Part shown: piece by piece, positions 1 through 32,000 of the stretch | Layout of the letters: every line of letters begins with the position of its first letter | Position numbering within the stretch: the stretch's first letter is position 1 | NCBI RefSeq assembly: GCF_014280175.1 | Contig: NZ_CP047931.1 | Coordinates: 1,410,001-1,442,000 of the forward strand | Length of the DNA: 32,000 bases | Reading direction: 5' to 3' | Source of the DNA: Synechococcus sp. A15-28 | GTDB taxonomy: Bacteria > Cyanobacteriota > Cyanobacteriia > PCC-6307 > Cyanobiaceae | Translations under genes and position numbers: made by a program | The notes under the pieces: model-generated | Seen by the model: only the letters and a program-made list of their open reading frames with translations | The model's database searches: none | What the model was told of the DNA's origin: nothing

Positions 1-858
1 GAGGCTGTGAGCACCGGGGTGATTGGCGCCATGAAGCGTCAGAACGATTGGTTCTGCAGCACCTACCGCGACCACGTCCATGCCCTGAGCGCCGGTGTTC
101 CGGCTCGGGAAGTGATGAGTGAGCTGTTCGGCAAGGAAACAGGCTGCAGCAAGGGACGAGGTGGATCCATGCACCTTTTCTCCAAGGAACACCACCTGCT
201 GGGGGGCTTTGCCTTCATCGCCGAGGGCATCCCCGTCGCCCTGGGGTCAGCCTTCACCAGCCGCTACAAACGTGATGCTCTCGGCGATGCCTCAAGCAAC
301 GCTGTGACGGCAGCCTTCTTTGGTGATGGCACCTGCAACAACGGCCAGTTCTTCGAATGCATGAACATGGCGCAGCTCTGGAAGCTGCCGATCCTGTTCG
401 TCGTGGAGAACAACAAGTGGGCGATCGGCATGGCCCACGACCGCGCCACCAGTGATCCGGAAATCTGGCGCAAAGCAGCGTCCTTCGGCATGGCTGGCGA
501 AGAAGTCGACGGCATGGACGTGCTTGCCGTTCGTGCTGCGACCCAGCGAGCCCTGGAGCGGGCTCGGGCCGGGGAAGGTCCCACCCTTCTGGAGTGCCTC
601 ACCTACCGCTTCCGCGGTCACTCCCTCGCTGACCCGGACGAACTCCGCGCCGAACAGGAGAAGCAGTTCTGGGCCCAGAGAGATCCACTCAAGGCTTTGG
701 AACGGGACCTCTGCAACGCCAATTTGGTGAGCAGCGATGAGTTGCGAAGCATCGAGAAAGAGATCGATGCCATCGTTCAGGACTGTGTGGAGTTCGCCCT
801 TTCCGCCCCGGAGCCCGATCCAGCGGAGTTGACCCGCTACATCTGGGCCGAGGACTGA
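1..858 (+). CDS. pdhA: Pyruvate dehydrogenase E1 component, alpha subunit (5'-truncated by window edge)
   Basis: The reading frame is open to nt 1, and the track's GTG at 7 is internal. The translation carries TPP-dependent E1-alpha motifs ([39 protein letters not shown]). The stop is at 856-858. Confidence 0.9.
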
Positions 859-879
859 TAAGGCAGCCGTCCCGGCAGC

Positions 880-1821
880 TCAGATCCCGCTTGGCAGCCG
901 CCGGGTCAGATTGCGCAACTTGCGCAAGGCCTTGAGCTCCACCTGACGCACACGCTCTCTGGAGACATCCATCAAGCGTCCGATCTCAGCCAGGGTGTGA
1001 CGCTCGTTGCCCTCAAGACCGAAGCGAAGCTTCAACACGTGCTGTTCCTGCTCGCTGAGGTGACTGAGCCAGCGTCCGAGCTGCTCGTGGTGAATGCGTT
1101 GCTCAACGATGTCAAGCGGCTCATCCAGGGAGGAGTCGGCAATGAGATCACCGAGGAAGCTGCGACCCTCCTCCCCGTTCACAGGAGCATCGAGACTGCT
1201 GGTGGTGAGGGCCTGTCTCAGGAGTGAATCAAGCTCATCCAAAGGGATGTCCATCGCCTCAGCGATTTCCACACGGCTGGGCATGGCACCGAGCTTGTGG
1301 GCGAGATCAAGACTCACCTTGCGGATTGTGGTGAGTCGCTCGCTGAGATGCACCGGAAGCCTGATGGTGCGGGACTGACAGGCGATGGCACGGGTCATGC
1401 TCTGACGGATCCACCAGAAGGCATAGGTCGAGAATTTGTAACCGCGGGTGGGATCAAATTTCTCGACGGCACGCTCAAGCCCCAGGGAACCTTCCTGGAT
1501 GAGATCGAGAAGTTCCAGGCCCTTTCCCTGATATTTCTTGGCAACGCTCACAACCAGGCGGAGGTTGGCTTTCATCATCCGTTCCTTGGCCCGTCGACCG
1601 ATGCGAAGCATCCGGCGCTGCTTACCGGTCAGCTCGTGGTCTTCAAACGTTTTGGAACCGTCTTCCGTCAGAGCCATCATCGACTGGACCTGATTGCCCA
1701 GTTCGATTTCTTCGGCAGGGGTGAGCAGCGGGATGCGGCCGATGGTGGCCAGATACCAGCTGACAGGGTCACTGCTGCGGCGGCGCTGGGAATCGATGGT
1801 TTTCTGAGCTGATGAAACCAT
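880..1821 (-). CDS. RNA polymerase sigma-70 family factor (cyanobacterial group-2-like)
   Basis: 313-aa ORF with region 2 (YKFSTYAFWWIRQ), region 3, and a region 4.2 HTH (TLAEIGRLMDVSRERVRQVELKALRKLR). It is convergent with pdhA. Confidence 0.9.
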   Translation of the reverse strand: MVSSAQKTIDSQRRRSSDPVSWYLATIGRIPLLTPAEEIELGNQVQSMMALTEDGSKTFEDHELTGKQRRMLRIGRRAKERMMKANLRLVVSVAKKYQGKGLELLDLIQEGSLGLERAVEKFDPTRGYKFSTYAFWWIRQSMTRAIACQSRTIRLPVHLSERLTTIRKVSLDLAHKLGAMPSRVEIAEAMDIPLDELDSLLRQALTTSSLDAPVNGEEGRSFLGDLIADSSLDEPLDIVEQRIHHEQLGRWLSHLSEQEQHVLKLRFGLEGNERHTLAEIGRLMDVSRERVRQVELKALRKLRNLTRRLPSGI

Positions 1822-2134
1822 TGCGTGTCCTCCGCCGTGGTGAGAGAACCTTCTTACGAAGATCAGAAAAACAGAAGTGTTTTCAGCAACCTTTCAGATT
1901 TGTGCGAGCGAATCGAAACACTTCATGTTTCCCTCGCAATTGAGAACAATGTCCTCATCGGACCATTAAATTTTTCGTATTGAAAGCCTCATCAATCAAG
2001 ATGAATTCACAGGGATTGTCCTGAATAGCTGACGACAATCGCAGCGGTGGTGTACTCCGCAAGCTGAACAGCTTGTCTGAACAGAATCACCCCATACCAC
2101 GACCCCACACACTGGAGACAGGTCCACACCCCCG

Positions 2135-3331
2135 ATGAGCAGCGTCACCAGCTCAACTGATCGCCTCCCATCCGCAGCTGGAGAAGCAGCACTGGAGCGG
2201 CTACGGGCCTGGCCGGGTGAGCACCGTGTCGCCGTTGGGCTGTCCGGAGGAGTGGACAGTTCCCTGACCGCAGCGTTGTTGGTGGAGGCTGGTTGGCAAG
2301 TGGAGGGCCTCACCCTCTGGTTGATGAGTGGTAAGGGTGCCTGCTGCGCCGAAGGCCTCGTGGATGCAGCCGGAATCTGTGAGCAGCTCGGCATCCCCCA
2401 TCACGTGGTGGATACACGGGACACCTTCCAACAGGAAATCGTGCAGCGGCTGGTGGATGGCTACCGCGACGGCATCACCCCTTTGCCCTGCTCCCAGTGC
2501 AACCGCTCAGTGAAGTTCGGCCCGATGCTCGAGTGGGCCGCCGAACACCGGGGGCTGCCCAGGATTGCCACAGGCCACTACGCCAGGATCCGTCACGGCG
2601 GTGCACAGGGCCGGCATCAGCTGCTGCGGGGGCTCGACTGCCGTAAAGACCAGAGCTACTTCCTCTACGACCTTCCCCAGGATGTGCTGGGACGCATCGT
2701 GTTCCCCCTCGGCGAGCTCACCAAAGCCGACACCCGACTGGAAGCGGCGCGACACGGCCTGCGCACGGCGGAAAAACCGGAAAGCCAGGATCTATGCCTG
2801 GCGGATCACCATGGCTCCATGCGGGCCTTCCTGGACACCTATCTCCCCCCGCGACAAGGCGAGATCGTGCTGAGTGACGGCACGGTGGTTGGTGAGCATG
2901 ACGGCATCGAGCACTTCACCATCGGCCAACGCAAGGGTCTGGGTGTGGCCTGGAAGGAGCCGCTTCACGTGATCCGGCTGGACCCCGCCATGAACCGCGT
3001 GGTGGTGGCGCCCCGGGCGGAGGCCGGGCGGCGCAGCTGTGTTGTGGGCGCCATCAACTGGATCTCCATGGCACCACCCCAGCAGCCATTGGAGGTGGAG
3101 GTTCAGGTGCGTTACCGCAGTGAACCCGTGGCGGCACAACTCACACCAATCGCCCATGAACCGGAGGATGAAGCGCGGAAGCGGCCCTATCGCTGCCGGC
3201 TGCAATTCACCGACGATCAGTTCTCCATCACCCCTGGACAGGCGGCCGTCTTCTACGACGGGGAAACAGTGCTGGGGGGAGGGTTGATTCAGCGGGACGA
3301 CCACGACCAGCCGCTGACCAGCCGGGCGTAG
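2135..3331 (+). CDS. mnmA: tRNA 2-thiouridine(34) synthase MnmA
   Basis: 398 aa with PP-loop [17 protein letters not shown], and the conserved KDQSYFLY motif. The exact start is uncertain. Confidence 0.9.
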
Positions 3332-4725
3332 CCCGTGAGCTGGCTCCGCAGCTGGAGATCCGTCACCGCGACAGCTTCGCTGCCCGCCTCCAGGAGTTGC
3401 TGCACCGAGCCATCCGCCGACACCAGCGCCGTCGGCCCCGTGTTCGCCACACTCAAAACGTCGCGTCCGGTTTCAATCGCCCGCAGCTGAGCCAGGGCCA
3501 GAAATTGCCGCTGCAACAGCTGGGGGTAGGGATCGAGATTAGCGATCGTCAACAACCATTCAGCCCCTTGCGCAGACGCTTGAGCCAAAGCCCATCCGTG
3601 GCTGATCTCGTAACAGATGGCGATGGCGGAGGGGGATGGCCAGGCCTCGGCATAACGAGACGCATTTCCCGGCTGAAGCCCCCCCACCGCCGACAGCCCC
3701 CGGGTCAAGCCAGCCGGCAACGGTGGCAACCACTCACCCAGTGGAACCAGACGGTGCTTGTCAACGAGGGGCTCCAGCCCGGCTAGGCCCGGCAACCCCA
3801 ACAACACACTGCTGCGCAGCTGCCCGCGAACCCAGCGAAAACCTCCGCTGATCAACGGCAGGGGCAACCCATCCACATCATCCGGCTGCCAGCGGGACGG
3901 CAGGGTTCCCTCCGGGGCCACCAACGCCTGCACCTGCAGGGCCTGGGCCTGCTGCAAGGCCGATGACAACGCTGCGTTGAAGCGCCGCTGGCGGTCCGGG
4001 CTGAATTTCTCACGGGTGGGAACCGCCGGCTGCCAGGCGCCAAGTCGCAGGGAAGCGAAGGCGGGCGGCGGAACCAAACTCAACGCCCCCAAGCCATGCG
4101 CCAGCAGCAGAGAGAGCAACCAAGCGGTGCTGCGTTTCCCCCGACGGCGCCAGAGCTGCCAGAGCCCCCAGCCCCAGATCAGCTGAAGCGTGGCCAGTCC
4201 ACCACTGCCAAGCCAGCGGGCCAGGCCAGCCAGTGGCCGGTCCAGAGGCAACACACTTCCCCCGACACCGATCCAGAACAACGGAGACCCTTCCAGAAGC
4301 AGTTCGGCTCCCCCCCAGACCAAAGACAGCAGCAGCACGACGGAGAACCGCCAGCCCCCGTCCCTGAACCGGCACATCCGCGCCAACAGAGACCAGAGCA
4401 GCAGCAGCAGGGCTGCGGCAACGCCGCAGCACAACCAGAGCGCAACAGCCACCGGCAAGCTGAGCCAAGCCGGCACGCCCATCCAGGTGAGTGGATGCAA
4501 GCCAAGAATCCAGCGGTGGCTGATCAGGACGGCAAACATCCCCCAGAGCGCCGCGTTCCGCGGTCGGTCCGCCAGCGACCACAGCAGGGCCAAGGCCGGA
4601 AACATCGACAACGGTCCGGCGACCCCAGGGGCCAGTCCGGCCAGGACTCCACCCAGAACACTTCGCAGCAGAGGCTGTGATCGGAGATCGCCCATGGTCA
4701 ATGGGATTAACTTGTCACGCATCAC
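3289..4725 (-). CDS. lnt: Apolipoprotein N-acyltransferase
   Basis: 478 aa. The N-terminal half is very hydrophobic with multiple TM segments. The C-terminal half is a CN-hydrolase domain with the catalytic-Cys context [10 protein letters not shown]. Its 3' end overlaps the mnmA 3' end by 43 nt. Confidence 0.8.
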
Positions 4726-4801
4726 TTAATCCGCCAGATCGCAGTGCTTGCAACTGTTCTGAAGCACGAGCACAGTCCGGTTGTCCAACGGACTTCAGCC
4801 C

Positions 4802-4996
4802 ATGGAACTGCAACTGGAACAACCACTGACATCGGTTCTCAGCGTCAAAGTCGCTTCTGACGTGGAGCCACGCCTTGATCACCACTGTGCCCGGCTTCAA
4901 CCCAGCGGCACCCTGACCCGCGCTGCCCTTGTGCGTGCCCTGCTTCGTAAGGGCCTGGCCGAGCTGGACGAGATGGAGTCAACCAGTGACCGCTGA
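4802..4996 (+). CDS. Ribbon-helix-helix (CopG/Arc-like) DNA-binding protein, 64 aa
   Basis: ATG at 4802 (the track uses TTG at 4781). The pattern is a beta-strand (LSVKV), helix (DVEPRLDHHCARL), turn and helix (TRAALVRALLRKGLAEL), typical of RHH. An inverted repeat GTGCTT-N12-AAGCAC lies at 4744-4767 just upstream. It is unclear whether this gene belongs to the host or the element. Confidence 0.5.
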   Translation: MELQLEQPLTSVLSVKVASDVEPRLDHHCARLQPSGTLTRAALVRALLRKGLAELDEMESTSDR

Positions 4997-5204
4997 TCTC
5001 TACACCCGCCCGCTAAGAGCTTCGGTGCGTGAACTTCTGCGGGAAGACAACATTGACATCGCGGAAGCGCTTTATTCCGACAGCGATTACCCAACAGCAC
5101 TCAGCAATCTTGCAGAAGTTCGTGTTGCAGCTCAGAAGGTTGTCTTTGAAGCTGATGCGCTCATGTGCGCAGTGCTTGTTAAGGCGATAAGGGAAGACGA
5201 TTGA
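4986..5204 (+). CDS. Hypothetical acidic helical protein, 72 aa
   Basis: The GTG at 4986 overlaps the stop of the upstream RHH gene (GTGACCGCTGA), suggesting an operon. G+C drops within this ORF. A weak hairpin GGGCG-N9-CGCCC follows the stop. Confidence 0.4.
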   Translation: MTADLYTRPLRASVRELLREDNIDIAEALYSDSDYPTALSNLAEVRVAAQKVVFEADALMCAVLVKAIREDD

Positions 5205-5237
5205 ATCATCATACGGGCGGGTAATTCTCGCCCATTG

Positions 5238-5265
5238 TTGACACTTTTAGTTCATCTCTCAAAAT
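5238..5265 (+). promoter_or_regulatory. Putative sigma-70-type promoter for the replication operon
   Basis: TTGACA at 5238-5243, a 16-nt spacer, then CAAAAT at 5260-5265, in an AT-rich spacer about 30 nt upstream of the 5294 ORF. This is a pattern match only. Confidence 0.25.
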
Positions 5266-5293
5266 GGACTCATAAGACAAATTTTTGGTTCTT

Positions 5294-5464
5294 ATGAAGT
5301 TCAAGCCGCGTTACAAGTATCCGCACATTGCTGCGACATACCTAAGCGATGAACTGCTCAGCCAAGTCACCAAATTCTCTGCTGTTCACGACTGCAGCAA
5401 ATCAGAAGCGATTCGCCTCCTGATGCAGAACGGCCTTGCCGCAATGCTTTTAGACGACGGCTGA
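5294..5464 (+). CDS. Small ribbon-helix-helix-like regulator, 56 aa (not in ORF track, <60 aa)
   Basis: Hand translation: MKFKPRYKYPHIAATYLSDELLSQVTKFSAVHDCSKSEAIRLLMQNGLAAMLLDDG*. The strand-helix-helix layout (ATYLSDELLSQV... SKSEAIRLLMQNGL) is typical of CopG/MetJ-type regulators. It is the first gene of the rightward Rep operon. Confidence 0.5.
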   Translation: MKFKPRYKYPHIAATYLSDELLSQVTKFSAVHDCSKSEAIRLLMQNGLAAMLLDDG

Positions 5465-5527
5465 GAAAAATGAAGGGCCGCCCTGACAAGCCAACCCTTC
5501 ACCAATCCGACCAATGGAATTTTAACC

Positions 5528-5680
5528 ATGAGACGATCTGATGCTGGATTTTCCGTCCTAATTGCTTCCATTTACAGCGAGATTGAGGACTGGATTGATA
5601 AGCACCCTGACTGCTCACCGCACGCCTCACTTGCGGTTGATCGTCTGTTGCTGCTTCTAACGACAATGGGACAGATGTGA
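5528..5680 (+). CDS. Hypothetical 50-aa protein, translationally coupled to Rep (not in ORF track)
   Basis: Hand translation: MRRSDAGFSVLIASIYSEIEDWIDKHPDCSPHASLAVDRLLLLLTTMGQM*. Its stop TGA (5678-5680) overlaps the Rep ATG (5680-5682) as TGATG. Confidence 0.35.
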   Translation: MRRSDAGFSVLIASIYSEIEDWIDKHPDCSPHASLAVDRLLLLLTTMGQM

Positions 5681-7668
5681 TGACAACTGATGGTTGGGAT
5701 GCGGAGGAGATTGATCCGACGCATAGGGACGAGTGGGTCAATGGTTCTGGCATCAGTCCTGAAATCACTGAATTAAATCTGCAGTCACTCAGTGGTCCGC
5801 AGGCTCTTGAAGCCATTACGTCAAAACGTCTGGAATCAGCAGGTGGTCATGGGCAGCAGTACGCCACAGGCGAAGTTGCCAAGGTTCTCAATCGTTATGA
5901 GCACCTAGACGCTGGTGGCTGGTGGTGCAGTGCCACAGGTGACTCAGGCTGCCTGAAACCAAACACACCACGCAAGAACGACAAAGGCGACCTGATCAAA
6001 TACGAGAACCCGTTAGGTGTTCCCTGCGGTGTCTTCCAGCTCCAGATGCCGGATGAGACCTACTGGCCTGAGCGTGAGCGGAACTGCAGCGAAACCATTG
6101 TCATCACAGAAGGCGCAAAGAAAGCAGCGGCGCTCCTGTCATGTGGCATCCCTGCCATTGCTGTTGCGGGCATCTGGAATGGCACACCAAAGGACGACCG
6201 TGACCAACACTGCCTGCACCCAGATCTGATGCGTTGGGCAGGGCATCGCATCGTCATCTGCTTTGACTACAGCGACAAAGCACGCGGCAGAAGAAACGTC
6301 AGCAAGGCAGCCCTGCGTCTTGCGCATCAGCTTTATGCCAACGGATCGCCGTGGGTTGGCACCGCACACTGCAAGGGTCCCGAGAAGGGCATTGATGATC
6401 TGCTGGTTGCTCACGGCCATGCCGCCGTTCATCAACTGATCGCCTCTGCGCAAAAGGTTGACGTTCAACGCGAGCTTGAGGACCGGAAAGAGCCAGAGCG
6501 GATCAGGCAAGCCGCCAACAAATTTCTGGACTGCGACGACGAGGCAGAGCGTGCCGCCTTCAGATCTAGGTTCTGCAGCAATAAACGCATCAACATCAAG
6601 GACTTCAGTTCGGTCGTTAATGAGCAGCTCGCTTTGCGGCATCCATTGCAAAAGCTGGAGTCACGGCCGCTGACACCCGATGAGCTTGATGCTGAGCCGG
6701 TTAACGACGCCAGAACGTTCTTTGATCAGCTTTTGACTGAACGCTGGTCAACCCTGATTGGCGGCAACAGAGGCAGCACCAAGACCATCCTCACGTTGCA
6801 ACTGATGGTGGCGTTGATGAAGCAGCGCAGCCCTGACGTGATCGGCTTGCGTCCTGAAGCAACGGGACTGCGTGTCCTTTACGTGTGCTCTGACGCGATG
6901 GCTGAACGCATCAGGGACTACCTGACTCAGATGGGCTGCTGGAGAGATCCAGAAGTTCGCAAGGGCATTCGGATCTGGGGCAACTCGCACACACAACGCA
7001 AGTGGACCATCAGTGACCTTGATGGATTGGAGAAGCAGATGGAGGAATTCAAACCAAACGTTGTCGTCATTGACTCGCTGAAGGGCGCCCTTGGGCCATT
7101 GCTTGAGGACATCTCAAGACCGATCATTCGGCATCACATGGATGCGGTGCATGACATCGTTCTGCGCAGTGCTGCATTGCTGTGGATCCACCACGCCAAC
7201 AAGATTGGAAAGATCGCAGACAACGAGGCACTACAGGAAGCACCTGACATGGTCTACCTGCTGGAGAAAGAGCAGAACGAACTGGTGAGCCTGAAGCCGA
7301 TCAAGTGCCGTGGCGGTGAAGGCATCCGTCGTCAGTACCAACTGCAGGGCGATTTCCTCTGGCCTGAGTTGACGGAGCAGAAGAAGACGTCAGACATCAG
7401 TAAGGTCAACAGCGACGTCATGGAGTACGTCAGGAAGCAAAACCAGCACGACATCAAGCCCAGCATCAGGACCGTGACAGAAGGGCTGCCTCAGCACTCC
7501 GCTGAAGCGATCAAGTCCAGCATCAAGCGGCTTAGAGGCAAGGAGTGGCTGCTGGGTAAGCCAGATCCAAAGGACCTGAGATCGTGCCTGCTGGAAGTGG
7601 CGCCAAAGTTTTTTGACACCCCCTCCCCCCCTGTAAAAGGGGCATGGCCCATAAAAAACGGCCCATAA
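5680..7668 (+). CDS. Replication protein: N-terminal Toprim/DUF3854-like primase-type domain plus C-terminal RecA/DnaB-like (AAA_25/RepA-like) ATPase. It resembles cyanobacterial plasmid CyRepA-type Rep proteins.
   Basis: About 662 aa. The N-terminal half has WV.GSGI, KYENPLG, and VITEGAKKAAALLSCGIPAIAVAGIWNG...VICFDYSD (a Toprim-like acidic cluster). The C-terminal half has a P-loop-like LIGGNRGSTKTILTLQL, Walker B VVVIDSLKG, and LLWIHHANK. The start is ATG 5680 (or GTG 5677). Confidence 0.85.
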   Translation: MTTDGWDAEEIDPTHRDEWVNGSGISPEITELNLQSLSGPQALEAITSKRLESAGGHGQQYATGEVAKVLNRYEHLDAGGWWCSATGDSGCLKPNTPRKNDKGDLIKYENPLGVPCGVFQLQMPDETYWPERERNCSETIVITEGAKKAAALLSCGIPAIAVAGIWNGTPKDDRDQHCLHPDLMRWAGHRIVICFDYSDKARGRRNVSKAALRLAHQLYANGSPWVGTAHCKGPEKGIDDLLVAHGHAAVHQLIASAQKVDVQRELEDRKEPERIRQAANKFLDCDDEAERAAFRSRFCSNKRINIKDFSSVVNEQLALRHPLQKLESRPLTPDELDAEPVNDARTFFDQLLTERWSTLIGGNRGSTKTILTLQLMVALMKQRSPDVIGLRPEATGLRVLYVCSDAMAERIRDYLTQMGCWRDPEVRKGIRIWGNSHTQRKWTISDLDGLEKQMEEFKPNVVVIDSLKGALGPLLEDISRPIIRHHMDAVHDIVLRSAALLWIHHANKIGKIADNEALQEAPDMVYLLEKEQNELVSLKPIKCRGGEGIRRQYQLQGDFLWPELTEQKKTSDISKVNSDVMEYVRKQNQHDIKPSIRTVTEGLPQHSAEAIKSSIKRLRGKEWLLGKPDPKDLRSCLLEVAPKFFDTPSPPVKGAWPIKNGP

Positions 7669-7752
7669 ATTTTGGATGTGGGCCATTCGGGTTATGAGAT
7701 ATGGGCCGCGCATAATCCCAGTCACTGACTGGTGTTTCCCTTGATATGGGCT
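7646..7752. repeat. Iteron-like repeat cluster (candidate replication origin)
   Basis: GGCCCATAAA occurs exactly at 7646-7655 and 7660-7669. Inverted copies follow: GTGGGCC at 7678-7684, ATGGGCC at 7701-7707 and ATGGGCT at 7746-7752. GATATGGGC is repeated at 7698-7706 and 7743-7751. A/T-rich stretches lie between them. The cluster straddles the Rep stop codon (7666-7668). Confidence 0.5.
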
Positions 7753-7808
7753 GTGTGTAGTGGTGTGTGTGTTGGGAGGAGAGAGAGTTCCTCCACTTCT
7801 ACTGTCAT

Positions 7809-8060
7809 CTAATCAGAAGCAAGCACCAGCTCCTTCGGGATGCGCTTCAGGCCACCGGCAACGTATGCCTCCCAGCAATCGCCTACGTCGCCGACGATCA
7901 GGATTGGGATGACTGTCCCTTTGTGTTGATAACGGGCATGGACCGGATCTATCACGTCTGCCTCACAAATACGGGTCCTTTCTGTGTAGCGCAGCGTAGG
8001 TAATTTCGGACCGCCTTCATTATTTAGCGTCAGATAAGTTGGACCTAAACTGCCTAGCAC
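7809..8060 (-). CDS. Hypothetical protein, 83 aa (GTG start)
   Basis: ORF-track entry and the last gene of the leftward small-gene string. Its composition is more protein-like than the overlapping + strand ORF 7767-8003. I recognise no motif. Confidence 0.3.
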   Translation of the reverse strand: MLGSLGPTYLTLNNEGGPKLPTLRYTERTRICEADVIDPVHARYQHKGTVIPILIVGDVGDCWEAYVAGGLKRIPKELVLASD

Positions 8061-8075
8061 TATCTATTAGCCAAG

Positions 8076-8252
8076 CTAATCAAATTTGTGGTCAACAGCA
8101 GATGATAGCACGGTGGAATGGTCTGCGCATCGTTTCTCCCGTACGGCCTGCCAGTACCGCCTCGCCTGCGCACTACTCAGGGCATCATCAGCAGGGTTAG
8201 GCCGCATTGGAACGTCATCATCAGGCTGATGAGAGGCGAATTGCTGAGGCAT
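8076..8252 (-). CDS. Hypothetical protein, 58 aa (not in ORF track)
   Basis: Hand translation: MPQQFASHQPDDDVPMRPNPADDALSSAQARRYWQAVREKRCADHSTVLSSAVDHKFD*. It sits between the AlpA-like gene and the 83-aa ORF on the same strand. Confidence 0.25.
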   Translation of the reverse strand: MPQQFASHQPDDDVPMRPNPADDALSSAQARRYWQAVREKRCADHSTVLSSAVDHKFD

Positions 8253-8278
8253 CAGTAGACAAAACTCATGCCCTTAAT

Positions 8279-8479
8279 TTATCGCTGTGTGTATAGCAGC
8301 AAGGCCATCTCACAGGCGGGCAAGTTAAAGCGCAGATGCCCGCGAGACGTTGCACCAGAACGGTAGTAGTGCACTCCGCCTTTGAAATAGCCTTCCTTCA
8401 TCAGCCGCCATTGTGTCGTTCGTCCTAACCGCAGTTGCCGTCTCATTTCTGACGCTTTTACCCAATCTGATTGGAACAC
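8279..8479 (-). CDS. AlpA/excisionase-like helix-turn-helix DNA-binding protein, 66 aa
   Basis: WVKASEMRRQLRLGRTTQWRLMKEGYFKGGVHYYR fits the AlpA/Xis HTH_17 pattern (L..E....LG.S..T.YRL.K.G.FP). It has a GTG start at 8479 and is divergent from the capsid gene. Confidence 0.7.
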   Translation of the reverse strand: MFQSDWVKASEMRRQLRLGRTTQWRLMKEGYFKGGVHYYRSGATSRGHLRFNLPACEMALLLYTQR

Positions 8480-8498
8480 CTTGGAACAAGTTGGTTGA
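8471..8498. promoter_or_regulatory. Helically phased tandem repeats (candidate operator) in the alpA-like/MCP divergent control region
   Basis: The sequence reads TTGGAACAcc TTGGAACAag TTGGTTGAtt. There are two exact 8-mers and one degenerate copy at 10-bp spacing. The first copy overlaps the alpA-like start codon. Confidence 0.35.
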
Positions 8499-8542
8499 TT
8501 TCATTCTATCGGCCGTAATGATATAAACACGCGAGGTAATCA

Positions 8543-9553
8543 ATGAATCACACCATCACCAAGAAGCGACCATATAGCTTCAACGCACTGCTCAGTTCGC
8601 TCAGTTCACAAGTCCCTGATAAACAGGCCACATGGGAGCAGAACTTGTCACTGCAGGCTGAGAAGTTCTACGGCCAGCACAGCATCCAGAAGAAGCAGGA
8701 GAACGCGGCGTTCATCCCTACCCGCCAGATGGTGCGTGATCTGCTGACGGGTACTGCCAGCAGTGGTGGTGACTTGGTGGCCACATCGGTGCAGAAAGTC
8801 GCAGACAGTGTCAGACCTGTGACGGTGCTTGAGCGTGCCGGTGTTGAGCGGATTGAAACCGGCGGAGAGAACCTGACCATCCCGCGCTTTGCCAAGGCCG
8901 ATGCCGGATGGATTGCGGAAGGTGCGGACTACACCGCACTCACCACTACGAGCACCAGCGTGGATACCAGTCCCAAGCTCGCCAGTGCCCGCCTGTCTTT
9001 CAGTCGCCGCCTGAAGGTGTTGGTGCCTGACGTTGAAGGGTCAGTGCTGCAGGAAGTTGGCCGTGCAGTCGCCGGATTGATTGAGAAGGGCGCGATTCAA
9101 GGCACCGGCAGCAATTCACAACCGCTTGGCCTGCTCAACCTGCCTGACGCCTTGTCGCAGACCTTCAGCTCCGCAACTCCCACCAGCGATGAGCTGGCAG
9201 AAATGCTGGAGAGGCTCGGTGATGCCGATGTGGATCTGCGCAAGGTGGTGTTCCTGATGCACCCGAGCACTGCCGCTGATCTGATGAAGACCCGCGTGGA
9301 TGCCAGCAGTGGCGCGTTGGTGCTCAGTGACCTGAAGATTCACGGGCTGCCGGTATTCATCACAAGCAATGTCACCGAGGACAAGGTGATCGCACTGGAT
9401 CCGAGTTACAGCCGCCTCGTCTACTTCGGCAGTGCGCAAGTCGTCGTGGATCCCTTCCGAGGAGCCGTCACTGGTGTCACGCACACACAAATCCTGAACG
9501 CAGCGGACTTCGTTTGCACGCATCAATCCAGTGTCTGCATCGGCTCCGCTTAA
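8543..9553 (+). CDS. Phage major capsid protein, HK97 family (PF05065-like)
   Basis: 336 aa. Family-typical blocks are present: SGGDLVATSVQKVADSVRPVTVLERAGV, LTIPRFAKADAGWIAEGADY, IQGTGSNSQPLGLLN, and VFLMHPSTAADLMKTR. A GAGG Shine-Dalgarno lies 8 nt upstream of the ATG. Confidence 0.85.
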   Translation: MNHTITKKRPYSFNALLSSLSSQVPDKQATWEQNLSLQAEKFYGQHSIQKKQENAAFIPTRQMVRDLLTGTASSGGDLVATSVQKVADSVRPVTVLERAGVERIETGGENLTIPRFAKADAGWIAEGADYTALTTTSTSVDTSPKLASARLSFSRRLKVLVPDVEGSVLQEVGRAVAGLIEKGAIQGTGSNSQPLGLLNLPDALSQTFSSATPTSDELAEMLERLGDADVDLRKVVFLMHPSTAADLMKTRVDASSGALVLSDLKIHGLPVFITSNVTEDKVIALDPSYSRLVYFGSAQVVVDPFRGAVTGVTHTQILNAADFVCTHQSSVCIGSA

Positions 9554-9659
9554 TCGCGGAGGGTCGGACCGGTGCAGGTAGAGCGGTTTCTTCCATGGCT
9601 GCTCAACAGGGGTCGGTTGTTGAGGAGCCGGCCCCGCCCTATTCACTCAGAAGCGACAG

Positions 9660-9866
9660 ATGAACCGCGACTACATCAACTGGCTCACGTCACTGCCTAA
9701 TAACCGTGGCGTCAGGGATAGGCAGATCAACGTCTGGATGTCGGGCTATGCGCCTCTACCCGATGAGATTGACCTGCAGCACTGCGAGGAGATGCAGCAG
9801 CGGTGGTTGGTGCGGGAGTGCCCTGACGGTGTGCTGGGAAGGCTTTGGCGGTGGTTGCACGATTGA
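9660..9866 (+). CDS. Hypothetical protein, 68 aa
   Basis: ORF-track entry downstream of the MCP on the same strand. No motif recognised. Confidence 0.35.
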   Translation: MNRDYINWLTSLPNNRGVRDRQINVWMSGYAPLPDEIDLQHCEEMQQRWLVRECPDGVLGRLWRWLHD

Positions 9867-9873
9867 GATGAGA

Positions 9874-10806
9874 TCAAAGCCCACCATTTCCTTCTTCAAA
9901 GAGCAGGAATAGCTCGCCTTCGTAACCCAATTCGCGCATCATATACGCCCAATCAGCTTCATCCGCTGGATCGTAATCATCGCTTTTGCTGATGTTCTCA
10001 GCGGCCCACATGGGCCTGAGATTTCTCCAGTTGAAGCAGACAATCTGCTGTTCTTCATCAGTGAGGTCAAAGCTTGCGCAGGGTCTGATGTGATCTACAT
10101 GCCAGCCTTCCTTGCCATAGTTATCCCAGCTCATCCCTTCTTCCCAATTAGCTGCAAGGTAAGCCTTGAAGTCAGCTATCTCTGCATCAATAAGTTCTGC
10201 TGTCTTCGCGGCCTTTACCATTCCCTGCTTCTTAAGCGCGTCACTTATTCGGGTGTTGAGGCGTGAGTGGAGCTTGAACTGAGGATCGTGCTTCAGTTTC
10301 CAAGTGCTTATCGGCATTCCTTTCTCAGCTTCAAATTTATCCTTCCATTGCTTTCTCGCTTTGTTGCGAGATACATGCCCTGCTTCGCTTTGGCTGTAAC
10401 GCCGATCAGCCTCAGCTTTTTTGCCACTGGCCACAAACTTAGCCTTCGCTCGCTTGGATGCCTCCCTGTACCAATCAGAGTCTTTGATTCTTTCATAGTG
10501 AGCCTTTCTTTTTTCCTTGGCACCTTCATCATTTTTGTGCCGCTGATATGACTCCCTTGCGACGCGAGCTTTATTGGATTTCCAGTTGGGATCGGTTTCA
10601 CGACGTTTCGCCTCGTATTCGCGGAAATAACCTTAAGCCGCTTTTTTTCTAGTGGCTATTCGCTTGCACTACATGCACTGTCCACCACTCGTCACACGTG
10701 GGGCAACATGCCCTTGTTTGCAGGTCGTGCCAGTGAAGTACTGCTTGAGCCCTTTTTCTTGGGCTTGCTTTCGGGAAAGAAATGGGCCGTAAATAAGGTC
10801 TTGCAT
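9874..10806 (-). pseudogene. Phage-type HNH endonuclease with an N-terminal zinc-ribbon and K/R/E-rich repeats, interrupted by two in-frame stop codons (TAG 10669-10671, TAA 10633-10635)
   Basis: One frame of 311 codons runs from ATG 10806 to stop 9874. The N-terminal segment is MQDLIYGPFLSRKQAQEKGLKQYFTGTTCKQGHVAPRVTSGGQCM*CKRIATRKKAA*GYFREYEAKRRETDPNWKSNKARVARESYQRHKNDEGAKEKRKAHYERIKDSDWYREASKRAKAKF. The track ORF (GTG 10434) follows, and it contains the HNH motif HVDHIRP...NWRNLRPMWAAENISK. The ATG overlaps the integrase stop as TAATG. Confidence 0.7.
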
Positions 10807-12674
10807 TATTTAGATCTCCTGCGCTTAGCCGGCCTGCCTCTGCGCCGTTGTTCAATTTTGTATTGAAGACCAGTTTCCTTGCCATCAGGATCAACAATAT
10901 TCATCAGTGCTCCTTTGGTCATTACTTCAGTAAGTGGTGGAGCATCTGGAAAGTTTCGGCGCCATGACTCTTCTGGGCCAATGGTTGCAATTTCATTGCT
11001 GAAGTCGTACTCCTGATCATGCCCGCCTACCTGCTGCTTAACCTCCTCCACGTTGATAAAGGTGGTAAGTGTCCCTTCCTTGCTAACCCATCCTTCTCCG
11101 AATTGAACATCCTTATGTCGGGTGTCAATTTCAAAAACCAAGCCTTCGCGTGTCAGCCAAGAGTTGAATTCATCACGTGCGTTCAGGTCGGTTCTGTCTG
11201 ACTCCATGAAGGCTGATAGGCGCTGCTTGACTTCACGCTCGGCCTCACGACTACTTGGCCGTCTCTCAAGCTTGGCTAGATGCGCCTCGGCCTCGTTCAA
11301 CGCTTGCTTGGCCACCACAAGGTCAGCCTCTGCCTCCCGTAGAGCCTCATCCCAAAGCAACAGCGCACTGTTCGGTGTCTCCGGCACAGCGTTCTTGATC
11401 TGATTCCGCTTGCTGCTGACCAGGTCCTCCAGTGGGCCAACAGCACCAGATGCCTTCAGGACCTTCTGACGCGCTTCAGCGGTTTCTGCATCGTGTTTGT
11501 CGTCTCCGAAGAAGTCACTCCACCTAAAAGTTCTGACATGCTCCAGCAGGGCCAGCTCGTCGTAGGGAATGTTCGGCGCAGTGCAGTCGGAGCGGCCAAG
11601 GACACGGCCATTGCAATTGAGTGAGAAGCCGTTGCGTGAACGCCTGACGCCAAGCCTGTGGCCGCATTCAGCACAGAAGGTCCTCTTCTCAAACAAATTG
11701 ATCCGCTTCCTGCCATTAGGGAGCCCGCGCACTCCACGTCGGCCTGCGATGCCGTCCCTGGCGGCCTGCCACTCAGTTGGCGTGATGATCGCCGGGTAGA
11801 CGCCCTTGGTGATGTCTTCCTTTTCGTTGCCCGACTTGTTCTGACGGTGGCCAAGCACCGCAACGTTCTCCAGCAACAGGTGGATTTCGGCTTCTGTGAT
11901 GACAGCGCCTGATCTGGCGAGCGTGATGCCATCTGCCTGAAGCTCGCGAGCAATGCGGCGGGCTCCAAGGTCCTTCGCCAGTCGGAACGCTTTCTGCACC
12001 CACTGGACTTCGTCTTCCAACAGCACCCAATTCCCGTCTTGATCAACGTCCAGCCATCTCGGGTAGCCAGGGTTCGTGTTGGTTTCACTCCTTGGGTTGA
12101 AGCGGAAGCCGCCGAACACTGCTGTTTTGCCATCGGCATGGGCTTCTATCTGCTGGCGGCGGTACTGAACAGCGCCCTGGCTGCGGGCCTGCTTCTCCTT
12201 CCATTCGCGGTGAGCTGAATCAGCAGCACCAGCAATCCTGTAAACGGTGCCACCTCCATCGCTGAGGCTTCTCAAAATCTCGTGGCCCCAGTCGCAAAAG
12301 CTGACGCCAACCCCGGCTCTGAAGATGTCGGTCAGCAGGTTGAAGCAGTCCTGCATGTCTCCTCGGCTTAGGCGCGAGAAGGTCTCCACGATGAGGATGG
12401 TGCCGTGCTGCACCCGGTGAGACCTGGCGTCCTCAAGGAACTGACCAAGGAGGCCCTTCTCAAGGTTCTTGCGGTTGCCGGAGATGGTTTCACGCACAAC
12501 CTCCTGCACGTCGTATTCGGGATGAGCTTTTTTCCACTCGGCTAGGGCTGCGTCCTGTCTGCTGAATCCGCTTTTCCCGTCTAGTGACTGCTCGCCCGTG
12601 CTGACACGCTGGTAGCAGATGGCCACTTTCGCGACCGGTGAGTTTTGCAGCTTGTCAGGCTTGGTGCGTGGCAC
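10806..12674 (-). CDS. Large serine recombinase (integrase)
   Basis: 622 aa. It has the resolvase catalytic motif VAICYQRVSTGEQ, a recombinase domain, a zinc ribbon CAECGHRLG...NCNGRVLGRSDC, and a long coiled-coil segment (EADLVVAKQALNEAEAHLAKLERR). The start is GTG at 12674 or GTG at 12626. Confidence 0.9.
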   Translation of the reverse strand: MPRTKPDKLQNSPVAKVAICYQRVSTGEQSLDGKSGFSRQDAALAEWKKAHPEYDVQEVVRETISGNRKNLEKGLLGQFLEDARSHRVQHGTILIVETFSRLSRGDMQDCFNLLTDIFRAGVGVSFCDWGHEILRSLSDGGGTVYRIAGAADSAHREWKEKQARSQGAVQYRRQQIEAHADGKTAVFGGFRFNPRSETNTNPGYPRWLDVDQDGNWVLLEDEVQWVQKAFRLAKDLGARRIARELQADGITLARSGAVITEAEIHLLLENVAVLGHRQNKSGNEKEDITKGVYPAIITPTEWQAARDGIAGRRGVRGLPNGRKRINLFEKRTFCAECGHRLGVRRSRNGFSLNCNGRVLGRSDCTAPNIPYDELALLEHVRTFRWSDFFGDDKHDAETAEARQKVLKASGAVGPLEDLVSSKRNQIKNAVPETPNSALLLWDEALREAEADLVVAKQALNEAEAHLAKLERRPSSREAEREVKQRLSAFMESDRTDLNARDEFNSWLTREGLVFEIDTRHKDVQFGEGWVSKEGTLTTFINVEEVKQQVGGHDQEYDFSNEIATIGPEESWRRNFPDAPPLTEVMTKGALMNIVDPDGKETGLQYKIEQRRRGRPAKRRRSK

Positions 12675-12792
12675 GCGGAATCGCCAGAACCCTTATGAAC
12701 ACAAGGATATGAGCCGTGTCAAGTCAGCTGTATTGACCATGGTCAGCGATGCGCAGCAGCGTCATCCTGATGCCAGGCCGCAACCGCGACGG

Positions 12793-13122
12793 ATGGAATC
12801 CGCCAACCCTCTGCAACAACTTCTTGTGCGCGGCCTCGGCACGACGACATTGGTCGCTGATCGTCTACGCGGGGTGACCCAAGAGTGGGTCAGTCGCGGC
12901 CGTCTGGACCCCAACCAGGCCTCCGCCCTTGTGGACGACGTGATGAAGGCACTCCGGGGAGAGACCCCGGAACTGGAAGAAAAGGTGGGGAGGGATATCG
13001 AACGCAACCGCGACAACCTTCTTCAGGACATTGGCGTTGCCAGTCAGAAAGAAGTTGATGAACTGCGCGGCCGCATCGACCGGATTGAGCAGCAGCTGCG
13101 CCAGCTCAATCAAGGTGACTGA
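12793..13122 (+). CDS. Conserved coiled-coil protein (phasin-like, COG3937-like), 109 aa
   Basis: ATG at 12793 ([16 protein letters not shown]...). The track's upstream extension to 12619 overlaps the integrase start and is unlikely. The C-terminal half is a heptad-like helical region. Confidence 0.6.
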
Positions 13123-13168
13123 GCCGACGGTCTTGGGGTCAGAATTGACGCAATCCGATGCGGCAGTC

Positions 13169-13777
13169 ATGCGCGACATCCTGATCAGCTCCACCGTTTG
13201 CGTGCTCTGCCTGCTGTTGGCCCTGGTCAGCCAGCTGGTGGCCCCCTCCACCGTCGCCGCCGCAGCCGGCAACCCCGCCGCCACCGCCGCTGTTGTAAGC
13301 CAACCCACCACCGAGGCGGCAGCGCGGCCCAGCTTCGAGCTGGACCCGGATGATCCGAACCCGACTTTGTTTGCCATGGCTCCTGACACCAACCAATCCG
13401 ATGCCTCAGCCCTCGGCGGTCCCCTCGATGCCCCTGACACCCAGATCACTGCCAGCGGCTTGAAGATCACCGAATTGAAGGTTGGGGAAGGTGCGGAAGC
13501 CGCTTCCGGCCAAACCGTTCAGGTGCATTACCGGGGAACGCTTGAAAACGGCAAGCAGTTCGACGCCAGTTACGACAGGGGAACCCCCTTCACGTTCCCG
13601 CTTGGTGCCGGACGTGTGATCAAAGGCTGGGATGAAGGGGTGGTCGGCATGAAGGTCGGCGGCAAACGCAAGCTTGTGATCCCACCGGACCTTGCCTACG
13701 GCAGCCGCGGTGCCGGTGGCGTCATCCCCCCCAACGCCACCCTGGTGTTCGAGGTGGAACTGCTCGACGTGAAGTGA
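13169..13777 (+). CDS. FKBP-type peptidyl-prolyl cis-trans isomerase with N-terminal signal/anchor
   Basis: The C-terminal FKBP domain reads [63 protein letters not shown] 13169 precedes a hydrophobic segment. The track start at 13031 would overlap the upstream gene. Confidence 0.85.
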
Positions 13778-13821
13778 TGGGCCGCAGTTAGGCTCTTTTC
13801 AAGCAATTTCGTCCCCATCCG

Positions 13822-14295
13822 ATGCTGCGCTCGGCCCTCACCGCCCTCGTCCGCGCTCTTCCCGCCCCTGCAGCGGAAGCCCACTGCGACGGCCCCTGCG
13901 GCGTTTACGACCCCGCCTCCGCCCGCGTCGCTGCTGAAGCGGTGCTCTCCATGACCAAAAAGATCAAGGCCATGGAAGCCCCCGCTGCAGGTGATGCCGC
14001 GGCCCTGGCTGCTTACAACAACACTTTTGGCCGCTACGTGGCCATCAAGGAAGAGGAAGCGCAGAAAACCAAGAAGGAACTTCTGATCCTCTGGACCGAC
14101 TACTTCAAGCCTGAGCACCTGGCCACCTTCCCTGACCTGCACGACACGTTCTGGAAGGCCGCCAAGCTCTGCAGCGCCTGCAAGGTCAACATCGATCAGG
14201 CCAAAGCTGAAGAACTGATGGCGGCTGTTGAGAAGGTCCACGGCATGTTCTGGCAATCCAAGGGCCGCAACGACGCCTGGGTCACCGCTTCCTGA
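13822..14295 (+). CDS. sodN: Nickel-containing superoxide dismutase precursor
   Basis: 157 aa. The Ni-hook motif HCDGPCGVYDP follows a short leader (MLRSALTALVRALPAPAAEA), which is the expected SodX cleavage context. Confidence 0.95.
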   Translation: MLRSALTALVRALPAPAAEAHCDGPCGVYDPASARVAAEAVLSMTKKIKAMEAPAAGDAAALAAYNNTFGRYVAIKEEEAQKTKKELLILWTDYFKPEHLATFPDLHDTFWKAAKLCSACKVNIDQAKAEELMAAVEKVHGMFWQSKGRNDAWVTAS

Positions 14296-14321
14296 ATCTG
14301 AACAGTTTGTTCCCTCCTTTG

Positions 14322-14358
14322 GCAGCAGCAGGTCTCAAGGATCTGCTGTTGTTTTTTT
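14322..14358 (+). terminator. Rho-independent terminator-like hairpin plus T-tract between sodN and sodX
   Basis: The core stem pairs CAGCAGGTC (14326-14334) with GATCTGCTG (14340-14348): 9 bp with one G-U and a 5-nt loop. It is extendable to about 13 bp and is followed by GTTTTTTTGT (14351-14360). Confidence 0.6.
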
Positions 14359-14684
14359 GTGGCCGCCGGCGGCTGCTGAAGATTCAGGGTGATTCCATGC
14401 TTCCCCACCTGGAATCCGAGGATCGGATCCTGATCAACCCACGCATCACACCTCGTACTGGTGATGTCGTTGTGGCGTGGCATCCGAGCAAACCCGACTT
14501 ACGCCTGATCAAAAGGCTTCGTGGGATGGAGTCCAACGGCATGATCCTCTTGGGGGACAACCCCTCAGCCAGCACCGACAGCCGCCAGCTGGGGCCGATC
14601 CCCACCGCGCTGATGATCGGTGTAGCCGTGTCGCGTCTCAAAAGATCGCCGACGACGTCTTCTGCAACCAGATCGCACCAGTGA
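14349..14684 (+). CDS. sodX: NiSOD maturation peptidase (S26/S24 signal-peptidase family)
   Basis: It has the catalytic-Ser motif GDSMLPHL and the downstream KRL and GDN blocks, and it lies next to sodN. The start is ambiguous: TTG 14349 (after the hairpin) or TTG 14307 (track). The 3' end overlaps the convergent transporter gene by 47 nt. Confidence 0.7.
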   Translation: MFFCGRRRLLKIQGDSMLPHLESEDRILINPRITPRTGDVVVAWHPSKPDLRLIKRLRGMESNGMILLGDNPSASTDSRQLGPIPTALMIGVAVSRLKRSPTTSSATRSHQ

Positions 14685-15321
14685 CGATCGACAGGCCCCC
14701 CGTCGCTCCCACCAGCAGGGGCAGCAACCGCGCCCCGCTGCGCAGCGTCAGAAACGACACCACAGCGACCACAGCAACCATTGCTGCAATGGAGCCGCAG
14801 AGGTAAGCCACCAGGTAGCCAAACGCAGCGACGGGAGGCAAGGCCAGGGCGGGAATCACCGCCAGCAGATGGCTGGCACCGGCCAGGCCATGCAGCAGAC
14901 CCAGTCCCGAGGCGGCGTGGGCATGGCGCCGGTGGTTGCTTTGACCACGCACATGCAGATGCAGGTGCTGATGCTGGTGATCACCCTCGTGATGGTGTTC
15001 ATGGCAGTGCAGCTCCAGCCCGAAAGCCGTTCTCACCGCCAGGGCACCCACCACCAAGAGAGCAACGCCCACGAAAAATTCCGCCCAGGAGGACATCGTC
15101 TCCACGTGGACCAGATCCTTGAGCCCGATCGAGATCAAGGCCAGGAGCACCACTCCTGCCGAATGCCCTGCCCCCCAGGCCAGACCTGCCCTCAGCGCCG
15201 GCAAGGGTTTGCGCAACGAGAAGGGGGCCATCGCCACCAGATGATCAGCGCCGCCAACGACGTGAACAGCACCCGCTGCAAAACCGGTCAGGACGCTGAT
15301 CAACAAAGCACTACCTTCCAA
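14638..15321 (-). CDS. Putative nickel/cobalt transporter (HupE/UreJ-like membrane protein with a His-rich loop)
   Basis: 227 aa with multiple TM segments. The N-terminus has a GF..G..H...G.DH-type motif (GFAAGAVHVVGGADHL). The central loop is HCHEHHHEGDHQHQHLHLHVRGQSNHRRHAHAA. The gene is adjacent to sodN and sodX. Confidence 0.65.
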   Translation of the reverse strand: MEGSALLISVLTGFAAGAVHVVGGADHLVAMAPFSLRKPLPALRAGLAWGAGHSAGVVLLALISIGLKDLVHVETMSSWAEFFVGVALLVVGALAVRTAFGLELHCHEHHHEGDHQHQHLHLHVRGQSNHRRHAHAASGLGLLHGLAGASHLLAVIPALALPPVAAFGYLVAYLCGSIAAMVAVVAVVSFLTLRSGARLLPLLVGATGGLSIVTGAIWLQKTSSAIF

Positions 15322-15347
15322 AAAGTCATTCTGCAGGAGCGGTTGGG

Positions 15348-16232
15348 CTAACCCGTGATCAGTCGGGTCAAAGCCTGCTGAACGTCCTGCTGTCGCATCA
15401 GCGCTTCGCCGACCAGCACGGCATCGGCACCGGCGGTCTGCACACGGTCCAGGTCTGACCGCTCAAACAGACCCGATTCACTCACCAGCAATGCGCCCTG
15501 ATCGCGCAGTCGCTCGCCGAAACGCTGCATGAGCTGCTCTGTTGTGGCCAGATCCGTCTCAAAACTGGCGAGATCACGGTTGTTGATCCCGATCAAGGGA
15601 AAGCCCCCAAGGTTGAGCACCCGCTCCATCTCGGCGGCATCGTGCACTTCGACGAGCACATCCAGTCCCAGAGCAGCAGCGGCCTTCTGCAGATACTGCA
15701 GATCCTGATCCGTCAGGATCGCTGCGATCAGCAACACGGCATCGGCACCGGCCGCACGGGCCTGGAACAACTGATACGGGCTGAGGACGAACTCCTTGCA
15801 CAGCAAGGGCAGCTCCACCGCCTGGCGCACCTCGACCAGAACGTCGAATCCCCCCTGAAAAAAGGTCTTGTCCGTGAGAACGGAGAGGCAGCGTGCCCCG
15901 CCTGCCGCGTAGGCCTTGGCGATGGCCACAGGGTCAAAGTCGTCGCGGATCACCCCTTTGCTGGGGCTGGCCTTCTTCACTTCAGCGATCACTGCAGGCT
16001 GAACCGGGGCCTCGCGCAGAGCCGCCAGAAAATCCCGCGTGGGCGGCAGATCCTCGATCTGACATTTGAGGGTCTGCAACGGCACCCGCTCGCGGGCCGC
16101 ATCCACCTCACGGTCCTTGGCCCAGACGATCTTTTCAAGGATGTTTCTGGGTTCCTCCTCATCGTGGGGAACGGCGTACTCCAGGTGCGCCACGCGCACC
16201 TTGGGGTTGGGGGGACGACGTCGGATCTCCAT
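15348..16232 (-). CDS. trpC: Indole-3-glycerol phosphate synthase
   Basis: 294 aa with [23 protein letters not shown] and IGINNRDL motifs. Confidence 0.9.
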
Positions 16233-16259
16233 GGCAATCGGGATGAAAGGGGGAGGGCT

Positions 16260-17702
16260 TCAGGCGCTGAGCTGGGTGGCAGCCTGCTTGTAGGCCACTT
16301 CCACGACTTCACTGAGCGTTGGGTGCGTGTGCACCTCAGTGGACAGCTGACGGACGCTCTGACGACGGGCCACCGCATTGGCCACTTCCTGAATCAGATC
16401 AGCGGCGTGAAGTCCGTAGATGTGGGCGCCCAACACTTCTCCACTGGTTTTGTTGAACAGCAGCTTCATCAGACCATCGCTCTCCAGCTCGGCCAGTGCC
16501 TTGGAATTGGCCTTGAAATAGCTGCGAACCGCACCCAGATCGAAGCCCTCCTCGGCGGCGAGCTTTCTGGCATCGGCTTCGCTCAGACCAACGGAACTGA
16601 TTTCAGGATGGGTGAAGGTGGCTGCCGGGATGCTGCGGTAATCGATCTCGCGGCTGTGGCCAAGGATGTTGTCCACGGCAACCGTGCCCTGAGCCGCCGC
16701 CGTGTGGGCCAGCATCAACTTGCCCGTGAGGTCACCGACAGCCCAGAGATGAGGCACGGGCTGATCGTTGACCAGCACACGCATCTGGTCGTCGATGGGG
16801 ACAAAACCTCGGTTGGTTTCCACGTTCAACGTCTCGAGATTGAGCCCCTTGCTGCTGGGAACCCTGCCCGTGGCCACCAGCACGGCATCCACCTCAAGGG
16901 TCTCCACCAGCTCCCGGCTGCTGAAATCAGCCAGTTCGATCTGCACCGGACAACCTGGGGTGACCTTGCGGGCCAGGAGACCGGAGCGCGCATCGATGTC
17001 GCGGCTGTCGATGAGATGGCGACCGGCGATCTTGGCGATGTCTGGATCGAAGGTGGGCATCACCTTGTCCATCGCTTCGATCATGGTCACTTCACACCCC
17101 AGTGCGGTGTACACATCGGCGAATTCAAGGCCGATGTAACCGCTGCCGATGATGGCAATCCAACGGGGCAGCCACTCGAGGTTGATGGCTTCATCGCTGG
17201 TGAAGACCGTCCGTCCATCGGTCTCAATGCCCGGCGGGACAAACGGATCGGAACCTGTGGCCAGGATGACGTCCTTGGCGGTGATGACCCGATCGACGCC
17301 ACTGGGCTCACGCAGCCCGACCCGCTGAGATCCCTCCAGACGCCCATGGCCACGAAGGATGGTCACCCCCGCTCTTTCAAGGGTCTTTGTGAGGTTGGTG
17401 CGGATCGCCTGCACCAGGTTGTTGGCGTGGTCAGCGATCTTCTGGCGCTCGAAGCGAACAGGAGCCGCATGGATCCCGAAACTGGCGAGGTGCTGATCAT
17501 CCGCCAGTTCCCGCACCTTGCCGCTGGCGGCGAGGAGCGCCTTGGACGGCACACAGCCGCGGTTGACGCAGGTGCCCCCCATGTCCCGCGATTCGACGAT
17601 GGCGGTTTTGAGGCCGTGCTCTGCGGCATGTTTGGCGGCATCGAATCCGCCGTAGCCGGCACCGATGACGATGACGTCGAAGTCGAAGCTGGCGTCGCTC
17701 AC
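16260..17702 (-). CDS. lpdA: Dihydrolipoyl dehydrogenase (E3)
   Basis: It has the FAD-binding site DVIVIGAGYGG, the redox-active disulfide GGTCVNRGCVPSK, and the C-terminal HTHPTLSE. The likely start is GTG 17702, overlapping the upstream stop as GTGA. The track extension to 17828 overlaps the methyltransferase gene. Confidence 0.9.
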   Translation of the reverse strand: MSDASFDFDVIVIGAGYGGFDAAKHAAEHGLKTAIVESRDMGGTCVNRGCVPSKALLAASGKVRELADDQHLASFGIHAAPVRFERQKIADHANNLVQAIRTNLTKTLERAGVTILRGHGRLEGSQRVGLREPSGVDRVITAKDVILATGSDPFVPPGIETDGRTVFTSDEAINLEWLPRWIAIIGSGYIGLEFADVYTALGCEVTMIEAMDKVMPTFDPDIAKIAGRHLIDSRDIDARSGLLARKVTPGCPVQIELADFSSRELVETLEVDAVLVATGRVPSSKGLNLETLNVETNRGFVPIDDQMRVLVNDQPVPHLWAVGDLTGKLMLAHTAAAQGTVAVDNILGHSREIDYRSIPAATFTHPEISSVGLSEADARKLAAEEGFDLGAVRSYFKANSKALAELESDGLMKLLFNKTSGEVLGAHIYGLHAADLIQEVANAVARRQSVRQLSTEVHTHPTLSEVVEVAYKQAATQLSA

Positions 17703-18547
17703 CCGGACTGCTGCGATGTGGCCGTCATTGTCGCCCGTCGACGCTCCAGCAGGAGAGGCACGGCGGCGGCGGCCACATTCAGTGACTCCACCCGGGGACT
17801 GTGGGGCAGGGTCACGGCATGGGTGCAACAGGCCAGCAGCTCCGGATGAAGTCCTGACCCCTCTGTGCCGAGCACAAGGGCCGTGGGCAGACGCCAGTTC
17901 AGATCCCAGTAGGGCACCGCTTGCAGCGGAGCAGCTGAATCCGGAACGAGGGTGGCCACCACCTGCATCCCATCGGCGGCAAGACGTTTCAGTTCGTCCT
18001 TTAGTTGGCTGATCGCAGTGTCTTCATCAGGTCCAAAGCGGTGATGGGGCAGCTGAAGCAATGCTCCGGCTGAAGCCCGAAGGCTTTTGCTGCCGAGCGG
18101 GTCAACCCCTGATCCCAGCCAGACGTTCTGAACATCGGCCGCCAGTGCCGTCCGCAGCAACGTTCCAAGATTGCCTGGATCCTGAATCCGATCCAGTACA
18201 AGCAGGAAATGCACGTCCGTCGGTGGATTCGGCAGAACGTTGAAGGGGCACACGCACGCCACTCCGTCCGGTGTGGTGGTGCTCAATGCCGCTGTCAGCA
18301 CCTCATCGGTGACCAGACGACGTGGTGTCGAGGCTCCCAGCTGCTCCAGGAGATGGAGGTGGTGCTGACACCATCGCTCCGTGGCAACCAACTCCACCGG
18401 CTTGAGATTGCAACGAATCAGCTCCTGCAGAAGATGGGTGCCCTCAAGCAGCAGCAGCTCTTCGTCCTCTCGACCTTTTCGACTGGACAACGACCGCAAC
18501 CGCTTGACCAGGGGGTTCCTGCGACTGCTGATCAGGGAATCCGACAC
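17699..18547 (-). CDS. TrmH/SpoU-family RNA 2'-O-methyltransferase
   Basis: 282 aa with SpoU motifs LVLDRIQDPGNLGTLLRTA, LVLGTEGSGL and ESLNVAAAA. Confidence 0.85.
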   Translation of the reverse strand: MSDSLISSRRNPLVKRLRSLSSRKGREDEELLLLEGTHLLQELIRCNLKPVELVATERWCQHHLHLLEQLGASTPRRLVTDEVLTAALSTTTPDGVACVCPFNVLPNPPTDVHFLLVLDRIQDPGNLGTLLRTALAADVQNVWLGSGVDPLGSKSLRASAGALLQLPHHRFGPDEDTAISQLKDELKRLAADGMQVVATLVPDSAAPLQAVPYWDLNWRLPTALVLGTEGSGLHPELLACCTHAVTLPHSPRVESLNVAAAAVPLLLERRRATMTATSQQSG

Positions 18548-18564
18548 ACCCGACTGGCTGATCT

Positions 18565-18813
18565 TCAGAAGATTGTGTGCTTGCGAACCTTCAATTCTTT
18601 ATGGAAGGAGAGATCTGAACCTTCGAGATCAAGGCCATTAATGGCGGCGATTTCTCCTTTCAGTCCCTCAGCCGCAAGATTTTCGATCAACTTGTTGATG
18701 ACCTGATCTTCAACGGCAGCCTGATCAACTGAGTCAGGGGTCAAACGTTCAAGAAAGCGACCGACCTTGGCTGCGACGACCTCAGATGCGTTTGAAATCT
18801 TCAGGACGATCAT
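18565..18813 (-). CDS. Small conserved hypothetical protein, 82 aa
   Basis: ATG at 18813 (MIVLKISNASEVV...). The track's longer version runs into the tRNA-Leu gene. Confidence 0.5.
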   Translation of the reverse strand: MIVLKISNASEVVAAKVGRFLERLTPDSVDQAAVEDQVINKLIENLAAEGLKGEIAAINGLDLEGSDLSFHKELKVRKHTIF

Positions 18814-18847
18814 GACGGCGGAGAGGACCTTCTCCTGTAAACGGTAG

Positions 18848-18931
18848 TGCGGATGGGGAGACTTGAACTCCCACGATGTTGCCACCACTAGTACCTGAAA
18901 CTAGCGCGTCTACCAATTCCGCCACATCCGC
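18848..18931 (-). tRNA. tRNA-Leu (anticodon CAG)
   Basis: Hand-folded cloverleaf: acceptor GCGGATG/CATCCGC, anticodon stem CTAGT/ACTAG with loop TTCAGGT, a long variable arm, and T-arm GGGAG-TTCAAGT-CTCCC. CCA is not encoded. Confidence 0.85.
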
Positions 18932-19087
18932 TGGCGTGTCGCCCAAGCGACCAAGTGAACATACGGCATCGCCCCCCAGACCCCGAACCTGCAATTTGGT
19001 AATCGTTGAAACCAGTTTCGGCGCCGGCCGTCTAGACGGTCTCAGATCTGGTTGTCAAACTGCTTGCAATTGGGTGCAGGGCGTGAA

Positions 19088-20389
19088 ATGACAGCGACGT
19101 CCGCGGTGTCTCAGGAGATTCTCAATCCTCATCTTTGCATTGAGGGCCGTCGACGTCTTCAAGGGGTTCTGAAGGTCAGCGGAGCCAAAAATTCAGCCCT
19201 GGTCCTGATGACTGCTGGGCTGCTCACTGATGAGACTGTGGAACTGACCAATGTTCCCAATCTCACCGACATCAGCGGCATGGGCAGGATCCTGTCTGCC
19301 CTCGGCGTCGAGGTTCACCACTCAGGAGACAGCGTCGTCCTGAACGCCGCAAACCTCACCAGTCACGAACCCCCCTACGAACTGGTCAACAGCCTTCGCG
19401 CCAGCTTTTTCTGCATCGGTTCACTGCTGGGCCGCTTGGGTCAGGCCAGGGTGCCCCTACCAGGCGGTTGTCGTATCGGCGCTCGCCCCGTTGTTGAACA
19501 CATCCGCGGTCTCAAAGCGCTGGGAGCACTTGTCAGCGTGGAACACGGCATCGTGACCGCCTCCGTCAAAGGCAGCCGCAAGCGTCTGACAGGGGCGCCG
19601 ATCGTTCTGGACTGTCCAAGCGTTGGGGCCACCGAAACACTGCTGATGGCGGCGGTGCTGGCCGATGGCACTACCACGATTGAAAACGCTGCCCAGGAAC
19701 CCGAAGTTCAGGATCTGGCCAATCTGCTGAGTCAGATGGGTGCCGACATCAGCGGCGCCGGAGGACCGGTGATCACCATTCAGGGTGTCGAACGTCTCCA
19801 TGGAGTTCGCAACTATCCGGTCATCCCGGACCGCATCGAAGCGGGCACGTTCCTGTTGGCAGCAGCGATCACCCGATCACCCATTCGGGTGGAACCCGTG
19901 ACTCCAGAACACCTGAGCGCTGTGCTGCAGAAGCTTCGGGACTGCGGCTGCCAACTGGAGATTGATCACCGGGGAATTTCCATCACCCCTGGTGACATTC
20001 AGGCGGTCGACATCACCACCCAACCTTTCCCTGGTTTTCCGACCGATCTTCAGGCTCCGTTCATGGCACTGATGACCACGGCCAAGGGCACCAGCGTGAT
20101 CAGCGAAAAGATTTACGAGAACAGGCTTCAACACGTCGCTGAACTGCAGCGCATGGGCGCCTCCATCCGCGTTGAAGGCAGCACGGCCATTGTTGAAGGG
20201 GTGTCTCAGCTCAGCTCAGCCCCCGTCACCGGAAGTGACCTGAGAGCTGCAGCGGCCATGGTGCTAGCGGGTCTGGCGGCGAATGGCACCACCAAGGTGT
20301 CCGGGCTCAAGCATCTCGATCGTGGCTACGACAATGTCGAAGAAAAGTTGAACGCCGTTGGTGCGAACTTAAAGCGACAGCAGAGCTGA
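19088..20389 (+). CDS. murA: UDP-N-acetylglucosamine 1-carboxyvinyltransferase
   Basis: The sequence contains VSGAKNSAL, LPGGCRIGARPV (active-site Cys) and FPGFPTDLQ. The start is ATG 19088. Confidence 0.9.
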   Translation: MTATSAVSQEILNPHLCIEGRRRLQGVLKVSGAKNSALVLMTAGLLTDETVELTNVPNLTDISGMGRILSALGVEVHHSGDSVVLNAANLTSHEPPYELVNSLRASFFCIGSLLGRLGQARVPLPGGCRIGARPVVEHIRGLKALGALVSVEHGIVTASVKGSRKRLTGAPIVLDCPSVGATETLLMAAVLADGTTTIENAAQEPEVQDLANLLSQMGADISGAGGPVITIQGVERLHGVRNYPVIPDRIEAGTFLLAAAITRSPIRVEPVTPEHLSAVLQKLRDCGCQLEIDHRGISITPGDIQAVDITTQPFPGFPTDLQAPFMALMTTAKGTSVISEKIYENRLQHVAELQRMGASIRVEGSTAIVEGVSQLSSAPVTGSDLRAAAAMVLAGLAANGTTKVSGLKHLDRGYDNVEEKLNAVGANLKRQQS

Positions 20390-20423
20390 ATTCGGGGGCA
20401 TCACTACATACAATCCCTGATAC

Positions 20424-20506
20424 GGGAGCCTGGCGGAATTGGTAGACGCAGCTGACTCAAAATCAGCCGGCCACTGGTCTTGGGGGTTCAAGTCCCCCGG
20501 CTCCCA
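20424..20506 (+). tRNA. tRNA-Leu (anticodon CAA)
   Basis: Acceptor GGGAGCC/GGCTCCC, anticodon stem GCTGA/TCAGC with loop CTCAAAA, a long variable arm, and T-arm GGGGG-TTCAAGT-CCCCC. Confidence 0.85.
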
Positions 20507-20519
20507 TCCAGAGGCGGTG

Positions 20520-21701
20520 ATGAACACCTACAACCGCTTTCCCCTCACGCTTGTGCGAGGTCGTGGTTGCTGGGTCTGGGATGACCACGGCCATCGCTAT
20601 CTCGACGCCGTTGCCGGCATCGCCACCGACACCCTTGGGCACAGCGACCGAGCCCTACGCCGCAGCCTCAGCCGTCAACTCCGACGACTCCAGCACGTTT
20701 CCAATCTGTACCGGATTCCGGAACAGGAGGCCCTGGCCACCTGGTTGGTGCAGCACAGCTGCGCCGACAGCGTTTTTTTCTGCAACTCCGGAGCCGAAGC
20801 CAATGAAGCCGCCATCAAGCTCGCCCGCAAGCACGGCCACCTGAAACGCGGTATCAACCGGCCACGGATCCTCACCGCTTCAGCCAGCTTCCATGGCCGC
20901 ACCCTTGCCGCGGTGAGTGCCACCGGGCAGCCCCGCTACCACCAGGGCTTTGAACCGATCGTTGAAGGTTTCGACTACTTCCCTTACAACGACATTCATG
21001 CCTTCGAGTCCCTGCTCGAACGCCATGAAGCCAATGGGCCGGCGGTGGCGGCTGTGTTGCTTGAACCTCTTCAGGGTGAAGGGGGAGTTCACCCGGGTGA
21101 TGCCGCTTTCTTCCAGCGCCTTCGTCATCTCTGCTGTGAGCGCAACATCCTGTTGATCCTTGATGAAGTGCAGGTGGGCATGGGCCGCAGTGGTCGGCTC
21201 TGGGGCTACGAACAGCTCGGCATTGAGCCGGACGCTTTCACCCTGGCCAAGGGACTGGGGGGCGGCCACGCCATCGGTGCCCTGCTGGTGAATTCCAAGG
21301 CGGATGTGTTTGAGCCCGGTGATCACGCCAGTACGTTTGGCGGCAACCCCTTTGCCTGCACCGCTGGACTGACGGTGGCCCGGGAGATCGAACGCAGGGG
21401 ATTGCTTCGCCATGTGGAGGAGCGTGGCCAGCAGCTGCAGCGGGGACTCGAGGCGCTCGTCGCCCGATACCCCAGGGTTCTGCAGGGAGTGCGCGGATGG
21501 GGCCTGCTGCAAGGCCTCGTGCTTCATCAGGACTCTGGTGTCACAGCACCACAACTGGCAAAGGCCGCCATTGAGCAACGCCTTCTGCTGGTGGCCGCTG
21601 GTGCGACGGTGCTGAGGATGGTGCCTCCACTGGTGATCTCAGCCCATGAGGTGCGCCAATTGCTCAGACGACTGGACGCGACCCTCGCTGGGCTGAGCTG
21701 A
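20520..21701 (+). CDS. argD: Acetylornithine aminotransferase (class III PLP aminotransferase)
   Basis: The sequence contains NSGAEANEAAIKLARK, ILDEVQVGMGRSG and TFGGNP. The start is ATG 20520. The track start at 20439 overlaps tRNA-Leu. Confidence 0.9.
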   Translation: MNTYNRFPLTLVRGRGCWVWDDHGHRYLDAVAGIATDTLGHSDRALRRSLSRQLRRLQHVSNLYRIPEQEALATWLVQHSCADSVFFCNSGAEANEAAIKLARKHGHLKRGINRPRILTASASFHGRTLAAVSATGQPRYHQGFEPIVEGFDYFPYNDIHAFESLLERHEANGPAVAAVLLEPLQGEGGVHPGDAAFFQRLRHLCCERNILLILDEVQVGMGRSGRLWGYEQLGIEPDAFTLAKGLGGGHAIGALLVNSKADVFEPGDHASTFGGNPFACTAGLTVAREIERRGLLRHVEERGQQLQRGLEALVARYPRVLQGVRGWGLLQGLVLHQDSGVTAPQLAKAAIEQRLLLVAAGATVLRMVPPLVISAHEVRQLLRRLDATLAGLS

Positions 21702-21709
21702 TCGCCGCG

Positions 21710-22933
21710 ATGGCGGAACAGCAACTGTCGGATCTGATCCCACGCTTTGACCTGCGGGGCATGGATCTGCAACTCGAGCGGATGCGCCATGCCATCCAGG
21801 CACTCGGATCGCCCTGTGGTGACATCCCCGCGATTCAGGTGGCTGGCACCAACGGCAAGGGGTCGATTGTCAGCTTCCTGAGCGCAGCACTGCAGCAAGC
21901 CAGCATCCACAGCGGCGTGACCACCTCCCCCCATCTAGTGAGCTGGTGTGAACGGATCGCAATCGATGGAATTCCGATCAGCGAGACCCAGCTCCGCCAG
22001 CTCCTACTGGCCCAGAAACAGCTCTGCGCCAAACATCAGCTCACCCCCTTCGAACAACTTCTGATCGCAGCCCTGGCGCACTTCCATGTCGAATCGGTGG
22101 ATCTGCTGGTAATGGAGGTGGGCTTAGGGGGTCGTCTGGATGCCACCACGGCCCATCCCAATCGACCGGTGATCGCCATGGCCAGCATCGGCCTCGACCA
22201 CTGCGAACACCTGGGATCCACCCTGACGGCCATCGCCGCTGAGAAAGCCGCAGTGATCACCCCCGGTGCTCGGGTGATCAGCGCTGAGCAACCGGAAGCA
22301 GTGCGGGATGTGCTGGAGCAGACCTGCAGCGCCAACAACGCCGATCTGCAGTGGGTCGATCCCTTACCCAAAGACTGGTCCCTGGGCCTGGCAGGGGATT
22401 GGCAGCGACGCAACGCCGCCGTGGCCCGTGGCGCGTTGCAGGCCCTGGATCGTCTGGGATGGAGTCTTGATGAGGCCACCATCCGGGCTGGATTGGCCCA
22501 GGCCCGTTGGCGCGGCCGCCTGCAGACTGTGACCTGGCAGGGCCATCCACTTCTCCTCGATGGCGCCCACAACCCACCCGCCGCGGAGCAACTGGCCCTG
22601 GAACGGCAGCGCTGGCAGGGCCAGGAGCAGGGTGTGGTGTGGATCCTTGGAATCCAGGCCCACAAGCAGGCGGTGGAGATGCTGCAGCTGTTGCTGCAGC
22701 CGCAGGATCAGGCCTGGATCGTGCCGGTTCCCAATCACCGCAGCTGGACGCGTGACGCTCTCGTGCAAGAGAAACAGCACTGGGGAGACCAGCTCAGGGA
22801 TGCCAGCAGCGCTGATGATGCACTGAAGCGGATCGAGGAAACCAGTGGCTGGCCTCAGCCGATGCCTGTGCTGGCGGGCTCCCTGTATCTGATCGGGGAT
22901 CTGCTCGAGCGGCGGCTGGTGCAGGCAGAGTGA
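21710..22933 (+). CDS. folC: Bifunctional folylpolyglutamate synthase / dihydrofolate synthase
   Basis: It has the Mur-ligase-type P-loop VAGTNGKGS, then EVGLGGRLDAT and LDGAHNP. Confidence 0.85.
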   Translation: MAEQQLSDLIPRFDLRGMDLQLERMRHAIQALGSPCGDIPAIQVAGTNGKGSIVSFLSAALQQASIHSGVTTSPHLVSWCERIAIDGIPISETQLRQLLLAQKQLCAKHQLTPFEQLLIAALAHFHVESVDLLVMEVGLGGRLDATTAHPNRPVIAMASIGLDHCEHLGSTLTAIAAEKAAVITPGARVISAEQPEAVRDVLEQTCSANNADLQWVDPLPKDWSLGLAGDWQRRNAAVARGALQALDRLGWSLDEATIRAGLAQARWRGRLQTVTWQGHPLLLDGAHNPPAAEQLALERQRWQGQEQGVVWILGIQAHKQAVEMLQLLLQPQDQAWIVPVPNHRSWTRDALVQEKQHWGDQLRDASSADDALKRIEETSGWPQPMPVLAGSLYLIGDLLERRLVQAE

Positions 22934-23469
22934 GTTCCTCCCGCACCGGATCGATGCTGACCTTGTTGCTGTCGCTGCTGTTGCCTCTGCTGGTCCTCGT
23001 GCTGCCCGCCACCGCCCTCGACACCTCCGCTGGCGTTGGCCTGCAGGACCGGGCGCTGTTCCAGGAAACCGTGGACTACACCCTGACCAACCAGAGCGGT
23101 GGCGATTTTCACGGTCAGCATCTGGCCAACACCTCCTTTGCCGGTGCTGTGGGCCGAGGGGCGGATTTCAGCGGTGCCGACCTGCACGGGGCGATCTTCA
23201 CCCAGGGCGCTTTTGCCGAGGCGAATTTCAGCGGCGCGGACTTATCCGATGCACTGATGGATCGAGCCGACTTCGCCGGCACAGATCTGCGCGACGCCGT
23301 TCTGACGGGAATCATCGCGTCGGGCAGCAGCTTCAGCGATGCGCGGATTGAGGGAGCTGACTTCAGCGATGCCCTGCTGGATATGGATGACCAACGCCGC
23401 CTCTGCCGCGACGCCGACGGGGTCAACCCTGCGACGGGTGTGGCGACCCTGGACAGCCTGGGCTGCTGA
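22930..23469 (+). CDS. Pentapeptide-repeat protein with N-terminal signal peptide
   Basis: It has a hydrophobic leader (MLTLLLSLLLPLLVLVLPATA) followed by tandem A(D/N)(L/F)xx repeats (GADFSGADLHGAIFTQGAFAEANFSGADLSDA...). GTG 22930 overlaps the folC stop, and ATG 22954 is an alternative start. Confidence 0.8.
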   Translation: MSSSRTGSMLTLLLSLLLPLLVLVLPATALDTSAGVGLQDRALFQETVDYTLTNQSGGDFHGQHLANTSFAGAVGRGADFSGADLHGAIFTQGAFAEANFSGADLSDALMDRADFAGTDLRDAVLTGIIASGSSFSDARIEGADFSDALLDMDDQRRLCRDADGVNPATGVATLDSLGC

Positions 23470-24817
23470 TCGACTCCAACCAGCCCCTCAGCTTGCCAGG
23501 GTTGAGCAGACCATTGGGGTCGAAGCGCTGCTTGGCGGCGACCTGATCGCCATCAACCACTCCGAGTCCACCGTCTTCAACGGTGATCACATGGGGGTTG
23601 AACAGAACCGCTCCCACCTCACGGCAGTCCGTCATCAACGCGTCCAGTTGCTCGGCGCTGGTCCAGCGGACCAGGGGGAGCGCCGCCAAACGCGCTGCCC
23701 CCTGCTGACGGACCCCTTCCAGATGCCAGAGCAAGGCATCACCCCAACGCTGCTTCAGATGGTCCATAGCCGGCAACTCCGGCTCCGGCAGCAGCATCTG
23801 CAGATAAGTCCAGCCGGCATCAGCGGACCGCATGTGCAGCGTGGTGTGGTTCCAACTCAACTCGCGGATCCCCTGGCCCCCGGCCAGATCCTCTGGGCCT
23901 AGGTCGTGCAGCACCGCGCCGGATGCCGCAGCCAGTCGGGCCAGGGTGTCCACCCCATCCGGGGCCACCAGCAACAGCAGACGGTGGCCGTTGGGTTCAG
24001 GACCACTCCATGGGGGTAGGGAATCCAGAACGGACCTCTCCAGCAGCGTCGCCAGGTGCAGCTCCAGCGCAGAACGGCTGCAGCGCTGCAGCAGGGCCAC
24101 CGCTGCGCTCCAGGTCTCCACATCAATGCTGATCTGGTGCCAATCCACTACAGGCGCGGTGGCCAACTGCAATCGGGTGACGATGCCGTTGGTGCCGTAT
24201 GCATGGTTCAAGGCTTCCGCCTCGGTGGCATCCAGTTGCAGACGTCGAGGTGTCGATTCCATCGTGATCACCTCGGCACCCAGCAGATGGCCTGGATCCC
24301 GCAGGAAACCCCAGCGGATTGAGCCGATGCCACCGGAACCACCGGCTAAAAATCCACCGATGGATGCGCTGCGCCAGGTGCTGGGCAGCAGTCGTAGCTG
24401 GCGGCCATGGGCTCGCAGATGCTGATCGAGATCCCGCATCAGGCAACCGGGCTGAACCGTCACCACACCCGTGGATGGATCCAGGAGCTCCACCTCGCGC
24501 AGGGAGCCACAGAGCATGACGACTCCACCCTCAAGCGGGACGCACTGGCCGTAGTTGCCGGTGCCAGAACCACGCAGGGTCAGCGGAACGCCATGGCGTC
24601 CGCAGGCCGCTGCCAATCGCTCCACTCCAGCAACAGTGATGGGCCGGACCACAAGATCGGCTCTGCAGGGCGAAAGCCTCGGTTGCAGGATCGGGGAATA
24701 GTCGTAGAAATCCTTGGAATAGCGCTGCAGGTCAGCGTCGCCGCACAGCAACTCCAGCTCGTGGTCGGTGGCGAGCTCCGCCGCCAGGGCTGCCAGGGAT
24801 TCCGAAGACGCCATCAC
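23423..24817 (-). CDS. FAD-binding oxidoreductase (FAD/PCMH-type, GlcD/D-lactate dehydrogenase-like)
   Basis: 464 aa. The N-terminal FAD-binding domain reads PLTLRGSGTGNYGQ. The 3' end overlaps the convergent pentapeptide gene by 47 nt. Confidence 0.75.
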   Translation of the reverse strand: MMASSESLAALAAELATDHELELLCGDADLQRYSKDFYDYSPILQPRLSPCRADLVVRPITVAGVERLAAACGRHGVPLTLRGSGTGNYGQCVPLEGGVVMLCGSLREVELLDPSTGVVTVQPGCLMRDLDQHLRAHGRQLRLLPSTWRSASIGGFLAGGSGGIGSIRWGFLRDPGHLLGAEVITMESTPRRLQLDATEAEALNHAYGTNGIVTRLQLATAPVVDWHQISIDVETWSAAVALLQRCSRSALELHLATLLERSVLDSLPPWSGPEPNGHRLLLLVAPDGVDTLARLAAASGAVLHDLGPEDLAGGQGIRELSWNHTTLHMRSADAGWTYLQMLLPEPELPAMDHLKQRWGDALLWHLEGVRQQGAARLAALPLVRWTSAEQLDALMTDCREVGAVLFNPHVITVEDGGLGVVDGDQVAAKQRFDPNGLLNPGKLRGWLESISSPGCPGSPHPSQG

Positions 24818-24850
24818 CGTGGTGGACCAACAGGGTGCGGTCTAGCGCCT

Positions 24851-26092
24851 TCAGGGCTGCCACCAACGACCACCGATCAACACCCGTCGCTGCGGAGGGC
24901 AGCGCAGTGCCTCCGACCAACTGTCCGCCTCCAGCACGATCAGGTCAGCTGGCGCACCGGAACCGATCCGTCCGTCCCAGTCCAGATCCATCACAGCGGC
25001 GGCGGTGGTGGTGAAGGGCGAAAGGCCCAGGCGTTGCCAGGGGGCCAACTGCGCCAGGGGGAGGCAACTGGCCATCAGAGCCAAGGGGTCGAAGTCTCCC
25101 GCTGGAAACCATGGGTCAGCGACGTTGTCGCCACCCACCGCCACCCGAACACCGGCCCTCTGCAGCTGCCGGATCGGAGCGAGCGGCCGGCGCAATGGGG
25201 TCGCCTGCGGCGACTGGCCCAGCAACCATCCATTGGTCAGCGGCAGCGCCACCACCTGCAACCGATGCGCCGCCATCCGGTCTGCCAGCCGTTGCAAACG
25301 CCTTGGTGACAACAACGCAAGGCTGCTGGCGTGGCTGCAGGTGATCGGCTGATGGCAGGGAACCTGCTCGAGCACCAGCAGCAGTTGCTGCAGCCCATCG
25401 GCAGCCCCATGGCTCGCTTCATCGATGTGCAGGTCGACACCACAGCCGAGCTCCTCCGCCAGCCGCAGCATCGCCCTCAGATCACGGCGAACGGATTCAC
25501 CCCGGCAGGGGGGCACCACAACACCCCCCAGCAATCCCCCACGGGCCGCGACCCGCTGGGCCAGCTGGGCTCCTGCAGAGGTGGCCCAGTGGGCGATCGG
25601 CAGCAAGGCCACCAGCTGCAGCTCGACCTGGCCATGCCACTGGCTCTTCAGCGCCTGCAGCGCCTCCCAGCTGGCGTCCGCGCCGGGGCCCAGGCTGTCG
25701 ATGTGGCTGCGCATGGCCCGCAGCCCGTTCTGACAGGCCCTGCTGATGGCCTTCTCACCCCTGGACAGCACCGACTCCTGATCACGGACGCGGTGCTCGT
25801 TCATGTTGGCCTCGAGGGCACCGTCGTAGGTGCCGCTGAGGTTGGGGTGGGCCGTCCAGGTGTAGGCCTTATCGAGGTGCACATGGGGGTCCACCAAGCG
25901 CGGCAACACCAGCGCGTTCAGACGATCAACAGGTCTGCTGAGCAGCTCGGGTTCCTGCAGGCGCCCATCAGACCAGGACAACCTGACGGGCGTCAGCCCC
26001 TCCGCAGTGACAGCGGGGATGGCCGATCCATGCCGGAGTTGAAGCAGGCTTCGCGGCAGCCATGCCTCGACAGAAGAGGACGCTCCGCTCAC
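24851..26092 (-). CDS. Metal-dependent amidohydrolase (cytosine deaminase-like)
   Basis: 413 aa with the HxH metal motif (LVDPHVHLDK) and downstream His/Asp ligand contexts (VDLHIDE, GGDNVADPW). GTG 26092 overlaps the upstream stop as GTGA. Confidence 0.7.
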   Translation of the reverse strand: MSGASSSVEAWLPRSLLQLRHGSAIPAVTAEGLTPVRLSWSDGRLQEPELLSRPVDRLNALVLPRLVDPHVHLDKAYTWTAHPNLSGTYDGALEANMNEHRVRDQESVLSRGEKAISRACQNGLRAMRSHIDSLGPGADASWEALQALKSQWHGQVELQLVALLPIAHWATSAGAQLAQRVAARGGLLGGVVVPPCRGESVRRDLRAMLRLAEELGCGVDLHIDEASHGAADGLQQLLLVLEQVPCHQPITCSHASSLALLSPRRLQRLADRMAAHRLQVVALPLTNGWLLGQSPQATPLRRPLAPIRQLQRAGVRVAVGGDNVADPWFPAGDFDPLALMASCLPLAQLAPWQRLGLSPFTTTAAAVMDLDWDGRIGSGAPADLIVLEADSWSEALRCPPQRRVLIGGRWWQP

Positions 26093-26520
26093 TCGAGACT
26101 GCCGGCGTCGGTCTTGGTGTGCAGCAGCACAAACTGCCCGGCAACACCGAGGGTCACCACCTCAACCTCCGGCAAGGTCAACCCTGGGAGTAACGGCTGC
26201 CCTCCGATCGAGGTGGAGTACAAGCTGGCCACACCGAGATTGCGGCGTGATGTGAAACGAACAGCCAAAGCCGCGAGAGCCGCCTCCTGAGATGCCACCA
26301 ATCCGGGACAGTCACGGATCCACAGCTGCAGCACCATCGGAAGACCGTCGCCCTGGCACAACTCCGTGGACAGAAACGCGACCAACTGTTTGCCGGCGTG
26401 CAGCTCGTAATCATCCACGGAGGGGTTGGTCACCACCAGACCCAAAGCAGCTCCAACCGTGGTGACAACCGCCAGTGCCGCCGCCATGGGAACTTGTCGC
26501 TGAAAGACGGAGCGCGGCAA
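26089..26520 (-). CDS. Conserved cyanobacterial membrane-anchored protein (DUF4359-like)
   Basis: It has an N-terminal TM segment (MAAALAVVTTVGAALGLVV) followed by TNPSVDDYELHAGKQLVAFLSTELC. The start is TTG 26520 or ATG 26487. Confidence 0.5.
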   Translation of the reverse strand: MPRSVFQRQVPMAAALAVVTTVGAALGLVVTNPSVDDYELHAGKQLVAFLSTELCQGDGLPMVLQLWIRDCPGLVASQEAALAALAVRFTSRRNLGVASLYSTSIGGQPLLPGLTLPEVEVVTLGVAGQFVLLHTKTDAGSLE

Positions 26521-26561
26521 CCGGTCAACTGGGACACGAATTGGTAGATTCTCCCTGACGC

Positions 26562-26635
26562 GGCGGGCGTCGCCAAGTGGTTAAGGCAGCGGCTTGTGGC
26601 GCCGCTATTCGGGGGTTCGAATCCCCTCGCTCGCC
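26562..26635 (+). tRNA. tRNA-His (anticodon GUG) with encoded G-1
   Basis: Acceptor GCGGGCG/CGCTCGC (one G-U) plus an extra 5' G opposite C73. The anticodon stem is GCGGC/GCCGC with loop TTGTGGC, and the T-arm is GGGGG-TTCGAAT-CCCCT. Confidence 0.8.
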
Positions 26636-26694
26636 CTCACCCCCATGAAGAGCATCCGGTGGTGTAACACACTGGAATTGGCTCCGATTCGAAT

Positions 26695-28101
26695 TTGACC
26701 GCTACCGCTTCAACCTTTGTTCCCGCTGCAAACGCGCAGAGCCGCGGCAGCTACTGGATCACCACCTTCGGCTGCCAGATGAACAAGGCTGATTCCGAAC
26801 GGATGGCCGGCATCCTCGAGGCCATGGGGTACCGCGCTGCCGACGCCGAACTGGAGGCGGATCTGGTCCTTTACAACACCTGCACGATCCGCGACAACGC
26901 CGAGCAGAAGGTCTACAGCTATCTCGGGCGACAGGCTCAGCGCAAACGGCTTGATCCCAATCTCACTCTGGTGGTGGCGGGCTGCGTCGCCCAGCAGGAA
27001 GGGGAATCACTGCTGCGGCGCGTGCCCGAACTCGACCTGGTGATGGGCCCGCAACATGCCAATCGGCTTGAAGTGCTGCTCAATCAGGTGGACAGCGGCC
27101 AACAGGTGGTGGCCACGGAAGACCATCACATTCTTGAAGACATCACCACCGCGCGTCGGGACAGCAGCATCTGCGGTTGGGTCAATGTGATCTATGGCTG
27201 CAATGAGCGCTGCACCTACTGCGTGGTGCCCTCCGTGCGGGGCAAGGAGCAATCAAGGCTCCCAGCGTCCATCCGCCTGGAAATGGAAGGACTGGCCGCC
27301 CAGGGGTACAAGGAAATCACCCTGTTGGGCCAGAATATCGATGCCTACGGGCGCGACCTCCCGGGGATCACACCGGAGGGGCGGCGGCAGCACACCCTGA
27401 CGGACCTCTTGCATCAGGTCCATGACGTGGAGGGAATCGAGCGCATCCGCTTTGCCACAAGCCATCCGCGTTACTTCACCGAGCGGTTGATCGATGCCTG
27501 TGCAGATCTTCCCAAGCTCTGCGAACACTTTCATATCCCCTTCCAGAGCGGCGACAACGACCTCCTGCGAGCCATGGCCCGCGGTTACACCGTGGAGCGG
27601 TACCGCCGGATCATCGATCGCATCCGCGAGCGCATGCCCGATGCCTCCTTGAGCGCCGACGTGATCGTGGCCTTCCCTGGCGAAACCGAAGCCCAGTACC
27701 AGCGCACCCTTGATCTGATCGAAGAGATCGGCTTCGACCAGGTGAACACCGCGGCCTATTCGCCGCGGCCCAACACCCCCGCTGCCACGTGGGACAACCA
27801 ATTGCCGGAGGAGGTCAAGGTGACGCGACTCCAGCAGATCAATGCCTTGGTGGAGCGCTGCGCCCGCGAGCGGAATGCGCGATACGCCGGCCGCAGTGAG
27901 GACGTTCTGGCGGAGGGCATCAACCCCAAGGATCCCAGTCAGCTGATGGGACGCACCCGCACCAACCGACTGACCTTTTTCCAGGCAACCGGCCCCGATG
28001 GCCATCAATACCGTCCCGGCGATCTCGTGAACGTCCATATCGACGCGGTCCGCTCCTTTTCATTGAGCGGAACCCCCCTGCCCCGCACCGGAGAGCGCTG
28101 A
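26695..28101 (+). CDS. miaB: tRNA-i6A37 methylthiotransferase
   Basis: It has an N-terminal UPF0004 domain (TFGCQMN), the radical-SAM motif [11 protein letters not shown], and a C-terminal TRAM domain. The start is TTG 26695. Confidence 0.9.
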
Positions 28102-28137
28102 TACCTTTGGCGCCTCGGCGCGGGGTTGTTGAAAGCG

Positions 28138-29199
28138 ATGTCATCCAGCCCAACCACGGTCGGGGTTGTCTTCGGCGGCTGCTCCGGTGAACACGATGTC
28201 TCCATCCGCTCCGCACAAACGGTTGTTCATGGCCTGAACCTGGGCACGAACCGCCAGCGCTACCAGCTGGTGCTCATCTACATCGATCGCGACGGCCGTT
28301 GGTGGGGACCCGACATCGCCGCCAAGGTTCTGGACAGCGGCAGCCCTCCCTCCAGCGCGGACCTGCCGCAACCACTGCCAGGGCCAGGATTCCGCGGTCT
28401 GCCCGCTGGCGCCGACGCCGTGACCATCTGGTATCCGGTGCTGCATGGACCGAATGGGGAGGACGGCACGATTCAGGGGCTGTTCGAAATGATGCAGCAG
28501 CCCTACGTCGGAGCCGGCGTTCTCGGTTCCGCCGTCAGCATGGACAAACAGGCCATGAAAGCGGCCCTGGCCGGAGCAGGGCTGGCCCAGGTGCCCTACG
28601 TCTGCGCGCAGGCCGAAGACCTCAGCGTGGCGGGCCGCCGGGACGAGCTCCTGCAGAGGATCGAAGCCGACCTGGGCTACCCCTGCTTCGTCAAACCGGC
28701 CAATCTCGGTTCGTCGGTTGGCATCAGCAAAGCTCGGAACCGTGAGGAGCTGCTGCAGGGCCTGAGCCTGGCTGCAAGCCTCGATGCGCGCCTCTTGGTG
28801 GAACAGGGGGTGCAGGCCCGCGAACTGGAATGTGCCGTTCTCGGAGGACCAACCCTGCGGGCTTCCGTCGTCGGGGAAGTCCGTTTCGATGCGGACTGGT
28901 ACGACTACGACACCAAATACACCGAAGGACGCAGCACCACGCTGATTCCAGCCCCCTTGCCCGACGACATCGTGAAAACGATCCGGCGCCAGTCCATCCA
29001 GGCCTGCGCTGCCGTGGGCGTCACGGGGATGGCCAGGGTGGACTTTTTTTACGAGGAAAGCAGCGGCAGGGTCTGGCTTAACGAGATCAACACTCTTCCC
29101 GGTTTCACCAGTCAGAGCATGTACCCCATGCTCTGGGAAGCCTCTGGCGTAACACTCGAGCAGCTCGTGCACGAACTGCTCGAAAGCGCAGGACAATGA
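28138..29199 (+). CDS. ddl: D-alanine--D-alanine ligase
   Basis: The sequence contains [45 protein letters not shown] and [11 protein letters not shown]. Confidence 0.9.
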
Positions 29200-29230
29200 G
29201 AGGACGAATCCTGCTGATCAGGAGTGAGCG

Positions 29231-29641
29231 ATGAGCCACGGTCTGCTCTGGTTTCCGTTGTTGCTGGCCTTTGTGCTGTTGGCAGCACTGGGCTGGCTGG
29301 AACGCCGTCGCCAAACCCTGTTCCGCACCTGGGCCGAAGGAGCGGAATTGGTCAAGTTGGATGGCTGCGGTGGAGCTCAGCTCAAAGATGGTCGCCTGGT
29401 GTGGTGTCGCTTCGAGGCAGGCCGGTTCCAGGATCAGGGCGACTTTGACATCTGCCGACTGGAGCTGGTGGAACTGATGGCGCTGGCCTCCGGCGACGCT
29501 CCACTGACGGTGGAATCGCAGGGTCCCTGCCGACTGCGACTGGTGGGAACGGATCTGCAAATGGACGTTCCCTTCTCCGATGCCGATCAAGCGCGTCGCT
29601 GGGGTGACCAACTGATGGCACGTGCCCGCTGCGATCTTTGA
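29231..29641 (+). CDS. Conserved hypothetical membrane-anchored protein, 136 aa
   Basis: It has an N-terminal TM segment (LLWFPLLLAFVLLAALGWL), lies between ddl and ftsQ, and its stop overlaps the ftsQ start. Confidence 0.5.
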   Translation: MSHGLLWFPLLLAFVLLAALGWLERRRQTLFRTWAEGAELVKLDGCGGAQLKDGRLVWCRFEAGRFQDQGDFDICRLELVELMALASGDAPLTVESQGPCRLRLVGTDLQMDVPFSDADQARRWGDQLMARARCDL

Positions 29642-30444
29642 AGTCCATCTCCCCCCAGCTGGAACGGCGGCGGGCGCTGCGCCGCCAGAAACGCCAGCAA
29701 TTTCTGATTCACACCTGGCGCACCGTGGCTCTGCTGAGCCTGAGCACTGGTCTGGGCTGGTTGCTGCTGCGCTACGGCTGGTCGCTGCAGGGGCTTGATC
29801 AGGTCATGGTCCGCGGGACAACGGCCATCAGACCGGAACTGGTGTCCGAGGTCAGCCAGCTCCGTTTTCCGCAACCGCTTCTGGAGCTCAATCCCACCAC
29901 GCTGGAGCGGACGTTGCGCAGCAACCTCCCTGTTCAATCGGTCCGAGTGAGCCGGCATCTGCTGCCGACGCGTTTGGACGTCGCTCTGGTGGATCAGACG
30001 CCGATGGCGCGGGCGGTGCGCCAGAAACCTGGAGGTCTTGAGGCGGGCTTTGTGGATGCGGAGGGGCAGTGGATTCAGATGAACCCTGCAGTCCCCACCG
30101 TCAACCCCAGCACATCGATCACGATCAAAGGTTGGACCGCGGAGCGCAGGACGCTGATTGCGTCCTTGCTGCAGCAGCTCAGCCGCCTCGAGGGCAAGCT
30201 GCAACGCATCACCCTGCACCCTGATGGCGCTGTCAGTCTTCGCCATCGCACCCTTGGACGGATTGACCTTGGCGATGACAACCAATTGTTGACCCAACAA
30301 ATGGACGCGATTGTTGAACTGAATCAATCCATACCACCGCATCTTTTGCAGGGGAATGGAGCGGTGATCGACCTGAGCAACCCGGAACGCCCGGAAATTC
30401 AATTGCCGGTGAAGCCCGCCGCCACGGCTAACGACGACGACTGA
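29638..30444 (+). CDS. ftsQ: Cell division protein FtsQ/DivIB-like
   Basis: It has a basic N-terminus, a single TM segment ([16 protein letters not shown]), and POTRA-like and FtsQ-like domains. It lies directly upstream of ftsZ. The start is TTG. Confidence 0.75.
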
Positions 30445-30502
30445 TAAGAGAGCAACAGCGTTTGCATCCGATCTGCAGACGGTTGAAGCCTTCAGGGACA
30501 TA

Positions 30503-31648
30503 ATGCAGCCAAACCACTGCAAATCGGCCTCGACGATGGAGATGGGGAGCAGAACATCGTTTGATGCCACGGGGATCCAGCCCAGCCAGAACGCCAAGAT
30601 TGAGGTGATCGGAGTTGGCGGGGGTGGCAGCAATGCCGTCAACCGGATGATCCTCAGCGATCTGGAGGGTGTTGCCTATCGCGTGCTCAACACCGATGCC
30701 CAGGCCCTGATTCAATCCCAGGCGCAGCATCGCCTCCAACTCGGACAAACCCTCACCCGGGGACTCGGGGCCGGTGGCAACCCAACCATCGGGCAGAAGG
30801 CAGCCGAAGAATCCCGCACAGACCTGCACGACTCCCTTCAGGGTTCCGATCTGGTCTTCATCGCCGCAGGCATGGGTGGTGGCACCGGAACCGGTGCAGC
30901 ACCGGTGGTCGCCGAAGTGGCCCGTGAGGTGGGCGCCCTCACCGTGGGAATCGTGACCAAGCCCTTCGGGTTCGAAGGGCGTCGCCGCATGCGCCAGGCG
31001 GACGAAGGCATCGCCCGCCTGGCAGAGCATGTGGACACACTGATCGTGATTCCCAACGATCGCCTGCGCGAAGCGATCGCCGGGGCCCCGCTTCAGGAGG
31101 CCTTCCGCAGTGCCGATGACGTGCTGCGGATGGGCGTGAAAGGCATCAGCGACATCATCACCTGCCCAGGATTGGTCAATGTCGACTTCGCCGACGTCCG
31201 CTCCGTGATGACGGAAGCGGGAACAGCACTGCTCGGCATCGGCATTGGATCCGGCCGTTCCAGGGCCGTTGAGGCGGCTCAGGCCGCCATCAGCAGTCCA
31301 CTGCTGGAAACCGAGCGCATCGACGGAGCCAAGGGCTGCGTGATCAACATCAGCGGCGGCCGTGATATGACCCTCGAGGATATGACCACAGCTTCTGAGG
31401 TGATCTACGACGTGGTGGATCCTGAGGCGAACATCATCGTCGGTGCCGTCGTCGATGAGGCGCTGGAAGGTGAAATTCACGTCACCGTGATCGCCACCGG
31501 TTTTGACCAGGGTCAGCAATACCGCTGTGAGCGCAGTGGTTCCACTGGTCTTGCAACCCAACCACTTCGCCGGGAGATGGAAGAGAACGGCGCCCGGATC
31601 CCTGAATTTCTTCGTCAGCGGCAGCAACAGAACACCGATCCGTCCTGA
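30503..31648 (+). CDS. ftsZ: Cell division GTPase FtsZ
   Basis: It has [14 protein letters not shown] and the tubulin signature [13 protein letters not shown], followed by NDRL. Confidence 0.95.
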
Positions 31649-31792
31649 CGGAATTGGGTGACCCGGAATCCACGCCTGCTCTGAGCATCCCGTGTGGCTG
31701 CTCCCTTCCGGGCCTGACCAGATTTGGGTGTCCGAGCCGCATGGCCCGAGTCCCCTTGATGCTAGCAATGAGCGCTGAGGCCCTATGCGCCC

Positions 31793-32000
31793 GTGCGTCC
31801 AGCTGATCTGATCCGACAGAAGCAGAACGGTCGACCGATCACGATCCTCACGGCCTGGGACAGTATGTCTGCGGCGCTGGTGGAAGCCGCTGGCGCCGAT
31901 GCTGTTCTGGTGGGTGACTCCCTGGCGATGGTCGCCCTGGGCCATGCCACCACGCTGCCGGTGACGCTCGATCAGATGCGGCACCACACCCTTGCTGTGA
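31793..32000 (+). CDS. panB: 3-methyl-2-oxobutanoate hydroxymethyltransferase (3'-truncated by window edge)
   Basis: Hand translation from GTG 31793: [69 protein letters not shown]. It contains the typical PanB N-terminal LTA.D / LVGDSL.MV.GH blocks. It is not in the ORF track because it runs off the window. Confidence 0.75.

What the first reader, a model, noticed from the sequence alone, without database searches (positions are those of the whole stretch)
4726..12792. About 8-kb integrated phage-satellite-like element with an unusual gene combination
A compositionally distinct block sits between two runs of housekeeping genes. Its genes are phage- or plasmid-like.
- Integration: a large serine recombinase (10806-12674).
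- Nuclease: an HNH endonuclease gene (9874-10806).
- Structure: a single HK97-type major capsid protein (8543-9553).
- Regulation: an AlpA-like HTH protein (8279-8479) and 2-3 small RHH regulators.
- Replication: a Toprim plus RecA-like Rep (5680-7668) followed by iterons.

There is no portal, terminase, protease, tail or lysis gene. At 8.1 kb or less it is far too small for a prophage. The int + alpA-like + pri/rep + ori + capsid-gene logic is that of phage satellites (PICI, cf-PICI, P4-like). The particular combination does not match any described satellite family that I know: a serine rather than tyrosine integrase, a CyRepA-like Rep, the MCP as the only structural gene, a non-tRNA insertion locus, and a cyanobacterial host. 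It may be related to satellite-like islands reported in marine picocyanobacteria, but I cannot verify that here.
Basis: partly seen in the sequence, partly recalled or inferred. Interest (0 to 1): 0.85.

Follow-up and report, generated by a model that had tools for sequence, protein, structure and literature searches.

The report
Capsid-gene-carrying mobile island in Synechococcus
An 8-kb mobile DNA element sits precisely at the start codon of a housekeeping gene in marine Synechococcus sp. A15-28, carries one phage capsid gene and no other virion gene, and is most likely a phage satellite of a kind already proposed for marine picocyanobacteria, here with a serine instead of a tyrosine integrase.

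Summary
An 8,045-bp, lower-GC block (54.5% vs 62.5%) is a true insertion. Ten related contigs have the same lnt–phasin–FKBP–sodN neighbourhood with an empty site. A 9-bp repeat, CCATGGTCA, marks both ends (4692-4700, 12737-12745). It contains the lnt start codon.

A metagenome contig that is 91-96% identical over the shared parts runs straight across the predicted circular junction. So the element also exists as a circle or as head-to-tail copies.

The large serine recombinase, the HK97-fold capsid protein (dN/dS 0.14), the DUF3854 plus AAA_25 replication protein and the excisionase-type HTH protein are all supported. The HNH gene has two in-frame stops. The iterons are weak.

The element belongs to a family of about 8-10 kb elements in Synechococcus and Cyanobium. 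The module HTH–capsid gene–68-aa gene is conserved. Replication proteins, integrases (serine or tyrosine) and cargo are swapped. No locus examined has a recognisable portal, terminase, protease or tail gene.

The capsid protein matches the capsid half of phage protease–capsid fusion proteins, for example in cyanosiphovirus S-LBS1. It lacks their protease and scaffold parts.

Best reading: a phage satellite whose capsid homologue co-assembles with helper capsids, as Ccm of SaPIbov5 does. Capsid-gene-carrying "PICI-like tycheposons" are already published for Prochlorococcus. I therefore call it a new variant of a known kind.

The parts
4692..4700 (.). attL core CCATGGTCA. It contains the ATG of lnt on the minus strand, within CCATGG.
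   Evidence: Comparison with empty sites in L001-L004. L153 crosses the junction exactly at this core.
4781..4996 (+). 71-aa small regulator-like protein (putative RHH). It is the first gene after attP.
   Evidence: Conserved in L012, L014 and L153. dN/dS 0.06 against L153. No profile hit, so the fold is inferred from the sequence pattern only.
5285..5464 (+). 59-aa putative repressor-like protein, preceded by a sigma-70-like site at 5238-5265.
   Evidence: phrog_4738 'transcriptional repressor' E 0.0049 and phrog_24852 E 0.00085. Promoter-like match. This evidence is weak.
5528..5680 (+). 50-aa conserved ORF that overlaps the Rep start (ATGA-type overlap).
   Evidence: Homologues sit directly upstream of Rep in L011, L012 and L014. 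No family hit.
5677..7668 (+). Replication protein: DUF3854 (Toprim-like) N-terminal half plus an AAA_25 (RecA/DnaB-like) ATPase.
   Evidence: Pfam DUF3854 1.2e-25 and AAA_25 2.3e-11. phrog_239 primase/helicase. Residues ~10-330 are about 30% identical to CyRepA1-family plasmid Rep proteins.
7646..7707 (.). Possible origin region: two exact copies and one near copy of GGCCCATAA just after rep.
   Evidence: 10 matches in the window against 4.4 ± 2.2 expected; 2 of 100 shuffles reach that count. Not found by the repeat tools. Not conserved in L151/L152. Inconclusive.
7809..8060 (-). 83-aa conserved ORF of unknown function, last gene of the leftward operon.
   Evidence: 45% identical to the L011 74-aa ORF. 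No family hit.
8076..8252 (-). 58-aa conserved ORF (family f6) downstream of the HTH gene.
   Evidence: Conserved in 10 loci. No family hit.
8279..8479 (-). 66-aa excisionase/AlpA-type winged-HTH protein, divergent from the MCP gene. Candidate activator or recombination directionality factor.
   Evidence: Present next to the MCP gene in all relatives. 6 of 13 orthologues hit HTH_17 PF12728, best E 2.3e-7. The role is inferred.
8471..8494 (.). Short tandem repeat TTGGAACAAC (2.4 copies). It spans the start of the HTH gene and the first part of the 63-bp divergent HTH/MCP intergenic region. Possible operator.
   Evidence: Tandem Repeats Finder, score 34. The function is inferred.
8543..9553 (+). 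HK97-fold major capsid protein homologue (336 aa), without protease or scaffold (delta) domain.
   Evidence: PF05065 2e-19, phrog_617 1.8e-34, TIGR01554. AF2 model pLDDT 74 with Foldseek hits to HK97, R4C, encapsulin and cf-PICI capsids. dN/dS 0.14. Aligns to the C-terminal half of S78 protease-MCP fusions.
9660..9866 (+). 68-aa conserved protein (s68) that accompanies the MCP gene in most relatives. Function unknown.
   Evidence: 22 members in 20 loci. dN/dS 0.17. No family hit.
9874..10806 (-). HNH nuclease gene in the variable cargo slot, interrupted by two in-frame stops. Only the C-terminal 186-aa ORF (9874-10434) is open.
   Evidence: phrog_1035 endonuclease VII 2.9e-7. DHIRP...NWRNLRP motif read from the sequence. 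tblastn against the L108 352-aa homologue runs in one frame across TAG 10669-10671 and TAA 10633-10635.
10806..12674 (-). Large serine recombinase (622 aa), the integrase.
   Evidence: Resolvase 3.5e-13, Recombinase 7.4e-10, Zn_ribbon_recom 3.4e-6; phrog_95 4.6e-43. YQRVSTGEQ catalytic-serine motif read from the sequence. 97% identical protein in a Parasynechococcus MAG.
12737..12745 (.). attR core CCATGGTCA. It retains the ATG of the long form of the phasin-like gene.
   Evidence: The reconstructed attP has 18/26 symmetric half-sites, including the 16-bp palindrome ATTGACCATGGTCAAT.

Best explanation
It is an 8,045-bp site-specific integrative element of Synechococcus sp. A15-28 that most likely lives as a phage satellite.

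Shown:
- The large serine recombinase gene lies at the right end.
- The element sits between two copies of the 9-bp core CCATGGTCA, at the shared start-codon palindrome of lnt and the phasin-like gene.
- Close relatives of the host have the site empty.
- A 91-96% identical element occurs in nature with its ends joined at the predicted attP.
- The capsid gene is under purifying selection.
- The capsid gene is the hallmark of a family of 8-10 kb elements that never show other recognisable virion genes.

Inferred:
- On infection by, or induction of, a helper siphovirus whose capsid gene is a prohead-protease/scaffold/MCP fusion (the S-LBS1 or S-CBS type), the excisionase-type HTH protein switches the element on and acts with the recombinase to excise it.
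- The DUF3854-AAA_25 Rep replicates the circle from an origin next to rep.
- The satellite capsid protein has neither protease nor scaffold domain and so cannot build a shell alone. It co-assembles into helper procapsids and redirects them to a size suited to about 8 kb or multiples, as Ccm of SaPIbov5 does. This favours packaging of the element and lowers helper yield.
- The slot between the 68-aa gene and the integrase carries exchangeable cargo, often nucleases, which may attack the helper or aid packaging. In this copy the HNH gene is broken.
For: Insertion and att sites:
- 10 of 10 related contigs have the site empty.
- The core repeat is exact, the element measures 8,045 bp, and GC is 54.5% against 62.5%.
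- attP half-sites are 18/26 symmetric, as expected for an LSR site.

Mobility:
- L153 is colinear with the circularised element across the LSR-to-RHH junction. Its single blastn alignment across the junction is 93.9% identical, and the break falls exactly at the core.
- L011 has a perfect 8,450-bp period over 1.96 units.
- In L012, L014 and L119 the integrase and rep are also contiguous.

Genes.

Capsid protein:
- HK97 fold.
- dN/dS 0.14 in three comparisons.
- 93 homologues, nearly all of the complete ones 333-341 aa.
- The nearest non-family relatives are S78 protease-MCP fusions of about 600 aa, which match only through their C-terminal 330 aa.
- S-LBS1 of Synechococcus has such a fusion.

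Family architecture and swaps:
- Rep: DUF3854+AAA_25, DUF3854+D5_N, VapE, PrimPol.
- Integrase: LSR or tyrosine.
- Cargo differs between loci.
- No virion gene other than the MCP gene was recognised in any locus.

Precedents:
- MCP- or terS-carrying PICI-like tycheposons, found in viral-fraction metagenomes (10.1101/2020.12.28.424599).
- Ccm of SaPIbov5 (PMC8569155).
Against: - There is no direct evidence of encapsidation or of helper dependence.
- The sample types of the contigs that carry the circular junction are unknown.
- No isolated phage shares DNA with the element. The closest isolated phage MCPs are only 24-30% identical, so no helper is identified.
- No cos or pac site, terS gene or recognisable interference gene was found.
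- The 68-aa partner gene has no assignable function.
- Unlike Ccm, this MCP has no delta domain.
- VEIMEs, the marine satellites actually recovered from virus particles, were reported to lack capsid genes (PMC9618062).
- The symmetric centre of attP is the palindromic dinucleotide AT. That would not set orientation for a serine recombinase, so the true crossover position is uncertain.
Confidence: 0.55

Rival explanations
1. It is an integrative, plasmid-like element that is not packaged by phages. Its capsid homologue is a defence effector: a scaffold-less decoy subunit that poisons the capsid assembly of infecting siphoviruses. The element itself spreads by vesicles or other routes.
For: - The MCP lacks the protease and scaffold parts of its phage relatives, as a dominant-negative subunit might.
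- The Rep N-terminal half is of the plasmid CyRepA1 type.
- The variable slot holds nucleases and a PADLOC candidate family, PDC-S57, in L102.
- Tycheposons were also found in vesicles.
- No packaging signal or terS gene was found.
Against: - In known systems, interference through a capsid homologue goes together with satellite packaging (Ccm, PMC8569155).
- MCP-type PICI-like tycheposons were abundant in viral-fraction metagenomes.
- The tight size range of the family, 8-10 kb, suggests a packaging constraint.
- PADLOC models did not match any protein of the window element.
Confidence: 0.2
2. It is the decayed remnant of a prophage that has lost all morphogenesis genes except the capsid gene.
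For: - Phage-type genes are present (integrase, MCP, HNH).
- The HNH gene is broken by two stops.
- Truncated MCP remnants exist elsewhere (L098-L100).
Against: - The same compact architecture recurs in tens of loci at 37-96% MCP identity. None has a portal, terminase, protease or tail gene.
- The MCP, the 68-aa gene and the recombinase are under purifying selection.
- Intact att sites and a circular junction are present.
- Rep is a plasmid-type initiator.
Confidence: 0.03
3. The capsid homologue forms an encapsulin-like protein compartment, or a self-sufficient mini-particle, encoded by a mobile element and independent of any helper.
For: - Foldseek ranks encapsulins among the top structural matches.
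- Pfam PF05065 also covers some non-viral shells (my own knowledge of encapsulin family 3, not tested here).
Against: - No cargo enzyme is conserved next to the gene. Its constant neighbours are an HTH protein and a 68-aa protein.
- The sequence relatives are phage protease-MCP fusions.
- There is no portal or terminase to fill a shell with DNA.
- The gene always sits in an excising, replicating element.
Confidence: 0.05

Closest known systems
PICI-like tycheposons of Prochlorococcus (Hackl et al., bioRxiv 10.1101/2020.12.28.424599; later published in Cell 2023, which I could not read here)
   Same: - The host is a marine picocyanobacterium.
- It is a small integrative element with a site-specific integrase and a primase/helicase module.
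- A single packaging-type gene (MCP or terS) is the only virion-related gene, and there is no other cargo.
- Modules are exchanged within a shared gene network.
- A phage-satellite lifestyle is proposed but not shown.
   Different: - 474 of 501 tycheposons carry tRNA-associated tyrosine recombinases and sit in tRNA-proximal islands.
- This element uses a large serine recombinase and targets the lnt/phasin start-codon palindrome.
- The host is Synechococcus (relatives are in Cyanobium), not Prochlorococcus.
- Whether the MCP belongs to the same protein family as the tycheposon MCP could not be tested.
VEIMEs, module 3 (Eppley et al. 2022, PMC9618062)
   Same: - They are marine, about 5-25 kb, and integrase-bearing.
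- 91% of module 3 have a serine recombinase.
- They are associated with Cyanobacteria.
- They carry AlpA and primase/helicase genes.
- They occur as concatemers.
   Different: - VEIMEs were recovered from virus particles and are reported to encode no major capsid gene.
- In this family the capsid gene is the hallmark.
- Its presence in particles is untested.
SaPIbov5-type cos PICIs with Ccm (PMC8569155, PMC5052747)
   Same: - The only capsid gene of the satellite is a homologue of an HK97-type helper capsid protein.
- That protein cannot form capsids alone.
- There is no terS gene.
- An HNH nuclease is part of the packaging logic of the cos helper phages, as I recall from Quiles-Puchalt et al. 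2014, which was not read here.
   Different: - The host is Staphylococcus and the integrase is a tyrosine recombinase.
- Ccm keeps an N-terminal delta domain, which this MCP lacks.
- A helper cos site is demonstrated there, and none is identified here.
- There is no detectable sequence relationship.
PLEs of Vibrio cholerae
   Same: Phage satellites that integrate with a large serine recombinase. They replicate with their own initiator and carry nucleases against the helper.
   Different: About 18 kb, with no MCP homologue as hallmark, a different Rep type, restricted to Vibrio, and no sequence similarity found.
Capsid-forming PICIs (cf-PICIs)
   Same: The satellite encodes its own HK97-fold capsid protein. 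The cf-PICI EcCI2 capsid is among the Foldseek hits.
   Different: cf-PICIs carry a full head module (portal, protease, adaptors, terS). Here only the MCP gene is present.

Membership tests
Large serine recombinase integrative element | Recombinase with an N-terminal resolvase catalytic domain (active-site Ser), a recombinase domain and a zinc ribbon | tested here: met
   PF00239 3.5e-13, PF07508 7.4e-10, PF13408 3.4e-6. YQRVSTGEQ motif in the translation.
Large serine recombinase integrative element | Short identical core at attL and attR, a symmetric attP, and an empty attB in relatives | tested here: met
   9-bp core CCATGGTCA. Ten empty sites. attP half-sites 18/26 symmetric. attP junction seen in L153.
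Tycheposon (Hackl et al.) | tRNA-associated tyrosine recombinase of the tycheposon clade | tested here: not met
   The only integrase in the window element is a serine recombinase. Some relatives have a divergent tyrosine integrase (phrog_1), but its clade was not determined.
Tycheposon (Hackl et al.) | Integration at a tRNA gene bordering a genomic island | tested here: not met
   No tRNA lies in or next to the element; the nearest is at 18847. attB is the lnt/phasin start region. One relative, L015, ends near tRNA-Thr.
Tycheposon (Hackl et al.) | PICI-like subtype: MCP or terS as the only packaging gene, plus a primase/helicase module | tested here: met
   MCP plus the DUF3854-AAA_25 Rep, and no other virion gene.
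PICI (Gram-negative type) | Integrase at one end, alpA-type activator, pri-rep with adjacent ori, no phage structural or lysis genes beyond hijacking genes, size about 10-15 kb | tested here: inconclusive
   The integrase is at the end but is of the serine type. The HTH_17/AlpA-type protein is supported through orthologues. pri-rep is met. The ori repeats are weak. The size, 8 kb, is below the usual range.
PICI (Gram-negative type) | Induction by, and packaging into particles of, a helper phage | not testable with these tools
   This needs infection or induction experiments, or virome read mapping.
cf-PICI | Complete capsid module (MCP, portal, protease, head-tail adaptors, terS) | tested here: not met
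   Only the MCP gene was detected in the window, and no other head gene was recognised in the related loci examined.
P4-like satellite | psu, delta, sid, alpA, a P4-type alpha primase and a tyrosine integrase | tested here: not met
   No Pfam, PHROG or NCBIfam hit to any P4 marker except a generic primase/helicase.
PLE | Vibrio satellite with LSR, RepA_N-type initiator and PLE-specific genes | tested here: not met
   Only the integrase class is shared. Rep is DUF3854+AAA_25.
VEIME module 3 | Serine-recombinase element recovered as concatemers from virus particles; no capsid gene | tested here: inconclusive
   LSR is met. L011 is a perfect 1.96-unit repeat, but the sample fraction is unknown. 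The element has an MCP gene, unlike the reported VEIMEs.
CyRepA plasmid replication proteins | N-terminal DUF3854 plus C-terminal DEXDc helicase (PMC10079941) | tested here: inconclusive
   The DUF3854 half is met, with about 30% identity to annotated CyRepA1-family proteins. The C-terminal half is AAA_25, not DEXDc.
Ccm-type capsid redirection (SaPIbov5) | Satellite-encoded MCP homologue that co-assembles with helper capsid protein and changes capsid size | not testable with these tools
   Only the precondition is shown: an HK97-fold MCP homologue as the sole capsid gene, lacking its own scaffold and protease.
Encapsulin | Shell gene next to a conserved cargo enzyme with a targeting peptide; not part of an excising element | tested here: not met
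   The conserved neighbours are an HTH protein and a 68-aa protein. The gene always lies in an integrase+Rep element.

The most novel reading that the evidence does not exclude
These elements are the first tractable satellite-helper system of cyanobacteria. They form a family spread across marine, estuarine and freshwater Synechococcus and Cyanobium. Its hallmark is a capsid subunit stripped of the protease and scaffold parts of the siphoviral protease-MCP fusion. That subunit co-assembles with helper procapsids to make small heads for about 8 kb (or multiples) of satellite DNA. The integrase class (serine or tyrosine), the replication protein and a nuclease-rich cargo slot are freely exchanged. 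A cultured strain, A15-28, carries an apparently intact copy with defined attL, attR, attP and attB.
Probability: 0.35. Interest if true: 0.75.

Novelty: new variant of a known kind. Interest (0 to 1): 0.55.

Why it matters
Marine Synechococcus is one of the most abundant phototrophs, and its mortality is largely due to phages. Satellites that divert phage capsids would change both phage yield and gene flow.

So far, MCP-carrying satellite-like elements of picocyanobacteria are only predicted, mainly in Prochlorococcus, and no helper is known.

This copy sits in a cultured, fully sequenced strain. Its ends are defined to the base, the empty site is known, and a natural circular junction exists. 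PCR, induction and infection tests can therefore be designed directly.

The link of its capsid protein to protease-MCP fusion genes of cyanosiphoviruses narrows the search for a helper.

The serine recombinase, with its short and well-defined attP and attB, could also serve as an integration tool for marine Synechococcus.

Tried and rejected
- IMG/VR scan with the single MCP sequence: nothing confirmed. With the alignment, only one family member was found (L016); the rest were 27-31% identical MCP relatives on IMG/VR viral contigs, whose contexts I did not examine.
- GTDB species-representative genomes: one hit only, a Cyanobium MAG. The scan used a single peptide pattern, so absence elsewhere is weak evidence.
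- blastn of the whole element against 50,697 phage records: no match, so there is no helper lead from shared cos/pac or other DNA.
- LSR against phages: only 23-26% identity to unrelated recombinases.
- PDB sequence searches: none for the HNH protein, and only spurious hits for the HTH protein.
- PADLOC on cargo proteins: only a homing-endonuclease model (L103) and PDC-S57 (L102). Nothing for the window.
- Iterons: not recovered by either repeat tool, and the motif count is marginal.
- Promoter and terminator scans: not above shuffled expectation.
- Rfam: no RNA family inside the element.
- Test of whether the 68-aa and 65-aa partner genes derive from the genes after the S-LBS1 capsid gene: no similarity.
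- Terminal overlaps as a sign of circular contigs: none in L012-L014.
- The published Cell version of the tycheposon paper is not held.
- Decayed prophage and encapsulin readings were considered and rejected (see the rival explanations).

Full report

Yes. GC falls to 0.48-0.58 between about 4.7 and 12.7 kb, against 0.61-0.67 outside. Computed exactly, the block has 54.5% GC and both flanks have 62.5%.

The window comes from Synechococcus sp. A15-28. The MCP is identical to QNI42782.1, from a 2.34-Mb contig.

The identical SodN protein served as a probe. It returned ten contigs from metagenomes and MAGs with the same gene order: tRNA methyltransferase, lnt, phasin-like gene, FKBP, sodN. In all ten, lnt lies directly next to the phasin-like gene.

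Aligning the empty site with the two window borders shows a 9-bp direct repeat, CCATGGTCA, at 4692-4700 and 12737-12745. The element is therefore 8,045 bp.

The core holds the ATG of lnt on the minus strand. It also holds the ATG of the long form of the phasin-like gene on the plus strand, because both lie in the palindrome CCATGG. Both start codons survive integration. The sequence upstream of lnt, however, is now element DNA.

**2. Genes**

- The recombinase (10806-12674, minus strand) has Resolvase, Recombinase and Zn_ribbon_recom domains and matches phrog_95 integrase at 4.6e-43.
- The capsid protein (8543-9553) matches PF05065 (2e-19), TIGR01554 (1.2e-16) and phrog_617 (1.8e-34). An AlphaFold2 model built on 31 family members has pLDDT 74. 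Foldseek matches it to siphophage R4C, HK97, encapsulins, the GTA capsid and a cf-PICI capsid.
- Rep (5677-7668) is DUF3854 plus AAA_25. Its first 330 residues are about 30% identical to proteins annotated 'plasmid replication protein, CyRepA1 family' on cyanobacterial plasmids. CyRepA proteins, however, have a DEXDc helicase half (PMC10079941).
- The 66-aa protein divergent from the MCP gene has no Pfam hit itself. Six of 13 orthologues match HTH_17, the excisionase-type HTH family, with best E 2.3e-7.
- The 'HNH gene' is a single frame from 10806 to 9874. It is homologous over most of its length (tblastn 9898-10773) to an intact 352-aa HNH protein of a relative (L108). It is interrupted by TAG (10669-10671) and TAA (10633-10635), so only the last 186 codons are open.
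- The putative iterons are two exact copies and one near copy of GGCCCATAA after rep. The support is marginal.
- Nothing in the element matches a portal, terminase, protease, tail or lysis family.

**3. Evidence of mobility**

The reconstructed attP has half-sites that are 18/26 symmetric, including the perfect 16-bp palindrome ATTGACCATGGTCAAT. The attB half-sites are 10/26 symmetric.

The metagenome contig L153 encodes an MCP 95% identical to the window MCP. It is colinear with the circularised window element from the recombinase gene, across the junction, into the first regulator gene and the start of rep. The single blastn alignment across the junction is 93.9% identical. The two window alignments overlap by exactly the core. 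The joined-ends form of this element lineage therefore exists in nature.

A more distant relative, L011 (MCP 82%), is a 16.5-kb scaffold with a perfect 8,450-bp period. In L012, L014 and L119 the integrase and rep are likewise contiguous.

These forms fit circles or head-to-tail concatemers. I cannot tell which, and I do not know which size fraction the samples came from.

**4. The family**

The MCP has 93 homologues at 37-96% identity. Nearly all complete ones are 333-341 aa, and most lie on contigs under 10 kb.

Context was gathered from 27 loci. The conserved module is: excisionase-type HTH gene (leftward), then the MCP gene, an optional 65-aa gene and a 68-aa gene (rightward).

Everything else is exchanged:
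- Rep is DUF3854+AAA_25, DUF3854+D5_N, VapE-like, PrimPol, or DUF3854 plus an SF2-like helicase.
- The integrase is a large serine recombinase in 10 loci. In five loci (L105, L107, L108, L119, L146) it is a 370-450-aa protein family with R-H-R-Y type motifs. The two members tested, from L108 and L119, match phrog_1 integrase.
- The slot between the 68-aa gene and the integrase differs even between the window and the closely related L153. In various loci it holds HNH, GIY-YIG/T5orf172, DUF4379, homing-endonuclease-like and unknown or secreted proteins.

One Cyanobium MAG copy ends near tRNA-Thr. Truncated remnants occur next to host genes.

Element GC is 47-56%, while two host flanks are 66-67%. 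The flanks are thus much more GC-rich than the elements. One host is a MAG named Cyanobium. I saw no sign of low-GC Prochlorococcus hosts, although the genome scan used a single peptide pattern.

Purifying selection acts on the MCP (dN/dS 0.14 in three pairs), the 68-aa gene (0.17), the recombinase (0.34) and the first regulator (0.06).

**5. Where the capsid gene comes from**

A profile search of 1.84 billion cluster representatives gave about 40 stand-alone relatives. After those came a long series of roughly 600-aa proteins that match only through their C-terminal 330 residues. Five of the six tested are Peptidase_S78 prohead protease plus Phage_capsid fusions.

The freshwater Synechococcus siphovirus S-LBS1 has such a 631-aa 'major capsid protein'. 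The satellite protein aligns to its residues 298/345-628. The marine cyanosiphoviruses S-CBS1 and S-CBS3 are also among the best isolated-phage hits, at about 27% identity.

The satellite protein thus corresponds to the capsid moiety alone. It has neither protease nor the scaffold-like segment between protease and capsid.

No isolated phage is close enough to be named as helper, and there is no DNA similarity.

**6. How it most likely works**

Shown: LSR-type integration at a defined attB, existence of the joined form, an intact and constrained MCP gene, and a plasmid-type Rep.

Inferred: a satellite life cycle. The nearest experimental precedent for a satellite with an MCP homologue as its only capsid gene is SaPIbov5. 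Its Ccm takes the pentamer positions in helper φ12 procapsids and forces small T=4 heads. Ccm cannot form capsids alone (PMC8569155).

A capsid subunit that lacks its own scaffold and protease, as here, must rely on helper-encoded assembly functions. Co-assembly and size redirection, or assembly poisoning, is therefore the most economical role.

The small HTH protein is a candidate activator or directionality factor. The nuclease-rich slot may hold anti-helper or packaging functions. In A15-28 that gene is broken.

I put about 0.55 on the satellite reading as a whole. I put well above 0.9 on 'active or recently active LSR integrative element'.

**7. Comparison with known systems**

[quoted passage not shown] They were found in viral-fraction metagenomes, and 27 of the 937 integrative elements in that study (tycheposons plus cryptic elements) use a large serine recombinase.

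Eppley et al. describe VEIME module 3 as 91% serine-recombinase and associated with Cyanobacteria. They report that VEIMEs lack capsid genes.

The kind of element is therefore known. This element fails two defining tycheposon features, the tRNA-associated tyrosine recombinase and the tRNA site. I do not file it as a tycheposon.

Its relatives with tyrosine integrases, and one copy ending near a tRNA, show that it belongs to the same sort of module-swapping pool. It is not a P4-like element, a PLE or a cf-PICI.

I found no paper in the held library that describes this family in Synechococcus.

**8. Verdict**

The HNH gene, the iterons and the novelty claim need correction. It is a new variant of a known kind.

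Its value is practical. It lies in a cultured strain, the att sites are defined to the base, a circular junction is seen in nature, and there is a concrete lead to helper phages with protease-MCP fusion genes.

Noticed in passing
window 4692-4700 and 12737-12745; empty site L001 8910-8930: In empty-site genomes the start codons of lnt (minus strand) and of the long form of the phasin-like gene (plus strand) share one CCATGG palindrome. This palindrome is the recombination core. After insertion, lnt has only element DNA upstream, and its ORF can extend 10 codons into the element (478 vs 468 aa). Which promoter now drives lnt is unknown.
   Followed up: partly
window 9874-10806 (-): The HNH nuclease gene carries two in-frame stop codons (TAG 10669-10671, TAA 10633-10635), while all core genes of the element are intact. 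The cargo gene may be decaying, or only the C-terminal HNH domain may be made.
   Followed up: yes
L016 1-11546 (IMG/VR UViG 3300027977_002433, a 19.7-kb contig; same as L113): One contig carries two different MCP genes of this family (337 aa and 339 aa, clearly divergent), about 8.4 kb apart. Each is followed by a 597-bp stretch that is 99.7% identical between the two. This may be two related elements in tandem or a hybrid assembly. Only the first 11.5 kb was available.
   Followed up: partly
L098 477-989, L099, L100: A 170-aa truncated MCP lies directly against a host alpha/beta-hydrolase gene. In L099 and L100 its HTH gene and a 126-aa gene lie upstream. It recurs in at least four contigs, one of them 166 kb with 66% GC host DNA. 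It looks like a fixed remnant of an element of this family.
   Followed up: partly
L105, L107, L108, L119, L146 (for example L119 2958-4295, minus strand): The tyrosine integrases of related elements (370-450 aa) get no Pfam hit at E 0.01. The two tested, from L108 and L119, match only phrog_1. They may belong to one of the divergent picocyanobacterial integrase clades described in the literature. This was not tested.
   Followed up: partly
L151 3927-6414: A contig with an MCP 91% identical to the window MCP has, after the MCP gene, a 168-aa gene and a 541-aa beta-propeller protein (Vgb_lyase, DUF5648) instead of nuclease plus integrase. This is a different cargo or context for a near-identical capsid module.
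   Followed up: no
L011 2933-3499; L013 2197-3177; L120 8565-9440 and 11331-11987; L111 5925-6914: Several cargo-slot proteins of related elements start with signal-peptide-like hydrophobic segments. They may be secreted or envelope proteins, for example for superinfection exclusion. No family hits.
   Followed up: no
window 14307-14684: A Peptidase_S24/S26-like gene lies directly after sodN. It is probably the Ni-SOD maturation protease, and its position is conserved in the related contigs. Host feature, unrelated to the element.
   Followed up: no
window 18847-18931, 20424-20506, 26563-26636, 31656-31753: tRNA-Leu(CAG), tRNA-Leu(CAA), tRNA-His(GTG) and the small SRP RNA. GC dips to 0.53 around the first tRNA-Leu (18.5-19 kb) with no sign of an insertion there; the gene order matches the related contigs.
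   Followed up: partly
window 12737-12745 / attP: The symmetric centre of attP is the palindromic dinucleotide AT within CCATGG. A palindromic crossover dinucleotide would not fix orientation for a serine recombinase. The actual crossover is therefore probably offset within the 9-bp identity, or orientation is set in some other way.
   Followed up: no

Follow-up and report, generated by a model that had tools for sequence, protein, structure and literature searches.

An 8-kb integrative element of Synechococcus sp. A15-28 with a solitary HK97-type capsid protein: a candidate capsid-redirecting phage satellite

Why would an integrated element of about 8 kb carry the gene for a major capsid protein (MCP) and no other recognizable head gene? 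The question is raised by a 32,000-nucleotide stretch of Synechococcus sp. A15-28 (NZ_CP047931.1, positions 1,410,001–1,442,000; hereafter the window, to which all coordinates refer), in which a sequence-only reading had singled out the open reading frame at 8543–9553. That reading considered a satellite that supplies its own MCP to a helper phage, an encapsulin-like compartment, and a prophage remnant. Here, we define the element, trace the origin of its capsid protein, and weigh these and further explanations for its role.

A precisely inserted 8-kb island

The limits of the element were set by comparison with island-free DNA. Eight marine contigs or MAGs, retrieved via the product of the neighboring sodN gene, align to window positions 1–4700 and 12737 onward, and their flanks join with a 9-nt overlap; the integrated element thus spans 4701–12736 (8,036 bp), in agreement with the size of about 8 kb first estimated from the sequence. 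Identity to the eight contigs is 91.8–99.9% across the left flank and 97.7–99.7% across the right, with seven of the eight at 99.5% or above on both sides; the exception is a Tara contig (L083), at 91.8% on the left and 97.7% on the right. The GC content of the island is 54.5%, versus 62.5% for the flanks. A 9-bp core, CCATGGTCA, marks both ends: attL (4692–4700), where the start codon of lnt falls within it (CAT on the forward strand), and attR (12737–12745). The unoccupied attB, with the sequence atcgcCCATGGTCAgcgat, is an imperfect dyad (atcgc-CCATGGTCA-gcgat). It overlaps the start codons of two divergent genes, lnt and one for a phasin-like protein, and no tRNA gene lies within 6 kb of it. 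The predicted attP junction of the excised island reads GTATTGACCATGGTCAATGGGATT, and the reconstructed attP forms a perfect 16-bp palindrome, ATTGACCATGGTCAAT. This palindrome is absent from the related elements described below, as expected given that their integrases are only 28–36% identical. Together, these junctions show that mobility of the island is precise.

The left part of the island (4781–5464, forward strand) holds two or three small regulator-like ORFs, assigned from the ORF list and PHROGs. One encodes a 71-aa candidate regulator of the ribbon-helix-helix type (4781–4996), whose family recurs in five of eight related elements and whose homolog in L102 weakly matches PF01402 (RHH_1); another encodes a 59-aa repressor-like protein (5285–5464; weak match to phrog_4738, 'transcriptional repressor', E = 0.005). 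These are followed on the same strand by a replication protein of 663 aa (5677–7668) that combines DUF3854 (toprim/primase-like; PF12965, E = 1e-25) with an AAA_25 helicase-type ATPase (PF13481, E = 2e-11) and matches phrog_239, DNA primase/helicase. Divergent from the MCP gene, on the reverse strand, lies the gene for a 66-aa HTH_17 (AlpA/excisionase-like) protein (8279–8479). Its family is present in all eight related elements compared, always adjoining the MCP gene, and paralogs in L096 and L100 carry PF12728 (HTH_17). Downstream of the HTH gene, a 58-aa candidate ORF (8076–8252, reverse strand) has homologous ORFs or DNA in seven of the eight elements.

Directly after the MCP gene, a 68-aa protein (9660–9866, forward strand) is conserved in position and in a W-M/L-x-G-Y/W motif, with homologs detected by tblastn in L081 (59%), L082, and L001; it has no family match in Pfam, relaxed thresholds included. 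The right part of the island encodes, on the reverse strand, a 186-aa HNH-type endonuclease (9874–10434; phrog_1035 'endonuclease VII', E = 3e-7; phrog_28061, E = 3e-8), in whose translation the motif HVDHIRP...NLRPMWAAEN is visible, and a 622-aa large serine recombinase, the integrase (10806–12674; PF00239, PF07508, and PF13408; phrog_95, E = 5e-43).

Searches of Pfam, PHROGs, and NCBIfam returned no portal, terminase, prohead protease, scaffold, or connector among the island ORFs, bearing out the earlier claim that the MCP is solitary and has no partner head genes. Nor was a cos site, a pac site, or a TerS gene found for the island; an Rfam scan gave nothing, and relaxed Pfam thresholds yielded nothing useful for the small ORFs. 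As several of the unannotated ORFs encode 45–82 aa, and none more than 82 aa, the island may possibly include a tiny accessory head protein.

The capsid protein and its phage relatives

The gene at 8543–9553 (forward strand) encodes a 336-aa MCP homolog of the HK97 fold, without the protease and scaffold domains that its phage relatives possess. It opens with an ATG codon preceded at 7 nt by a GAGGT Shine–Dalgarno sequence, and QNI42782.1 (Synechococcus sp. A15-28) has the same amino-acid sequence as its product. The protein matches PF05065 (Phage_capsid) above the curated threshold (E = 2e-19; 70.5 bits against a cut-off of 24.2), TIGR01554 of NCBIfam (major_cap_HK97; E = 1.2e-16; 60.8 bits, cut-off 27.5), and phrog_617 of PHROGs ('major head protein', E = 1.8e-34), so that its initial description as an intact MCP with a good ribosome-binding site and typical PF05065 blocks holds. 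Position 100 of the 385 positions of TIGR01554 is reached at residue 58; approximately 57 residues therefore stand where a delta domain of ~100 residues would be expected, in line with the roughly 55 residues that had been counted ahead of the conserved core. Neither an N-terminal delta/scaffold domain of ~100 aa nor a separate or fused scaffold was found. The dN/dS ratio of the gene (Nei–Gojobori) is 0.14 against its homolog in L081 and 0.18 against that in L082, which shows the gene to be under purifying selection.

The fold comparison that the sequence-only reading had called for was performed with a predicted structure. An initial AlphaFold run with 21 close homologs was unusable (pLDDT 51); ~90 more distant sequences were then added, and a second run, with AlphaFold2 and the resulting 114-sequence alignment, gave a model with a pLDDT of 86.1 and a pTM of 0.83. 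The best Foldseek matches of this model in the PDB were the capsids of the marine siphophage R4C, phiXacJX1, D3, and HK97 (E = 2e-16 to 1e-13), with a probability of 1.00 to those of R4C, D3, and HK97 and target-normalized TM scores of at most 0.79, and its matches in BFVD were MCPs of the HK97 family. These phage-capsid matches confirm the HK97 fold, which is characterized by an N-arm, an E-loop, a P-domain with spine helix, and an A-domain.

Encapsulins stood close behind the phage capsids in the Foldseek list (E ~1e-13), and the HK97 fold that they have in common with the island protein is the basis for proposing a non-viral, encapsulin-like nanocompartment. However, no Linocin_M18/encapsulin Pfam family was matched at E ≤ 0.1, and no cargo enzyme is encoded nearby, the neighbors being the HTH protein, the small ORF, and the HNH nuclease. 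The MCP gene, moreover, is always part of an excisable element that also encodes an integrase and a primase, and its closest sequence relatives are phage protease–MCP fusions. An encapsulin-like role, one of the suggestions of the sequence-only reading, is on this evidence very improbable.

Turning to the origin of the protein, an exhaustive profile search recovered 9,627 relatives. The closest ~40 representatives share the short form of the island MCP; beyond these, most relatives are 545–890 aa long, with the match confined to the C-terminal ~330 residues. Every phage-type relative in IMG/VR is an ORF of 600–970 aa with 27–31% identity, and the nearest MCPs of isolated phages, at 24–27%, are those of S-LBS1, S-CBS1/3, and Achromobacter phage Mano. 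Among the cyanosiphoviruses, the MCP measures 631 aa in S-LBS1 and 836 aa in S-CBS3, and in both genomes its gene comes after those for terminase and portal. According to Pfam, the long phage proteins consist of a Peptidase_S78 prohead protease, a linker, and a Phage_capsid domain. In a profile–profile comparison, residues 7–335 of the satellite family aligned with the C-terminal domains of the phage proteins (E = 4.8e-43), and in a full-length alignment the satellite MCPs start at an R-x-Y/F-S-F motif directly downstream of the scaffold-like helices of the phage proteins.

It follows from this match and this starting point that the island MCP, which has neither protease nor scaffold, derives from a fused polyprotein for head assembly, a protease–scaffold–MCP fusion of siphoviruses that include the cyanophages S-CBS1, S-CBS3, and S-LBS1. 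Such a derivation was not found in the satellite literature compared here. The island protein has retained the full HK97 shell domain and ~55 pre-core residues, without the S78 protease; within the pre-core segment, Glu32 is invariant in all 114 satellite and phage sequences aligned. Descent from siphoviral fusions leads to the hypothesis that the island MCP depends on the fused scaffold and protease of a helper, and it specifies the kind of helper for which to screen. Nomination of a helper by MCP similarity gave no pairing, the best phage match being 25–31% identical over the databases searched, with 30% for the closest phage-type hit in IMG/VR; identity this low is compatible with the precedent of the SaPIbov5 protein Ccm (see below), yet yields no helper.

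Related elements and the proposed role of the capsid protein

A word-indexed search for relatives of the MCP returned 93 clusters with 37–96% identity, nearly all of them metagenomic and 333–341 aa long, to which a profile search added a group of 318–343 aa with 36–43% identity. All readable contexts follow a common plan: an integrase, a primase/helicase, an HTH_17 gene divergent from the MCP gene, the MCP gene, and a small ORF (L081, L082, L093–L096, L100, L102, and L104–L106, of which L102, L105, and L106 are partial). Serine recombinases are encoded in L081, L082, L104, L093–L095, and L100; L096, whose MCP is 42% identical to that of the island, has a tyrosine integrase (phrog_1) instead. 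Portal, terminase, and protease genes are absent from all of these related elements, at least 10 in number. All-against-all clustering of the ORFs of eight elements placed an MCP and an HTH_17 protein in every one (8/8) and a serine recombinase in 6/8, and it revealed no conserved large unknown protein. Contigs carrying MCP relatives cluster at 8.3–9.3 kb, and unit lengths across divergent members fall between 8.0 and 9.3 kb. IMG/VR holds one relative on a viral contig, and a scan of GTDB genomes found a single, truncated one in a Cyanobium MAG.

Two contigs are perfect tandem repeats: the unit is 8,450 bp long in L081 and 8,461 bp in L093, without a mismatch over an overlap of 6.5–6.7 kb. The two contigs span 1.8–2.0 units and apparently represent free circular or concatemeric forms of the element. 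Tandem units were confined to these two contigs, and unit-length contigs had no exact terminal repeats. A third contig, L002, was rejected as a tandem repeat; its apparent 9,155-bp periodicity was not clean, and the contig consists of two divergent units.

A phage structural gene that stands alone in a chromosome could in principle be what a decaying prophage has left behind, and the finding of related copies within complete prophage head modules would have pointed that way. No related short-form MCP was found inside a complete head module; the relatives reside in the same kind of 8–9-kb element, twice as perfect tandem repeats, which argues against a prophage remnant, and the phage homologs are a distinct, long fusion. 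The minimal architecture is maintained at 37–96% MCP identity on many independent contigs, free tandem forms among them, the dN/dS ratio is 0.14, and the island is precisely inserted, with an intact integrase and an empty site in near-identical genomes. The remnant explanation, which we give next to no probability, was rejected on these grounds.

We instead propose, with a probability of roughly 0.55, that the island is an integrative phage satellite and that its MCP is a Ccm-like capsid redirector dependent on a helper siphovirus. The satellite would integrate by its own large serine recombinase at the attB in the lnt start codon and would use its own primase–helicase for replication and its own regulators, with the MCP homolog as its sole recognizable virion gene. 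Upon infection by a helper siphovirus, it would excise and replicate, and its MCP may enter procapsids nucleated on the helper portal, where the helper's fused scaffold and protease would serve it. The satellite MCP could tilt assembly toward small shells that fit a genome of 8–9 kb. The helper terminase, possibly together with the satellite HNH nuclease, and helper tails would then finish the particle, at the helper's expense. HNH nucleases aid terminase cleavage in HK97-like cos phages, a role also noted for capsid-forming PICIs (cf-PICIs). That the island MCP builds a small shell together with, or in place of, the helper MCP had been suggested in the sequence-only reading; the idea is reasonable, and we consider it the best reading of the gene content and relationships described here. 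If such elements do interfere with cyanosiphoviruses, they would matter for gene transfer and virus-driven mortality in a group of primary producers of global importance.

A related possibility is that the MCP homolog is a decoy for interference only, co-polymerizing with helper subunits to abort or misdirect helper heads and so protecting the host population, while the element goes unpackaged and moves by other means, such as vesicles. A scaffold-less protein of this kind might indeed do no more than poison helper assembly, and its lack of protease and scaffold parts is what a dominant-negative subunit might show. Population-level resistance has been proposed for PICI-like tycheposons, and tycheposon DNA has been found in vesicles (Hackl et al., bioRxiv 10.1101/2020.12.28.424599). 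However, the tight range of unit lengths across divergent members (8.0–9.3 kb) suggests a constraint on packaging size, one relative sits on an IMG/VR viral contig, the island ORFs match no PADLOC defense model, and, in the case of Ccm, interference and self-packaging are coupled (PMC8569155). A pure decoy thus appears unlikely.

At the other extreme, the island could be a whole-shell builder or autonomous mini-virus, with an MCP that self-assembles without a scaffold into a DNA-filled shell of about T=3 and that takes from a helper only the portal, terminase, and tail, or uses no portal at all. An identity of ~25–31% to any phage MCP indicates an old, independently evolving MCP lineage, and the modeled fold is about as close to self-assembling encapsulins, whose assembly is scaffold-free, as to capsids. 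Moreover, more than 500 genomes of less than 11.6 kb with an HK97-type MCP have been reported without portal or tail genes (bioRxiv 10.1101/2025.06.18.659913). Against this stands the finding that Ccm forms nothing by itself (PMC8569155). The pre-core segment and the invariant Glu32, common to the phage fusions, likewise suggest dependence on a phage scaffold and protease. HK97-type MCPs without a delta domain, as in HK97 gp5, generally fail to assemble, and we know of no precedent for the packaging of double-stranded DNA without a portal and terminase. With neither scaffold nor protease, the island MCP would not be expected to produce a DNA-filled head alone, and we regard this explanation as doubtful. 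If true, it would make the island protein the smallest HK97-type genome-packaging capsid known and would provide, for the small portal-less HK97 genomes, the first case from a host that is in culture and genetically defined.

Finally, the element could be packaged as concatemers into full-size helper heads, in the manner of VEIMEs (virion-encapsidated integrative mobile elements, discussed below). Four units of 8.0–8.5 kb amount to 32–34 kb, near the genome sizes of the cyanosiphoviruses S-CBS1, S-CBS3, and S-LBS1 (30.3–34.6 kb), and the perfect tandem contigs could reflect such packaging. Concatemer packaging in full-size heads would not obviously need an MCP.

Comparison with known satellites and small HK97 genomes

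The cf-PICIs and the Streptomyces satellites MulchRoom and MiniFlayer carry a whole head and packaging module, comprising MCP, protease, portal, connectors, TerS, TerL, and HNH nuclease. The island resembles them in encoding both an HK97-type MCP of its own and a nuclease of the HNH type and differs in that these two are the only parts present, with protease, portal, connectors, TerS, and TerL all absent. VEIMEs are small marine elements of <5 to 17 kb that travel as concatemers in full-size helper heads, and in their cyanobacteria-linked module 3, 91% of members have a serine recombinase (Eppley et al. 2022, PMC9618062). They share with the island genes of the primase/helicase, AlpA-like, and HNH types; unlike the island's element family, which always includes an MCP, they are reported to lack any major capsid gene (PMC9618062).

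The 'twilight-zone' HK97 genomes (Luque lab, bioRxiv 10.1101/2025.06.18.659913), complete at <11.6 kb and numbering more than 500, share with the island an HK97-fold MCP without portal or tail genes, and their size range of 5–11.6 kb takes in its 8 kb. They are metagenomic contigs without a host or integration site, whereas the island is integrated in a strain that is in culture, and its att sites are defined. This is of practical advantage: A15-28 is cultured and fully sequenced, the att sites are exact, and natural island-free, near-isogenic genomes exist, so that excision, the search for a helper, and capsid analysis become directly testable.

The closest functional parallel we draw is with Ccm, a lone satellite-encoded MCP homolog of 355 aa from SaPIbov5, which is a cos-type staphylococcal pathogenicity island (Carpena 2016; Hawkins 2021, PMC8569155). 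Ccm is 24% identical to the helper capsid protein, is cleaved by the helper protease, cannot assemble alone, and takes the pentamer positions, so that the helper is made to form capsids of T=4 (PMC8569155). Judged by its published description, it is like the island MCP in being a single HK97-fold homolog with no other head gene. Both proteins have a shortened N-terminal region (a delta domain of 87 aa in Ccm versus 128 aa in the helper protein (PMC8569155); ~57 aa in the island MCP versus a fused scaffold of at least 200 aa), and the identity of Ccm to its helper protein is comparable with the ~25–31% between the island MCP and its nearest phage relatives. The elements differ in host (Staphylococcus versus a cyanobacterium), size (~14 versus 8 kb), and integrase (tyrosine versus serine), and the SaPI backbone of stl, str, pri-rep, and tyrosine integrase is unlike the serine recombinase and DUF3854 primase of the island. 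A further difference is that, in the island's phage relatives, a single polypeptide combines protease, scaffold, and MCP.

In gene content, the island is like the MCP-bearing PICI-like tycheposons, which consist of an integrase, a replication module, and an MCP or TerS as sole packaging gene, without cargo, and which in their MCP-only form are abundant in marine viral-fraction metagenomes (10.1101/2020.12.28.424599). It, too, belongs to a marine picocyanobacterium and combines an integrase and a primase/helicase with an MCP as its only packaging gene, and no cargo. Tycheposons are, however, defined mainly by a clade of tyrosine recombinases and tRNA-proximal integration, with a minority using a large serine recombinase (10.1101/2020.12.28.424599). 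The island has neither a recombinase of that clade nor a tRNA-adjacent site; it differs in its serine recombinase, in its attB at the lnt start codon and phasin-like gene, and in its host, which is Synechococcus rather than Prochlorococcus. Surveys have already listed satellites of marine picocyanobacteria in which the MCP is the only such gene. With Ccm, the MCP-only tycheposons, and the twilight-zone genomes as precedents, a satellite that supplies only its own MCP is not the different strategy it had first been taken for, and the island belongs to a little-studied, already reported kind of phage parasite. Since two defining features of tycheposons are absent from it, we describe the island as tycheposon-like or Ccm-like in function and as a member of neither family.

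Integration core and flanking host genes

The integration core CCATGGTCA is present at window positions 4692–4700 and 12737–12745, at the two ends of the island, and at positions 8916–8924 of L085, a contig carrying the empty site. This core overlaps two divergent start codons, CAT for lnt and ATG for a phasin-like gene in its long form; both genes thus keep their start codons after island insertion, and because of where the core lies, the upstream region of each is swapped for island DNA. With the upstream region of lnt now island DNA, lnt expression in A15-28 must, judging from this arrangement, depend on the left-end sequence of the island. Elsewhere in the window, GC content falls to ~56% at 18500–20500, between two tRNA-Leu genes (18847–18931, minus strand; 20424–20506, plus strand). 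Related island-free contigs are collinear with the window across 18500–20500, and for this reason the dip is probably not a second insertion.

Small open reading frames of the island

An ORF of 57–68 amino acids follows the gene for the major capsid protein (MCP) every time, both in the window (9660–9866) and in four contigs with related elements (L081:2665–2865, L082:2209–2409, L093:7361–7546, and L100:11090–11281). These ORFs share an Arg-rich stretch followed by a W-M/L-x-G-Y/W motif, and no family match was found for them; their products could be accessories of the capsid or of packaging. Between the HNH and integrase genes lies a 45-residue ORF (10669–10806, minus strand) with a zinc-ribbon-like motif, YFTGTTCKQGH. 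The equivalent position in L104, a further related element, is occupied by a gene for a 508-residue DUF4379 protein (2556–4082, minus strand). The two may be related, with the window copy possibly a remnant.

Accessory genes and unit arrangement among relatives

Within the satellite family, a sister branch whose MCP is ~40% identical encodes a 249-residue sigma-70-type factor (L093:8385–9134 and L095:550–1299; Sigma70_r2; phrog_351 at E=3e-45), which suggests that these satellites are able to reprogram transcription. The relative in L100 (1–20494) is an integrated one, and the island around it is dense with toxin–antitoxin pairs (PIN/MazE, HEPN/NTase) and also holds genes for cyanate lyase, Rad52, and Sipho_Gp157; this region resembles a hotspot for mobile and defence genes. 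The metagenomic protein P0081 (523 residues) combines PF05065 (capsid) and PF13481 (AAA_25) in one chain; within a related element, this is either a fusion of primase and MCP or an artefact of a frameshift or of assembly.

The metagenomic contigs L081 and L093 consist of units of 8,450 and 8,461 bp, respectively, in perfect head-to-tail repeats (1.8–2.0 units, zero mismatches); they are either genuine concatemers or the output of an assembler that looped around a circular sequence. One viral contig, L002 (IMG/VR UViG_3300027977_002433), bears two satellite-type MCP genes (536–1549 and 8968–9987), ~8.4 kb apart and 42% identical to each other; with two different MCP genes, the contig holds two divergent family members in tandem.
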